From the NCBI GenBank assembly GCA_024280475.1, contig JAJRQA010000035.1, positions 5,414 through 69,413 of the forward strand: DNA of 64,000 bases. Reading direction: 5' to 3'. The translations under genes were made by a program, and so were the position numbers. The notes beneath the pieces were generated by a model. That model did no database searches. It saw only the letters and a program-made list of their open reading frames with translations, and was not told the DNA's origin. The DNA is from Alphaproteobacteria bacterium. Lineage in GTDB: Bacteria > Pseudomonadota > Alphaproteobacteria > Rhizobiales > JAKIUO01. Positions within the stretch are counted from its first letter, which is position 1; every line of letters starts with the position of its first letter. Shown one piece after another: positions 1 through 64,000 of this stretch.

Positions 1-747
<747 letters not shown>

Positions 748-759
748 TCACTGACATAG

Positions 760-776
760 TTTAGAATAATTCTAAT
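760..776. promoter_or_regulatory. Irr box / iron control element (ICE) upstream of katG
   Basis: TTTAGAA-TAA-TTCTAAT matches the ICE consensus TTTAGAA-N3-TTCTAAA at all but the last base; 40 nt upstream of the katG ATG. Confidence 0.7.
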
Positions 777-816
777 TATATAGCAAGAGCTGGTTTGGCT
801 TCTTTTGGCCCCTAAA

Positions 817-2853
817 TTAACGCATGCTCGCCGCTACCACATCAACCCTTGTATCATTGTAACAAGGACCCTCAGCGATATCAGCTTTGCTGGTGTCAAT
901 GAGCGCCGCCACCGTTTGCCCTGAACGAGAGGTTTTGATCCAGGCACCTTTGGGAGAATAGAGCGTACCGCGGGGTACCTCGTCTGTAATCGATAGCTTG
1001 AGGATCACCTCGCCCAGATCATTCCAGACTTTCACTTCTGTATCATCCAGCAATGATCGCTGCGCGGCATCATATGGGTGCATCGACAATATTTGCAGGC
1101 CCTCACTCATGAAAAGCCCACCAAAGGTCGCGTTGATCCTTTTGTCAGAAGAGGGGCTGATCAAGAACAAGGGATAATCGGCGATCAATGGCCGAAAAGC
1201 TGGCAACCCTTCGCCAAACCGCTCTTCAAGATCATCCGACCAGATTTCAACTTTGCCGCTTGGCGTTTGCGGGAACACATTTGCAAAAGGCATGGTATCT
1301 TCACCATCTGCGTCCATATAGATGGCTTGATCGAGGGGTAATTGGCTCGGCCGCACCCCCTTTAAACGCGGATCGTCATTGTCCAGCGCCTCATCCATTA
1401 ATTGCGCATCATCCGCCTTGAACATTGGATCATCATAGCCAAACCTTGCTGCCAGCCGTCTAAAAATTTCCGTATTGGGCAGGCTTTGCCCGACAGGTGG
1501 GATCACCGGATCGGCGCGTTGCAAATATTGATGCCCATAGGCTCCATATATATCTGCAAATTCAAACGAGCTACAAGCGGGCAGAATGATATCGGCGTAA
1601 GTCATGCTGTCATTCATTTCCACATCACAACCAACGATAAACACGTCTTCACGCGACAAGGCCTGTTTCATGCGGTTTTGATCTGGATGGGTAGCAATTG
1701 GATTGTGATTATAGATAAACAGGGCTTTTAACGGCGGATCTATTTTCTCTTCGAGCAAATGCTTTGGCACATCCAGAATGTTGAGCATTCTCGCGTCTTT
1801 GTCGATCAGATCAGTTCGCTGCAAACGGGCCGTGGTATCGCGAAAAGCATTGCCGGGCTTGATGATCAAGCCACCGCCCAAAACATTAAACTTGCCGGCA
1901 AGGGCTGGTAATATACAAGCCGCCCTTGTCGAAGCACCACCATTGCGCGAGCGCTCCAACCCATTGGATACCGACATGATGGCCGGTGAAATCTCAACAT
2001 ACATCTGCGCAAAGCGGCGAATATCATCCGCTTCAAGGCCGCAAATTTCAGCCGCCTGTTCAATGGAAACGGCCCGCGCCTGCTCCATATAGCGATCAAA
2101 TCCCGTCACCCAGCGTTGGATAAATTCTTGATCAATTCCACCCAGCCGTTCAATCTGCGCGGCCACCGCCATCGCCAGAACAACATCGGTCCCCGGCGTG
2201 ATGGCCAGATGCAAATCGGCTTGCTCAGCTATTTTAATGCGCTTTGGATCAATGACGATCAGCTTGGCCCCCGCCTTTTTTGCCTGCTTGATCAGCGGCG
2301 CAAAATGCAAATTGGAGACGGTGACATTGTTGCCCCAGATGACAATCAATTTTGCATGGCGTGTATGCGTGACCGGCGTTCCGGGCATCGCCCCATAAAG
2401 AGAGGAATAGGCCAGAGCCCGCACGGCCCCGCAAAGAGGTTTGCGATCGAGCCTTGTTGCGCCCATTTTATTGAAAAACCGCGCGCTCATGGCATCGCTG
2501 GAAATCTTGCCGTGAGGCCCGCCATAGGTGAATGGCAAAATGGCTTGGGGACCATATTGGGCGATGACGGCCGTGAATTTCTCAACGATAGCGTCCAGTG
2601 CTTCGTCCCAGGATATGGGTTCAAACTTACCTTCTCCTCTGGCACCAACCCGCTTTAACGGCACCGTCAGGCGGTTTTCGCCATGCACATAATCAACATA
2701 ACCGCGCGCCACCTTATTGCAGATCACCCCATCCGTCAGCGGGTTCACATGAGATCCGCGCACTTTGACGATCTGGTCATTTTCAACGGTGACCGTCAGG
2801 CTGCAGGTATCGGGGCAATCGAGGGGGCAAACGCTCGGCAATTCCATGCTCAT
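817..2853 (-). CDS. Cytoplasmic molybdopterin oxidoreductase (DMSO-reductase superfamily), substrate unknown
   Basis: N-terminal CPLDCPDTC...C [4Fe-4S] motif, PLKRVGARGEGKFEPISWDEA, IVIDP, YADIILPA, C-terminal molybdopterin-binding domain; no Tat signal. Confidence 0.9.
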   Translation of the reverse strand: MSMELPSVCPLDCPDTCSLTVTVENDQIVKVRGSHVNPLTDGVICNKVARGYVDYVHGENRLTVPLKRVGARGEGKFEPISWDEALDAIVEKFTAVIAQYGPQAILPFTYGGPHGKISSDAMSARFFNKMGATRLDRKPLCGAVRALAYSSLYGAMPGTPVTHTRHAKLIVIWGNNVTVSNLHFAPLIKQAKKAGAKLIVIDPKRIKIAEQADLHLAITPGTDVVLAMAVAAQIERLGGIDQEFIQRWVTGFDRYMEQARAVSIEQAAEICGLEADDIRRFAQMYVEISPAIMSVSNGLERSRNGGASTRAACILPALAGKFNVLGGGLIIKPGNAFRDTTARLQRTDLIDKDARMLNILDVPKHLLEEKIDPPLKALFIYNHNPIATHPDQNRMKQALSREDVFIVGCDVEMNDSMTYADIILPACSSFEFADIYGAYGHQYLQRADPVIPPVGQSLPNTEIFRRLAARFGYDDPMFKADDAQLMDEALDNDDPRLKGVRPSQLPLDQAIYMDADGEDTMPFANVFPQTPSGKVEIWSDDLEERFGEGLPAFRPLIADYPLFLISPSSDKRINATFGGLFMSEGLQILSMHPYDAAQRSLLDDTEVKVWNDLGEVILKLSITDEVPRGTLYSPKGAWIKTSRSGQTVAALIDTSKADIAEGPCYNDTRVDVVAASMR

Positions 2854-2897
2854 GGCAAAGGTCCTTTATCAGTATCACTCTCCCCATGCTAATGATA

Positions 2898-2945
2898 ATT
2901 GGCTTTATATAAAGATCCATTTAAGCAATACTTATGGTACCAATT
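2898..2945. promoter_or_regulatory. Probable MocR-family operator between the divergent genes
   Basis: Minus strand reads ATTGGTAC...AATGGATC...AGCCAAT: two direct and one inverted TGG-core repeat, an arrangement typical of MocR/GabR sites. Confidence 0.45.
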
Positions 2946-2961
2946 ATTATGGAGCTTCCTC

Positions 2962-4464
2962 ATGACTGCCAGAATGGCGACGAGATCAACAAAATCACCA
3001 TTACAGTCGATTATAGCGGATCGCGCTGCGCAAAAACCATTGCAGGAACAAGTGTTCGACCAGGTCCGCGAAGCTATTTTATCTGGCCAGCTATCCCCTG
3101 GAACGAGATTACCCGCCACCCGCATCCTCGCATCCGACCTTAATGTATCACGCAATACCATCCTTGGAGCCTTCGAGCGGCTGCATGCAGAGGGGTATAT
3201 TGAAGGACGTGCAGGTTCAGGAACAAGGGTCAGCAATATTTTGCCAGAAGAGCTTTTGCAGACACGTAATCGCTTGCAAGTGCCAATAGAGAACACCGCT
3301 CCGGCTGGTAAGCTGTCCCGGCTGTCGCAGGTCTCAATCTCGAGCAATCAACAAAATCGCCATCGCCCAGGTCCAGAGCGTGCCTTTCGTCCCGGCCTTC
3401 CTGATCTGAGCCTGTTTCCCTTTCAATTATGGGGGCAGCTGGTTGCAAAATCCTGGCGGAACCCGCCGACTGAGATGTTACTGGCTGGCGAAATGGCGGG
3501 ATATTTGCCGCTTCGTCAGTCCATATCAAACTATCTTGGCGCTGTACGTGGCTTACATTGCACGCCCGCGCAGGTGCTCATCACTTCGGGCGCGCAACAA
3601 GCGCTTGATTTGATTGCCCGCGTGATCATCGACCCGGGTGACAAGGTCTGGCTGGAAGATCCAGGCTATCAAGGCTTGCGCTCGACCTTGCAAGCAGCAG
3701 GGGCCAAAATAATTGATATCCCTGTTGATGAAGATGGCATATGCGTCGATCAGGGACGCAAAAAGGCGCCAGACGCAGTGCTTGCCGCCATTACACCATC
3801 CCACCAATATCCCCTTGGTGTCACTATGAGCCTGACGCGGCGTCTTGAGATATTGGATTGGGCAAAAACGGCTAATGCGTGGATATTGGAAGATGATTAT
3901 GACAGTGAATTTCGTTATGCAGGCAAACCACATCTGGCTCTGCAAGGGCTCGATCAATCGCAGCGCGTGATTTATGTCGGCACCTTTTCAAAGGTACTGT
4001 TCCCGGCCCTTCGCCTCGGCTATGTGGTTGTACCCACTCCCCTGCTCGCATCTTTCACGGCGGTGCGCACTTCGATTGACGATTACCCAGCACTCGCCCT
4101 GCAGCCTGCCTTGCATCGTTTTATCGCTGATGGACATTTCGCATCTCATATTCGCAAGCTGCGCAAACTATATGAAAAACGCCAGCAAACCATGATCAAT
4201 GCCCTGCAACTATATGCAGCAGGGCGGTTGATCGCCGCCCCGGCGCAAGCTGGCATGCATCTGGTTGTGCGCCTCGACCCTTCATGTGGTCTTAACGACG
4301 AACAAATCAGCAATCAAGCGGAAAAAGCCAAGCTGATCGTACCGGCTTTGTCCAGTTTTTATAATGGAAAACACAGCTCGCAAGGGCTGGTATTGGGATA
4401 TGCAGGTCTGAGCGAACAAGAAATAAATCTTGGCGTCAAGCGTCTTGCGCGACTGCTAGAATGA
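2962..4464 (+). CDS. MocR/GabR-family PLP-dependent transcriptional regulator
   Basis: GntR wHTH (LPATRILASDLNVSRNTI) plus aminotransferase-like domain (ITSGAQQAL, TPSHQYPLG, EDDYDSEF, GTFSKVLFPALRLG). Start chosen at ATG 2962. Confidence 0.93.
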   Translation: MTARMATRSTKSPLQSIIADRAAQKPLQEQVFDQVREAILSGQLSPGTRLPATRILASDLNVSRNTILGAFERLHAEGYIEGRAGSGTRVSNILPEELLQTRNRLQVPIENTAPAGKLSRLSQVSISSNQQNRHRPGPERAFRPGLPDLSLFPFQLWGQLVAKSWRNPPTEMLLAGEMAGYLPLRQSISNYLGAVRGLHCTPAQVLITSGAQQALDLIARVIIDPGDKVWLEDPGYQGLRSTLQAAGAKIIDIPVDEDGICVDQGRKKAPDAVLAAITPSHQYPLGVTMSLTRRLEILDWAKTANAWILEDDYDSEFRYAGKPHLALQGLDQSQRVIYVGTFSKVLFPALRLGYVVVPTPLLASFTAVRTSIDDYPALALQPALHRFIADGHFASHIRKLRKLYEKRQQTMINALQLYAAGRLIAAPAQAGMHLVVRLDPSCGLNDEQISNQAEKAKLIVPALSSFYNGKHSSQGLVLGYAGLSEQEINLGVKRLARLLE

Positions 4465-4566
4465 TATCAACTCTCTTCGCGCTGCGTCCCCCACCAGTCG
4501 CATAGCTGGCGGCAATCGCACACCATGAGCAAGCGCTCACGCCAAACCAACGCCGATCTCTCGCAC

Positions 4567-5106
4567 CTATTTAGGTACGAGGATCATGATCATCTGGCGG
4601 CCTTCGAATTTTGGAGCGAGCTCGACTTTTGAGACCTTTTCGGCGTCTTTAACAACCCGATCCAGCAAGTCACGTCCAAGCTCTTTATGAGCCATTTCGC
4701 GGCCACGGAAACGGATGGTGAATTTCACCTTGTCGCCCTGATCGAAGAAACGCTGCATGGCCTTCATCTTGGTGTCATAATCATGCACATCGATATTCGG
4801 GCGCATTTTGATCTCTTTGACTTCGATGATTTTTTGCTTTCTGCGCGCCTCGGCCGCTTTTTTCTGGGCCTGATATTTGAATTTCCCAAAATCCAGCAAT
4901 TTGCAGATAGGTGGTTTCGCGGTCGGAGATATCTCTACGAGGTCAAGACCAGCGTTGCGCGCTTGTTCAAGCGCGTCTTGAAGATCAACGGTTCCCTGAT
5001 TTTCTCCGGTCTCATCGATGAGTTGCACTTCGGGGGCACTAATGGAAAGATTGGCTTTGGGCCCCGTATTACGTTCTGAAGTGGCTTTGTGTGGTCGTCT
5101 GGCGAT
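4567..5106 (-). CDS. infC: Translation initiation factor IF-3, non-canonical ATC start
   Basis: [33 protein letters not shown] motifs. Frame is open upstream of the ORF-track start to AGGAGA-N8-ATC GCC AGA CGA CCA (xARRP). Confidence 0.93.
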
Positions 5107-5431
5107 TGTTATCGTCTCCTATATTGATCTCTATTTAAATTCACTTACCCAGTAACCTGTCAATTGCAGTATCGTTATGACGAGATTGCAAGCTGCTTGT
5201 TTGATTCTATTCAATAGTCAAAAGAGCAAACCGTTGGGCTACTATAAATATACACATTTTCAAAAGTTATCAAAACACAATCGAAAAAATGCATAACTAT
5301 TTGAAGCATCATTCTATATATGTCGCTTTACGCTGTTTTGCACCTAAAATATCAACCTACCAGCTAGCCATCGTCTTGATCGCCCACTCAAAGCGCACAA
5401 GACTGAAATGGCGGACAAATTCTGGAGAAAA

Positions 5432-6640
5432 TCAGTCCTCACGTTCATAGCGCATGGCAAAATCTGTTCCGAGCAATTCATCATAGACGGCCAGTGTTTG
5501 CGCTTTCATCAACTGATCGGAAAACGACTTGCGCACATTGTCGATGGCATGGCTTGACAATTGCCGATAATTGTCTGGTTGCAAATTCAATACCTCGCCA
5601 AGAGCGTCTGCAAAAGCAACTGGGTCAGCTGGTGGGACGAGCCAACCGGTCATCTCCCCTTCTTCCACATGGGGTTGAGCACGCACTGTTTCTGGTGGTG
5701 CTCCAATATTGGTGGCGATCACAGGACATCCCATTGCCTGCGCTTCAGCACTTGTTCGACCAAAGGTCTCTGGCTCGGTTGATGCTATAATCGTCACATG
5801 GGCAAGGGTGTAAGCGGCGGCCATATCAGAGCAATGGCCGACAAATTTGATGTGCTGGCCAAGACCAAGAGCGCCGATTTGCTCGCTTAACTCACCGACA
5901 TACGCCCGCCGACCGGAAAAATCACCAGCAAAAATCACCATGAGTTCGCGCTCACCAGCGCGCCCAAACAGCTCTTTCACTCCATCGATAATGGTGCGGT
6001 GCCCCTTCAACCTTGTTAAACGAGCTGGATGCAGGATGATCTTGCGCCCCTTTGGCACGTCCCAATTAGCGCGAAGCTCCTCCAGTCTCTCGTTTGAAAC
6101 GGCAGATTTTGAAAAGCGTTCAAGTTCAACGCCTCGATAGATCACACGCAAGACATCATCTTTTAGTTGATAGCGGGCTCGCACCAGATCAGCTGTGAAT
6201 TTTGAATTGGCAATCACCCGATCGCCACGTGCCATGACGGAATTATATAGCCGTTTGAGCGGCGCTGCCTCCCCATAGGCCCCGTGATAGGTCGTCACAA
6301 ACGGAATGTTCATTTTCGAAGATGCCAGCATCGAACTCCAGGCGGGGGCACGCGATCTGGCGTGCAACAAGACGATATTGCGCTCAGCAATTAACTGTTC
6401 TAACTTTCGTTTGTTTTGCAGCATTTGTAGGGGATTTTTAGTCGCCACTGGCATGGAAATGATCTCGCCGCCGCGGCGTTCAATATCACGGGCCATGCGG
6501 CCGCCCTGGGTTGCCACCAATGCGCGCACACCAATTGATTGCAGCGCATCAACAATTTCCACTGTCGACAGTTCCGCCCCCCCCACGCCAAGATGGGGAA
6601 TAACTTGCAGAATAGCTGGTTTATCCTTCAATCTCGCCAA
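5432..6640 (-). CDS. Glycosyltransferase family 4
   Basis: ILQVIPHLGVGGAE, HARSRAPAW, PARLTRLKGH, ETFGRTSAEAQAMG (GT-B EX7E motif). Confidence 0.92.
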   Translation of the reverse strand: MARLKDKPAILQVIPHLGVGGAELSTVEIVDALQSIGVRALVATQGGRMARDIERRGGEIISMPVATKNPLQMLQNKRKLEQLIAERNIVLLHARSRAPAWSSMLASSKMNIPFVTTYHGAYGEAAPLKRLYNSVMARGDRVIANSKFTADLVRARYQLKDDVLRVIYRGVELERFSKSAVSNERLEELRANWDVPKGRKIILHPARLTRLKGHRTIIDGVKELFGRAGERELMVIFAGDFSGRRAYVGELSEQIGALGLGQHIKFVGHCSDMAAAYTLAHVTIIASTEPETFGRTSAEAQAMGCPVIATNIGAPPETVRAQPHVEEGEMTGWLVPPADPVAFADALGEVLNLQPDNYRQLSSHAIDNVRKSFSDQLMKAQTLAVYDELLGTDFAMRYERED

Positions 6641-6899
6641 ACCTTCATAAATAAAAAACGTCCTATTCGATCTGTGTTTGAAGCAAGACTTACCGAGAAT
6701 TTAGGGATTTAACCAGAGTAATTATAGCCAAAAACTTGATACAAGGGCGAAATATTTTCACTTTTTTCACCTTCATCACACCTTCTCACGAAGCTATTTA
6801 GTGACATTTTTACAAAGACTTAGAGTATTATTTCAGTCAATCCCCAAAATGATTATTAAACATCTCGCGCTTATTTCATTAATAAAGCGTTAATTGTTC

Positions 6900-6928
6900 T
6901 TGACTTGTTGCCCGCAAAGCACCATCTT
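6900..6928 (+). promoter_or_regulatory. Sigma70-like promoter of candidate sRNA
   Basis: TTGACT-N17-CATCTT directly upstream of a short terminated unit. Confidence 0.5.
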
Positions 6929-6933
6929 TATGA

Positions 6934-7019
6934 GGAACCAAGAGTTCCCCCAAGCGTCCCCCCACGCTGACGCTTAACAAACTATAGGCTCAAGTCTTTT
7001 GACTTGAGCCTCTTTTTTT
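6934..7019 (+). ncRNA. Candidate trans-acting sRNA with C-rich (anti-SD-like) segments
   Basis: Promoter, GTTCCCCC tract, hairpin AAGCGTC-CCCCCACGCT-GACGCTT, then a perfect Rho-independent terminator. No RBS-led ORF seen. Confidence 0.55.
6986..7019 (+). terminator. Rho-independent terminator
   Basis: AGGCTCAAGTC-TTTT-GACTTGAGCCT followed by CTTTTTTT. Confidence 0.85.
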
Positions 7020-7139
7020 GCCCCTTCGTCCAATTTATCTCGCCAAACAGCCCTTAAATCAGGCGTGTAGCGTTAACGCGATGGTTAATCTCTTTCCCTT
7101 ACACTCAATGAAAGCTAACGTCGCATGAAGCGGGGTCGT

Positions 7140-8000
7140 ATGAACAGAAAACTGATTGCTCAAATTGAAATTGCCTTGGGCACTGAAATCATCAATCATC
7201 GCAGCTTGCCTGTCGGCTTTGGCATCACTGGCATGCGCCTTGAATTTGCGGATGGACGCCAGGCCGCCCTCAAAGCATCTAATCAGACCCACGATTCTGG
7301 GCTGGGGCTTGAAGCCTTCATGTTGCGCGAGCTCAAAGCCAATTCCAACCTGCCGATCCCGGAAATTTATTATAGTGGCGATGGGCTGCTGATCATGGAA
7401 TGGATGCGATCCGGGGGATCCATCAACCCCAAAGTGCAGCGCCATGCCGCCGAATTGCTGGTCGATCTGCACGCACGCCCCTTTGAACAATTCGGCTATT
7501 CTCAAGATACGTTGATCGGCCCCCTGCACCAACCCAATCCACAAATGGACAGCTGGATCGATTTTTTTCGCGATCAACGCCTGCTTTATATGGCTGGAGA
7601 AGCGCTCAAGGAACAAGCCCTCCCCAAAAAACTGCATGAACGAATAGAGAACCTGGCCAGCGAGTTGAAAGTGTTTTTGGTTGAACCAAAACACCCTTCC
7701 TTGCTGCATGGCGACCTGTGGGGCGGAAATATCATCGCCAGCAATAATCAGGTTAGCGGCTTTATCGACCCGGCCATCTATGTCGGTCATCCCGAAATTG
7801 AACTGGCCTTTACCACCATGTTCTCGACATTTGGCAAGCCGTTTTTTGATGCTTATCAGGCGCTCGCGCCTCTTCAGCCCGGTTTTTTTGAAGAGCGGAT
7901 GGGGATCTACAATCTCTATCCAACGCTGGTGCATGTGCGCCTGTTTGGTGACAGCTATCTTCGCCAGATTGATGAGGCCCTGTCCAAAGTCGGGTTCTAA
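7140..8000 (+). CDS. Fructosamine kinase family protein
   Basis: PSLLHGDLWGGN, FIDPAIYVGHPEIELAF, YNLYPTLVHVRLFG. Confidence 0.92.
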   Translation: MNRKLIAQIEIALGTEIINHRSLPVGFGITGMRLEFADGRQAALKASNQTHDSGLGLEAFMLRELKANSNLPIPEIYYSGDGLLIMEWMRSGGSINPKVQRHAAELLVDLHARPFEQFGYSQDTLIGPLHQPNPQMDSWIDFFRDQRLLYMAGEALKEQALPKKLHERIENLASELKVFLVEPKHPSLLHGDLWGGNIIASNNQVSGFIDPAIYVGHPEIELAFTTMFSTFGKPFFDAYQALAPLQPGFFEERMGIYNLYPTLVHVRLFGDSYLRQIDEALSKVGF

Positions 8001-8164
8001 GTTCAAACAAAGTTTACCAACGCCTCGTTTCCACTAGTCCAAATAATCCCAAACAGACTTTTTCTACTGGCATGGTTCCTGCTCTCATTAATTGAAAGCA
8101 GGAACATTTCACCACAAGGCGCGCTTTTGTGCGCATTCACGCCGTTAACCTGGACAATCAACCA

Positions 8165-9865
8165 ATGAGTTCCCTGACGACTGCCCCCGACAAATTGCAA
8201 AACCATTATGATGTGGTGATCATTGGATCGGGCTATGGCGGCGGCGTCGCAGCCAGCCGCCTTGCCCGCATGGGATTGAGCGTATGTGTACTCGAAAAAG
8301 GACACCAATGGCATCCCGGTGATTTCAGTAATACGGTCAAGGGCTTGTGGGAGCGCTCACGCATGACGGGCAAAAAGGTCAATCTTGGAGCACCCAATGC
8401 ACTGTTTGATTTAAGACTTGGCAAGCAAATGCACGTGCTCTCGGCTTGCGGTCTTGGCGGGGGATCTTTGATCAATGCGGGCCTGGCTTTTCGCCCCGAA
8501 CCGTGGGTATTCGAACAACTAAGCTGGCCGACAAAGATTGCTGGGGATAAGAATTTATCCAACGGATTCAAAAGAGCTGAAGAAATGCTAGGCGTGGCAC
8601 ACTGCCCCGGCGGGGCCGATCTGCTGAAATTCAAGAGCCTGCAAACATGTGCACACGAAATCCAAAATGATCACCAGAATAAACGTTCGGTGAGCGCCGA
8701 CCTTATTCCCTCAACCATCAATTACCAACCCGGGTTTAACAAAGCCAACGTCATGCAAAACGCTTGTACGCAGTGCGGAGATTGTTGGATGGGCTGTAAT
8801 GTGGGGGCAAAAATCACTGTGGCCAATAGCTATTTGACCGATGCAACGCATTTTGGTGCCTCGCTTTTTACCAATATGGACGTCAAATTCGTGCGCAAGA
8901 TAGATGATCACTGGAGGATCTTTTATGACCAACTTGAACAGCTTAGCGGCAAACAACTCACCAAGGGATCGATCAAGGCAGACATGATCATCCTGTCCGC
9001 CGGGGTTATTGGCACAACAGAAATCCTCATGCGCTCAAAGCGGCAAGGGCTGGCACTCTCCAAGCAGCTTGGCAAGGGATTTTCAGCAAATGGTGATGAT
9101 CTGGCATTTGGTCACGATATGCCAGATATGGTCAACGGCATCGCTGTTGGCCATCCTCCGCGCTCTAAACCGGCGCAGCCTGTTGGACCAAATTGCATTG
9201 GCATGATTTCTCTGCAAGAAAATGACAATCCGCAAAGTCAGATCAAAGTACAGGCTGGCACCATGATCACTTTGATGGCGGCCCTGGCGCCAGTAAAGAG
9301 TTTACTGCGCGGCAAACCGTTGCGGGCTCTTAAAATTTTGCTGAAGGGAGCTTATGAAGGCGTGCTCACTTCGAGCCAGTGTTTTTATATTGTCGGTCAC
9401 GATGATGCGTCGGGGAAACTCACCATGAACGGCGATCGCGCTCTTCTGGAATGGCCCGATGTCGCCGATCAGCCGGTTTTTGGTCGCGCCGAAAAACTGT
9501 TGTCACGTTTATTCAAGAAATTAGGCGCCGATTACATGCAAAACCCCGTCAGGGACACCATTCTTGGCGGCAAGCTGATCACAGTACACCCGCTTGGTGG
9601 ATGCTGCATGGCAGACAGTGCTGAAAACGGCGTTGTCGATGATCAATGCCGGGTCTTTGATCCATCCGACAAAGGAAAAAACGCGGTCCATAGCGGGTTC
9701 TATGTTGTGGATGGCTCTGTCATCCCCTCCTCTCTTGGGGCCAATCCGCTCTTGACCATCACAGCATTAGCCGAACGAGCCATGATTTTACTGGCAAAAG
9801 ATCGTGGACTGAAATTTGATGATAAACCCCACAAAGACGCCCCCGCTCGCGATGCCTTTATGTAG
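8165..9865 (+). CDS. GMC-family flavoprotein oxidoreductase (cholesterol oxidase-like)
   Basis: DVVIIGSGYGG FAD motif, GLGGGSLINAG, CTQCGDCWMGC, TVHPLGGC, VVDGSVIPSSLGANPLLTITALAER. Confidence 0.88.
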   Translation: MSSLTTAPDKLQNHYDVVIIGSGYGGGVAASRLARMGLSVCVLEKGHQWHPGDFSNTVKGLWERSRMTGKKVNLGAPNALFDLRLGKQMHVLSACGLGGGSLINAGLAFRPEPWVFEQLSWPTKIAGDKNLSNGFKRAEEMLGVAHCPGGADLLKFKSLQTCAHEIQNDHQNKRSVSADLIPSTINYQPGFNKANVMQNACTQCGDCWMGCNVGAKITVANSYLTDATHFGASLFTNMDVKFVRKIDDHWRIFYDQLEQLSGKQLTKGSIKADMIILSAGVIGTTEILMRSKRQGLALSKQLGKGFSANGDDLAFGHDMPDMVNGIAVGHPPRSKPAQPVGPNCIGMISLQENDNPQSQIKVQAGTMITLMAALAPVKSLLRGKPLRALKILLKGAYEGVLTSSQCFYIVGHDDASGKLTMNGDRALLEWPDVADQPVFGRAEKLLSRLFKKLGADYMQNPVRDTILGGKLITVHPLGGCCMADSAENGVVDDQCRVFDPSDKGKNAVHSGFYVVDGSVIPSSLGANPLLTITALAERAMILLAKDRGLKFDDKPHKDAPARDAFM

Positions 9866-9903
9866 GAGAAGGGCACTTTAGCTAGAACGTTTAGGGCCTG
9901 GCC

Positions 9904-9990
9904 GTAGGGTGCAATATATTGCACCGTCACCACCCCTCACTCGACATCAAACAAAGTAGCGCCTAATCGGTGCAATATATTGCATCCGAA
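9904..9990. repeat. GTAG-family REP doublet (REPIN)
   Basis: GTAGGGTGCAATATATTGCACCG at 9904 and inverted degenerate copy CGGTGCAATATATTGCATCC at 9968, between convergent genes. Confidence 0.7.
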
Positions 9991-10011
9991 AAATTTATGA
10001 CACCCGCAAAC

Positions 10012-10044
10012 AAAAAAGCCGATCCTAAAAGGATCGGCTTTCTT
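10012..10044. terminator. Rho-independent terminator (fadL-like gene; probably bidirectional)
   Basis: AAAAAAGCCGATCC-TAAAA-GGATCGGCTTTCTT. Confidence 0.8.
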
Positions 10045-10091
10045 AAAGTTTGCTCTAGAGAAGCAGCCCCCCGGCGCTCCTCCGAACATCT

Positions 10092-11411
10092 TTATTTCAA
10101 TGGAGCTTCTGTTTGACCCAGTTTCCAAACGATACCAGCAGTCAATTCCCACTGGAACATGTCGATTTCGATGTCCTGAGCCAATCCAAATCCGGCCATA
10201 GCAGGTAAGGCAGGACCGCTTACAGATTCCTTAGGCGCATACATTCCAGCAATTTCCATATCAATACTGTCTGTCAGTCTAAATCTTGCACCGCCAGTGA
10301 AATGATGCTGAACAACACCAGGAGCCAAAACATTCAACATGACATCTTCTGACTGCACTGGCTGGTCATTATAAGCGTAACCTGCGCGCAGTGTCAGATC
10401 AGGACTAACATCCCATTCAACGCCGACTTTATAGACATTGATATCATTCCAACCAAAGCCAGGTCCGTTACTATTCCCAAACAAATTAGTGCCTGCAGTG
10501 GTCGATGTATTGCCAATCGATTTTACATCGCTGTAGAATATATGTTTGTAGTCTGCCATGATTGTAAATGTCGGCGTGACGTCTAGAGCAACGCCAGCAG
10601 TAACAGTCGCCGGGGTATCCAATCCGCCTTGCTCTGCAAACAAACCTTTGTAATTTGTCAGCTTCTGCATATATGTGCGGGTTTGGCCAGCGACAGCAAC
10701 GCGGAAATTATCGGTCAAAGCCAATTCAACTCCGCCACGAACACCAACACCAACAGCAATCTCATTGCTTTGGTTTGTCATGCTACCTGGTGTGGCTGAA
10801 AAACCCAAAGCTCCAAATGCCCCCAAGCCTTTTGCTTTAAAGATATTTATAGCAACGATTGGAGCTACGCCCCAAGAGAGATTTCCCATACTCTGAGCAT
10901 ATCCAGCAGACAAGAAAATTTGCGTCAGGTCGATACCTGCAGGGCCGGCGCAATAGATGCCACTTCCACCACCAAGGGCGGCACAGGTCGGATTAACAAC
11001 GTCCTCAAAGTCACTATTCATGCCGCCATTGCCATACATGCTGAGACCAAAAACAGAACTGCCATCTATCCGATGCGACCATGCTATATTAGGAATGAGA
11101 AAATAATTACTTTCACTCTCGGTATTTCCCGCAGGAAGCAGCCCACCTGCCTGAGCAGTGAAGCTACGACGAGGAGAGAACAAGGATCCGGAAATAGTCA
11201 GCTGATTATCAGAGTGAACCAAGCCAGCTGGATTGATTGACATGGCGGTTGGATCATTCTGATCCGCAACACCTGCACCAGCGAGCGCCTTATTGCGTGC
11301 ACCAGTACCATTGCTAAACAGACCTTCGGTTGCCATGGCACTTGTTGCGATGAGAGCGCCAGCGGCAATTGCCATTGTCGTAGTCATCAGCGCTTTTGTG
11401 AACCTTTTCAT
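10092..11411 (-). CDS. OMPP1/FadL/TodX family outer-membrane channel
   Basis: Signal peptide (AMA|TEG), GARNKALAGAGVA, MSINPAG, GNGGMNS, GPGFGW, LRAGYAY, NVLAPGVV. Confidence 0.88.
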   Translation of the reverse strand: MKRFTKALMTTTMAIAAGALIATSAMATEGLFSNGTGARNKALAGAGVADQNDPTAMSINPAGLVHSDNQLTISGSLFSPRRSFTAQAGGLLPAGNTESESNYFLIPNIAWSHRIDGSSVFGLSMYGNGGMNSDFEDVVNPTCAALGGGSGIYCAGPAGIDLTQIFLSAGYAQSMGNLSWGVAPIVAINIFKAKGLGAFGALGFSATPGSMTNQSNEIAVGVGVRGGVELALTDNFRVAVAGQTRTYMQKLTNYKGLFAEQGGLDTPATVTAGVALDVTPTFTIMADYKHIFYSDVKSIGNTSTTAGTNLFGNSNGPGFGWNDINVYKVGVEWDVSPDLTLRAGYAYNDQPVQSEDVMLNVLAPGVVQHHFTGGARFRLTDSIDMEIAGMYAPKESVSGPALPAMAGFGLAQDIEIDMFQWELTAGIVWKLGQTEAPLK

Positions 11412-11835
11412 TCCCAAATCACCCTTCTTGTTAACTCAATGCAAACTGACATACATTTGTCAGCTTGCTTTTTCAATTTCGCTTAAGATCACCGTGATCC
11501 ACGCCATTTCAATTCTTTATTCTTTTTATTCCACCATCTCAAACAATCGGCCCAGCAGCTTGTTATACGCTTTTTAGCCATAAATTGGTCAAAACAATCT
11601 TAATCCCGACATAATTTGTATCAGTTTGGGATCGTTCTGTCTGTGACAAATGGGCGACAACGGGGGAATATATAACAAGTATGCACAAATAAATGGCCGG
11701 ACGCGGAAGAATTTCACAAATATCAAAGCAACTCCAAAACAAAGGCAGGTTCCGATTAAATCGAAACCTGCCTTTGTATATTTATCTTGTATTGAGGTCG
11801 TTAAGAACAGCATTTAGTGCCATTCCCGCGCCACG

Positions 11836-12060
11836 TTAGCTCTTTTTGATCAAAAAGCGGTAGGCACCAGCATCTTCACCTGATTCAAGCAGCTCGTGAC
11901 CAGTGGTCTTGCAAAAGCTTTCAAAATCGGCAACTGAGCCTGGATCAGTTGAAAGAATTTCCAGCGTGCCGCCAGATGATACGTCCTTGAGGGCTTTTTT
12001 AGCCTTGAGGATTGGCAGTGGGCAGTTCAGACCTTTTGCGTCGAGTGTTACGTCAGCCAT
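11836..12060 (-). CDS. tusA: Sulfur carrier TusA/SirA family
   Basis: 74 aa, LDAKGLNCPLPIL, TDPGSVADF; AGGAGA RBS. Confidence 0.95.
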   Translation of the reverse strand: MADVTLDAKGLNCPLPILKAKKALKDVSSGGTLEILSTDPGSVADFESFCKTTGHELLESGEDAGAYRFLIKKS

Positions 12061-12129
12061 TTAATTGTCTCCTTGTAGTGAGGTCTTGTATTGTGGGTCA
12101 GGGTAAAAATTGATCCAGATTTCCAGATC

Positions 12130-12264
12130 CTAGAGTGTGAGATTGATGCCGACCTAAAACGCTGCCTCCATATAGGTAGCAGCTCCGCCAACTTCAATCC
12201 CGTCAATCATCTTGAGTGTCCATTTCAAACAGGGAATGGTTATCTGACAAGCAGCCATTCGCAC
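12130..12264 (-). pseudogene. Decayed C-terminal remnant of a DsrE2-like (DsrE/DsrF/DrsH family) sulfurtransferase
   Basis: Reads VRMAACQIT / (shifted frame) LFEMDTQD / IDGIEVGGAATYMEAAF*VGINLTL*, resembling the DsrE2 C-terminus (xACQMTxDLF...IDGxExGGAATx). Premature TAG at 12154-12156; directly upstream of tusA. Confidence 0.7.
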
Positions 12265-12490
12265 TAATATCGCCAGACCGAGAAGTCTGTTTCCTTTAAC
12301 TGCCTTGTCAAAGCCTGTTGTGTCAACAGGACAATATATATTAATGCTTGAATAAATAGAATTTAATCTTGCAGGCTTCTCAAGCCGACAAGTCACGTTG
12401 GATCTTCCTTGCATGGCTCATGACTATTGTTCTTTCCTCTCGGGTCAATTAAGACACAAAATAACTGAGAAACCTGGAGGCAGATCACCC

Positions 12491-12943
12491 GTGGCCGCAC
12501 CAAGAAAATTGACGAAAGACATTTGGGTTGGGGCAACGCCAACAGCGGCGATGCTCGCACAGCTATCGCGCTTTGGCATACAGTCAGTTATCTGCAACCA
12601 GCAAGACAGCGAAGAAATACGCGTGCTGACCTCACACCAATGCGAGAAGGTCGCGAGGCAGCTGGGCATGAGCTATGCTCAAGCGATTGTCGAAGACCGC
12701 CACCACGTCAGCGAAGAAGAAGTACAGCGCTTTAAAGCGGCCTATGACGCTGCGCCTAAACCAGTATTTGTCTATTGCCGCGCCGGTTATCGCGCTGCCC
12801 TCGTCTGGGCCCTGTCACAATTGGAAAACCGGGAAATCGAGGATCTCATCGAAGAGGTATTTGATGTGGGCTACGACCTGACCCTTGTTGGTCGCCCGCA
12901 ATTGGAAAAAAGAGTTAAGTTGATCTCTCACGAGTCCGGTTGA
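12491..12943 (+). CDS. DUF442/Blh-like (TIGR01244-type) sulfurtransferase/phosphatase-fold protein
   Basis: GIQSVICNQQDSEE, KPVFVYCRAGYRA (CRxGxR loop); GGAGG RBS before GTG 12491. Confidence 0.8.
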   Translation: MAAPRKLTKDIWVGATPTAAMLAQLSRFGIQSVICNQQDSEEIRVLTSHQCEKVARQLGMSYAQAIVEDRHHVSEEEVQRFKAAYDAAPKPVFVYCRAGYRAALVWALSQLENREIEDLIEEVFDVGYDLTLVGRPQLEKRVKLISHESG

Positions 12944-13279
12944 TCTCACGGCTATTCCGCCTGACGGCGGGCCTCCGATGGGGCGGGCAATGCCCGGCGC
13001 GTGGTCACGCTTGCCTCCCGCTGGTCGGATTTCTTTGCTATAAAGCGGATATTTTATTTATAAAGAAACACCGATATACTCATCGGCAAGGCCGACTGGC
13101 CGCCGCGCATTGCCCGGCGCGTCGTCACGCTTGCCTCCCGCTGGTCGGATTTCTTTGCAATAAAGCAGATATTTTATTTATAAAGAAACATCGATGTACT
13201 CATCGGCAAGGCCGACTGGCCGCCGCGCATTGCGCGCCCATCGGAGGCCGCGCGTTAGCGCGAATAGCCGGGAGATCAA
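12940..13279. mobile_element. TIR-bounded non-coding element (MITE/RIME-like) with internal 2x120-bp tandem duplication
   Basis: Left TTGATCTCACGGCTATTCCGCCTGACGGCGGGCCTCCGATGGGGCGGGCAATG is mirrored by right CATTGCGCGCCCATCGGAGGCCGCGCGTTAGCGCGAATAGCCGGGAGATCAA. Units 12991-13110 and 13111-13230 differ at about 5 positions. Confidence 0.7.
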
Positions 13280-13280
13280 A

Positions 13281-13853
13281 CTATTGAACTAATACCAGTT
13301 GCCGACCGCTCATTTCGAAGCGTTCCAGACGGCCGATAAAGCTCATGCCAAGCAGGCTGATATGTAGCGCGCCTTCTTCATGCACGAAGGCTTTGACATT
13401 TTTCAGCTCGATATCGCCGATCTGGATGGATTGCAGTATCACTGGTGCAACTTTCGTCACTCCGTTAGCAGTCCGTGCCCGGCCGGTATATTTTAAATTA
13501 TAGGTCAGACCCAGGCTATCAGCGTCCTCATAAGTCAACGCCACATAGGTAGCGCCAGTATCCGTGATCAACTTGATGCTACTATCATTAATATAGGCAT
13601 TGACTTCAAAATGTCCACCACGCCCCGCCTGCAGGACAACGCGGCCATAACCATTTTCTTCTTGCTGCTCGGACTGTTCTTCGCGTGGTACCGGCTTGAT
13701 GGTATGTTCTCGTACCTGGCGCTGCTGCTCTGCCGACTGATCAAGATAGGCTCCTATACGATCGTCAAGATAGTAAAAGGCAGCAAGAGCAATGATAAAC
13801 ACAGATAACCACAAAAGGGCTTCACTGAGGATGTGGCGCATTCCGCTCGTCAT
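13281..13853 (-). CDS. Clan AA aspartic protease (TIGR02281 family), membrane anchored
   Basis: GHFEV, ITDTGATYVALT, TANG, SLLGMSFI; N-terminal TM. Start uncertain (13853 or 13874). Confidence 0.88.
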   Translation of the reverse strand: MTSGMRHILSEALLWLSVFIIALAAFYYLDDRIGAYLDQSAEQQRQVREHTIKPVPREEQSEQQEENGYGRVVLQAGRGGHFEVNAYINDSSIKLITDTGATYVALTYEDADSLGLTYNLKYTGRARTANGVTKVAPVILQSIQIGDIELKNVKAFVHEEGALHISLLGMSFIGRLERFEMSGRQLVLVQ

Positions 13854-13964
13854 CAAAATCTCCTGTTCGCGCAACTGATGTGAATATGAACTCTTATATT
13901 ATTCAAGAAGCCTGCCAAATCACCGTTATTTGCATCAAAAGGGTCGTTTTATCGATTTTTAGAC

Positions 13965-14669
13965 CTATCGCCGCAAGATCAAAACGCCATTCTTGACTTC
14001 ATATGAGCGTAAACGGCTTAAGAAACTCATACCGAGCAGGCTTTGTGACAAGGCGCCCGGACGGGCGATATGGGCCAGCATATTTTTAGCACTGATATCG
14101 CCGATTGAAATAGCCTGCAATCGGGCCATCGCCACCATCGCTTGACCATTGGCCGTACTAACCGGCACCGAATAGGACAATGAGGAAATATCAATGCCCG
14201 CCTTTTGAGCATCTTGCGGGGTCAAAACCACACCGCTCGCCCCCGTATCCACCATCATCTCGATTGGCGCTCCATTGACCCGGACACGTGTCACATAATG
14301 CCCATTGAGACGCCTTGGTATCTCAACGACACTTTCGCCATTGCCATTGCGGGTACTAGAATTGACGAGCCCTGGCATCAGTTCACCAGCCACCCGGCGC
14401 GCCACCGTTTCAAACTCGAAACGAAAGCTGTATACGGTGACCAGTGCCAAGGTGATCGCCAACCAGATAGCAATATCCTTGATCATCCTTGAACCCTGCC
14501 CCCGATAGGACATCAATGTGCCACCACCAATAAAGATCAGCAGTGCAATGCCGGTCATGATGCCCGCAAATTCACCCTGTTCCAGTCCACCAATGGTGCC
14601 GCCGTCGGCGCGCAACATCAGTATGATTGCCGCGATAACAAGCAGTATAATACCCAGCCAGGCTGTCAT
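13965..14669 (-). CDS. Clan AA aspartic protease (TIGR02281 family), three N-terminal TMs
   Basis: NGHY, MVDTGASGVVLT, TANG, SLLGMSFLSRL. Confidence 0.92.
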   Translation of the reverse strand: MTAWLGIILLVIAAIILMLRADGGTIGGLEQGEFAGIMTGIALLIFIGGGTLMSYRGQGSRMIKDIAIWLAITLALVTVYSFRFEFETVARRVAGELMPGLVNSSTRNGNGESVVEIPRRLNGHYVTRVRVNGAPIEMMVDTGASGVVLTPQDAQKAGIDISSLSYSVPVSTANGQAMVAMARLQAISIGDISAKNMLAHIARPGALSQSLLGMSFLSRLRSYEVKNGVLILRR

Positions 14670-14835
14670 GGAATTTGATCCCGTTTCATTTTAACACTCG
14701 TTTTGGACGCTCATTGCCATGGAGAATTGACGCATGACAATCGATTGAGCGGTAGAATAGTGAGATAAAACGGTTATGTTAAGGTCGGCGCAAAAAAGCA
14801 TGATTTTTCGCTATCGCAGATATTCACACCAGCGC

Positions 14836-16476
14836 TTACGCCACTGATGAAGCCTCACTATGGTTCGAATTTGCCGCATCGACATCACGGACATATTGCG
14901 GCACCGGCAGCTCTTGCTCCTCCATTGCAATGGGAGGGGCCTCAGCTTGTTGCAGGGGCGCTTGCAACAAATCTGGCTGGATTTGCGGCATGACCTGCAA
15001 CACGCGAGATTTAGGGAACATGGCGACCACTTCCGTGCCTTCGCGCATTTTCGTGTTGAGTTCGAACAGGCCACCATGCAGGTTGATCAGGCCCTTGACA
15101 ATCGGAATGCCAAGCCCCGTGCCACCTTCCGCATTTTCATGGGCCAGTGACCCCTGACCAAACGAAGACATAACCCGCGGCAGCTCATCTTCAGGAATGC
15201 CTGGGCCATTATCCTTGATGCTCAGATATTGTCCCTTATTGCTGGTGCGCCCGGCTGTCACCGTGATGGTACCACCATTTGGGGTGAATTTAACGGCATT
15301 GGACAACAGGTTGAGCGCGATCTGACGTATGGCACGCTCGTCTGCCCACAAGCGTTCAAGGCCCGTTTGATAATTTTGCACGATGGTCAGACTTTTTGAA
15401 TCGGCGCGCATCTTGACGAGATGACAGCAATCTTCAAGCACCTGCGATAACAAGATGGCCTCTTCGTTGAGATCATATTTTCCCGCTTCAATACGGGTAA
15501 TATCGAGGATTTCATTGATCAAATTCAGCAAATGCTGACCACTGGTGTGGATATCATTTGAATAGCCCTTGTAAGCGATCACATTATGCGCCCCCAGCAT
15601 TTCGTCTTTCATCATTTCAGAAAAACCGATAATGGCATTCAAGGGGGTGCGCAGCTCGTGGCTCATGGTGGCCAGAAAGCGCGATTTGGCCAGATTAGCA
15701 GCCTCGGCGCGGCGTCGCCCCTCTTCTGAAACCGAATGCGCCTGTTCAAGCTCTGCAATCAGGCTGTCTTTTTCCGTACGCAGCATCAAGGTAGTCAGCG
15801 TATTGGCGTGCAAGTGCGACATCAGATAGATAAAAAAGATATAAGTGCCAACGGCCATACTGGCCATCGCCCAGTAAAACGGCGTATTCAGGTACCAAAA
15901 ACGCGCAAACAGGGCAAGGATCACTGGCAGCGTCCCCACATAAACAATACTAAGCGCCGCATTGGCCAGCATCATGCGCAATGAGGTGACAATGCTGAGT
16001 GTCACAAAAACAAACATGTGAGCGCGGTGATCCCCCGAAGACAGACCAAACAGAGCCACAGCTCCCCAGCTCAAACCATGTAAAAATTCAGCCGTCATGA
16101 TCTTGGTGCGCCAGATATGCACCTTGACCTGCTTGCGCGGCAGATTAATCAGCCGATGGCACAGCAAAACCAAAATCAACGAGCTGACGAATAGCGCGCC
16201 AAGCCAAAGGCTGACATAATCTGGCGGCGTCCAGGCCAGACTGGCCAGCGCGACAATCGCAGCAATCAATGGCAATATAATGGAAGCTTTGATGCTGTTT
16301 TGAGCAAACAGATAGAGCAACTCATGCTCGAATTCGGGGCGCGCATCTGTGCGATGCGTCAGTTTTTCACGCGCTTCGCGTACGCTGGGGTCCAGCCTTT
16401 GAGCACTTCGAGGGTTTCGCCGCCTGGAATACCCATTGCTGGTCTCATAAGGTCCAGGTTCTAAAGATTGATTCAT
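14836..16476 (-). CDS. Membrane sensor histidine kinase, PleC/DivJ-like H-box
   Basis: About 5-6 TMs, AEAANLAKSRFLATMSHELRTPLNAIIGFSEM, NLLSNAVKFT, DNGPGI, GTGLGI. Start uncertain (16476 or 16569). Confidence 0.9.
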   Translation of the reverse strand: MNQSLEPGPYETSNGYSRRRNPRSAQRLDPSVREAREKLTHRTDARPEFEHELLYLFAQNSIKASIILPLIAAIVALASLAWTPPDYVSLWLGALFVSSLILVLLCHRLINLPRKQVKVHIWRTKIMTAEFLHGLSWGAVALFGLSSGDHRAHMFVFVTLSIVTSLRMMLANAALSIVYVGTLPVILALFARFWYLNTPFYWAMASMAVGTYIFFIYLMSHLHANTLTTLMLRTEKDSLIAELEQAHSVSEEGRRRAEAANLAKSRFLATMSHELRTPLNAIIGFSEMMKDEMLGAHNVIAYKGYSNDIHTSGQHLLNLINEILDITRIEAGKYDLNEEAILLSQVLEDCCHLVKMRADSKSLTIVQNYQTGLERLWADERAIRQIALNLLSNAVKFTPNGGTITVTAGRTSNKGQYLSIKDNGPGIPEDELPRVMSSFGQGSLAHENAEGGTGLGIPIVKGLINLHGGLFELNTKMREGTEVVAMFPKSRVLQVMPQIQPDLLQAPLQQAEAPPIAMEEQELPVPQYVRDVDAANSNHSEASSVA

Positions 16477-16674
16477 GGGTCTGCGTACCTGGCTCGTCCG
16501 AATGGCTAAAACATACGCAAAAAACATTGCGAACGGACCAAAAGAGTGACCGCTCAAAAAACAACGCAAAACAAGGGTGATTGCATAGCATAGGTTGGAA
16601 AATCCTAATTTCCCGTATACAGGTTATCCAAACCGCAAAGCAGCCATGATCACAAGCCAAAGGCAGCCAATACA

Positions 16675-17187
16675 TTGACCAAAAAATTCAAACGCCTTTG
16701 GCACAAATTATTCCCCTGGATAAAGGTGGCAGCGCTCATCGGGCTCATTGCTTATGCACTTGATAAGGGCGACGGACCGCCGCGATATGACGTTGCCGGG
16801 CCGGCACGGCTCGTCGACGGTGACAGCTTGTTTGTCCAAGGGCTGGAAATCAGACTTAAGAATATTGATGCGCCTGAAGGGCGTCAAAACTGCCAACGTG
16901 CCGGTAAAAACTGGCGCTGCGGTCAAGAAGCCACAAGGCGGCTGCGCCGATTTATCAAGCGGCGGAAGGTCTCATGCAGAGGCGATCATTACGACAAACA
17001 CAACCGTCTGCTGGCTTTTTGTACAGTGGGTGGGATTGAACTCAACAAATGGATGGTCGTCGAAGGATGGGCCGTGGCTTTTGGCGGTTATCGCGCCGAG
17101 GAGCGAGCTGCAAAACGAGCCAGAAAAGGCATCTGGTCGAGCCAGTTCCAGCGCCCACGAACATGGCGCGCCCAGCAAAGGCGATAA
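16675..17187 (+). CDS. Thermonuclease (SNase-like) family protein
   Basis: N-terminal TM, VDGDSL, IRLKNIDAPE, DKHNRLLAFC, ARKGIW. Confidence 0.88.
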   Translation: MTKKFKRLWHKLFPWIKVAALIGLIAYALDKGDGPPRYDVAGPARLVDGDSLFVQGLEIRLKNIDAPEGRQNCQRAGKNWRCGQEATRRLRRFIKRRKVSCRGDHYDKHNRLLAFCTVGGIELNKWMVVEGWAVAFGGYRAEERAAKRARKGIWSSQFQRPRTWRAQQRR

Positions 17188-17320
17188 AGAAACAGCAGCC
17201 ATTAGCAAATGCAAATTCGCAAAAGACAATGTGCTAGCCTCTTACTCCCGTTAGGAGCCAAGCAGCTTATGCAACTGGCACCAAAGGCGAGCCTCTGGAG
17301 GCCTTTTGGGAAGGATTATC

Positions 17321-17398
17321 GCAGGGGTGTCAATAACGCAGTACCTTGCACCGCTCCTACGCTCAATCGACACAATGCGTTGCACTATTGCGCCCTAC
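17321..17398. repeat. Degenerate GTAG-family REP doublet
   Basis: GCAGGGGTGTCAATAACGCAGTACCTTGCACCG, and on the minus strand GTAGGGCGCAATAGTGCAACGCATTGTGTC; related to the 9904 REP core. Confidence 0.5.
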
Positions 17399-17985
17399 CA
17401 TCAGAACCTTGCTCACTTGTAATATCTACTAGCCCACCATTAGCGGGAGAGTTTTGGGCGCCAAGGCGATCGTCCGCTACCGATGGGTCCCTTATATTTT
17501 TCGTGGGTCTGCGCTTTTCAACAACACAATCATTCGGGCCACAAAAATTCAGGGATGACGAGTTGTGAGAACCTCTCACCATCGTCATCCTTGAAAATAT
17601 GCGGCCACATTGTTTTTTCGGGGCAGCGTTTTCAACCCGCATATTTATCGAGGATCCAGCTTTACAGATCTTTCGAGTAGCCACTCTAATCGTCCGCCCT
17701 TGCGCAAAAGCAGACATTCAAGGGAACATTTTTAGTTGAGGCCTCATATCTACGACCGGCATAAGAAGCAAACCCTTGAAAACAGCACCCAAAAATGTGA
17801 TTTTCAACATCACATCCCCCCCCCAACGACCCACAAAAAAATCCCCATAAACCACCGCCTTGAGACGAGGTTTACGAGGATGAAATGCGTTAGCCGGTTC
17901 TCCCCCCGAAGAACCGGCTTTGCGTGAGAAAGAAATATCGAATTATTTGATGTTCAGATAAATCAACATGTCCCCCTTCTCACTT

Positions 17986-19215
17986 TTACCATTTGTGGCG
18001 CATGCCGATCGAGATGATGTCTGCGCTATTTGAGACATCTGCAAAAAGGTCTTGTTTGACCGCAGATGTCAGAGCAATTTTCGAATCTTCAAAGAAAACA
18101 TGAGAATATCCAAAATCGAGTGTTGTTGCTTCACTCCACTTATACGACCCACCAAAACTCAACCAAACACGATCAGAATCGGGTAGTCTAGCGCCACGTG
18201 TTTCATCTGGAACCGGCGACACTTCATATCCAATCCCTGCCCGGGCTGTAATTGACTCGCTTACCTCAAATTCTGCTCCACCAGAGACAAACCAGCTATC
18301 TTCCCATTTAAAGTCTTCGCTGCCAACAGCTGCGCCTGTTCCTTCTGCAATGAAGGTAAGATCTTGAAGGCGACTCCAATTTGCCCACTCATAATTCGCC
18401 ATTACAGCCAAGCGAGGTGTAACTTGCTGCCGGATGCTTGCAGTCACAATTTCCGGAGAATCGAAACTGGCCGAAACATCAGTATTGAATGCGGGGCCAA
18501 ATGGATGTCCAAACTGCACGCCACTCAGGTTATGACTTATGGATGATCTAAAACCAAGGCCAATCTTGGTGCTTTCTGTCGGTTCAAACAAAAGTCCTGC
18601 TGTGAAACCGACACCAATATCTTCGGCTTTTTGAACAATGTCCCCTACCAACACTGTTGCAGGATTACCAATAGACAGGCGCGCTTTTATATACTGAACC
18701 TGCAAGCCGACAGCGACAGAAAGCATTGGTGATAGTTTATATCCGACAGTTGGCGACGCATTTATCGTCAACATTTCTGACTTACGATTATAACTTGCAC
18801 CGCTCCAGTTTGAGTTATTCGGCTCAGTGACCAAACCAAATGGTGCCGTAATCGACATACCCACATAAAGCTGCGAGTTAAGCTGGTAGTTAAAATAAGA
18901 CCCCGCCAACAGGCCAAGAGTATCCATCGTCGAACCAGTTGATCCAAAAGTCGTACCAGCTGTGGGATCCAAGTCTGTTTCAGGCGCGATCAAAGTAAAA
19001 CTCGACAAGGAGTTCATACCATCCTGGGTGGTAACCGCAGCAGGGTTCCAAAACATGGATGACAAATCGGAGCCAGCAGCACTATCAGCGAACGCAACCC
19101 CCAGACCGGTTGTCGATTGTTCCCGAATTGCGAAACCACCCGCGATTGCAGAACTTGCAATCATCAGGCTGCTTCCCACAATAACCCCCGAAGCGATGTA
19201 TCCAATAGTGCGCAT
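17986..19215 (-). CDS. OMPP1/FadL/TodX long-chain fatty acid transporter family
   Basis: Signal peptide then GGFAIREQS, MFWNPA, APFGLVT, RLPDSDRVW; C-terminal aromatic W. Confidence 0.92.
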   Translation of the reverse strand: MRTIGYIASGVIVGSSLMIASSAIAGGFAIREQSTTGLGVAFADSAAGSDLSSMFWNPAAVTTQDGMNSLSSFTLIAPETDLDPTAGTTFGSTGSTMDTLGLLAGSYFNYQLNSQLYVGMSITAPFGLVTEPNNSNWSGASYNRKSEMLTINASPTVGYKLSPMLSVAVGLQVQYIKARLSIGNPATVLVGDIVQKAEDIGVGFTAGLLFEPTESTKIGLGFRSSISHNLSGVQFGHPFGPAFNTDVSASFDSPEIVTASIRQQVTPRLAVMANYEWANWSRLQDLTFIAEGTGAAVGSEDFKWEDSWFVSGGAEFEVSESITARAGIGYEVSPVPDETRGARLPDSDRVWLSFGGSYKWSEATTLDFGYSHVFFEDSKIALTSAVKQDLFADVSNSADIISIGMRHKW

Positions 19216-19487
19216 GTACTTAACTTCCCATATAATGGTTTTTTATAGATATTGCCCTTATTACGGATCACAATAGACTCGATAAAACGCCGCGCACAAT
19301 GTCTTTTGACCGAAATTTGGCAAGTTTGTGACCAAACTGTGTCCCCCATGTCACAAAGAGATTGAAAGATCCGGTCATCATTGATTTGTCAGACATGCAG
19401 GGCACAAGCTCGCCTCTTGCAAAGCACCGCGATAGCCGCTAGCAAGCCATATATGTTTTCACGCTCACAGCATCAGGACCTGACCCC

Positions 19488-20051
19488 ATGAAAATCAACG
19501 GCAATGATATCCGCCCCGGCAACATCATCCAGCACAAGGGGGAGCTGTGGTCTGCCGTAAAAATTCAGGCGGTCAAACCCGGCAAGGGCGGGGCCTTTGC
19601 GCAGGTTGAGTTGAAAAATCTGGTCACCGGCTCCAAGCTTAATGAGCGCTTTCGTGCCACTGAAACCATTGAGCGCGTGCGCCTTGATCAAGACGAGTAT
19701 CAATACCTCTATGCCGAGGGCGAGATGCTGGTATTTATGGACACCACCAGCTATGAGCAGATCGAATTGCATAAAGACTTTGTCGGTGAACGCGCCGCCT
19801 TCTTGCAAGATGGTACGATGGTCAAGGTGGAAAGCTATGAGGAAAAGCCCATTGGGGTCGAGCTGCCCGATCAGGTGACACTTGAGGTTTCCGAAACTGA
19901 GGCCGTCGTCAAGGGCCAGACCGCCGCTAGCTCCTACAAGCCCGCCATAATGGAAAATGGTGTACGGGTCATGGTGCCCCCCTTTATCAAGCAGGGTGAA
20001 AAGATCATCGTGCAAACCAGCGATATTACCTATCTGCGGCGCGCCGACTAG
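19488..20051 (+). CDS. efp: Elongation factor P
   Basis: [28 protein letters not shown]. Confidence 0.98.
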
Positions 20052-20266
20052 CTGCCTGGCTAAGCAAACAAGGCGCTGCTCCCACATTACCTTCCCAACT
20101 GCCCCGCCTCTGGCGGAGGCTTACTTGCGGCCATATCCAGGTGCCAGCGGGAAGGCTTTGACGTAGGTGTATTTTTATGACATATATTATATCTATATAT
20201 AACCTGAGAGCATATGGCCCAAAAAGGTGATTGCAGACCTACTTCTATGACGAAGACCTAAAACAC

Positions 20267-20842
20267 ATGAATATACGCACGCTTTGCCTTGGCATTTTAC
20301 AATTTGACGATGCCACAGGTTATGAAATCAACAAGCTGGTGGCCGATGGTCGCTTCAGCCATTTCATCGAAGCCAGCTATGGCTCGATTTACCCTGCCTT
20401 GACTAAAATGATGCAAGAAGAGCTCGTCACCTGCCGCACCGAAATTCAGCCAGGCAAGCCATCGCGTAAAATCTACGCGATCACTCCTGCTGGGCAGGCG
20501 GAGTTGTTTCGCGCCCTTGAAGAAAGCCCCAAACCGAACCGCTTCAAATCCGAATTTCTGTTTTTGGGGCTCTTTGCCAATGTGCTCCCAGCAGCTTTGA
20601 CGAAAAAAGCAATTAGGCAGCATGAAAACGAGCTTTCGGTGCTGGTCGAAGATATGCAGACCCACTATGACTGTTGCAAAAAACCCGGTAGCCAGTTCGC
20701 TATAGGCTATGGCATCGCCGCCAACAAGGCTGCCCTTGAGTATTTGCGCCAAAGTAAGCATTTGTTGCTTGAAAGTGAGCATTCCAAAGATCTAACCGAA
20801 GATGTAACTGGCGATGTTGCAAAGGAGACCTCTTATGAGTGA
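20267..20842 (+). CDS. PadR family transcriptional regulator
   Basis: ATGYEI, ASYGSIYPAL, KPSRKIYAITPAG; overlaps the start of the MFP gene. Confidence 0.9.
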   Translation: MNIRTLCLGILQFDDATGYEINKLVADGRFSHFIEASYGSIYPALTKMMQEELVTCRTEIQPGKPSRKIYAITPAGQAELFRALEESPKPNRFKSEFLFLGLFANVLPAALTKKAIRQHENELSVLVEDMQTHYDCCKKPGSQFAIGYGIAANKAALEYLRQSKHLLLESEHSKDLTEDVTGDVAKETSYE

Positions 20843-22142
20843 TCAAAGCCATCGCGCTCAATCCAAAACAGCTCCCTCCCACCGCAAATCCTTCCTGAAG
20901 GGAAACTCGTCGCTATTGGCCATGTTTATCCTTGGCTTCATTGCCGTGTGGATGCTGTCTGGTGAGATTGTCGTGGGCGGCAGTGATACGGACAAAGTCC
21001 CCCCGATCGCCAGCCAGGAAAACAACGATAGCTCAGGCGGTAGCTCACAAGACAGCGCAAGCGGCGCTTACTCAATTGCATCAGGACCAAGCACGCAGAC
21101 AGACACGAAAGAAGCTGCGAAAGTCAAAAAACTGTTTACGGTCCGGGCCAGGCTGTTCATCTCGCGTCCTCGCCGCGAAGTGTTGCATATTCGTGCTCGT
21201 AGCCAGGCAGATGTCAGTGTTGAAGTGCGGGCAGAGACCTCTGGTCGCGTCGTGAAAATTCTGGTTCGCAAAGGAGATTTGATTAAACAGGGCCAGGTTC
21301 TTTGCAAACTCGATGAAGGCGCAAGGCAAGCAACCCTGTCGCAGGCCACCGCACTCCTCGCGCAGACCAAATCCGACTATCTCGCAGCGGCCAAACTTTC
21401 CAGAAGGGGCTTTTCCGCAAAGCTCAATGTGAATGCCAAGAAAGCGGCTTATAATGGCGCGATGGCCAGCGTAAAAAAAGCGCGGATCGATCTCGATTTC
21501 ACGTCGATCAGAGCGCCTTTTACGGGCATAATAGAAGAACAGTCCGCCAAAGTCGGAGATTATCTATCTGTTCTGACAGCCGGAAAAACCTGCGCAAAGC
21601 TTGTAAAGCTACATCCTTTGCTGATTGTCGGCGACGTTTCAGAACGCAATATCGCCAAACTCACGGTCGGACAAAAGGGCCGCGCCGAACTGGTCACGGG
21701 TGAAAAAGTACGTGGCCACATCCGTTTCATTTCCCCATCGGCCAAAGTCGAAACACGCACGTTTCGCGTTGAACTGGAAGTCGACAACAAAAAACTCAAA
21801 ATGAGAAATGGCGTGACATCCGACATTTATGTGCCGCTCAAATCCACCATTGGCCACCAGATTTCCCCAGCCTATCTGACCTTGAACGATGCGGGAGAAG
21901 TGGGAGTGCGCTCTATTGGCAAGGGTAATATTGTGAGGTTTTTACCAGTTAAAATACTCGAACAGGGTAAAGCCGGTGTTTGGGTTGCTGGTCTGCCGCA
22001 AAAAATCATCATCATTACAGTCGGCAATGACTATGTTGTCGATGGGCAAAAAGTACAAGTGGTGATGGATAGGCGAACCGGCCTCAAACGAGGTGCCAGT
22101 GGCATGAAAAATCATGGAGCCTCAAAACATGAACGCTCTTGA
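20835..22142 (+). CDS. RND efflux periplasmic adaptor (membrane fusion protein)
   Basis: N-terminal TM, VRAETSGRV, IRAPFTG, ETRTFRVE; AAGGAG RBS. Confidence 0.9.
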   Translation: MSDQSHRAQSKTAPSHRKSFLKGNSSLLAMFILGFIAVWMLSGEIVVGGSDTDKVPPIASQENNDSSGGSSQDSASGAYSIASGPSTQTDTKEAAKVKKLFTVRARLFISRPRREVLHIRARSQADVSVEVRAETSGRVVKILVRKGDLIKQGQVLCKLDEGARQATLSQATALLAQTKSDYLAAAKLSRRGFSAKLNVNAKKAAYNGAMASVKKARIDLDFTSIRAPFTGIIEEQSAKVGDYLSVLTAGKTCAKLVKLHPLLIVGDVSERNIAKLTVGQKGRAELVTGEKVRGHIRFISPSAKVETRTFRVELEVDNKKLKMRNGVTSDIYVPLKSTIGHQISPAYLTLNDAGEVGVRSIGKGNIVRFLPVKILEQGKAGVWVAGLPQKIIIITVGNDYVVDGQKVQVVMDRRTGLKRGASGMKNHGASKHERS

Positions 22143-25100
22143 AGCCATATTGCGGCGTCCACGATCCGTCCTCACCATGATGGTCGTCATGGTGATCGCC
22201 GGTATTTTTACCTATATCAACATTCCCAAAGAGTCTGACCCCGACATTGATGTGCCGGTTTTTTATGTCTCGATCGTCCACGAGGGCATCTCCCCTGAAG
22301 ATGCGGTGCGATTACTGATCAAGCCGATGGAAACAGAGTTACGCGGACTAGATGGCTTGAAGCAGATCACGACAACAGCTTCGACCGGTCATGCGGCCAT
22401 TGTGCTTGAGTTCAAAAGCGACATCGATCATGACGAGGCTTCAACCGATGTGCGTGAAAAAGTCGATCAGGCCCGCTCCAAACTGCCATCGGACGCCAAA
22501 GAGCCCACCGTCAACGAAATCAATTTCTCGCTCGCCCCCATTATCGCCGTGGTGATTTCGGGAGATGTGCCAGAGCGCACGCTCTACCGCCATGCGCGCC
22601 GCCTTAAGGATCAGATCGAAGCTATTTCCACCGTGCTGGAGGCGAACCTTACTGGTCACCGCGAAGAACTGCTGGAAGTGGTGATCAATCGCACGGCGCT
22701 TGAGAGTTACAATATTTCCCAAGAGCAGCTCGTCAACGCCGTCGTGCGCAACAATCAGCTGATCACCGCTGGCTTTATGGATGCCGGAGAAAATGGCGGC
22801 GGTGGCAGCTTTAACGTCAAGGTGCCGGGCCTGTTTGAAACGGCCAAAGATGTCTACGACCTGCCGATCGTCTCCACGAGTGACGGGGTCGTTACCCTCC
22901 AGGATGTTGCGGAAATAAAGCGCACCTTCAAAGACCGCACCAATTATTCACGCTTTAACGGCAAACCCGATATCGCCATTCAGGTCGTCAAGCGCCTTGG
23001 CACCAATGTGGTTGAAAACAGCGTCAGGGTTCGTGAAGTGGTCGAGGCTTTCACCAAGGACTGGCCCGAGGCCATCAAGGTTGATTTCGCACTTGATCAG
23101 TCTACATCTGTATTCGAAATTCTCAATTCCCTGCAATCCTCCATCATGACGGCCATTGCCCTTGTAATGGTGGTGGTAGTGGCCGCGTTGGGCATGCGCT
23201 CCTCATTGCTTGTTGGTCTGTCGATCCCCGCATCGTTCATGGTCAGCTTCTTGATCCTTGGACTGATGGGACACACCCTCAATATGATGCACATGTTCGG
23301 CATGGTGCTAACCGTTGGGATTCTGGTGGACGGCGCAATTGTCATTGTCGAATATGCCGATCGAAAAGTCGCCGAGGGACTGCATCGACGAGAGGCCTAT
23401 ATTCTAGCCGCCAATCGCATGTTCTGGCCCATTGTCAGCTCAACCGCTACGACCCTTGTGGCGTTCGCACCAATGATCTTGTGGCCCGGCGTGGCTGGCA
23501 AATTCATGTCCTACCTGCCGTTTACTGTGATCATTGTGCTGTCCGCCTCGCTGCTCACAGCCATGATCTTCTTGCCCGTACTTGGCGGCTTGCTGGGACG
23601 CAATAAAATCTCGAACGAAGATGCTCAATCAGCCAACCAGCTAGCGGGGGGCTCGCATGTTGACTATGATAATATCCGCGGCATGGCAGGCACCTATATT
23701 CGCTTGCTGGAGCGCCTTGTAAGACATCCTTTCCTCGTTTTACTCGCCAGCGCGCTGGTCGTCGTTGGCGTGTTTTTGAGCTTCCAGAAACTCGCCGCTG
23801 GCGTCGAGTTTTTTGTCGATACCGAACCAGAACAGGCTTTTGTGTTTGTATCTGGTCGCGGCAATATGTCGGCCAAGGAAAAATTTGACCTGGTGCTTGA
23901 AGTCGAAAAACGCGTCCTTGAGGTCGGGGGACTCAAATCGGTATTCACAACCATCGGCACCGTTGGATCTGGCAACCAGTTTGATGGTGGCGGCGCTGAT
24001 CGCCCAACCGATCTAATTGGCCAGCTCATTTTGGAACCGGCCGACTATAATCTGCGTCGCAAGGGCAAAGCCATCCTCGAAGAAATCCGCAGCAAAATGG
24101 TCAATCTTCCCGGCATTGTCGTCGAGGTCCGCAAGAGAGAAGAAGGCCCGCCCACCGGCAAGGATATCCGCCTGCAAATAACGGGAGGCAATCTTGCGTA
24201 AGTGGAAGAAACAACAAGGCGCGTGCGTAAATATTTCGATGAACAGGTCACCGACATTCGCGATGTGGAAGACAGCACCCCATTGCCCGGCATTGAATGG
24301 GTACTCGACGTGGACCGCAAAGAAGCGGCGCGCTTTGGCACCGATATCTTGTCGGTTGGCTCAATGATCCAGCTCGTCACCAATGGTTTATTGATTGGCA
24401 CCTATCGCCCCGATGATGCGGAAGATGAAATCGACATAAGAGTGCGCCTGCCCCGCGGTGAGCGCACCATAAACCAGCTTGATCAGTTACGCGTTGTAAC
24501 CAAGAACGGTCCCGTTCCCCTGACCAATTTTGTCACCAGAAAAGCCCAGCAAAAAGTCAGCTCTATCACCAGAAGAGATGGCCGCTACATGATGTTGGTA
24601 AAAGCCAATGCAGCCAATGGCGTTTTGGGTGGCGATAAAATAGCGCAGATCGACAAATGGCTCAAACAGCAAACCTGGCCCACAGATATTGATCTCGTAT
24701 TCAAGGGTGCCGATGAGGATCAAAAGAAATCAGGCGAGTTTCTGGTCAAGGCCATGATCGGCGCACTGTTCATGATGTTCATCATTCTAGTGACCCAGTT
24801 CAACAGCTTCTATCAAACGGCCATCACCTTGCTCACCGTTATGCTGTCGCTTGTTGGCGTGCTGATCGGCATGATGGTCACAGGGCAGTTGTTCTCGATC
24901 ATCATGACCGGTACGGGCGTTGTGGCGCTGGCCGGGATTGTCGTCAACAATTCAATTGTGCTGATTGATACGTTCAATCATTTCCACAAGGAGTTGAAAA
25001 TACCGGTTGTGGATGCGGCCCTGCGTGCCTCGGCGCAACGTCTGCGACCGGTATTACTCACCACCATTACCACCATATGCGGCCTGGCTCCCATGGCCCT

Positions 25101-25368
25101 GCAAATCAATCTCGACTTTTTCAACCGGATTGTGCAGCTAGGATCGGTAACCTCGATCTGGTGGGTGCAGCTTTCAACCGCGATCATTTTCGGTCTCGGC
25201 TTTGCAACCATATTGACGTTGATTTTAACCCCGACACTACTCACGATGCCAACCATCCTGAAGCGCAACTTTGTACGCAAAAAAGCGCTGCGAAGACGCG
25301 GCAAGAGGGCCGCCATTCAACCAAAGACAATGCCACCCTTGCAAGAAATGCCTAAAGCTGCAGAGTAG
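22129..25368 (+). pseudogene. RND permease (AcrB/AcrD/AcrF family) interrupted by a single in-frame TAA at 24199-24201
   Basis: ORFs 22114-24201 and 24202-25368 share one frame. Joined they give about 1079 codons with GILVDGAIVIVE and GIVVNNSIVLID...RLRPVLLT motifs. Confidence 0.8.
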
Positions 25369-25413
25369 ACTGGACGATATTTGAGGGGTTCGCAAAGAAC
25401 CCTGATCACCTGA

Positions 25414-26313
25414 CTATTGAAGTCTGTCGGACTGGGGCCTGATATTCTTTTCATCAATGTTGGCAATATCGTCATCCTTGCCTTTTGCCTTGTCGCCTTC
25501 CCTGCTCTTGCGGCGCCGTTTATGGCGGGCATCAAGAGCGCGATAGCGCAGATAGCTATAGGGTATAATCGCCAGATAGACCAACGAGCCAATAATCAAC
25601 ATGGCCCAGTTATAAGTAAACAAGAGCGCTGCCAATATCACCGCAGCAACCAGAATAGGCAGCACATATTCGCGGTCAATTTTAGCGCCAATTAGCTTAC
25701 CGGAAAAGGTTGGCACCTTGGACACCATCATCAAGCCGACAAATAACACATGCAGCAATATCAACGGCTTCAAGACTTCGACTCCCTGCACCCCCAGAAA
25801 CGAGAAATACAAGGGTAACAGCACGACAATTGCAGCAGCTGGCGCCGGAATGCCAGTGAAAAAGTTTTTCTTCCAGGCCGGGGCTTCGTCATCATCAAGG
25901 GCAACATTAAAACGCGCCAGACGAAGAGCGGCGCACAAGGTATAGATCAACACCGCGATCCAGCCGATCGAGCGCAATCCATCAAGCGCCCAGGTAAAAA
26001 TAATGATCGCGGGAGCGACGCCAAAATTGACGAAATCAGCCAGGCTATCAAGCTCCGCGCCAAACCGGCTTGAGGCCTTGAGCATGCGCGCCACGCGGCC
26101 ATCAAGCGCATCAAGGATCGCCGCGATGAAAATCATTGCAATGGCCAGCTCATAGCGATGTTCGATGCCCATGCGAATAGCCGTAAGACCGGCACTCAAG
26201 CCCAAAAGGGTGATCATGTTGGGGATCAGCAGGCGCACGGGGACAGGTCGTTTCAGCGGAAAGCGTCGTCTGATACGAGCACCAGCTTTGCGTGATTGTG
26301 AAAATGGCGCCAT
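25414..26313 (-). CDS. pssA: CDP-diacylglycerol--serine O-phosphatidyltransferase
   Basis: PNMITL, DALDGRVAR, GAELDSLADFVNFGVAPA, LRLARFN; adjacent to psd. Confidence 0.95.
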   Translation of the reverse strand: MAPFSQSRKAGARIRRRFPLKRPVPVRLLIPNMITLLGLSAGLTAIRMGIEHRYELAIAMIFIAAILDALDGRVARMLKASSRFGAELDSLADFVNFGVAPAIIIFTWALDGLRSIGWIAVLIYTLCAALRLARFNVALDDDEAPAWKKNFFTGIPAPAAAIVVLLPLYFSFLGVQGVEVLKPLILLHVLFVGLMMVSKVPTFSGKLIGAKIDREYVLPILVAAVILAALLFTYNWAMLIIGSLVYLAIIPYSYLRYRALDARHKRRRKSREGDKAKGKDDDIANIDEKNIRPQSDRLQ

Positions 26314-26376
26314 TTCATGCCTTTCAGAATGAGTTCATGACCTAGTATATCACCCAAACATCGACAAAGCACGGTC

Positions 26377-27090
26377 CTAAATGGCGCGTGTCTCGCGTAC
26401 GGGATCATTTTGACTTAGATCAGCAATCACTGTCTCGCCGCCAATCGCCGTTTGCCCAACCGCCACCAGCGGTATGGTGCCTTGCGGCAGATAGACATCC
26501 ACGCGCGAGCCAAAGCGGATCAATCCAAATCGCTCGCCAACCCCGATCCGCTGACCTTTTTCGACGAAACCAATGATCCGGCGCGCGATCAACCCGGCGA
26601 TGGCCACAACAGCGATTTTCTTGCCATCAATGGTTTCAATAATCAGCGAGGAGCGCTCATTGTCTTCACTGGCCTTGTCGAGTTCGGCATTTAGAAACAG
26701 CCCCGGCGTATAGATCTTCTCAATGATTTCGCCTGACACTGGAGCACGGTTGATATGAACGTCAAACACCGACAGAAAAATCGACACTTTCAAGCGCATA
26801 TCCGGCCCCAGTCCCAGCTCTTCAGGGGGAGATATTTCTTCGATCATGGAGACACGACCATCGGCTGCCGCAATGATCAGCCCAGCCTGCTGCGGCACAA
26901 TTCTTTCGGGGTCACGAAAGAAATAAGCCACATAAGCAACAATGATAAATAATAAAAGTCCAAGCACGTTTGAGAGCAAAAACCCCAAAACGGCGACAAT
27001 CGTGGCAATCGCCACAAACTTGTGACCATCTGGATGTATGGGAACAAAAAATCCCAGAATACTATTGAATACCGAACCGTTTTGCGACAA
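26377..27090 (-). CDS. psd: Phosphatidylserine decarboxylase
   Basis: YFFRDPER, IFLSVFDVHINRAP, GLIRFGSRVD (GS self-cleavage site). Confidence 0.95.
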   Translation of the reverse strand: MSQNGSVFNSILGFFVPIHPDGHKFVAIATIVAVLGFLLSNVLGLLLFIIVAYVAYFFRDPERIVPQQAGLIIAAADGRVSMIEEISPPEELGLGPDMRLKVSIFLSVFDVHINRAPVSGEIIEKIYTPGLFLNAELDKASEDNERSSLIIETIDGKKIAVVAIAGLIARRIIGFVEKGQRIGVGERFGLIRFGSRVDVYLPQGTIPLVAVGQTAIGGETVIADLSQNDPVRETRAI

Positions 27091-27406
27091 ATCGGCCTCC
27101 CTTACTGGTCATTGTTTTAATCACGCTCTTGATCGCGCAAAACCCGCTACAAGCGGGCTTTTCCTGTTGAGCTAACGATATACGGCAATTGCTTGCAAAC
27201 GACAAGCACTACCCTAATTGCGTCCCCAGGCATAAAGCGCTGCCCTCCTCAAACTTGATTGTTCTTCAAGATCGTGAGCAGATAGCTATAAAAAAAGCAC
27301 TGGAACACCTTTTTTTGACAATATATGCTGGGATAAATTAAGCGAATAATCCCGCAATAGTGAGTTTGAAACAAGGTTTGATACCAAACATATTTGGAGA
27401 AGAATA

Positions 27407-28387
27407 ATGGGTATGATTATGGGGATGGGACATTGGCTATTGTGGATTGTCGCAGCTATTATCGCAGTATCTTTGCTGATTGCTATGATTGGCTGGATGC
27501 GCCGCACAAAAGAACAAGGTTTGGCCAATACGCAGGGCCGTGCCGAAACATTGGCCAGCATAACGGATGACCCCGCGCAGGCCTCTTCGGGGATGAATAC
27601 AAACAATCACTCAGACTATCATGATCAAGCCAAACATCAGGGCTGGGGTTTCTGGCCCTGGGCGCTTCTCACCCTATTGTTCGTTGGAGGGCTGGCATGG
27701 CTGATCTGGAATTCCAGCATGGCTCCAGGCGCTGGTGCGTTCAAATGGATCTTGTGGGCACTGCTGCCAATGGCTGGCCTGATCAGTATTTTGGGCATTA
27801 CCCAAATGACCCGCCGCCACCCCCTTGTCGATGAGAAAAAAGGCCGGCCGCGCGGAGTTGGCTTTCTCACTTTAATCTCGGGTCTGGCCCTTGGCCTTGC
27901 CAGCTGGTTTGTCTGGCAACCAAAAGTTGCCAGCTTTGATCGCATGCAAGACACTGTCGCCGCATTGCAGGCTAAAAATGATGGCTTCGTCTCCAAAATT
28001 GCGTCGCGTAATACCATCATCGAAAGGCTGGAAGGCGAGGTCGAAACCGGCGCGTTAAAATATGCTGAGCTAGAAGACGATATTAATGCCGACAATTCCA
28101 GCAATGCTGGGGAAATAAGCAAACTGAATGGCGTTATCAGCGGCCTTCGCACCAAACTTGGCGCCATTAAAACTGCTGGCAATGATGATACATCGCGCCT
28201 TACTGCCCGTGTTCGCAGCCTGACATCAGAAAAAGAAAATACGGATATTGAAAACACCCGCATCAAGGGCTTACTAAATGCGTATCGAAATGACAGCGAA
28301 GTGCAAAGTGCCAAGATCGCGGCTCTTGAATCCGAACTTGAGACATTACGAAATAGTGCTGGTACCAAGCCAGACAATGGCAATTAG
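27407..28387 (+). CDS. Hypothetical membrane protein, four TMs plus C-terminal coiled coil
   Basis: GGAGA RBS; four Trp-rich hydrophobic segments; heptad-like C-terminal half; followed by a terminator. Confidence 0.75.
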   Translation: MGMIMGMGHWLLWIVAAIIAVSLLIAMIGWMRRTKEQGLANTQGRAETLASITDDPAQASSGMNTNNHSDYHDQAKHQGWGFWPWALLTLLFVGGLAWLIWNSSMAPGAGAFKWILWALLPMAGLISILGITQMTRRHPLVDEKKGRPRGVGFLTLISGLALGLASWFVWQPKVASFDRMQDTVAALQAKNDGFVSKIASRNTIIERLEGEVETGALKYAELEDDINADNSSNAGEISKLNGVISGLRTKLGAIKTAGNDDTSRLTARVRSLTSEKENTDIENTRIKGLLNAYRNDSEVQSAKIAALESELETLRNSAGTKPDNGN

Positions 28388-28414
28388 CAGTTGGTCCAAC
28401 ATAAGCGCATAAAT

Positions 28415-28453
28415 ATGACAAAGCCCGCTAAGTAAAATAGCGGGCTTTGTCAT
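28415..28453. terminator. Bidirectional terminator-like hairpin
   Basis: ATGACAAAGCCCGCTA-AGTAAAA-TAGCGGGCTTTGTCAT between convergent genes. Confidence 0.8.
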
Positions 28454-30319
28454 TTATTCCTCTTCCAGGACATTGGCGAGTTTTTGCCGCGCTTCGTCGG
28501 CTTCGCGCTGGCGCGCCCATAGACCGGCATAGAGCCCGTTTTTCTTCAACAGCTCACCATGATTGCCCTGCTCGGCAATCCCGCCTTTTTCGAGCACAAT
28601 AATATTGTCGGCATGGATGATGGTCGAGAGGCGATGGGCGATGACCAGCGTTGTACGATTCTGGGCGACCTCATCAAGCGCCGCTTGAATTTCTTTTTCC
28701 GTATAGCTGTCAAGCGCACTGGTTGCTTCATCCAGCATCAAAATAGGCGGTGCCTTCAATATGGTGCGGGCAATAGCAACACGCTGCTTCTCGCCGCCCG
28801 ACAATTTCAGCCCGCGCTCTCCCACCAGACTGTCATAGCCCTTTGGCAAATCGAGAATAAAATCATGGATATGAGCCATTTTAGCTGCCATTATCACCTC
28901 GTCGCGGGACGCATCTGGATTGCCATAAGCTATATTGTAATAGATCGTGTCATTGAACAAAACCGTGTCTTGTGGCACCACACCGATGGCTTTGCGCAGA
29001 CTTGCTTGCGTCACCTCCGCAATGTCTTGGCCATCCACTTTGATCGCCCCTCCAAGCGGCTCATAGAAGCGAAACAGCAATCGCGATATGGTCGATTTTC
29101 CCGCCCCCGAGGGACCGACAATGGCCACCATCTGACCGGCAGGCACATCAAAACTCACATCCTTGATGATCGGGCGTTCCACATCATAGGAAAAATTGAC
29201 ACCTTCGAAACGGATATGGCCCTTGTCGACGTTGAGCGCTTTGGCTCCTGGCATATCGATGATTTCCGGTTTGGTATTCAAAATGCCAAACAAGTTCTCA
29301 AGGTCCACCAGTGATTGGCGAATGGCCCGATAGATTGTCCCCATCAGATGCAGAGGCTGATAAAGCTGGATCAACAAGGCATTGATCATCACAAAATCGC
29401 CGATTGTGAACTGGCCCGCCGCCACGCGCGCCCCGGCAATCAACATACAAATGGTCAGCCCGGCAGTGAAAATCAGTGCCTGACCAGCGTTCAGCATGCC
29501 CAGCGAATAGTGGGTCTTGATGGCCGCCGCTTCATATTGCTCACGCGAGGTATCATAGCGTTTTTGCTCAAGCTTTTCATTGCCGAAATATTTGACGGTT
29601 TCATAGTTGAGCAGGCTGTCAACCGCCTTGGTACCGGCTTCATTATCGGCTTTTGTAAGCTCGCGGATGATACTGACGCGCCACTCACTGGCCCGAATTG
29701 TGAACCAGATATAGATCAAAATAGTCACCGCAACGACGACCACGAACTCCCAGCCAATATACCAGGACAGCACCACCGCGATCAGCCCGAATTCCACCAG
29801 TGTCGGGATCGAGTTGAGCAATCCCATGCGGATGATCAGCTCCACCGCGTCAACGCCTCGTTCAATGGCCCGCGCGTGACCACCGGTCTGGCGCTCCAGA
29901 TGATAGCTAAGGGACAATTTGTGAGTATGGGCAAAAGCGCGGTTCGACAGGGACCGCACGGCATGCTGGCCCACATTGACGAATAACACATCGCGGATCT
30001 GATTGAAGATGATCATCATGATACGACCCAACCCGTAAGCCAGGATAAGCATGACAGGGGTCGCTAGCAGCACCGTTGTGGACGCGGCTACCGTTGGATC
30101 TACGCCCTGCCCGGTCAATAGATCAACTGCGCCCTTGTAAGCAATCGGCGTTGCCACGGTGATTAATTTGGCAATAATCAAAGAGACAAAGGCAAGGGCG
30201 ACACGAATACGCAAATCGCGCCGGTCAGCTGGCCAGATATAAGGCAGCAGATCGCGCAGCACCGCCTTCTCATCTATATTCTTGTTTTCAAAAGTCGCGC
30301 GCGCCGCTCCCTTGGCCAT
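28454..30319 (-). CDS. ATM1/HMT-type ABC transporter (fused permease-ATPase)
   Basis: DSLLNYETVKYF, GPSGAGKST, VPQDTVLFNDT, GERGLKLSGGEKQRVAIAR, LDEATSALD. Confidence 0.95.
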   Translation of the reverse strand: MAKGAARATFENKNIDEKAVLRDLLPYIWPADRRDLRIRVALAFVSLIIAKLITVATPIAYKGAVDLLTGQGVDPTVAASTTVLLATPVMLILAYGLGRIMMIIFNQIRDVLFVNVGQHAVRSLSNRAFAHTHKLSLSYHLERQTGGHARAIERGVDAVELIIRMGLLNSIPTLVEFGLIAVVLSWYIGWEFVVVVAVTILIYIWFTIRASEWRVSIIRELTKADNEAGTKAVDSLLNYETVKYFGNEKLEQKRYDTSREQYEAAAIKTHYSLGMLNAGQALIFTAGLTICMLIAGARVAAGQFTIGDFVMINALLIQLYQPLHLMGTIYRAIRQSLVDLENLFGILNTKPEIIDMPGAKALNVDKGHIRFEGVNFSYDVERPIIKDVSFDVPAGQMVAIVGPSGAGKSTISRLLFRFYEPLGGAIKVDGQDIAEVTQASLRKAIGVVPQDTVLFNDTIYYNIAYGNPDASRDEVIMAAKMAHIHDFILDLPKGYDSLVGERGLKLSGGEKQRVAIARTILKAPPILMLDEATSALDSYTEKEIQAALDEVAQNRTTLVIAHRLSTIIHADNIIVLEKGGIAEQGNHGELLKKNGLYAGLWARQREADEARQKLANVLEEE

Positions 30320-30482
30320 ACAGGCTCCTGTCAAAAGTTTTTGGAGCTGCACAAAACCAGCAGAACCCAATTTTCAAATCTTCGTATATATAGGCGGAGG
30401 CGTTCGCACAGGCAAGTGATGTCAGAATATTGGACAGCTCCACAAATGGCGTTTAGACAATCAACAAAAAGGATAGCCCACC

Positions 30483-31418
30483 ATGCGGATCATATTTATG
30501 GGGACGCCGGATTTTTCCGTGCCGACATTGGATGCCCTGCTGAAAGCTGGTCATGAGGTGGTTGCTGTTTACAGCCAGCCCCCAAGACCGGCTGGGCGAG
30601 GCAAGAAGGACCGCTTGTCGCCGGTTCATCTGTTTGCGAACCAACAAGGGCTTGAAGTGCGCACCCCCATTAGCTTGCGCAAGCTTGATGCCCGCAAGGC
30701 ATTTGAAGCTCTTGACGCAGATGTCGCCATTGTCGTCGCCTATGGGCTGATCCTTGGACCAAAAGTGCTGGCCGCCCCAAAACATGGCTGCCTCAATCTG
30801 CACGGCTCGATACTGCCACGCTGGCGGGGGGCAGCTCCCATCCAGCGCGCCATCATGGCGGGAGACAAGATATCGGGGATTGAGGTCATGCGCATGGAAA
30901 AAGGGCTCGACACCGGCCCCGTATGCATGAGCGCAAAAACCGCCATAACACCCGATATGAGCGCAGGAGAGTTGCACGATGATTTAATGGAGCGCGGAGC
31001 CGATTTAATGGTGGAAGCGCTCGCAAAACTGCAAGAGGGATCACTTTCGTGTGCCGCGCAGCCCGCTGAAGGCATCACCTATGCCAGCAAAATAGAGAAA
31101 TCGGAAACCCGTATCGACTGGAACCAGAACGCCATACAAGTTCACAACCATATTCGCGGCCTCTCCCCGTTTCCAGGAGCCTGGTTCGAGATTGAAATGA
31201 AGGGAAAGAATGAGCGGATCAAAGTGTTAAGCAGTCAACCGGTCAAACAGATCACAGATGAGGCACGCGCGGGTCAATTGCTGGATGATCAGCTATTGGT
31301 TGCCTGCGGTGAGGGAGCTTTGCGCCTTGTCAAGCTACAGCGCGCTGGCAAGCGAGCTATGACCTCAGCCGACCTTTTGCTAGGACTGCCTATAGCAGCT
31401 GGACAAAACCTCAAATAG
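30483..31418 (+). CDS. fmt: Methionyl-tRNA formyltransferase
   Basis: MRIIFMGTPDF, VVAYGLIL, NLHGSILPRWRGAAPIQRAI, GLDTG. Confidence 0.98.
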   Translation: MRIIFMGTPDFSVPTLDALLKAGHEVVAVYSQPPRPAGRGKKDRLSPVHLFANQQGLEVRTPISLRKLDARKAFEALDADVAIVVAYGLILGPKVLAAPKHGCLNLHGSILPRWRGAAPIQRAIMAGDKISGIEVMRMEKGLDTGPVCMSAKTAITPDMSAGELHDDLMERGADLMVEALAKLQEGSLSCAAQPAEGITYASKIEKSETRIDWNQNAIQVHNHIRGLSPFPGAWFEIEMKGKNERIKVLSSQPVKQITDEARAGQLLDDQLLVACGEGALRLVKLQRAGKRAMTSADLLLGLPIAAGQNLK

Positions 31419-31446
31419 CCAGATCTTGGGCACCAGAGAATGACTG

Positions 31447-31710
31447 CTAAGCGGAAATTTCTGGCTTGGCGACACGATCTAGCGGCAGCTCATTGGAAAG
31501 CCCCCAAATATCACGCTCTTCATTGTTTGAATGACGAGAACCATAATAAATCGTAGGGATAAAAGATTTGCTGACAAGCTCTTCTCTTTGCTCGAAAAGA
31601 GGTTTTATGAGCTCACTAGCTTGAGATTTAGTGGCCAGCGATAAAACGAGCGCCGCAACAAAGCATCCCGTTAGAATGCCCTTAAAAAGATTCGCACTAT
31701 TCTGTTCCAT
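31447..31710 (-). CDS. Small hypothetical secreted protein
   Basis: GGAG RBS; signal-peptide-like N-terminus ending SQA|SE; 87 aa. Confidence 0.55.
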   Translation of the reverse strand: MEQNSANLFKGILTGCFVAALVLSLATKSQASELIKPLFEQREELVSKSFIPTIYYGSRHSNNEERDIWGLSNELPLDRVAKPEISA

Positions 31711-31940
31711 AATTTAGCTCCATCAAATGATGTGTGACTAATGAATTCTGGATCCTTAATACTACTAGTAGTTACTTAAACAGTAACATCAGTTTATTTA
31801 AATAGGATTACCAAACATCCTTTCTTTGTGGTTTCAGACCATTAGTCGCGCCTTGCCCTCACTGCGTTCAAAAAAATATTTTTATTTTGCTAAATAATAC
31901 TTGCTTTTTTGCAGGCTATTGATATCTCAAACAGATTTTT

Positions 31941-31964
31941 GTTCCACTTTTGTTTGTTAACCAT
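31941..31964. promoter_or_regulatory. CtrA half-site (TTAACCAT) and overlapping LexA-like box upstream of ccrM
   Basis: TTAACCAT at 31957-31964; GTTC-N7-GTTT at 31941-31955 (alphaproteobacterial LexA consensus is GTTC-N7-GTTC). Confidence 0.45.
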
Positions 31965-31966
31965 AA

Positions 31967-33274
<1,308 letters not shown>

Positions 33275-33497
33275 GCGGTGCCGACAACCGTTCGGACAAA
33301 AAGCGATATTTATACAATTCACACCACCTGATTCATCCAGGTAGAGGCATGTCAACGTGCTTTCCCCCCTTTACGCTTGGGTCATTGCATGCTTAACTTG
33401 TCCAACAAATAATAATTTTTACCTGCGAAGAGCATCTGGTCCAGTTGATCAGAGCACAAAACGCACGGGTCAACGAGGAAATTAGAGGGAACGAATA

Positions 33498-34064
33498 ATG
33501 GGTTTTATACGAAATATACTGGCGCTCGTAGGAGTGATTGGCCTGATTGGTGTCGGCTTCATTGGATATACCTATAAGGATCTTGATCCCGGTGCAGCCA
33601 AAACATACTATAACATGGCCAAAAAACTTGCCGAAACAGGAAATGGTGCCGAAGCCACCGTTTGGAAACGTCAGGTTGCCGAAGGCATTACCTTCGACGA
33701 GGTTCACGAATCGATCAAGACGATCGCCCAGGAAAATAACATCAAGGATGTCGGATTCCTGCCGCTAGGCGATCAGGTCGGTGCCATGAATGGCAAGCCT
33801 TGGCGCAAGCTCAACATTTACCTTTATTGTAATCCGCTGACCGCCCAGAAAATGGTCGACCATTCAGATGCCTATGCTGCTTACCTGCCCTGCCGCGTAT
33901 CTCTGCTTGAAGACAAACAAGGAAAATTGTGGATCTATTCACTGGATATGGACATGATGATCCACGGCGGCACAACCTTGCCACCAAAATTGCTAAAGGA
34001 AGCCATTGAGGTCAAAAGAATTATTCTTGATGTCCTCGATCGCGCTTCAAAAGGCGACTTCTAG
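33498..34064 (+). CDS. DUF302 domain protein, membrane anchored
   Basis: IYLYCNP...AYLPCRVSLLED motif pair; N-terminal TM; own terminator. Confidence 0.8.
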   Translation: MGFIRNILALVGVIGLIGVGFIGYTYKDLDPGAAKTYYNMAKKLAETGNGAEATVWKRQVAEGITFDEVHESIKTIAQENNIKDVGFLPLGDQVGAMNGKPWRKLNIYLYCNPLTAQKMVDHSDAYAAYLPCRVSLLEDKQGKLWIYSLDMDMMIHGGTTLPPKLLKEAIEVKRIILDVLDRASKGDF

Positions 34065-34085
34065 AACGCCTTTGTTAGCCAAAAG

Positions 34086-34120
34086 AAAAAGGGTTGGACC
34101 ATATGGCCCAACCCTTTTTT
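34086..34120. terminator. Bidirectional Rho-independent terminator
   Basis: AAAAAGGGTTGG-ACCATATGGC-CCAACCCTTTTTT. Confidence 0.85.
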
Positions 34121-34156
34121 ATGTCGACACACCCAAAGCCTTGGCAAGTTGTGACC

Positions 34157-34804
34157 CTAATGACGGGTTGCGTAGCAACCTTCAAAAGCATGTTCGAGCA
34201 ACTGATCGCGGATGCCTTCAATCTCAATAACAACCGGTTCCTTGGCCCGAGCGGGCGTAACATTGCGAAAGCGCGATTTTGGAATATTGGTACTTGCCGA
34301 CCAAAGCCCCAGAAAAGCAGAGCGGCCAAGGTCCACCGCATTGGCGCCCACGCTCTCAAACAAATCAAGCGAAAACCTCACATCAGCTGCGCGGCGCATT
34401 GCATCGCCGGACCAACAATGATCCGTTCCCAGTACCAGCTGCTCATGGGCATCCAAAAGCGCTGGGTTTTTCGCCCAACGAAGAGAGGCATCAAGACAGT
34501 TTTGTCCATTATACATGCCTGCCATTTCCACAAAATCAGCAAATACAGAAGCTGGTTCGATACTGGCAAAAATCACTCGCAACTCAATGCCCCGATCAAC
34601 AAAGGCATTGGCATGACGGCGTACGGCATGTGTCACGGCGCTATCTGGAGAGCGAGCGATCAATGTCACTCTCAAATCCTCACTGGAAGCGCTCGATCCT
34701 TTTTCAATCTTGCTTATATAGGATAAAATAAAATCATCGAAACGCTTAATCGTTTCTCTGCGATGAAGTTCGGCTTTAGAAGAAAATTGTGAAAGCAAAC
34801 TCAT
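34157..34804 (-). CDS. Hypothetical protein, possible degenerate PLD-like fold
   Basis: GAGGA RBS; 215 aa; DAHEQLVLGTDHCWSGDAM resembles the HxKxxxxD-x6-GS spacing without the Lys. Confidence 0.75.
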   Translation of the reverse strand: MSLLSQFSSKAELHRRETIKRFDDFILSYISKIEKGSSASSEDLRVTLIARSPDSAVTHAVRRHANAFVDRGIELRVIFASIEPASVFADFVEMAGMYNGQNCLDASLRWAKNPALLDAHEQLVLGTDHCWSGDAMRRAADVRFSLDLFESVGANAVDLGRSAFLGLWSASTNIPKSRFRNVTPARAKEPVVIEIEGIRDQLLEHAFEGCYATRH

Positions 34805-34946
34805 TCGCGCGTTCCTCGTCTCAATATCGGAAAATAATCTGGAGCGACGGAATGCAGAAAAATCGGTGTCGCCTTCGTTTAACCAATGTGCGCCCTGACG
34901 GTAAAAAAGGTTTTAACGCTTCACTGAATAATTTCAGAAAACACCA

Positions 34947-34986
34947 ATAAAAATTACAAGTAATTGATATTACTTGTAATTTTTAT
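34947..34986. repeat. Perfect 18-bp AT-rich inverted repeat containing an IHF-like site
   Basis: ATAAAAATTACAAGTAAT-TGAT-ATTACTTGTAATTTTTAT. Minus strand contains TATCAA-TTAC-TTG (WATCAANNNNTTR). Confidence 0.7.
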
Positions 34987-35012
34987 AATAAAATTTTTTA
35001 CTTTGCAAAACG

Positions 35013-38000
35013 CTACTTTTTGTCGCGATTTGGGCTAAATCGCTTTGCCAAACTCTGCGCCTTCAATTCTTCAGACGCTTCATCGAGGAATTCATCTCCC
35101 TTCAAAAAGTCTGGCATAGCGCCTTCCTTAAAATCATCAGCCTCTGAGGGCTCGTCATATGAGCCTTTTGGCTTGGCGTTCATCTGCGCCATTAGCATTG
35201 AACCAAGATCCTGACTGGCCTCTCCAGGTCCCAAGATCACGGGGTCCGTCAACGGTCTTTGCCCAGAGGCCTGGTCGTTTTTGGCAATGGTCTCATTACT
35301 GCGACCCATTGCGCGCGCTTGCAGTCCTTGCTTTAATTCCGCGATACGCGCAGACACCGGGTCTTTACTCAAACGATCAGATTGCTCTTGCGCTTCGAGG
35401 GCCGATTGCGCCTTGGAGCGCTGCTCGCTCCTGGAGGGCAACAAACTATCTTCGTTGACCTGACGCTCACGGGTCTTTTCCTTTTCACCCGCGCTCAATC
35501 TCGAAAGGATCGATGTCGCGGATTCGTCCGGTTTGGTAATGGGCTTAACAGCAACGAAAGGCTCGTCTTCTTGCGCGTCCTTATCGCTTGCTACGGGTTC
35601 AGGGGCGCTAACGCTCGCTTTAAAAAAGCCGCTTTCTTCGCTCTTGATCGACGGCACCGGCTCAACCTCCAAAGGAGCTGCCGAAAGACCTTCGTCAATT
35701 TTATTGTCAGAACCATCGATGGGGTCCGCATTCAGATCATTGCTGTCGCCATGATCTTCGAGCAAATCCAGTGAAGCCGCTTTACCACCATCACCTAAAG
35801 AAGGCTCGGTAAGGTCGCCAGCTTTTGTGCGCGCAAGCGACGTACTGCCATCAGCAGTCTTTTTGCCAAAAGATAAAAATCCGCCAAACATTTTCGACAC
35901 TACGCCCGATGTTTTTTGTGGCTCAATGACAATGGGCTCACCAGGCACGGCAACCTGTTCTGCAAAGACCTGTTTGCCAATGCGGTCGCTATCACTTTTC
36001 GCGATAAGGTCAGCAAGCTGCTCTCCTGGCACTTCCACACCAGCGATGCCTTCAAAATGGCTCCGTAAGCCGCGATTGGCCCTGCTAATAGCAGCTGGCG
36101 ACATCTCGCGGATCGTGATAATTTCAGCGTCATCCGCCGCTTCTTTATTGATAGGAGATCCAGCCCGTTTAGCGGCTTCCATTGTGACTGTTTTTTCCGT
36201 TTTCAGTCTTTCGATCTCATCTTTCGCCAATCGCAGTTCCTGTTCGCGCTCTTGCTCCTCACGCTCTTTTAACTGCTGGCGCTGGCGTTCGCGCTCTTCA
36301 AGCCGGACCTTTTCAACAGCGACTGCGATGTCGCTCTGCGCCGAAACGGTTTCTGCATTATCATTCAGATCGCCGCTCTCTTGTGAACGTTTGACGGCTT
36401 CCATAATGAGATCCAGCACCATCTGGCTTTGCGTATCAGCGACCTTGCGGAAACGATAAACCCGATATTGACGCCCTTGTGCATAATAGCGGCTATCATG
36501 GCGTTTCAATTGGGAACGCACAACACTCTGCAAAGGCCATATACTGGCCAGGTGTAAAATACCGTTGGCCTCCAGGCTGATGCACAGATTAGAAAGAAAC
36601 CGCGATTCCTTAGCAATATCATGGGTATATCCGGTGGACAATTGCCCCTTGATCTCGTCGCGCTCCAGCTTGAGATTGATGGTGCGTTTCTTTTTCAGCT
36701 CATCTATTTCTTTTTCAATCGTGACGATCCGCGCCAAGGGCCCGGCAAGTTTGTCTTCTTGTCTTTGCAAAAGCTTGAAATAGGTCGTGGTTTTTTCCAG
36801 CTCCCCGACAACTTGAACAACGTCGGCACGCCTGTTGAACTCTTCTTCCGTGTCAGTTTGATAGCTTGCGCGAAGCTGTTTGCTGCTGGTAATCAACATA
36901 TTGTGGCTGCGGCAGGTGTCAGCATGCTCGCGCGTCAGCTTTCTGGCTTGCAGTTCCTCGTTCTGGATTTTGAACGAGACCAGCCCCGCCATTTCCTTTT
37001 CCAGACTTTTAATTGCCCGATCATAATCATCGCGCTCGGAACGGTAACCTTCTTCAATATTGCGGTCGAGGCGATCGCTCAGCAGCGCCTTTTGCGATCC
37101 CTTGACCAATGGCACCGCGAGATAGTAATCACGCCCATACTCGAATTCGGCATTGTGAAAGATTTCCAGCATTTCTTCGGAAATCTTGTTTTTATGGGCC
37201 TCGAAAATATCCAGCATCGTGCCGCCAAATTTACTGGCGCGAGCTCGTGAAACCGACGATTGAATACGTTGCAAATGATCATAGCTGCGATTGAGCGAAA
37301 TCAGCAATATACACAGATCGACAAAAACGGCAGCGGAAAGCGGAATATAGTCGCGCTTTGACAGGCCAGCATCAACATTGGAAACCTCGACCCTGCGCCC
37401 GGCGCTGATCGCCTGCTTGCGGGCCTTTCGCAACTCGTCGGGGCTGGGTGGCAATTTGAGGGTTGGCAAAGCAGCCAGTGTAACGGCAAGGCGCCTGAAT
37501 GCCTCGATAACGGCTTCGGATCCTTCCACTGCGGCGATCTTGGGGTTCTTGATTTCTGGAATATCATCTATCGCCCGCACAACGCCGCGCAGGGCCGTCT
37601 GCAACTGCACGTCTGGACAACGGAACGTGCCACCGCGGCCAGTGGGGAACTGGGTTGTACTGGCGCGCTTGTCAAAATTATCACGAAACTGGCGCAATTG
37701 CGGATCAGTGCGCAGCGTATTAAAGCGGGCAATCGTCAAATCCAGTTTGCGGCCAAGAGCGCGTAAAAACTTGTTGCGGGTGCCGTCCTTGCCAATGGTC
37801 GAGGCGTCCCGGCTGACGACCTTTTTCAAATCACCATTGAGGGCATTAAGGTCGGTTTTAACCGTACTGGCGCGACCTGTTATATATTCAGCCGCATAGC
37901 CAAATTTTTGACTATCGCTATCGCGCAAACGCATGCGCGGCCCCTCGCCAGGTTTTGAATTGGGACAACTATTGCCGTGATCGCGCTCCTGGGTGGCTTT

Positions 38001-38798
38001 GCGCGTGGACAAGGTCGTCAATTGCACAAAGGTGCTCTGCAATTGTTCGAGCCGCGTCTGGCCGATCTGCAAGGCCACTTGCACTTGCGATACGGCACTT
38101 TCGGCGGAACGGGTCGCCTCCGTCTGGGCTTCAAGATATTTCCAGTAAAAACCAAAACCAAAGCCCACCGAAATCAGTGTCAGGAACAAATATCCAAACA
38201 CAAACAATGGCTTGATCCACGTAGGTGTCCCGCCAGCATAAAGACTATCGAGCAGGTAGAGGATCATCAACATCAGCATCATCACCGCAAAGCCAATGGC
38301 AATACGCGAGCCAATATCGACAGAACCAGAATTGGCCTGAATAAGCTCCAGCATCCCAGTGTAAGTGGCAAGCCAGGACAAAAAGGCCAGACCAAGGGTC
38401 AACGACGCCTTCACCGGATCAGCATAAAACCAGGCGCGGAAATTAAAAATATGGACTTTTTCGCTCTCGTCGCTATCGGCAGACACGCGATTATTGGCCA
38501 AATACTGATCATCGGTTTTAGCCAAAGAACCCGGCTGAGGACGAATATCGGCGACAAGAGGCTCGTGTCCAACATCTGCTGTAAGGGCATTTTGATCGTC
38601 TAACGAGGCTCTGGCCGATTTGCCGAGAGATAACTCATCAACGCGGCGATCAGCACCGCGCCTGTCGGAGGCAGGGTCATCACCAGCCTTTACAAGAATG
38701 GTTTCCTGACGCGCCGTATCCTTGCGTGAAAGGGGTTTTTCGATCCCGAAAATTTTTCGCAACAACCACTCAAGCACAGGAAAACTCCTTTGTACCAT
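35013..38798 (-). CDS. Large hypothetical membrane protein (3 TM + extracytoplasmic helical domain + TM + long coiled coil + acidic disordered tail)
   Basis: 1261-aa ORF with AAGGAG RBS. Hydrophobic segments near aa 130-220 and 485-500; E/R/K-rich helix near aa 830-870. Confidence 0.9.
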   Translation of the reverse strand: MVQRSFPVLEWLLRKIFGIEKPLSRKDTARQETILVKAGDDPASDRRGADRRVDELSLGKSARASLDDQNALTADVGHEPLVADIRPQPGSLAKTDDQYLANNRVSADSDESEKVHIFNFRAWFYADPVKASLTLGLAFLSWLATYTGMLELIQANSGSVDIGSRIAIGFAVMMLMLMILYLLDSLYAGGTPTWIKPLFVFGYLFLTLISVGFGFGFYWKYLEAQTEATRSAESAVSQVQVALQIGQTRLEQLQSTFVQLTTLSTRKATQERDHGNSCPNSKPGEGPRMRLRDSDSQKFGYAAEYITGRASTVKTDLNALNGDLKKVVSRDASTIGKDGTRNKFLRALGRKLDLTIARFNTLRTDPQLRQFRDNFDKRASTTQFPTGRGGTFRCPDVQLQTALRGVVRAIDDIPEIKNPKIAAVEGSEAVIEAFRRLAVTLAALPTLKLPPSPDELRKARKQAISAGRRVEVSNVDAGLSKRDYIPLSAAVFVDLCILLISLNRSYDHLQRIQSSVSRARASKFGGTMLDIFEAHKNKISEEMLEIFHNAEFEYGRDYYLAVPLVKGSQKALLSDRLDRNIEEGYRSERDDYDRAIKSLEKEMAGLVSFKIQNEELQARKLTREHADTCRSHNMLITSSKQLRASYQTDTEEEFNRRADVVQVVGELEKTTTYFKLLQRQEDKLAGPLARIVTIEKEIDELKKKRTINLKLERDEIKGQLSTGYTHDIAKESRFLSNLCISLEANGILHLASIWPLQSVVRSQLKRHDSRYYAQGRQYRVYRFRKVADTQSQMVLDLIMEAVKRSQESGDLNDNAETVSAQSDIAVAVEKVRLEERERQRQQLKEREEQEREQELRLAKDEIERLKTEKTVTMEAAKRAGSPINKEAADDAEIITIREMSPAAISRANRGLRSHFEGIAGVEVPGEQLADLIAKSDSDRIGKQVFAEQVAVPGEPIVIEPQKTSGVVSKMFGGFLSFGKKTADGSTSLARTKAGDLTEPSLGDGGKAASLDLLEDHGDSNDLNADPIDGSDNKIDEGLSAAPLEVEPVPSIKSEESGFFKASVSAPEPVASDKDAQEDEPFVAVKPITKPDESATSILSRLSAGEKEKTRERQVNEDSLLPSRSEQRSKAQSALEAQEQSDRLSKDPVSARIAELKQGLQARAMGRSNETIAKNDQASGQRPLTDPVILGPGEASQDLGSMLMAQMNAKPKGSYDEPSEADDFKEGAMPDFLKGDEFLDEASEELKAQSLAKRFSPNRDKK

Positions 38799-39097
38799 CG
38801 CTCCTTGCTATCATCGGAGGCGATGTTCCCGCGTATTCATATCGGTCAAAGACCGTATATGCATCAAGAAACCGAATAAAACAGGGGAAAACCGCGGCAG
38901 AACAGCTCAATAATGCTGCCTCGCCAGTCTTGCCCCCCAATTACACAACCATGTATATAGTCTGCCAATTAGGCTGTTTCGTGACTAATCCAAGTCTTTG
39001 AGGTGATCACCAATTGATCCAGCACGTCCCTCAATACCCGACCACAAATAGCACTCAATGACGTGTACGGGCAAGCGAAGGTGAATTTTGAGGCAAG

Positions 39098-41530
39098 TTA
39101 CTGTGTTTTATTGCCAAATTTTGGCGCTATCGCCGCTTGCACTGGCCTGGCCAGTTGTTCCAGATCCTTCATCAAAACACCCAATAGAGGGGCTGCCAGC
39201 TGGCTTGAGTGAAGACGATAGCCCAGCGGCTGGCTAACAGATCCAGATCCGATGAGAATGACATAAGAATAACTTTTGCCTGATGTAAACTGCACGCCGC
39301 CCGCAGTCCAAACATCAACGGTCGTATCGGCGTCGGCGGTGGTCTGTGTACCGGTTTTGGCAAAATGCAACTGGATATTTTTATGGCGGTTTGCGCACCA
39401 TTTGCTCTGGCTTTTAAGCGTGCCGTGCCGCTTGCCTTTGACTTCATAACAAAGCGGCGCCGATAACAATTTGCGCAACATGGCGCGCCCGGCCGGTTCG
39501 ATCACCCCGTCTGGAATGATATCGCTGGTGGTTTCAAGCTTGTTATATTCAGTGCTCTTGCGCGACGTTTGGGAGTGATTGGCGATAATAGTCGGCAGGC
39601 TCACGGGCTTTGATCCACGTCCGGTCAGAGAGGCAAGAATAACCGAGGCCAAATGGTGTACTTTTTGCGGACTGCCGGTGATCAGACCATGGGCCACCGC
39701 GGTCGAGGGCGGTGTTTCATCTTCTTTTTTCTTGGCAAAAGGCATATTAAAGCCAAACCGGTCAACGCTTTGGCGCACAACTCCCTGCCCCAGCTTGAAC
39801 AAACGATTGGCCAATGGCTGCGACATCGAGCATGCAAACACCGTCTCTGCACGCCGCAAGCGCCGATTACCACCTTTGCGACGGCAGGTTTCCAGACCCT
39901 TCCTTGGCGCATCGGTATCCAGATATTTACTGTCAGGCGTGTCCTCGCCATCATTGGCAATGAGGACGGCACCAATCATTTTGGCAACTGACGCGACAGC
40001 GCGCCCCTCGCGGTCACGTTCATAGCGCCCCGATAGCCTGTCTCTGGCCGGGCTGGAGCCAAAATAGTGAGCGTTTTGACCGGCTTCGAAATAGCGCACA
40101 ATTTTACCGTTCTCATCGGCGGCTGCAACAATAATGTCCGGCAGACGCTTGCCGCGTTTTCTGGCCAGAACGTCCAGCGTATAGCGTCGATCAAGCTTGC
40201 TGCGATATTTGCTATTGAGCTTGCCAAGCCTCTTGGCGAGTTTTTCGCGAAAGCGAATATTTTGGGCCGAGTTGAGCGTGAGGTCAACGCGGGCCACATA
40301 GTCACGCCATTCATGGCCATACAAATCCACCATTTCGGCCCGCGCGCCAAAACGGCTGGACGGGGCAAAATGATTGGCCCGGCGTACCGGATTATTACGA
40401 ATAACCCCTTGCGAGCGTGACAAAAGTTTTAACTCTGCTTCCTTGTCCGGGGCGAGTTTTGCTTGCGGCACATCTATGGACATGGTCGACAAGGCAATCG
40501 TCAGATTCTTTTCTTCTTGGCGATCAGCCACCAACGCCTTCACGCATCTTTGCGCCCGGATCGCCGTGATATGGCGCCAGTTGCGTAAACGCCGCTTGTT
40601 GATCCGTGGATTTTTGCTGGGCAATACCTGAATAGGCCGATTGACCGCTGCGGCCAACACAAATTGCTCGGCCCTGGTCATTTCACTTGACGGTTTACCA
40701 AAGATAATGCGGCTGGTGAGGCCAACGCCGTAAAGCGACCCGCCTACCCTTTGAGCCAGCGGCAGATGATTGGCGGCCCATTTTTGCAGCAATCCGAAAT
40801 CACCATCAGTGACCAGCTTGTACTGGATAATCGGTGCCAGCCACCATTCCGAGGTTTTGCGTTTCAGCTTGTCGAAATAGGTTTCTTTGCGAGAGGGCAA
40901 TGACGCGTAATAGCTGCGGGCCAACTGCATGGAGATCGTCGAGCCGCCGCCGCCGCTGGATTGGCCAAGTATATAGGAAATAGCCTTGCGCGGCATGCGC
41001 ATCAGGCCCTGCGGGTCGATGCCGTACAGATTGCCGAATTGAATATAGGGGAAGCCGGCACGCAAACTGATCATTGGCTTGCCGAGATTGCGATCTTCCA
41101 GATAGCGCAAGCAGGACCAGTAATGAGGAGGCACTTTGTCGACATGCTCCGATTTGTGATCGGGATAGGCGGTGAAGCTTTCCCATTCGATGGTTTTGGA
41201 AGAAGAGTTGAAATCGGGCTCCATACGCGGATCGAAAATACCCAGATAATCGCCGCGGGCACTATAAATACCAATCCCCTTTGAGCGCTGGTCAAAATAA
41301 TCAAGCTGCGGCTCCAACCATTTAAGAGCCATGGGAGCCCAGATCGCAGGAGCGGCATAGGCCAGCGTCAGGATCAGCAAAAACGAGCCGATACTATAAA
41401 GCACCAATCGTATCCAGAAACGGATATCAAGGATCAACTCCAGGACTGCTACCGGCAGGCGCATGAGCTTTGCTGGTGACTCAGCAAGGAATTCAAACAA
41501 ACGATTTATCAAGCGGATCGGATTCAACAT
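39098..41530 (-). CDS. Divergent class A penicillin-binding protein (GT51 transglycosylase + transpeptidase-like domain)
   Basis: TM anchor; GT51 motifs YLEDR, YGID, GGSTISMQLAR, RKTSEW, EQFVLAA; TP motifs SVAK, SMS (for SxN), KTGT. Confidence 0.82.
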   Translation of the reverse strand: MLNPIRLINRLFEFLAESPAKLMRLPVAVLELILDIRFWIRLVLYSIGSFLLILTLAYAAPAIWAPMALKWLEPQLDYFDQRSKGIGIYSARGDYLGIFDPRMEPDFNSSSKTIEWESFTAYPDHKSEHVDKVPPHYWSCLRYLEDRNLGKPMISLRAGFPYIQFGNLYGIDPQGLMRMPRKAISYILGQSSGGGGSTISMQLARSYYASLPSRKETYFDKLKRKTSEWWLAPIIQYKLVTDGDFGLLQKWAANHLPLAQRVGGSLYGVGLTSRIIFGKPSSEMTRAEQFVLAAAVNRPIQVLPSKNPRINKRRLRNWRHITAIRAQRCVKALVADRQEEKNLTIALSTMSIDVPQAKLAPDKEAELKLLSRSQGVIRNNPVRRANHFAPSSRFGARAEMVDLYGHEWRDYVARVDLTLNSAQNIRFREKLAKRLGKLNSKYRSKLDRRYTLDVLARKRGKRLPDIIVAAADENGKIVRYFEAGQNAHYFGSSPARDRLSGRYERDREGRAVASVAKMIGAVLIANDGEDTPDSKYLDTDAPRKGLETCRRKGGNRRLRRAETVFACSMSQPLANRLFKLGQGVVRQSVDRFGFNMPFAKKKEDETPPSTAVAHGLITGSPQKVHHLASVILASLTGRGSKPVSLPTIIANHSQTSRKSTEYNKLETTSDIIPDGVIEPAGRAMLRKLLSAPLCYEVKGKRHGTLKSQSKWCANRHKNIQLHFAKTGTQTTADADTTVDVWTAGGVQFTSGKSYSYVILIGSGSVSQPLGYRLHSSQLAAPLLGVLMKDLEQLARPVQAAIAPKFGNKTQ

Positions 41531-41925
41531 TGCTCATTCTTAACAGAAAACCACGGCTGGCAGAAAAAACCTGTCATTGCATTTAATTTGCCCGAGCCAG
41601 AATAGAAGAGTTTTAATTCAAAGGCGGTTATTACGTCAAAACTATGAAATCCATCGAGAGATTGTTCCGCCCGAACGGCGCAAATTGCTCTCCACAGCTA
41701 TAATTATATGCAATAATCGAGATAAGTTGATATGCCGCCCCTCAAATACTTGACAACAGGTGTCGGGTATTTCTACTACTAGGTCAATCAATGATGGTTT
41801 AATGCGTCACAGCGTCAATTGACGGCCCGCTATTGAGTGCCTATATGGGGTCTCAGAAGCCTTGCATTATGTCGAGTGAAAAAATACGCCTCTATCATGA
41901 GGCCACCCAGGGAGTAATAACGCCA

Positions 41926-43101
41926 ATGAGCACCGATCTCACCAAGGACCGCGTCCTTGAAATGCTGCAAAAAGTCAAGGGACCAGATCAGGACGATGAC
42001 ATCGTATCGCTGGGTCTTGTCTCCCCGATCGTCATTAACAAGGGCAAGGTTTATTTTGCCATTAGCGTTGAGCCAGGTCGCGCCAAAGAACTTGAATCCA
42101 TGCGCGAAGCGGCCGAAGAAATCGTTGGCCGCATTGATGGCGTCGAGTCCGTTGCTGTGACCCTGACCGCAGACCGTGATGCCGGAGAAGCATCAGCACC
42201 TGATACAGGTTCCGGCGGTGGCGGCAGCTGTTCAACCGGCGGCGGCGGGGCTGGCGCTCCTGGTTCTGGTGGCACCGGCGGTCAGATCCCCATGCCAAAT
42301 ATCGGCTCAATCATTGCCGTTGCCTCTGGCAAGGGCGGCGTTGGCAAATCAACCACCGCGATCAATCTGGCACTTTCCTTCCAGGCCAACGGTCTTCGTA
42401 CCGGCATATTGGACGCCGACATTTACGGCCCGTCGATCCCGCGTCTCCTGGGTCTGCAGGGACAAAACCCCGAAGCTGCTGAAAACGATAAGATCAAACC
42501 CATGAAAGCGTTTGGTATGGAAGTCATGTCTATTGGCTTCCTCGTTGACGAAGACGCGCCGATGATCTGGCGTGGACCCATGGTCATGTCGGCGCTGACG
42601 CAGATGTTGCAATTTGTTACCTGGGGCGAGCTCGACGTGCTGGTTGTCGACATGCCTCCAGGAACGGGCGATGCGCAATTGACCATGTCACAAGCCGTGC
42701 CTCTTGCAGGTGCCGTGATCGTTTCAACACCCCAGGATCTGGCGCTGATTGATGCACGCAAGGGTCTTAACATGTTCAAACAGGTGAAAGTGCCTGTGCT
42801 CGGCATTGTCGAAAATATGAGCTATTTCAATTGCCCATCATGTGGCGAGCGCTCAGATATATTTGGTCATGGCGGCGCCAAAAAGGAAGCCGAACGCATC
42901 AAGGTGCCGTTCCTTGGTGAAATTCCACTACATATGGATATTCGCGAAAAATCAGATTCCGGCCAGCCTGTCGTGGTCTCTGACCCAGATGGCCCACACG
43001 CCAAGATCTATAGTGAAATCGCGGAGAAAGCCTGGACAAACGCCGAGGCCCACAAAGCCAAACGCGAAGGCAAAAAGACCAAAATCACCTTGGAAAGCTA
43101 G
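41926..43101 (+). CDS. mrp: Mrp/ApbC Fe-S cluster carrier ATPase with N-terminal DUF59
   Basis: DIVSLGLV, ASGKGGVGKST, DADIYGPS, WRGPM, DMPPGTGD, ENMSYFNCPSC. Confidence 0.95.
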   Translation: MSTDLTKDRVLEMLQKVKGPDQDDDIVSLGLVSPIVINKGKVYFAISVEPGRAKELESMREAAEEIVGRIDGVESVAVTLTADRDAGEASAPDTGSGGGGSCSTGGGGAGAPGSGGTGGQIPMPNIGSIIAVASGKGGVGKSTTAINLALSFQANGLRTGILDADIYGPSIPRLLGLQGQNPEAAENDKIKPMKAFGMEVMSIGFLVDEDAPMIWRGPMVMSALTQMLQFVTWGELDVLVVDMPPGTGDAQLTMSQAVPLAGAVIVSTPQDLALIDARKGLNMFKQVKVPVLGIVENMSYFNCPSCGERSDIFGHGGAKKEAERIKVPFLGEIPLHMDIREKSDSGQPVVVSDPDGPHAKIYSEIAEKAWTNAEAHKAKREGKKTKITLES

Positions 43102-43126
43102 AAGCTTTTTAGTTGATATGAATTTG

Positions 43127-43157
43127 AAAAAGGCAGGTCCTCGCGACCTGCCTTTTT
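43127..43157. terminator. Bidirectional Rho-independent terminator
   Basis: AAAAAGGCAGGTC-CTCGC-GACCTGCCTTTTT. Confidence 0.85.
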
Positions 43158-43200
43158 GTATTTCTCTTTGGCAAATCTGACCACAACATGTGAAAAAAGC

Positions 43201-43914
43201 TCATCCACCGGCAGCCATCATATACCCGACCATACCAACAGAAAAACCTAACAAAGCCCCCAATGGGGGACCATAATGTCGTGCCAATTTTACATTTGGC
43301 GCGATATCCTGAAATACGGAATAAAGAATGCCTCCAGCAGCAAACAACATTATTACGGATATAATAGCTGTATCCTTTGACAACCAAAAATACCCGGCAA
43401 TACCGGCAAGTGGTCCCAATAAGGCCATCATAGAGAACATAGCTATAATTTTTCTAGGCTGGTAGAGCCGCGAGCCTGCCAATTCGCGAAAGGCATTATA
43501 TCCCTCTGGCAAGTTTTGCAAGCCGATCAAAATCGCAAACAAATAGGCATTGGCACTACCGGATAGAAATGTTGCGCCCAAACCCAGAGATTCAGGTATA
43601 AAATCCGCGAGCATTACAGCAAGCTGACTTGCTGGGGTAGAGTTTTTGCTGAGATAGATATCAAGCATCATGAAACTGATACCTCCGGCAAAAAAGCACA
43701 TCAACGCAATTGCTGGAGAGAGGCCCTCAACGCCTTCAGGAACCAAAACAAGCGCAACAGCAGACAAAAGCGCTCCGCCTCCAAATGCCATGACGCTATG
43801 CCCGAACTCATCTGCAAATATTTTTGTCTCGAACTTTTCGATGTGAGCTATAACCGCCCCTAGCGGCATGGTGAGGCCTGCAAATAAAGTGACAACGATA
43901 ACTTCCAGCAACAT
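43201..43914 (-). CDS. ZIP family divalent cation transporter
   Basis: AFGGGALL, DFIPESLGLG, QNLPEG, FAAGGILY; multiple TMs. Confidence 0.85.
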   Translation of the reverse strand: MLLEVIVVTLFAGLTMPLGAVIAHIEKFETKIFADEFGHSVMAFGGGALLSAVALVLVPEGVEGLSPAIALMCFFAGGISFMMLDIYLSKNSTPASQLAVMLADFIPESLGLGATFLSGSANAYLFAILIGLQNLPEGYNAFRELAGSRLYQPRKIIAMFSMMALLGPLAGIAGYFWLSKDTAIISVIMLFAAGGILYSVFQDIAPNVKLARHYGPPLGALLGFSVGMVGYMMAAGG

Positions 43915-43995
43915 ATTTAATTCCAAAATATTCAAGAGGCTTAAGTTGATCAGGCTACCACATGATCGCGGACCCAAATCAGCCAGACATTATGT

Positions 43996-44676
43996 CTATA
44001 TTTTCAAACACTTGCGTTCAAACTTGCGGAATTGCTCGATTGGGAAAGGTTTGTGCCAATTCATATTATTGATCAATTTGAGCGGCTGGGTCTTGCCTTG
44101 CGACTTCAACCAGTATTTTACAACGCAATTGGCGAAGGCATAATGCAATCTGGCTTTGCCGCGCATATAGAAGCGATAAGAGAACGCCAAGTCATCAAGA
44201 CGCGGTTTTTGCACCCCTTTGCGCCCAAGATATCGAGCCAGCGCCTTGCGTGTATATAAACGCCGGTAATCCACCTGCATAGCGAGGCCCTCATCGAACC
44301 AGGTGGGAACAAGAGCATAACGAGCGCTGGTGCGAGCCGCCAATTCGGCATGAACATGTTCATGGGCCATGACATTGCGTCTTGGTCCTTTTTTACCGAT
44401 CACAATAATAGAGGGCAAAAACAGGGCACTACGCGTTGTAGCATGAGAAATATCAAGGCCTAGCAAAGGCTTGGTTGTGCACACCCACAAAGGAGACGAA
44501 TGTGTGTTCCCAAACAAGGTTGCCACATCTTTTTTCGCCAGCGCCACTAGTTTTGCTGGGCATTGAGACTTGGTCATCAACCATGCCACGCCAGCATGCG
44601 TCCAGCTGAAATTGAGCGCAAAGAACAATACAATAATCAATAGTAACACGGAGAATAACCGCCGGATCATTCGCAT
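43996..44676 (-). CDS. Hypothetical membrane-anchored zinc metallopeptidase-like protein
   Basis: AHEHVHAE (HExxH) followed by PTWFDEGLA (gluzincin third ligand); N-terminal TM. Confidence 0.75.
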   Translation of the reverse strand: MRMIRRLFSVLLLIIVLFFALNFSWTHAGVAWLMTKSQCPAKLVALAKKDVATLFGNTHSSPLWVCTTKPLLGLDISHATTRSALFLPSIIVIGKKGPRRNVMAHEHVHAELAARTSARYALVPTWFDEGLAMQVDYRRLYTRKALARYLGRKGVQKPRLDDLAFSYRFYMRGKARLHYAFANCVVKYWLKSQGKTQPLKLINNMNWHKPFPIEQFRKFERKCLKI

Positions 44677-44975
44677 TTACTGATCTCTCCCCATTTTCAT
44701 CGACGTTGAATATATAAGTAAAAATCCGGGAAAATGTGACCCCCACCACACCCGCCATCATTCCAGAACGCTATTTCGTAGATCGACCAGCAATCTTTTG
44801 AGCTAAACACCCTGCAAATGGCTAAATCCCCCTTAAATTGCGGTTTCCCCTTGAACAAATGGTCAGATCAGTCATATTCAATCTAATGAATAAGCTGACG
44901 CATAATTTGATCATCAGAACCCGTATTTGTTGATTAGTCGTGCCGCCAAACATGGATCGGGAAGGATTAATTGTC

Positions 44976-45335
44976 ATGGAAATATTTGAATTGGAACCAA
45001 CGGAAATCAAGCTCAACAAGGGTAAGGATCAGCTCAGCGTTGCGTTTGAAGATGGCGAAAACTTTGAGTTTTCAAGCGAATATCTACGCGTCATGAGCCC
45101 CAGCGCCGAAGTTCAGGGTCATCCTCCCGATCAGCGCAAGACCGTTCCGGGCAAAAAGAATGTCAAAATCACCGGTATTGAAGAAGTTGGCCTCTATGCG
45201 GTCACACTTACCTTTGACGATGGTCACGATACCGGGGTTTATTCCTGGAGGCATCTGTATGATATTGGTAAAAACAAGGATTTCCTCTGGGATCGCTATG
45301 TTCGTGAACTTGAAGAGCAAAGTCTAAGCCGATAA
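44976..45335 (+). CDS. DUF971 / gamma-butyrobetaine hydroxylase-like N-terminal domain protein
   Basis: EYLRVMSPSAEVQGH, VGLYAV, FDDGHDTGVYSW. Confidence 0.92.
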   Translation: MEIFELEPTEIKLNKGKDQLSVAFEDGENFEFSSEYLRVMSPSAEVQGHPPDQRKTVPGKKNVKITGIEEVGLYAVTLTFDDGHDTGVYSWRHLYDIGKNKDFLWDRYVRELEEQSLSR

Positions 45336-45492
45336 GCAATGGCCGATAAGCAATGGATAGGCGGATAACCATGAGATGAATTGGTTGCCCAATTTTTCCT
45401 GGACTGGCGCTAAGATGCCTGCAGGGGATCGCAGATCATTGATCTGTATGGCGAAAGAACCGATCGAACGGTTTGAAAATGTGGAGAATGCA

Positions 45493-46488
45493 ATGACAGC
45501 AAGACAACAGATCAAACGCGGGACGATAGCACTATTGCTGGCAATCGGGGTTGGCACGTCCATGGCGCCGCTGGCAGCACAAGCTGCCAAACGCTTTGTG
45601 GCGATCGGCACCGGAGGCCCAACGGGCGTCTATTTCATTGCCGGCAACGCCATTTGTAAAATGGTGCAAAAAGCCGCTGGCGAGAACCGAAATGCGCTGC
45701 ACTGCTCTGCACCTTCCACCGGCGGTTCGGTCTATAATATCAATGCTCTTCGCGCCAAAGATCTGGAAATCGGCATCGCGCAATCAGATGTGCAACAGCA
45801 CGCCTATCGCGGCACCGACAAATTTGAAGGCCGAAAATTCGAGAAGATCAGAGCCTTGTTTTCAGTGCATGCAGAACCCTTTCAGGTCCTGGTTGGCAAA
45901 AATAGTGGTATCAATAGCTGGTCAGACCTGGCTGGCAAGCGTGTCAATATCGGCAATCCCGGTTCTGGGCAACGTGGCACATTCGAAGCCTTGATGCTGG
46001 CCTATAATGTCGATGGCTCCTATTTTGGCGAAACCAGCGAACTTAACTCCACCGAACAGTCAAAAGCCCTTTGTGATGGGCGCATTGACGCTTTTGGCTA
46101 TACCGTTGGTGTACCAAATGCCGGTGTCGCACAAGCTGCCAATGAGTGCGGTGCACGCATTATTACCCTGGCAGGTAAAACGGTTGATCAGCTGATCTCC
46201 GACAATCCCTCTTATGCCTATTCTTCCATCCCCAAAGGGACCTATACAACGATCGCTCAAGACGTGAATACCTTTGGTGTCCTGGCGACCATTGTTGCAA
46301 GTTCTGATACCAGCCAAGACATCGTCTATGAACTCGTGCGCGCCGTCTTTGACAATCTGGATGAATTTCGAAAACTGCACCCCGCCTTTGCTAATCTTGA
46401 CGCAAAGAAAATGATTTCAGACGGCCTGTCAGCCCCTTTGCACGCCGGTGCTGCCAAATATTACAAGGAAAAAGGCTGGATCCAGTAA
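45493..46488 (+). CDS. TAXI-family TRAP solute-binding protein
   Basis: Signal peptide, IGTGGPTGVY, STGGSVYN, AQSD, GKRVNIGNPGSG, PLHAGA. Confidence 0.93.
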   Translation: MTARQQIKRGTIALLLAIGVGTSMAPLAAQAAKRFVAIGTGGPTGVYFIAGNAICKMVQKAAGENRNALHCSAPSTGGSVYNINALRAKDLEIGIAQSDVQQHAYRGTDKFEGRKFEKIRALFSVHAEPFQVLVGKNSGINSWSDLAGKRVNIGNPGSGQRGTFEALMLAYNVDGSYFGETSELNSTEQSKALCDGRIDAFGYTVGVPNAGVAQAANECGARIITLAGKTVDQLISDNPSYAYSSIPKGTYTTIAQDVNTFGVLATIVASSDTSQDIVYELVRAVFDNLDEFRKLHPAFANLDAKKMISDGLSAPLHAGAAKYYKEKGWIQ

Positions 46489-46534
46489 GCTCAACAATAT
46501 TGAGCCTCACCTTATCGCACCAGCAACGGATACC

Positions 46535-47035
46535 ATGCCCTCTTTCGTCCTGTCTCGCGCACTCATCGTGCATATCAAGGAGCAGTTTTTACTCGACTGG
46601 CTTGGTGTTCATGGGGTTCCACATTGGGCGCGAGTGCTCGTCAATGCTCGGCGGCTTGCAAAACGCACCGGAGCCAATCTGCGCGTCGTAGAACTTTTTT
46701 CCTTCTTTCATGACAGCCAGCGCCAAAGTGAGGGCACCGACCCCGAACATGGTCCCCGAGCTGCGCAATGGATCAGCAGCCTCAACGGCCGTTTCTTTTC
46801 CCTTGATGATCACGAATTGCAGCTTTTACAAACCGCCTGCAAGGATCACTCAAAAGGCTATACCACTGGAGATATTACCGTTTGTACCTGCTGGGACGCT
46901 GACCGGCTCAACCTTGGGCGCGTGGGCATCAAACCAGACCCCGCTTTTCTATGCACGCAGATTGCCCGCGACAAGGCCATCATTGAATGGGCATTCGAGC
47001 GGTGCATTCAAAACCGTCGCTCGAAAAGGCACTGA
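46535..47035 (+). CDS. HD-domain protein
   Basis: HGVPHWARV, FFHDSQR, HG, CWDADRLNLGRVG. Confidence 0.82.
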   Translation: MPSFVLSRALIVHIKEQFLLDWLGVHGVPHWARVLVNARRLAKRTGANLRVVELFSFFHDSQRQSEGTDPEHGPRAAQWISSLNGRFFSLDDHELQLLQTACKDHSKGYTTGDITVCTCWDADRLNLGRVGIKPDPAFLCTQIARDKAIIEWAFERCIQNRRSKRH

Positions 47036-47132
47036 CAATCGGGGAAAATAAACTGATCTATCCTGTTTCAATCTGCCATCGCACCCTATATCCTCATCGA
47101 AGGGTGTACGATCATATTGAATAAAAAAAGAG

Positions 47133-48557
47133 GTGCCCATGTTCCATGCCACGGACAAGTTACCAGCAGCCTTTGCTCGCCAGCTGACCCATAGATTTGT
47201 GCTCCTGCTTGCTGGCATGTTTATCATGTCAATAAGCCCGGCTGATGCTGCAGGGCGATATGCGCTGGTCATCGGCAATTCAGCCTATACAGGCAGTCCA
47301 CCTCTTAAAAACCCAAAAAATGATGCCGAGTTAATCGCCAAAACCCTTACAGAAGTCGGCTTTGAGGTGATCAAGGTTGTGGATGCAGATCAGCGCCAAA
47401 TGCGCCGCGCCATGCTAGATTTCAGCCGCATCTTGCGCAACAATCCTGACAGTATTGGCCTGTTTTACTATGCCGGACACGGCGTGCAGGTACGAGGTGT
47501 CAACTATATGGTGCCGGTCACTGCCGACATTAAAGACGAAGAGGAAGTGCGCTTTGAAGGCGTTGATGTCAACGACTTCCTTGGCACCATGCGCAGCTCC
47601 AAGAGCCGCCTCAACATAATCATCCTCGATGCCTGCCGCAATAATCCCTATGCCGGTTCCAACCGCTCGGGTACACGGGGGCTGGCTCCCGTGCAAGCGG
47701 CCAGCGGCACGCTCATCGCCTATTCAACCGCTCCAGGGGATGTCGCATTTGATGGCAATGGCATCAACAGCCCCTACACTCTGGCCCTGTCACGCTTTAT
47801 CCGCAAACCCGGTCTGGCGGTCGAGACCGTGTTCAAACGTGTCCTCGCTTCCGTTGAAGATGCCACCCAAAACAAGCAGACCCCGTGGCTGACCGGTGCC
47901 TTTCGCGGCGAATTTTATTTCAAAATGAAAGAACAAAAAGTAGCTCAACAAACAGCCACAACCGGAGACACAGCCGCCAATAGCAGTATGAAACGCTCAA
48001 GCGGTTCTGGCCCGGGCCTCGAAAAACTGTTTTGGGAGAGCATCGTCAATTCCACCAATACAGCCTCTTTCAGGGCCTATCTCACAGCCTTTCCATCCGG
48101 TGTTTTCGCGCCGCTGGCAAAACTCAAAATAGTGGAGCTTGAAAAGGCCGGCAAAAACATTGTTGTGGCATCCAAACCGCCCTCAACAACCACAACCGCC
48201 CGCACCGCGCAGCCTGAAGCTCCAAGCAATCCGCCCTCTATTCCCGTAAAGAAAAAAGCCAATATCCTCACCTATCGGGCTATTTTTCCCAACAGTTCGA
48301 AAAAACAGCTCAAACGAGCTGATGTGCAGGGGCTCTCTTGTCATAAATTATGGATCGCCCGCAATGAGATCTTTCACCGCAACGGTTATTGCTTCAAAAG
48401 CGAAAAAGGCATCCGCTATTTCAACAATTCCAATTGCACCTCCTCAGCCCCGAAACTGACAATGCTTGAGCAGCGCAACAAGCGCACCATCCGCACCTGG
48501 GAAATCCGCAAGCGCTGCTGGACCAAGCGCAAAAAGAGCGCAGCAACAGGCAGGTAA
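47133..48557 (+). CDS. Secreted caspase-like (peptidase C14) protein with C-terminal YARHG-like domain
   Basis: ALVIGNSAY, LKNPKNDA, FYYAGHG and ILDACRNNP (His/Cys dyad); C-terminal LWIARNEIFHRNGYCF. Confidence 0.88.
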   Translation: MPMFHATDKLPAAFARQLTHRFVLLLAGMFIMSISPADAAGRYALVIGNSAYTGSPPLKNPKNDAELIAKTLTEVGFEVIKVVDADQRQMRRAMLDFSRILRNNPDSIGLFYYAGHGVQVRGVNYMVPVTADIKDEEEVRFEGVDVNDFLGTMRSSKSRLNIIILDACRNNPYAGSNRSGTRGLAPVQAASGTLIAYSTAPGDVAFDGNGINSPYTLALSRFIRKPGLAVETVFKRVLASVEDATQNKQTPWLTGAFRGEFYFKMKEQKVAQQTATTGDTAANSSMKRSSGSGPGLEKLFWESIVNSTNTASFRAYLTAFPSGVFAPLAKLKIVELEKAGKNIVVASKPPSTTTTARTAQPEAPSNPPSIPVKKKANILTYRAIFPNSSKKQLKRADVQGLSCHKLWIARNEIFHRNGYCFKSEKGIRYFNNSNCTSSAPKLTMLEQRNKRTIRTWEIRKRCWTKRKKSAATGR

Positions 48558-48631
48558 AGCACCAATACTCAATTAAAACTGGCTCGCTTTCTTAAAAGGA
48601 GGCCGCTTATCGTTACAACTATCGAGCAAGC

Positions 48632-48661
48632 AAAAGGCCGTCTTCAGAAGGAGACGGCCTT
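48632..48661. terminator. Terminator hairpin between convergent genes
   Basis: AAAAGGCCGTCTTC-AGAA-GGAGACGGCCTT. Confidence 0.75.
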
Positions 48662-48692
48662 AAATTCTTGTTGGTGGAGGAAGGGCGTATCA

Positions 48693-49103
48693 TCACGTTT
48701 TGGTTGGCTGCTGCTCGTTTAGCGACCAGCCATAGGAGCAATCCAGTTCAATGTGGACGCGATACATGCCGTCCAAGCCATCCTCCAGCATGATGGCCAT
48801 TGGCGATATCTTGTTAAAACGCCGGTTTTTGCGACGCAACCACATCAGCCGCATTTCTCTTGAATGAGGGTGAGATGTTTGCAGGGCGCCATGAATACCG
48901 ACAATCTGCTCAAATCGATCAGCAATCTCTGCTGAAAAAGGAAATGGTACGGCTTTTTGGCGAAATCGAACCAGGTCTCGTGGCTTTGCCAGCTCCTCCA
49001 CTCCCATCAAGCGTACAATATACTCACGCGAGAGTTTCCACTCTTCCAGAATTGTAATGATCTGTGGTGCAACGTCCGATATGTTTTCTTCTGTAATGTC
49101 CAT
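48693..49103 (-). CDS. Xre/MbcA/ParS antitoxin-like (DUF2384-type) protein
   Basis: ILEEWKLS...LMG helical N-terminus; IVGIHGAL...WLRRKNRRFNKISPM pattern typical of the MbcA/ParS C-terminal domain. Confidence 0.65.
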   Translation of the reverse strand: MDITEENISDVAPQIITILEEWKLSREYIVRLMGVEELAKPRDLVRFRQKAVPFPFSAEIADRFEQIVGIHGALQTSHPHSREMRLMWLRRKNRRFNKISPMAIMLEDGLDGMYRVHIELDCSYGWSLNEQQPTKT

Positions 49104-49134
49104 CTGATCGCCTCGTAAAACTTAGGGTCAAAAC

Positions 49135-49443
49135 CTAATGTGTCCAGGCGTGCTTACGGCCATAGCGAAAATTATCAGAATAGGCCTTTTTGATAACGCG
49201 CGGCTTTTGCACCTCGTCCGTCACCTGATAGGGAATGCCGTTACGCTTTGCATAGCTGACAGCTTCTTCCTTGGTGGCAAATTTCAAGCTGATTTGCGAG
49301 CGCATATCATCGCTGCTGGTCCATCCCATCAAAGGCTCGATTTCGCTGGCCTGTTCTGGTTCATATTCCAAAACCCACGTGTCAGCACTAGCCCTGCCCG
49401 ATTGGGTGGCATTTCTCGCCGGAACATAGATCTTTGCAAACAT
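49135..49443 (-). CDS. ETC complex I subunit (NDUFS4-like)
   Basis: AKIYVPARNATQSG, EPLMGWTSSDD, YSDNF; usual neighbour of tRNA-Pro. Confidence 0.93.
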   Translation of the reverse strand: MFAKIYVPARNATQSGRASADTWVLEYEPEQASEIEPLMGWTSSDDMRSQISLKFATKEEAVSYAKRNGIPYQVTDEVQKPRVIKKAYSDNFRYGRKHAWTH

Positions 49444-49642
49444 GAGACACCTTATCGAGCTAAAATCGGGGATTGGAAATTCATGCTTGATATTGAAGCA
49501 TTTAGGGGCGCTCTTCAAGTCCCCATTGGAGATGTCATCCCTGCTCTGCCGAACCCGGCGATAAAATGGGGATTTCCGTTACGAAACTGTTACGGTGATG
49601 ATATGATAGTTATCAATAAGCACCGTAAGTGCTTGAAAAACA

Positions 49643-49719
<77 letters not shown>

Positions 49720-49832
49720 ACATTGTGTTTTCAAGGATATCGGTCGAAATCACGAAGATCTGTTCCTTGACCTAATCATATATATAAACAAAGCTGGAAG
49801 GGCAAGCGTGCAATGAATGAAACAGTGAAGAT

Positions 49833-50357
49833 TTATTGAACCTGCAAAAGCGAATGGATCAATTGATCTCCAGGCTTGATTCCCCAGCGCTCAACGGAGC
49901 CTGCATTGAGCTCCAAAACGCCATATACCGGCTGATCCGACGAAAGCACCCGTTCTGAAAATGGCTCAGTGCGCTCAAATATCCTGGCAATGGTGCCATC
50001 ACGCTTCACGAACAGCATATCAAGCGACAATATGGTATTTTTCATCCACATGCCGATCATTCGTGCGGGATCATAAATAAACAACATGCCATGATCTGGC
50101 GGCATGGAACGGCGAAACATCAAGCCTTGCGCCTGCGAGCGCTCATCAAGGGCCAGTTCGACTTTGAAGCGATATGTGCCATTGCTGGTTTTGATCGACA
50201 AATCGCTCAAGGCGCCTGACTGTTTTTGTTCCGGCATTTGCGAGCCGCACCCCGTTAAGATTAAAACCGCGACCAAAAACATAACAAAAAACAAAAACAC
50301 GCCGACAACTCTTGTTGCCGACGTGTCATTATTTTTTGTTCGGATATTCACAGGCAA
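49833..50357 (-). CDS. DUF192 family protein (possible lipoprotein)
   Basis: QGLMFR, GMLF, MWMKNTILSLDMLF, VLELNAG; LTGC lipobox. Confidence 0.92.
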   Translation of the reverse strand: MPVNIRTKNNDTSATRVVGVFLFFVMFLVAVLILTGCGSQMPEQKQSGALSDLSIKTSNGTYRFKVELALDERSQAQGLMFRRSMPPDHGMLFIYDPARMIGMWMKNTILSLDMLFVKRDGTIARIFERTEPFSERVLSSDQPVYGVLELNAGSVERWGIKPGDQLIHSLLQVQ

Positions 50358-50362
50358 GCCAA

Positions 50363-51022
50363 TTAATGGCTAGCTGGGAAGGTTCCAACAATCGGCTTTA
50401 GTTCTGCAGCCATCAGGCCTTTTGAGCCGTGACCATAGCGAACATAAACCTGTTGTCCAGGTCTCAATTCCGCAAAACCAAACCGACGCAATGTTTCCAT
50501 GTGAATAAAAATATCTTCAGAACCATCGCCTCTCGTCAAGAAACCATAGCCTCTTGTACGATTAAACCATTTACACAAAGACAGCTCCCAATCGCTTTCT
50601 GGCTCAACAATGACATGTGTCCGCTGAGGGATCTGTGAAGGGTGGATCGCGGTGCTATCATCCATGCTGACAAGACGCATGGTTTGCAGACCGCGTGGTC
50701 CTTGAACGACATCGCAGACAACACGGGCGCCTTCATAGGCAGTTTGATATCCGTGGTTGCGAAGGATAGAGACATGAAGAAGAACATCGCCATGCTTGGG
50801 TTCGTCGGGAACAATAAAGCCGTAGCCTTTGGAAACATCGAACCATTTGATTGCCCCGGTAACCTGTTGAACTTCAAGTCCTAGAGCCTCGTGAGGAACT
50901 GGCGCTGGTGCGACGCCGGGAGCCATCCCGATCGAGCCAAATCCCTGCTGCTCACCTGATACCGTATTCTCAGGTGGTAAAATCCCCAGATCGTCGCCGC
51001 TTTTTGATTTATCATTCGTCAT
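50363..51022 (-). CDS. Tandem cold-shock-domain protein (CspD-like)
   Basis: Two CSDs: [13 protein letters not shown] and [13 protein letters not shown]...DIFIH. Confidence 0.93.
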
Positions 51023-51607
51023 TACAGTAAAACCCCCTAACTGCTTTTTATAATTCATTTTACTTAAAGTGTAACCGCAACCAAATAGACGTTTTACCGA
51101 GCACGCAGACCTCTACTTCTTAACGCTCATTAAAACGACCACTCACTGCATGTCTCAGAATCTAGTATTCGATTAAGGGAGGGTCAAATCATTTTCATGG
51201 GGTGCCTTGGCGGAAACAAATTTACACCACCTTTTTGTCACATAGACAGCACAGAGACAAAATGGAACTTTGACTTTTTATGCAGCTGTTATTAAAGGTA
51301 TTTTTACCTTTTTTAAATGGGTATCGCCTGACATTCCCCATGCAGCTAAAAAAGTTTCCCCATAATAATAAAAATGAAAGTACAAATGTGAATATCTTCA
51401 AACTGAATCACAATAAACCCAAAAAAAGATCAATTCAGCCATCAAGTGATTCGTTTTGACGTAAGCAACATGCACGTATTTGTGCTCGTTCGAGTCAATA
51501 AGACCGTGACAAAATACGCCGATCTCAAATATTCGAGCACACAGCTAAAACACGATAGCAACAAAACTGGAAAAAACGGGATTGTGATCACAACAAACCT
51601 GATGCGA

Positions 51608-51682
51608 TGGTACCCCCTAGGAGAATCGAACTCCTCTTTCCAGAATGAAAATCTGGCGTCCTAACCGATAGACGAAGGGGGC
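51608..51682 (-). tRNA. tRNA-Glu (TTC)
   Basis: GCCCCCTTCGTCTATCGGTTAGGACGCCAGA-TT-TTC-AT-TCTGGAAAGAGGAGTTCGATTCTCCTAGGGGGTACCA; 75 nt. Confidence 0.97.
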
Positions 51683-51916
51683 ACAATATCCAAGTGCAAT
51701 ACAAACACGAAGGCCTGAGACTTGACTAATCGAACCAATACGGCCCGATTGATCGCGAGGGCCGTATTCTCAGAGCCTAAGCAGCCCCGAAGACAATTGA
51801 TATACTGACCATTGCATCCAAACGCAAGAGTTTGATGGCGTTTTTAAGCACTCTGTGTCAAAAAAACTGTGGGATGATCCTGTGCTCTGGCGGTACTACC
51901 ATAAATCAACAGTGTT

Positions 51917-53752
51917 TTAGCGATTTTTACGCGGATCGGCGACATCATCAATGATCATCTCGACCTTGACGCGCCCGCCCCAGCTATTGAGTTTCAAGGA
52001 ACCAGCGATATGCAGGGGCATACCATTATTATTGAGCAGCAATTCACCAATGGGCGTGTCCGCGCTGCGAAAGGCCACGGCATCGATGCGCGATCCATCT
52101 CCCGCCTGCAGTGAACAACGCACATGACCATTGCCGACAATCTTGGCAAAATTGACATGATGGGCGGGAAACACAAAGCGTGGCGGAGGATTGCCACTCC
52201 CATAGGGACCCGCTTTTTCCAGTTGCGCCAATAGCTCCTCATTAGCAGCCAAGGGCGTCAAGGCACCATCAATCAGCAGATCCGAGCCTTTCGATGCCCG
52301 CTTTTGCGCCTCTTTAAGGGTCGCGCGTAAAAACGCACCTAATTCTTCATATTTGCTTTCAAATACCGTCAGACCGCCAGCCATGGCATGACCGCCCCCT
52401 TTGACAAGCAAGCCTTCATCGACAGCGGCGCGAATGGCGCCGCCAATATCGACGCCCTGCACGGAGCGGGCTGATCCGGTTCCCTCGCCGCCACCTTCCC
52501 AGGCAATCGCCAGCGCCGGGCGCTTGAAACGATCAACCAGACGAGAGGCCAGCAGACCAACAAGGCCTTTGTGCCAATCAGGCGATCCCGTGATGATGAT
52601 CGGCGTATCGGGATCTCGCTCCACCAGCTGATCAGCGGCAGCTACCGCCTCTTCGAGCATCACGCCTTCCATGGCTTTGCGCTCACTATTATAGCGATCC
52701 AGCTGTTCGGCAATTTTTTGCGACTCGATCTCATCATTGCTCGACAAGAGCTGCGCGCCCAGCGACGCGTTGCCAATGCGGCCCCCCGCATTGATGCGCG
52801 GCCCCAGAATAAAACCAAGCGAATAGGAGGTGGGCGCTTCTTGCAGTCCCGCCACTTCGCCAAGTGCCCGCAGCCCGACATTCTGGCGCAGGCGCATAAC
52901 CTGCAATCCTTTATGCACATAAGCCCGATTGAGACCGGTGAGCGGCACCACATCACAAATAGTGGCGAGCGCCACCAGATCCAGCAGCTTCAACAGATCA
53001 GGTGCCTTGCGCTTTTCATCATAAAAATCAAGCTTGCGCAGTTCCTTGACAACAGCAACCAATGTCAGGAAAACCACCCCGGCCGCGGCCAGATCTCCCT
53101 GCCCCGACAGATCATCGGGTCGATTGGGATTGATCAGCGCATAGCAGGGCGGAAAATCCTCGCCAAGCTGATGATGGTCAATAATGATGGCGTCGCAATC
53201 GGTCTTATCGACCACAGCCAATGCCTCATGAGAGGTACTGCCGCAATCCACCGTTATAATCAGCTGCGCCCCATCTGCCACCAGCTGTTCCATGGCGGCC
53301 GGGTTGGGGCCATACCCTTCGGTCATGCGGTCAGGAATATAAATGCGACAATCAATATTATGGCTGGCCATGAAGCGCTTCCACAAAGCGCTCGACGTGC
53401 CGCCATCCACATCATAGTCACCATAGATGACAATGGCCTCATTCTTATTGATGGCACTGGCAATGCGTGCGGCCGCTTTTTCCATATCTTGCAGACTGGA
53501 GGGGTCCGGCATCAGGTTTTTCAACGAGGGATCTAGATAAATCCCCACATCATCTTCCGGGTCCAGCCTTGAGGCCAGCATGCGCCCCAAAACTTCCGGC
53601 ACATGATGACGCTGGGCAATGTCCATGGCAATATGGATGCGCGATGGTTCCAGCCGGTCTTTCCAGACATGACCACCCGCAGATTCACCAACCCCCAGAA
53701 AGGGTCCTGCTGCCATATTCTCCGATTGATCAAAATCTTCCACTGCGCTCAT
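51917..53752 (-). CDS. recJ: ssDNA exonuclease RecJ
   Basis: GDYDVDG, TVDCG, IDHH, GPRINAGGR, GSARS, GGGHAMAGG. Confidence 0.97.
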   Translation of the reverse strand: MSAVEDFDQSENMAAGPFLGVGESAGGHVWKDRLEPSRIHIAMDIAQRHHVPEVLGRMLASRLDPEDDVGIYLDPSLKNLMPDPSSLQDMEKAAARIASAINKNEAIVIYGDYDVDGGTSSALWKRFMASHNIDCRIYIPDRMTEGYGPNPAAMEQLVADGAQLIITVDCGSTSHEALAVVDKTDCDAIIIDHHQLGEDFPPCYALINPNRPDDLSGQGDLAAAGVVFLTLVAVVKELRKLDFYDEKRKAPDLLKLLDLVALATICDVVPLTGLNRAYVHKGLQVMRLRQNVGLRALGEVAGLQEAPTSYSLGFILGPRINAGGRIGNASLGAQLLSSNDEIESQKIAEQLDRYNSERKAMEGVMLEEAVAAADQLVERDPDTPIIITGSPDWHKGLVGLLASRLVDRFKRPALAIAWEGGGEGTGSARSVQGVDIGGAIRAAVDEGLLVKGGGHAMAGGLTVFESKYEELGAFLRATLKEAQKRASKGSDLLIDGALTPLAANEELLAQLEKAGPYGSGNPPPRFVFPAHHVNFAKIVGNGHVRCSLQAGDGSRIDAVAFRSADTPIGELLLNNNGMPLHIAGSLKLNSWGGRVKVEMIIDDVADPRKNR

Positions 53753-53832
53753 GACTTTCCTCCAATGAGGTTCGAAGGGTAAGGTGATTCGCCGAGTGCT
53801 TCAAATATGCCTGTTGATGAGTGTGCGCAAGT

Positions 53833-54840
53833 CTAGCTCGTGCTGTGCGAACGGTTGTGCATGGTGTCAATGATGCGCACGCTACCGGTGGATGCGCGCA
53901 TAACAATACTCTGGGTCGAGGCTCGTGCTCCCAATTGGCGCACCCCATCGAGCAAATAGCCATCGGTGACACCAGTTGCCGCAAAGCTCACATCCCCCGA
54001 GATCATATCGTTCAGGGCGTAGATTTTCGATACATCTTTAATGCCATATTTGCTGATCAATTTTTGATCTTCCTTGTCTCGCACCAGCAAACGCCCCTCG
54101 ATTTGCCCTCCAGCACAACGCAAGGCTGCGGCGGCGAGAACACCCTGATCAGCCCCGCCAACGCCAAGATACATATCAATACCTGTTTCATCAGTGTCGG
54201 TGGTCTGAATGACCCCGGCAATGTCTCCATCCCCGATCAATCTAATAGCCGCCCCGGCAGCACGCACGTCTTCGATCAGCTTCCCGTGCCTTGAGCGATC
54301 AAGAATACATATGGTGAGCTCACGAGTATCGACGCCCTTGGCCTTGGCCAGAGCTTCAATATTTTCCTTTGGTGAACGATCAAGACCAACCACTCCTTGC
54401 GCGAAGCCTGGACCAATGGCGATCTTCTCCATATAGATTGGTGGCACACGTAATAGAGTATCTTTTTGCGCGATGACGATCACCGATAGGGCATTTGACA
54501 AGGCACGGGCATTGATTGAGGAACCTTCGAGCGGCATCAAGGCGATATCGGCTTCGTGTTCACTGCCTTCACCAACAATAGCGCCCGCCAGCAATTGCTC
54601 ATTATCGGAATAGCCTTGCTCGCCAATAATCACTTTGCCGCCAACGGGAAGTTTCTGCAGCTGCGCGGCCATGGCGCCAAGGGCTGCTTCATCGCCGCCC
54701 ATCTCGTCACCGCGCCCCGTAAAGCTGGCGGCGGCCAATGCAGCAGCTTCGGTTGCCCGCACAATTCCCATCGTGCACATGCGCCCAAAATCAACATTGT
54801 CCGATTTCGCCCCTGGTCTGTTCATGTCGTTGCCGTCCAT
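53833..54840 (-). CDS. glpX: Class II fructose-1,6-bisphosphatase GlpX homologue with degenerate active site
   Basis: TEAAA, GRGD, YMEK, DGD, FAATGVTDG and hom-glpX-recJ synteny; DPxEGT reads MPLEGS and GGAPEG reads GGADQG. Confidence 0.88.
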   Translation of the reverse strand: MDGNDMNRPGAKSDNVDFGRMCTMGIVRATEAAALAAASFTGRGDEMGGDEAALGAMAAQLQKLPVGGKVIIGEQGYSDNEQLLAGAIVGEGSEHEADIALMPLEGSSINARALSNALSVIVIAQKDTLLRVPPIYMEKIAIGPGFAQGVVGLDRSPKENIEALAKAKGVDTRELTICILDRSRHGKLIEDVRAAGAAIRLIGDGDIAGVIQTTDTDETGIDMYLGVGGADQGVLAAAALRCAGGQIEGRLLVRDKEDQKLISKYGIKDVSKIYALNDMISGDVSFAATGVTDGYLLDGVRQLGARASTQSIVMRASTGSVRIIDTMHNRSHSTS

Positions 54841-54855
54841 CTGGAAGCCGTGCCG

Positions 54856-56160
54856 CTAAAGAGATTCAATCCTGATCATTTGAGTTGCTCCCTCAACATG
54901 ACCATCCGCTGAAATATCGGCAAGAGCCTTGCGGATTGCACTTTCCGTTGTCTCATGAGTAATCAGGACAACCGGCGTCAATGAAGAACCAGCATCGCCA
55001 TCATGTGGGCCTTTTTGCACGATGCTTTGCAAGGAAATTTCCTGCTCGGCCATACGCGTGGCAATAGAGGCGATAGCGCCGGGATGATCTTTTACCTGCA
55101 AACGGATATAGTAGCCACCTTCATGGGCACGCATTTTTGCGCGCGTATAGGGTTTTAATTCGCTAGCTCTGGTGAGCAATGGCGGCAGCTTGATGCCCCA
55201 GGCAATATCGACAATATCACCGACAATCGCTGACGCAGTTGGGCCTGCGCCCGCCCCTGGTCCAACCAGCATGATTTTGTCGACAAAATCGCCTTCAACA
55301 CCAACGCAGTTGGTGACGCCAGCCACTTCCGCAATTGCGGTATGTTTTGGCACCATGGTGGGATGTACTCTTTGCTCGATCCCCGTATCGGTTTTTTGCG
55401 CAACCCCCAGCAACTTGATGCGATAGCCCAACTCGTCAGCTGCTTCAATATCCTCAATACCGATATTCTCAATGCCTTCGAGATAGATCTCGTCAAAGGC
55501 CAGCTGCGTGCCAAAGGCCAGTGAGGTCAAGATCGCCAGTTTGTGAGCTGTGTCATGACCACCAATATCAAAGGTTGGATCAGCTTCGGCATATCCGGCC
55601 GCTTGTGCCTCCGCCAAAACCTCGTCAAAGGCCAGTCCCTCTTCTTGCATCTTGGTCAAGATGTAGTTGCAGGTGCCATTGAGGATGCCGTAAACCTTGG
55701 TGATATCATTGCCGGTGAGGCTTTCACGCATGGTTTTGATGATGGGAATACCGCCCGCCACAGCCGCTTCAAAATTGAGCGCCACATTATTGCTTTCGGC
55801 AAGTCTCGCAAGCCTTGTACCGTGTTTGGCAAGCAATGCCTTATTGGCGGTGACAACATGCTTGCCGCTTTCAAGCGCCGCCTCAACGCTGGCCAGCGCA
55901 ATACCGTCTGATCCGCCCATCAATTCGATGAACACGTCATGCCCCTCGTCTTTGGCCATCGCCAACGCATCGCCAAACCATTGGTAAGAGGACAGATCGA
56001 CGCCGCGATCAAGATCGCGATCAAGATCGGCAACCGCATTAATCTCAATGGGCCTGCCAGTTTTTTCAGCCAGCTTGTCCCCGTGTTTTTGCAGGACCTT
56101 GACCACACCAACACCGATTGTACCAAGCCCGGCAATCCCAAGCCTCAAACTATTCGCCAT
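54856..56160 (-). CDS. hom: Homoserine dehydrogenase with ACT domain
   Basis: GLGTIG, VVTANKA, EAAVAGGIP, GILNGTCNYIL, GYAEADP, GPGAG. Confidence 0.97.
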   Translation of the reverse strand: MANSLRLGIAGLGTIGVGVVKVLQKHGDKLAEKTGRPIEINAVADLDRDLDRGVDLSSYQWFGDALAMAKDEGHDVFIELMGGSDGIALASVEAALESGKHVVTANKALLAKHGTRLARLAESNNVALNFEAAVAGGIPIIKTMRESLTGNDITKVYGILNGTCNYILTKMQEEGLAFDEVLAEAQAAGYAEADPTFDIGGHDTAHKLAILTSLAFGTQLAFDEIYLEGIENIGIEDIEAADELGYRIKLLGVAQKTDTGIEQRVHPTMVPKHTAIAEVAGVTNCVGVEGDFVDKIMLVGPGAGAGPTASAIVGDIVDIAWGIKLPPLLTRASELKPYTRAKMRAHEGGYYIRLQVKDHPGAIASIATRMAEQEISLQSIVQKGPHDGDAGSSLTPVVLITHETTESAIRKALADISADGHVEGATQMIRIESL

Positions 56161-56249
56161 ATTCCAAACCAGCCCCCTCGTCATGCGATTCATGTATTTC
56201 CATATTTTCGAAATACAAACTAGAACGAAATCGCCTACGCGGCGGGCGG

Positions 56250-56333
56250 AAAAGGGCTAGCCCCTTTCAACCCCATTTATTTGAAATAATGGGGTCTGGG
56301 GACTAGTCCCCAGCGCTGTCCGCGAGGACATTT
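56250..56333. repeat. Cluster of short palindromes (REP/RIME-like) inside the alaC-hom spacer
   Basis: AAAGGGCTAGCCCCTTT, ACCCCATT...AATGGGGT, CTGGGGACTAGTCCCCAG and TGTCCGCGAGGACA in series. Confidence 0.55.
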
Positions 56334-56406
56334 TCTGTATGCCCGAAATGCTGCCAAAAGCGACAGCGGTTCAGGAAAAATTATTGAGATGAGCTACTAA
56401 CACACC

Positions 56407-57654
56407 TCAACCATTGATTGGAATGACGTTATGCATGGTTTCATCGGCTTCGGCCAGAAATTTCCGCAAACTGCGGGCGGCCTGACGGATGCGATGTTCA
56501 TTTTCCACAAGTGCAAGCCTGACATGACCTTCGCCATATTCCCCAAAACCAACGCCCGGAGAGACGGCGATATCGGCTTTTTCCAGCAACAGCTTGGAAA
56601 ATTCCAGCGAACCCAGCGCCTTGAATTTTTCAGGGATCGGCGCCCATGCGAACATGGTGGCGGGCGGCGAGGGAATATCCCAGCCAGCGCGCGAAAATGT
56701 ACTGACAAGGCAATCACGGCGGGTTTTATAAATTTGCCGGATCTCCTCGATACACTCATCAGGGCCATTGAGGGCAGCGGAAGCAGCGACCTGTATAGGC
56801 GTAAACGCGCCATAATCGAGATAGGATTTGACCCGTGCCAACGCGGCGATCAAACGCTCATTGCCCACCGCAAAGCCCATGCGCCAACCCGGCATTGCAT
56901 AGGTCTTGGACAGCGACGTAAACTCGACAGCAACATCCATGGCACCAGGCACCTGCAAAACTGATGGCGGCGGATTATTGTCAAAATAGATTTCTGAATA
57001 GGCCACATCTGACAAAATGATCAAATCATGCTTGCGCGCATAGGCGACGACTTCAGTATAAAAATCCAGATCAGCCATTTTAGCAGTTGGATTAGAGGGA
57101 TAGCTCAGCACCAACGCGATAGGCTTGGGGATCGAATGCTTCATGGCCCGATCGACGTGAACAAGAAATTCGGAATTTGGCTCAACCGGCAAATGGCGCA
57201 ACACGCCGCCCGAGATTATAAACCCGAACTCATGAATTGGATAGGTAGGATTGGGGGCCAGAATGACATCGCCTGGAGCCGTGATGGCCTGCGCCATATT
57301 GGCGAAGCCCTCTTTTGATCCAAGCGTCGCGACGACCTGCGTATCAGGGTTGAGCTTGACGCCAAAGCGGCGACCATAATAGTCGGCTTGCGCGCGGCGC
57401 AAGCCCGGTATGCCTTTGGAGGCAGAATAGCGATGGGTTCTTGGTTTTTGAACCGTCTCAATGAGCTTGTCGACAATATGCTGCGGGGTCGGCATATCGG
57501 GGTTGCCCATCCCAAAATCAACAACGTCTGCGCCATTATCGCGCGCCGCCGCTTTCAGGCGATTGACCTGTTCGAAAACATAAGGGGGAAGTCGCTTTAT
57601 TTTATGAAAGTCGCCTGGCACGTTATTCCTGCTTTTTCTATCTGTTTGGAGCAC
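56407..57654 (-). CDS. alaC: Class I/II PLP aminotransferase (AlaC/YfdZ, often annotated LL-DAP aminotransferase)
   Basis: RLPPYVF, DFGMGNPD, TLGSKEG, PSNPT, SLSKTYAMPGWRMG, KSYLDYG; upstream of hom. Confidence 0.88.
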   Translation of the reverse strand: MLQTDRKSRNNVPGDFHKIKRLPPYVFEQVNRLKAAARDNGADVVDFGMGNPDMPTPQHIVDKLIETVQKPRTHRYSASKGIPGLRRAQADYYGRRFGVKLNPDTQVVATLGSKEGFANMAQAITAPGDVILAPNPTYPIHEFGFIISGGVLRHLPVEPNSEFLVHVDRAMKHSIPKPIALVLSYPSNPTAKMADLDFYTEVVAYARKHDLIILSDVAYSEIYFDNNPPPSVLQVPGAMDVAVEFTSLSKTYAMPGWRMGFAVGNERLIAALARVKSYLDYGAFTPIQVAASAALNGPDECIEEIRQIYKTRRDCLVSTFSRAGWDIPSPPATMFAWAPIPEKFKALGSLEFSKLLLEKADIAVSPGVGFGEYGEGHVRLALVENEHRIRQAARSLRKFLAEADETMHNVIPING

Positions 57655-57761
57655 GATAAATCAATGAACCGCATCGCGCTTTCACCAATTTAAGTTCTAG
57701 TATAGAAGGGAATTTTGCGTGAACCAAGACACAATATCATCCGCACGATCAGTAATCCAGA

Positions 57762-57998
57762 TTAGCGTGCTGCAATCTCGTCAAGTGCTTTGGCATGATG
57801 ATCACGCTTCGCCTTGGTCAGCATCTCGATCAAACGAACACGTTCTTGAACTGGTGTCACCGATCTACCGATCCGAAACGCCTCTTGCTCACTGATGGAC
57901 GAGCTATAATCCATCGCCGCACCGCAAGATCCCAGCCCAATGGCCACCAATAACAAAATTCCAAAATGTTTCACTGCAAACAGCCTTAATCTAATCAA
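57762..57998 (-). CDS. Small putative lipoprotein
   Basis: KHFGILLLVAIGLGSC lipobox-like signal; start uncertain. Confidence 0.55.
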   Translation of the reverse strand: MIRLRLFAVKHFGILLLVAIGLGSCGAAMDYSSSISEQEAFRIGRSVTPVQERVRLIEMLTKAKRDHHAKALDEIAAR

Positions 57999-58160
57999 AC
58001 AGACATGTACGAATTCTCATACAACACCTCGCAGGCTGCATAAAAAGCACTATCAAATGATTAAGATCGCGAAATTATTGTGCCAAAACCGGGCCTGACT
58101 AATGGATAAGGAATATTTTCAGTCTCAAAGTATACGCGTTGATTTCGCGTTATTTTTCAC

Positions 58161-58288
58161 TGTCATACCCGCGAAGGCGGGTATCCATACTCCCTGTTTT
58201 CGCAATTTGAAATGGGGGTCGGTTGATGGATTTGTACGTGAAGTTGTCAGGCCAGGGGTTATGGTTCCCCGCCTTCGCGGGGATGACA
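58161..58288. repeat. REP/RPE doublet (GTCATnCCCGCGAAGGCGGG family)
   Basis: TGTCATACCCGCGAAGGCGGGTATCCA and inverted copy TGGTTCCCCGCCTTCGCGGGGATGACA. Confidence 0.85.
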
Positions 58289-58365
58289 TATATTTATCGT
58301 TTAAAAACAATTGGATATCGTTCTTCTTATCCATAATTCGGGTTATATGAGATTGATGACAGGCC

Positions 58366-59412
58366 CTATGGAAACAAAGGCAATTGCTCCAGGCCCGCAG
58401 TTTCTTCAAGCCCAAACATCAGATTGAAGTTTTGCAGCGCTTGCCCCGCCGATCCCTTGACCAGATTATCGATAGTCGAAATGATAATCACCCTGTCCTT
58501 GATCCGATCCGCAAAAACACCGATCAGGCAATAGTTTGACCCCCTGACATGCTGCGTCGCCGGGATCACTCCTTCGTCCAGCAACCGTACAAAGGGCCGG
58601 TCCTGATAGGCGTCTTGCAGGGCATTACGAACGTCTGATATCGTATTCCCATCGGTTAGCTTTGCATAACAGGTCACCAGTTCGCCGCGGCTCATGGGAA
58701 TGAGATGAGGCGTGAAATTGACAATAATATCCTGCCCAACCAACCGGGAGACCTCTTGCTCGATTTCGGGCGCATGACGATGTCCGGCAATCGCATAAGG
58801 AGACAGGCCCTCTCCTGTTTCAGAAAACAATGTTCCCTGCTTGGGCGCACGGCCTGCACCAGTAACGCCCGACTTGGCATCTATGATCAAATCACTGGCT
58901 TCAATCGCTCCCGCTTTGACAACAGGCAACAAAGCCATCAGCACAGCGGTTGGATAACAACCAGGACAAGCCACCAGCGACGCCGAAGATATGTCATCGT
59001 GATAATGTTCCGAAAGACCATAGACGGCCTTTTTCACAAGTTCTGGCGCACTATGCTTGAGGCCATACCAGTGCTCATAGGTATCCACATCGCGCAAACG
59101 AAAGTCTGCCGACATATCAATGACTTTTACCTTGGCGGGCAATTTGGAAATAATCGAATGAGCGGTGCCATGAGGCAGTCCGCAAAACACCGCGTCAACA
59201 CCTTCCCAGTCAACTGCGCCCACATCAACAAGATCAGGCAAGCCGTGCCCCCCCAGATGCGGGAACACTGCTGCCATGGGTTTGCCGGCATGGGTTTTAG
59301 CGACCAGCGCCTTGATTTCAATATTTGGATGGCGCATCGCCAGGCGTGTGAGATCCGCCCCCGTATAGCCCGAAGCTCCAATCACTGCGATATTGATTTT
59401 TTGTGTGCTCAT
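58366..59412 (-). CDS. argC: N-acetyl-gamma-glutamyl-phosphate reductase
   Basis: GASGYTG, DMSADFRL, CPGCYPT, KSGVTGAGR, DNLVKGSAGQA. Confidence 0.97.
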   Translation of the reverse strand: MSTQKINIAVIGASGYTGADLTRLAMRHPNIEIKALVAKTHAGKPMAAVFPHLGGHGLPDLVDVGAVDWEGVDAVFCGLPHGTAHSIISKLPAKVKVIDMSADFRLRDVDTYEHWYGLKHSAPELVKKAVYGLSEHYHDDISSASLVACPGCYPTAVLMALLPVVKAGAIEASDLIIDAKSGVTGAGRAPKQGTLFSETGEGLSPYAIAGHRHAPEIEQEVSRLVGQDIIVNFTPHLIPMSRGELVTCYAKLTDGNTISDVRNALQDAYQDRPFVRLLDEGVIPATQHVRGSNYCLIGVFADRIKDRVIIISTIDNLVKGSAGQALQNFNLMFGLEETAGLEQLPLFP

Positions 59413-59471
59413 TGGTCTAGGGCCTGTTGCGGTGAACATGTTTAAAACCCCTGCAAAAGAGGCTGGGAGAT

Positions 59472-60104
59472 CTATTGTCGGATTGGTCTGGCGGGCACTC
59501 CGGCCACGCGCCCTCCGCTCTCAATATCCTTGGTAACTGCAGCGCCAGCCCCGACCAGACAGTCATCACCAATGGTAATACCAGGAATAATACTGGCACC
59601 CGTGCCAATGAATGAGCGAGCACCAATCGTAACACCGCCAGCAATCGCCACACCGGGTGAAATCTGCACGCAATCGGCGATCACGCAATCATAGTCAATA
59701 GAGCTGCGAGCGCTGACAATGCAGCCCTCGCCCACCGTCGCGTTGGCATTAATCACCCCGCCGGTCATGACGATCGTACCAAGCCCTAATGTAGCATGGC
59801 GCGAAACTGTTGCCGTTGGATGAATGATCGTGGGGATATCATATCCAAGCCCCATTGCCATCGTATAGATTTTCTGGCGCAAAACATTGTCACCAATGCC
59901 GACAAAAAACATACGATAACCAGGCTGGCAGTGTTCTTTTATGTCTTCAAACGTGTTGGCAACGCACTGATGGCCATTTATCGTCTCACCAAGCTCGTGG
60001 TTATCATCCGCAAACCCGTGAATGGTGAACCCGGATGCTTCCGCAGTATCGGCGCAAACACGCCCATGACCGCCAGCTCCCACGATGACAATATGCTTGC
60101 TCAC
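59472..60104 (-). CDS. NeuD/PglD-family sugar O/N-acetyltransferase
   Basis: VGAGGHG, VGIGDNVLR, IIHPTA, hexapeptide repeats, AGVPAR. Confidence 0.9.
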   Translation of the reverse strand: MSKHIVIVGAGGHGRVCADTAEASGFTIHGFADDNHELGETINGHQCVANTFEDIKEHCQPGYRMFFVGIGDNVLRQKIYTMAMGLGYDIPTIIHPTATVSRHATLGLGTIVMTGGVINANATVGEGCIVSARSSIDYDCVIADCVQISPGVAIAGGVTIGARSFIGTGASIIPGITIGDDCLVGAGAAVTKDIESGGRVAGVPARPIRQ

Positions 60105-60223
60105 TCAGTTTTCTCCATTCAGATTTTTTTTGTTATATCTTGTCATACCAATGAGCGAAATGATTAACCTATGATTTAGATCAATCATTTCGCCCACCGG
60201 TCAGTTCTATAGGAAAAATGAAC

Positions 60224-60255
60224 AAAAAAAAAGCCTGCTGTTGCCAGCAGGCTTT
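60224..60255 (-). terminator. Terminator of rplM-rpsI
   Basis: Minus strand AAAGCCTGCTG-GCAA-CAGCAGGC followed by T9. Confidence 0.88.
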
Positions 60256-60306
60256 CCTTGGTAAATCTGGCACATGGCCGATTGCTGTTCCAAACCCAAA
60301 TCGCGT

Positions 60307-60876
60307 CTAACGTTTTGAGAACTGGAAGCTTTTACGAGCTTTGGCTTTACCATATTTCTTACGTTCAACAACGCGACTATCGCGTGTCAGGAAGCCACCT
60401 TTTTTCAAAACACCGCGTAGATCGGGTTCAAAATAAGTCAAGGCTTTGGAGACACCATGACGTACCGCGCCGGCCTGCCCCGAAAGACCTCCGCCCTTCA
60501 CCGTACAAACGATGTCATACTGATCCTTGCGTTCAGCAGCCAAAATAGGCTGATGAATGACCAGCTGCAGCACAGGCCGGGCAAAATATGTTTTAAACTC
60601 ACGCCCATTGACGGTGATTTTGCCGTTGCCAGGTTTGATCCAGACACGAGCAATCGCATTTTTACGCTTGCCAGTTGCATAGGCGCGCCCTTGCGCGTCA
60701 AGCTTTTGCACATAGACCGGAGCGGCTGGCTCGTCGCTTTTTGTCGCTGCCTCTTCGGCTGGTGCAGCTTCAGCTTCCCCTTCAACTGGAGCCTGTGCAT
60801 CAGCCTTCGTGGCTGTTTCTGCCGCTGCTGTGGCTTTGCCCAGCTCTTCCAGAGATTTGATTTCCTTGTCACCCAT
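60307..60876 (-). CDS. rpsI: 30S ribosomal protein S9
   Basis: [40 protein letters not shown]. Confidence 0.99.
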
Positions 60877-60979
60877 GATTGTGGTGCTCTCCCTTGCGTT
60901 TAACTTCGTCCGTTAGAGGCTGGCACATGGTCCATGCCTCTGGTTTGTTTCGCCCTTTGATCAATCAACAATTCTGAGA

Positions 60980-61456
60980 TCAAGCAACATCTTTTGGCCG
61001 CAGAACATTTTTGGCGTTCTTGGAGGCAATATCGAGTGTTTCAGGCTTTTGCGCTTCGTGAGGATGAGCATCACCCTCATAGAGATACAGATTTTTCATC
61101 TGGGCGCGGCTCAAAGGCCCCCCAGGCATCATGCGCAGAATGGCTTTCTCGAGAACTCTTGTGGGGAATTTACCATCAAGGATCTGAGCGGCCGTGCGGC
61201 TTTTGATGCCGCCGGGATGACCTGTATGCCAATAGTAGATTTTGTCTTCGCGTTTCTTGCCTGTGAAAACAATCTTGTCGGCATTGATGACGACAATATT
61301 ATCTCCGCAATCCATATTGGGGGTGAAGGTGGCTTTGTGCTTGCCGCGCAGGATCATGGCGATATGAGTGGCAAGGCGTCCAACGACGAGCCCTTGCGCA
61401 TCAATCAGTAGCCACTTTTTCTCGATATCCTTCGGCGTCGCCGTGTAGGTTTTCAT
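60980..61456 (-). CDS. rplM: 50S ribosomal protein L13
   Basis: WLLIDA, GRLA, LRGKHK, DCGD, HTGHPGG, HPHEAQ. Confidence 0.99.
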
Positions 61457-61688
61457 TTTTATATTCCGGTCTTGACATTAACTGCCAGCACCCTTTTCAC
61501 TTAAGATCCGTCCAAAAGAACGGGGCGTAAGGTGGCTGGCATAGATCTATTGAATAAGAACCGCAGTTTTACGTGCAGTTTGCACGAGTGTCAAGTTGAT
61601 AATTTTTGATTTATTATTGTTTTTCAATGACTTATGTATGTGGTATTATTTTACCACATAACGCTGCAGCATTAAAAGGATTGATCGA

Positions 61689-62096
61689 ATGAACGATGAA
61701 AAGATCACGCAACTACTTAGCGATAGCAAAACCATCGCCCTTATTGGCGCCTCCCCCAAAGAGGCGCGGCCTAGCTATCAGGTCATGGCCTATCTGCAAA
61801 ATGCGGGCTACAGGGTTTTGCCGGTCAATCCAGGCCAAGAAGGCAAGCAGATCCTTGGCGAGAACGTTTATGCAAGGCTGTCTGATATAGAGATACCAAT
61901 TGATATCGTTGACATTTTCCGGCGCGCCGAGTTTGTTGGCGACATTATTGACGAAGCCATCAAGATCAAGGCCGGCGCCGTCTGGATGCAATTGGGAATT
62001 ATCAACCAAGAGGCTGCCACAACGGCCCTTGATGAGGGGCTTAAGGTCGTCATGAACCGCTGCACCAAAATCGAGCATGCCCGACTGCTTGGTTAA
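61689..62096 (+). CDS. CoA-binding protein (YccU-like)
   Basis: IALIGAS, RPSYQV, PVNPG, DIVDIFR, VWMQLG, VMNRCTKIE. Confidence 0.92.
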   Translation: MNDEKITQLLSDSKTIALIGASPKEARPSYQVMAYLQNAGYRVLPVNPGQEGKQILGENVYARLSDIEIPIDIVDIFRRAEFVGDIIDEAIKIKAGAVWMQLGIINQEAATTALDEGLKVVMNRCTKIEHARLLG

Positions 62097-62109
62097 ATTT
62101 TCGGCTCTG

Positions 62110-63123
62110 CTAACAAGCCGATTTAATCAAATAGAAATGCCGCAACGCAACGGCGAAAGCAATAAAGGCCAGCGCCTGATGAGCAAGAGCCAGCGAAAAT
62201 GGCACCACCAGCAAAAGCACGGCAATACCGAGCGCGACCTGAAACAACAGGGAAAGCAACACCATAACCGCCGAAGACTTGATAATGCCATCACTTTTAC
62301 GGATCACCAGAAATCCGTGCACAAGGGCCACCAGCACAATGACATAGGCGAGCATGCGATGATTAAACTGCACGGTCAGTACATTTTCAAACAGATTGAC
62401 GATCATCGGATCAAGCAGCCACAGACCCTCAGGAATAAAATCGCCGTCCATGAGGGGCCATGTATTGTGTGACAGTCCCGCATGCAGCCCCGCCACCAGT
62501 GCTCCCAGCCCAATCTGCGCAAGCAATAGCACCACCAACGCTCCGGCCATAATGACATCGCGCCTTTCAAGGGGCAGCACCAGCTGGAAATTGCGCGCAG
62601 GTGTCATATCAAGCGCCACCCACAAAATGAACCCGAAAATCAATCCCGCCATCAACAGGTGAATGGCCAAACGGTACTGGGAGACATCAATCCGATCGAC
62701 CAACCCGCTTTTCACCATATACCAGCCTAAAAATCCCTGTAATCCACCAAGTAGCAACATGATGATGAGCTTGGGCTGTAAATGTTTGGGGATCGCACCC
62801 ATCAGCGAAAAGATGATCCAGGGAAGTACTAAGGCGATCCCAATCAGCCGACCCAGCGCCCGATGTGACCATTCCCACCAGAAAATGCGCTTGAATTGGT
62901 CAAGGCTCATATCGGCATTTACCTGCGCATATTCGGGAATTTGCTGATATTTCTGGAATACGCTCTGCCAATCCAGATCGCTTAAAGGGGGGATCATACC
63001 AATCAGGGGACGCCATTCTGTGATGGATAGACCGCTATCAGTCAGCCTTGTGGCACCGCCCAGCAAGACCATGGCAAAAACCATCAGGCACAGAATATAT
63101 AGCCATATCTGAACGCCGCGCAT
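62110..63123 (-). CDS. ctaA: Heme A synthase (COX15/CtaA)
   Basis: GGATRLTDSGLSITEW, FWWEWSHR, GWYMVKSGL, YRLAIHL, QFNHR, ALAHQ. Confidence 0.95.
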   Translation of the reverse strand: MRGVQIWLYILCLMVFAMVLLGGATRLTDSGLSITEWRPLIGMIPPLSDLDWQSVFQKYQQIPEYAQVNADMSLDQFKRIFWWEWSHRALGRLIGIALVLPWIIFSLMGAIPKHLQPKLIIMLLLGGLQGFLGWYMVKSGLVDRIDVSQYRLAIHLLMAGLIFGFILWVALDMTPARNFQLVLPLERRDVIMAGALVVLLLAQIGLGALVAGLHAGLSHNTWPLMDGDFIPEGLWLLDPMIVNLFENVLTVQFNHRMLAYVIVLVALVHGFLVIRKSDGIIKSSAVMVLLSLLFQVALGIAVLLLVVPFSLALAHQALAFIAFAVALRHFYLIKSAC

Positions 63124-63208
63124 TTTACTTCATCCCCTTGCCATGCTCTATTTTCACGTTTTAAAAGCAAGAGCACGAAAGGGGCGATCTGTCAAAATAA
63201 AGCGCGGG

Positions 63209-64000
63209 CTATACTGGCTTGGCAGCAAAAATCATCTGCGGTTTCTGGGCGCTATTTTTTGTACCGTTTTCAAGTGGCTCGGCGGGTGTATGAGTGTTTA
63301 ATTGCTCATCCTCATCGCGCGCTTGAACGCTACCCTTATTGCCAAAGATCATGGCGACAAGCCCCAGAATAAGGGCTGCCAGCATACCAAGCAGAGTGAT
63401 CGGTTTCTTTTTGGGAAAGACCGGCATGTTGCTGACGATCGCTGGAGAGATCACGATCGCCTTGGCAGGTAGCTTTAGACTTGGCTGATCATTCTTGGTA
63501 CGGGTATCTGCTTGTGCTTTTACCGTCATGAGCTTGCGCCTGTTATCGGTAAGCAATCCGTTGATCATCGCGACTTGCGCAATACGGGGATCAATAGCGA
63601 TTGGCTGCGTGCTCTGAACCTCTTGCGGTCTTGAAATCTGCCCGCCACTACCTTCGCTTGCAGATGTTTGTTTCTGTTCTTGCAGGCTCGATTTGATACT
63701 GTCTTCACGTGCAGAGGCGATCAACACTTCATTTTCCAGATTGGCGACCGCTTTTTTCGTTTCGTCTTTGATTAGAAAACCAAGAGCTACCAATTCGCGG
63801 TTAAGGCGGCGCATTTGCGGATGCGAAGGTAAAAGATTAACCGTCAGCTCGCTGCGTTTTTGCTCCATGCGTGTCCGTTTGAGCAATAAAGTCTGTACAA
63901 CACCTGAATTCAAGACGGTGCTAGTGCTCTCGATACGGCCTTCGTCTACAAGCATGTCGCGGACCAGCTTGGCACGCAATTCTGCCTGTCTGCGATCTGC
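63209..64000 (-). CDS. GumC/Wzc/ExoP-like polysaccharide co-polymerase, C-terminal part (runs off window end)
   Basis: LLPSHPQM, coiled coil, VISPA...PVFPKKK followed by a TM; no kinase domain after the TM. Confidence 0.7.
   Translation of the reverse strand, partial: ADRRQAELRAKLVRDMLVDEGRIESTSTVLNSGVVQTLLLKRTRMEQKRSELTVNLLPSHPQMRRLNRELVALGFLIKDETKKAVANLENEVLIASAREDSIKSSLQEQKQTSASEGSGGQISRPQEVQSTQPIAIDPRIAQVAMINGLLTDNRRKLMTVKAQADTRTKNDQPSLKLPAKAIVISPAIVSNMPVFPKKKPITLLGMLAALILGLVAMIFGNKGSVQARDEDEQLNTHTPAEPLENGTKNSAQKPQMIFAAKPV

Follow-up and report, generated by a model that had tools for sequence, protein, structure and literature searches.

[quoted passage not shown] To our knowledge, such partners have been described in only a few model bacteria, and we know of none for the hyphal, budding Hyphomicrobiales. 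Hyphomicrobium, Filomicrobium, and Rhodomicrobium are all hyphal budding genera. A second system of relevance is the pair formed by type I alpha-2-macroglobulin (A2M) and PBP1C, encoded in E. coli by yfhM-pbpC, which PMC5764988 presents as a hypothesized periplasmic defense and repair pair. Here, we describe a locus that touches both systems, located in a 64,000-nucleotide stretch of alphaproteobacterial DNA that we analyzed as a whole (the window).

A preliminary description of the window had placed three co-oriented open reading frames on the minus strand, and their positions were confirmed exactly. We refer to the gene products as PBPx, P2, and P3. The features of the locus are as follows:

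39098..41530, minus strand: PBPx, 810 aa, predicted divergent bifunctional class A PBP
Within PBPx: cytoplasmic N-terminal helix and TM anchor (hydropathy peak at aa ~38-65)
Within PBPx: GT51 (~aa 130-330), linker (~330-460), transpeptidase-fold domain (~460-795)
38799..39097, minus strand: PBPx-P2 gap, 299 bp, containing AAGGAG, a ribosome-binding site 4 nt upstream of the P2 ATG
35013..38798, minus strand: P2, 1261 aa, large membrane protein
38427..38798, minus strand: N-terminal cytoplasmic extension of P2 (aa 1-124), window's lineage only (alignment A2)
37284..38426, minus strand: conserved core of P2 (aa 125-505), with TM1-TM3, a ~265-aa periplasmic helical domain, then TM4
36600..37091, minus strand: charged, helical, coiled-coil-like insertion of P2 (aa 570-733), interrupting the conserved cytoplasmic domain
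35013..36362, minus strand: acidic C-terminal tail of P2 (aa 813-1261 plus stop), variable in length and sequence, pI 4.7
34947..34986, minus strand: A+T-only hairpin, 18-bp perfect, just after the P2 stop and followed by a U-rich run
34157..34804, minus strand: P3, 215 aa, cytoplasmic protein of an uncharacterized family
34086..34119, minus strand: strong bidirectional terminator-like hairpin (15 pairs, 7 of them G-C, T run), lying 38 nt past the P3 stop

A minus-strand scan for consensus terminators found none in the 299-bp gap between PBPx and P2. The scan needs G-C pairs, and the A+T-only hairpin after P2 is absent from its list; this hairpin folds as RNA at -17.5 kcal/mol (z = -4.5), with 0 of 200 shuffles as good. 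It is possibly an attenuator or operator, and it may separate P3 from P2 transcriptionally, which would count against the joint role of P2 and P3 that we favor below. The hairpin after P3 is likely the end of the transcription unit. The surroundings in the window are housekeeping genes (a ccrM-type methylase, fmt, mrp, and recJ). A defense island was rejected on this context and on the PADLOC models, which returned 0 families for PBPx, P2, and P3 at E values up to 1. As had been noted earlier, macroglobulin, SEDS, and mreB genes are missing near the locus. None is present on the window's contig, C85, and the same genome carries them on contigs C122, C44, and C97.

Fold and divergence of PBPx

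The first reading of PBPx as a class A PBP was borne out by its fold and motifs. Pfam Transgly (PF00912) matches the GT51 region with 59 bits (cut-off 27; 5.2e-16), covering only profile positions 38-170 of 178, and Pfam Transpeptidase (PF00905) gave no match, which is a measure of divergence and not a defining biochemical feature. When PBPx was compared by hhalign with the genome's own canonical PBP1A-type protein, GT51 alone aligned. The AlphaFold model (pLDDT 87, pTM 0.81) was then compared with known structures using Foldseek. The best matches were E. coli PBP1b (3vma; 2.2e-16), S. aureus PBP2 (2olv; TMt 0.58), and A. baumannii PBP1a, with alignments spanning ~700-800 columns at E values of 1e-16 to 1e-12. 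The C-terminal half aligns to the transpeptidase domains of both class A and class B PBPs.

Residues E145, D146, GGST195-198, R224, K225, E228, N297, and P299, which we take to be GT51 motifs 1-5, are invariant in 64/64 relatives, as are the transpeptidase residues S514, K517, S568, K725, and G727. The third residue of the SxN motif varies: 49 of the 64 relatives have N, and 15 have S, as does the window. In the model, S514 sits at the start of a helix (513-527) and KTG lies on a strand (719-729), both in canonical positions. Thus, despite the missing PF00905 match, the fold and the SxxK/SxS/KTG positions still fit a transpeptidase. Judged by its predicted fold and motifs, PBPx is a genuine class A PBP, though a very divergent one, and is apparently active.

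Like the canonical enzymes (E. coli PBP1b, A. baumannii PBP1a, and S. aureus PBP2), PBPx has a two-domain fold with a single N-terminal TM anchor and keeps both GT51 glutamates, GGST, RKxxE, SxxK, SxN/S, and KTG. However, it is only 12-16% identical to the solved structures, its GT motif 1 loop is longer (by ~20 residues more again in the window's lineage), and none of the UB2H, ODD, and BiPBP_C accessory domains were detected. It also has six invariant Cys, unlike the two of canonical class A PBPs. The protein had been singled out as very basic and Cys-containing; both features hold (pI 10.06, 6 Cys), but basicity does not distinguish it, as the canonical class A PBPs of the same genome have a pI of 10.0-10.6, with 2 Cys each. 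The cytoplasmic N-terminal helix is conserved, with R6, E13, and P19 nearly invariant.

PBP1C itself, or a recent copy of it, was considered as an identity for PBPx and rejected, given a TIGR02073 score of 38.2 bits against a cut-off of 494 and no BiPBP_C domain. In the reverse direction, the PBPx profile reaches no more than 7.4 bits when run on the genome's own PBP1C, and BiPBP_C (PF06832) matches only a gene on C122 in this genome. Among the class A PBPs of the genome, PBPx is the fifth and is specific to its clade.

Architecture of P2 and P3

P2 had been described as a membrane protein without a recognizable family. This was upheld by family searches, hydropathy, and modeling, the latter two of which indicate a polytopic protein. 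No family in Pfam, NCBIfam, or PADLOC matched P2, and its profile returned only chance-level rows against PDB sequences. The listed homologues of P2 and of its paralogue are all named "hypothetical protein" at the source, and none has a Pfam domain. Hydropathy peaks are found at aa 159-190, 193-218, and 482-505, and the AlphaFold model shows a further helix in front of these, at aa ~128-157, for a total of four TM helices. The pLDDT is mostly above 88 across aa 120-450. We place the ~265-aa helical domain in the periplasm because positive residues lie before TM1 and after TM4 and because the domain has two invariant Cys, C278 and C394 (alignments A2 and A4). The core is 52-58% identical among Hyphomicrobiaceae loci. 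Taken together, the model and alignments show P2 as a predicted inner-membrane protein in which four TM helices and a strongly conserved periplasmic helical domain are accompanied by a small, conserved domain in the cytoplasm and an acidic tail that varies. This tail has no conserved columns in A2 and no Pfam match.

The nearest named cluster to P2 in a protein-atlas search is DUF4407 (PF14362), at a score of 0.75, which is a lead only. In this uncharacterized family of membrane proteins, a coiled coil lies between TM helices, and the architecture of P2 is much alike. However, neither P2 nor its paralogue gave a PF14362 HMM match (E up to 5), and a family search of this genome did not return P2.

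The preliminary description saw P2 as a dedicated scaffold or activator that ties PBPx to a cytoplasmic coiled coil and serves polar growth, budding or hypha formation, or wall repair. The charged segment at aa 570-733 (20% D+E, 20% K+R) is present in P0002 and in the close relative L003 and is gapped in the other 14 of 16 A2 sequences; its residues ~614-720 form long helices of low pLDDT in the AlphaFold model. From the alignment, then, the predicted coiled coil is an insertion peculiar to the window's lineage, and its confinement there argues against it as the linking element of such a scaffold. The N-terminal extension is similarly restricted, with L003 the sole sequence aligned to aa 1-124 in A2.

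P3 has no TM hydropathy peak. Searches of Pfam, NCBIfam, PADLOC, and the PDB found no family or relative for it. An alignment of 25 members (A5) shows a conserved block, AHEQLVLG...W.GD.MRR, and a TRH terminus in many of them. The label "PLD-like" given to P3 earlier came from a by-eye pattern and was not confirmed: 25/25 members lack a Pfam match. The conserved H120-E-Q122 is not accompanied by a conserved K or D (the PLD motif is HxK(x)4D), PF13091 matches only a gene on C86 in this genome, and the hhalign probability is 2.5%. Another lead, DUF7931, made up 13% of one atlas cluster and was not seen by hmmscan.

The order of TM3, helical bundle, TM4, and cytoplasmic domain in P2 would also suit a membrane sensor with a periplasmic helical domain of the chemoreceptor or TorS type, with P3, which lacks a TM peak and nearly always adjoins P2, as its cytoplasmic output and the pair merely regulating nearby envelope genes. 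Foldseek listed the sensor domains of McpS and TorS in weak, non-significant rows (E 1.5-1.7). These rows are at chance level, however, and neither P2 nor P3 has a kinase, HAMP, GGDEF, DNA-binding, or other output domain; we regard such a sensor as very improbable. The P2 model had no Foldseek match in the PDB at E<=0.001. A mechanism for the periplasmic domain can thus not be read from a structural relative there, a point that also weighs against the role favored below.

Distribution and linkage of PBPx, P2, and P3

We searched for all three genes in the same set of 301 genomes of the order. The distributions are nested, with P3 in 61 genomes, P2 in 51 (53 found, 51 true P2), and PBPx in 42; the sampled genomes are kin, and these counts are not independent. 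PBPx never occurs without P2 (42/42), and 40 of the 42 PBPx genomes also hold P3. Of the 42, 24 have PBPx and P2 directly side by side (23 co-oriented, 1 divergent), 7 have them on one strand at a distance of 5.7-8 kb, and the remaining 11 have them on different contigs. P2 and P3 are adjacent in 41 of the 51 P2 genomes. In genera g33 and g92, which are Rhodomicrobium-type genomes, P3 is far from P2, and this counts against a joint function of the two.

As a synteny control, we used 54 PBPx loci that extended 8 kb or more to either side, after removal of close kin. P2 was present in 35 and P3 in 31, whereas the window's other neighbors were kept in 0-5 of the 54 (ccrM 0, DUF302 0, fmt 0, ZIP 0, peptidase 0, mrp 5). 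P2 thus accompanies PBPx much more regularly than the other genes of the window do.

The link could nonetheless be one of descent, with PBPx an ordinary, fast-evolving extra class A PBP, P2-P3 unrelated to peptidoglycan, and the gene order an ancestral relic. At the Filomicrobium reference locus, PBPx is preceded by a block of unrelated genes encoding a CAP-domain protein, a 486-aa unknown, and a HerA/STAND-like ATPase. This crown-group block lies beside PBPx as often as P2 does (35 vs 34 of 52 loci), so part of the PBPx-P2 adjacency may be inherited gene order. In addition, every holder falls within one part of one order, and in f38, leuS and other housekeeping-sized genes stand between PBPx and P2, which are therefore not one operon there. 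On the other hand, the adjacency is found in the deepest PBPx clades and reaches clades without the upstream block (12 loci), the window's remaining neighbors are hardly kept, and co-occurrence is complete. A class A PBP-type gene also flanks P2-P3 on one or both sides where other neighbors differ. On balance, we consider descent alone somewhat unlikely.

The same co-occurrence and deep adjacency are what a dedicated scaffold would predict. The conserved N-terminal helix of PBPx could serve as a docking site, and P2 and P3 are found in records titled Hyphomicrobium, Filomicrobium, Rhodomicrobium, and Methyloligella. As an idea, this fits the known partners, since a PBP with a conserved cytoplasmic tail adjoins a membrane protein by which it could be placed or activated. 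However, P2 has no sequence or fold relation to LpoA, LpoB, CpoB, bactofilin, or GpsB. P2 is a predicted polytopic inner-membrane protein, neither an outer-membrane lipoprotein nor a cytoplasmic polymer, and it occurs without PBPx too. At least 9 of the 301 genomes hold P2-P3 without PBPx, and the same combination is seen at loci L086, L087, and L090 and in Rhodomicrobium-titled records. Co-folding of PBPx 1-470 with P2 aa 120-520, as a single segment pair, gave a score of 0.00 and a mark of 0.32, which weighs on neither side. The premise of polar growth is itself doubtful here, as the genome studied encodes MreB, RodA, and PBP2, and obligate polar growth is not implied. According to parts of PMC10259793, which do not speak of PBPs, R. 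vannielii and H. nitrativorans have no mreB.

Neighborhood of A2M-PBP1C and possible roles of P2-P3

In Hyphomicrobium and Filomicrobium relatives, the gene string runs P2-P3-A2M-PBP1C on the same strand. Among the 37 PBPx loci in which P3 is present and the sequence runs on for 2 kb or more past it, 27 have A2M after P3; in 4/4 genomes checked, A2M is in turn followed by BiPBP_C, the marker domain of PBP1C. The A2M of these relatives carries the thioester motif CAEQ. The junction between PBPx and P2 is the one that is repeatedly broken in relatives, by insertions, an inversion, and separations. In 10 genomes the PBPx locus lacks P2; 8 of these have P2 in front of A2M, on its strand and 7-8.5 kb upstream of its C-terminus. 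Since the string P2-P3-A2M-PBP1C stays together in these 8 of 10 genomes with PBPx elsewhere, P2-P3 is the conserved unit and evolutionary core, with P3 a near-constant cytoplasmic neighbor of P2. The claim that P2 is dedicated to PBPx is thus not supported, as P2-P3 exist without PBPx and remain with A2M-PBP1C when the junction breaks. P2-P3 does not look like a dedicated PBPx scaffold, and we judge that proposal distinctly unlikely.

A match to a characterized system had been named beforehand as grounds for refuting the scaffold proposal. Such a match exists in part: in the relatives, P2-P3 lies directly upstream of the type I A2M-PBP1C pair, but P2 and P3 are not among the known parts of that system. 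The window's genome has its A2M-PBP1C pair on C122, outside the window, and in the window's own family the pair is on other contigs in 6/6 genomes, which speaks against the reading that follows.

From gene context, we tentatively favor a role for P2-P3 as a trans-membrane adaptor or sensor by which periplasmic enzymes of wall building and repair are placed or regulated; we hold this to be quite possible though short of probable. Its client in the window's lineage would be PBPx, and in Hyphomicrobium and Filomicrobium relatives it may be the A2M-PBP1C defense and repair pair encoded right behind P2-P3. On this view, P2 would not exist for PBPx alone, and PBPx would be its client or a companion enzyme.

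A more specific and fairly unlikely version is that P2-P3 is a new trans-envelope organizer, limited to Hyphomicrobium-, Filomicrobium-, and Rhodomicrobium-type Alphaproteobacteria. Here, the conserved periplasmic helical domain of P2 would dock or switch on PBPx, PBP1C, and the macroglobulin protease trap, while P3 and the acidic tail of P2 might carry a report to, or control from, the cytoplasm.

A literature search found no paper on the PBPx lineage, P2, or P3. PBPx represents an orphan class A PBP lineage that is mostly missed by profile searches. What the widespread A2M-PBP1C pair does is so far a matter of hypothesis. The locus offers a clean, testable candidate set. The only consistent neighbors of P2 and P3, both conserved, are wall synthases and macroglobulin, and a bench test is possible in cultured holders such as Filomicrobium insigne and Hyphomicrobium strains. 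If the link is only one of synteny, a hidden class A PBP family will still have been correctly annotated. If the organizer exists, it would be an undescribed inner-membrane regulator for class A PBPs and for the A2M-PBP1C "periplasmic immunity" pair.

Locus layout and the identity of PBPx

The preliminary description listed three co-oriented minus-strand ORFs, and these are present in the window at exactly the coordinates given: PBPx, a divergent class A PBP; P2, a large membrane protein; and P3, a small cytoplasmic protein.

Features of the locus (window coordinates)
39098-41530, minus strand: PBPx, ORF, 810 aa
35013-38798, minus strand: P2, ORF, 1261 aa
34947-34986, minus strand: perfect 18-bp hairpin of A-U pairs only, immediately past the P2 stop codon, with a U-rich run behind it
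34157-34804, minus strand: P3, ORF, 215 aa
34086-34119: strong terminator-like hairpin, 38 nt past P3, 15 pairs plus a T run

The sequence shows a plausible ribosome-binding site for each of P2 and P3, and neither intergenic gap contains a terminator according to a consensus scan. The A-U hairpin in the P2-P3 gap has a minimum free energy of -17.5 kcal/mol (z = -4.5) and may serve as an attenuator or palindromic operator. The surrounding genes are housekeeping (ccrM-type methylase, DUF302, fmt, ABC exporter, psd/pssA, mrp, recJ, and csp). The window lies on contig C85 of a 3.79 Mb assembly with 282 contigs. It also encodes a 474-aa protein with caspase (Peptidase_C14) and YARHG domains (47133-48557, plus strand) and an AcrB-type RND pump split into two adjacent ORFs (22114-25368, plus strand). 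The first pump ORF (695 aa) covers profile positions 5-654 and the second (388 aa) positions 687-1016, which suggests a frameshift, stop codon, or assembly error.

The Pfam GT51 model matches PBPx over positions 38-170 of 178 only, at 59 bits, the Pfam transpeptidase model PF00905 gives no match, and NCBIfam models score far under every cut-off. A profile built from 16 PBPx relatives matches only the GT51 parts of PBP1a chains among solved structures, and when PBPx is compared by hhalign with one of the genome's canonical class A PBPs, GT51 alone aligns. We obtained a confident AlphaFold model built on 64 relatives (pLDDT 87, pTM 0.81). In a Foldseek search, full-length E. coli PBP1b, S. aureus PBP2, and the PBP1a proteins of A. 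baumannii and H. influenzae align with this model across 700-800 columns, sharing 12-16% identity (E-values 2e-16 to 2e-11), and class B transpeptidase domains align with the C-terminal half of the model as well. As in canonical enzymes, a helix begins at S514 and the KTG motif lies on a strand. Invariant in 64/64 relatives are the glycosyltransferase residues E145, D146, G170, D172, GGST195-198, R224, K225, E228, N297, and P299, as well as the transpeptidase residues S514, K517, S568, K725, and G727. At the third position of the SxN motif, 49 relatives have N, whereas 15, the window's PBPx among them, have S. The fold and these invariant residues bear out the initial assignment of GT51 and transpeptidase motifs. 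With its catalytic motifs intact, PBPx represents a hidden lineage of class A PBPs and, judging from the structure model and motifs, is very probably an active bifunctional synthase.

PBPx had also been singled out as very basic and Cys-containing. Its high pI (10.06) is shared by the genome's canonical class A PBPs; the cysteines are distinctive, as PBPx has six, invariant in 64/64 relatives, versus two in each canonical enzyme. The family is restricted to Hyphomicrobiaceae-type genomes, and its named members are annotated solely as "transglycosylase domain-containing protein" or generic PBP1A. Our literature searches turned up no publication dealing with PBPx, P2, or P3.

The P2 and P3 families

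P2 has no family match in Pfam, NCBIfam, or PADLOC, in agreement with the first reading of the sequence. Every listed homologue with a source-given name is called "hypothetical protein," and Pfam domains are absent from all the listed homologues. A P2 profile retrieved 754 clusters at E ≤ 0.001 from 1.84 billion representatives. An alignment of 16 full-length relatives divides the protein as follows.

Regions of P2 (alignment of 16 full-length relatives)
aa 1-124: N-terminal extension, lineage-specific
aa 125-565 and 734-812: conserved core
aa 570-733: charged helical insertion, lineage-specific
aa 813-1261: acidic tail, variable, pI 4.7 (alignment and composition)

Because the extension and insertion are lineage-specific, the "giant coiled-coil" character first ascribed to P2 applies to the window's lineage only; other members are shorter, at 790-1050 aa, or 619-730 aa in the Rhodomicrobium type. 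The AlphaFold model of P2 is confident over aa 120-450 and contains three TM helices, then a helical domain into which the third continues as one long helix, and finally TM4. This ~265-aa domain, aa 222-485, is probably periplasmic, given the invariant C278 and C394 and the charged residues that precede TM1 and follow TM4; aa 506-569 and 734-812 would be cytoplasmic. Foldseek found no relative of the P2 model in the PDB at E ≤ 0.001.

A distant P2 paralogue of ~620-650 aa occurs in the same genomes, conserved at 60% or more within the same clade, and its listed named relatives are likewise "hypothetical." The window genome's copy, P0123 (contig C216, L082:5540-7471, plus strand), has 643 aa and is 28% identical to P2 across the TM and periplasmic part. 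Its neighbours are eipA (envelope integrity protein A), a coiled-coil ORF, and gcrA. In one family (f38), the paralogue lies convergent, directly after P3.

P3 has no TM peak by hydropathy, and none of the 25 members scanned has a Pfam or PDB match. Their alignment shows a conserved block, AHEQLVLG...W.GD.MRR, and many members, including the window's P3, end in the tripeptide TRH. This conserved extreme C-terminus suggests a recognition tag. The layout of P3 resembles a PLD-type strand-helix-strand followed by an HxK motif; however, the K and D are absent, PLDc_2 does not match, and the hhalign probability is 2.5%, so the earlier "PLD-like" label stays a guess.

Distribution, linkage, and synteny controls

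We surveyed 301 genomes of the order. PBPx is present in 42, the P2 N-domain in 53 (51 true P2, one paralogue only, and one fragment), and P3 in 61. Both P2 and P3 represent conserved families that are uncharacterised, and the distributions are nested, P3 being the widest, P2 next, and PBPx the narrowest. The co-occurrence of PBPx with P2 held throughout (42/42 PBPx genomes), and P3 is present in 40/42, the other two being 90-91% complete assemblies of 580-770 contigs. Adjacency held in part: by our count from coordinate tables, PBPx and P2 are immediate neighbours in 24/42 genomes (one of these divergent), but lie 5.7-8 kb apart on the same strand in seven, all of family f38 with leuS and others between, and on separate contigs in 11. 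Such counts understate linkage where assemblies are fragmented. P2 and P3 form a tight pair, adjacent in 41/51 genomes, including nine with PBPx on another contig. That they constitute a signalling pair seems to us very improbable.

Among the best 80 of 334 PBPx loci in species-representative genomes, the flank holds P2 in 45 and P3 in 42; for the 67 of these 80 with at least 5 kb downstream, the counts are 43 and 38. On the PBPx tree, adjacency loss is clustered, with 19 loci from two Hyphomicrobium clades.

It is possible that the three genes stay together through inherited gene order only, and we performed two controls for shared synteny. The first used 54 loci from the best 80 of 334, each flanked by 8 kb or more on either side, after removal of the four close kin. 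P2 is kept in 35/54 and P3 in 31/54, versus 0/54 for the window's ccrM, DUF302, fmt, ZIP, and peptidase genes and 5/54 for mrp. The second took a Filomicrobium locus as reference. Here, an unrelated upstream block stays by PBPx as often as P2 does (35/52 versus 34/52 loci), and within the crown group PBPx-P2 adjacency is no better kept than ordinary synteny, as inherited order would have it. However, the cross-table of block and P2 (both, 23; block only, 13; P2 only, 12; neither, 5) indicates that PBPx-P2 adjacency extends to deeper clades than the block, and we consider inherited order alone unlikely, if a serious contender.

The upstream block (L051:1910-7687) is typical of PBPx loci in Hyphomicrobium and Filomicrobium. 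Its products are a protein carrying a CAP (cysteine-rich secretory protein) domain, a protein of 486 aa that no Pfam model matches, and an ATPase of HerA/STAND-like type (1145 aa) with two NTPase regions, one AAA/STAND-like and one HerA/FtsK-like. The block may be a defence-type ATPase system.

Association with alpha-2-macroglobulin and a possible role in wall synthesis

In the Filomicrobium locus, the gene after P3 encodes a 1776-aa bacterial alpha-2-macroglobulin (A2M) by Pfam (bMG3, bMG5, bMG6, bMG10, MG2, A2M_BRD, TED, and A2M), with the thioester motif CAEQ. Thirty-seven PBPx loci (best 80 of 334) hold P3 with 2 kb or more of sequence past it; in 27 of these A2M comes next, and the three close kin of the window are among the remaining 10. 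Directly behind A2M, BiPBP_C, the PBP1C marker domain, was found in 4/4 genomes checked. Type I A2M with pbpC is a known gene association, proposed to combine a periplasmic protease trap with wall repair (PMC5764988). A2M is common in the order (228/301 genomes), so its presence is uninformative and position alone is informative. We examined 10 genomes whose PBPx locus lacks P2, and all carry P2 elsewhere, in eight of them on the same strand as the A2M C-terminus and 7-8.5 kb upstream of it; an H. zavarzinii record has the order P2, A2M, PBP1C. Cultured holders include Filomicrobium insigne CGMCC 1.6497, Hyphomicrobium sp. 2TAF46, where PBPx, P2, P3, A2M, and PBP1C follow one another, and H. 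zavarzinii ATCC 27496, where PBPx lies apart. Where the string is broken, the break falls between PBPx and P2, and P2-P3 remain with A2M-PBP1C. In the window's genome, A2M (1771-aa ORF, CSEQ) and PBP1C (733-aa ORF, BiPBP_C) are on contig C122 (L134, L135, and L096), and in 6/6 genomes of the window's family A2M-PBP1C and P2 are on different contigs.

PBPx is the fifth GT51 gene of its genome, which also encodes four canonical class A PBPs, two class B PBPs, MreB, RodA, and FtsW. The mreB, rodA, and PBP2-type genes are grouped on contig C44, and ftsW and ftsI on C97. The preliminary description proposed P2 as a dedicated PBPx scaffold for polar growth. mreB is missing from R. vannielii and H. 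nitrativorans, according to a published account (PMC10259793), but the window's genome retains the MreB-RodA-PBP2 elongasome, which weakens the polar-growth premise, and we regard a dedicated scaffold as improbable.

P2-P3 recurrently lie next to class A PBP-type genes and to the macroglobulin gene. From gene context among related genomes, we tentatively favor P2-P3 as an inner-membrane and cytoplasmic adaptor or sensor that would serve wall synthesis or repair in the periplasm and have PBPx for its local client. PBPx adds a new and highly divergent member to a known enzyme class, and the module is best described as a class A PBP that comes with accessory proteins and is linked to the A2M-PBP1C system.
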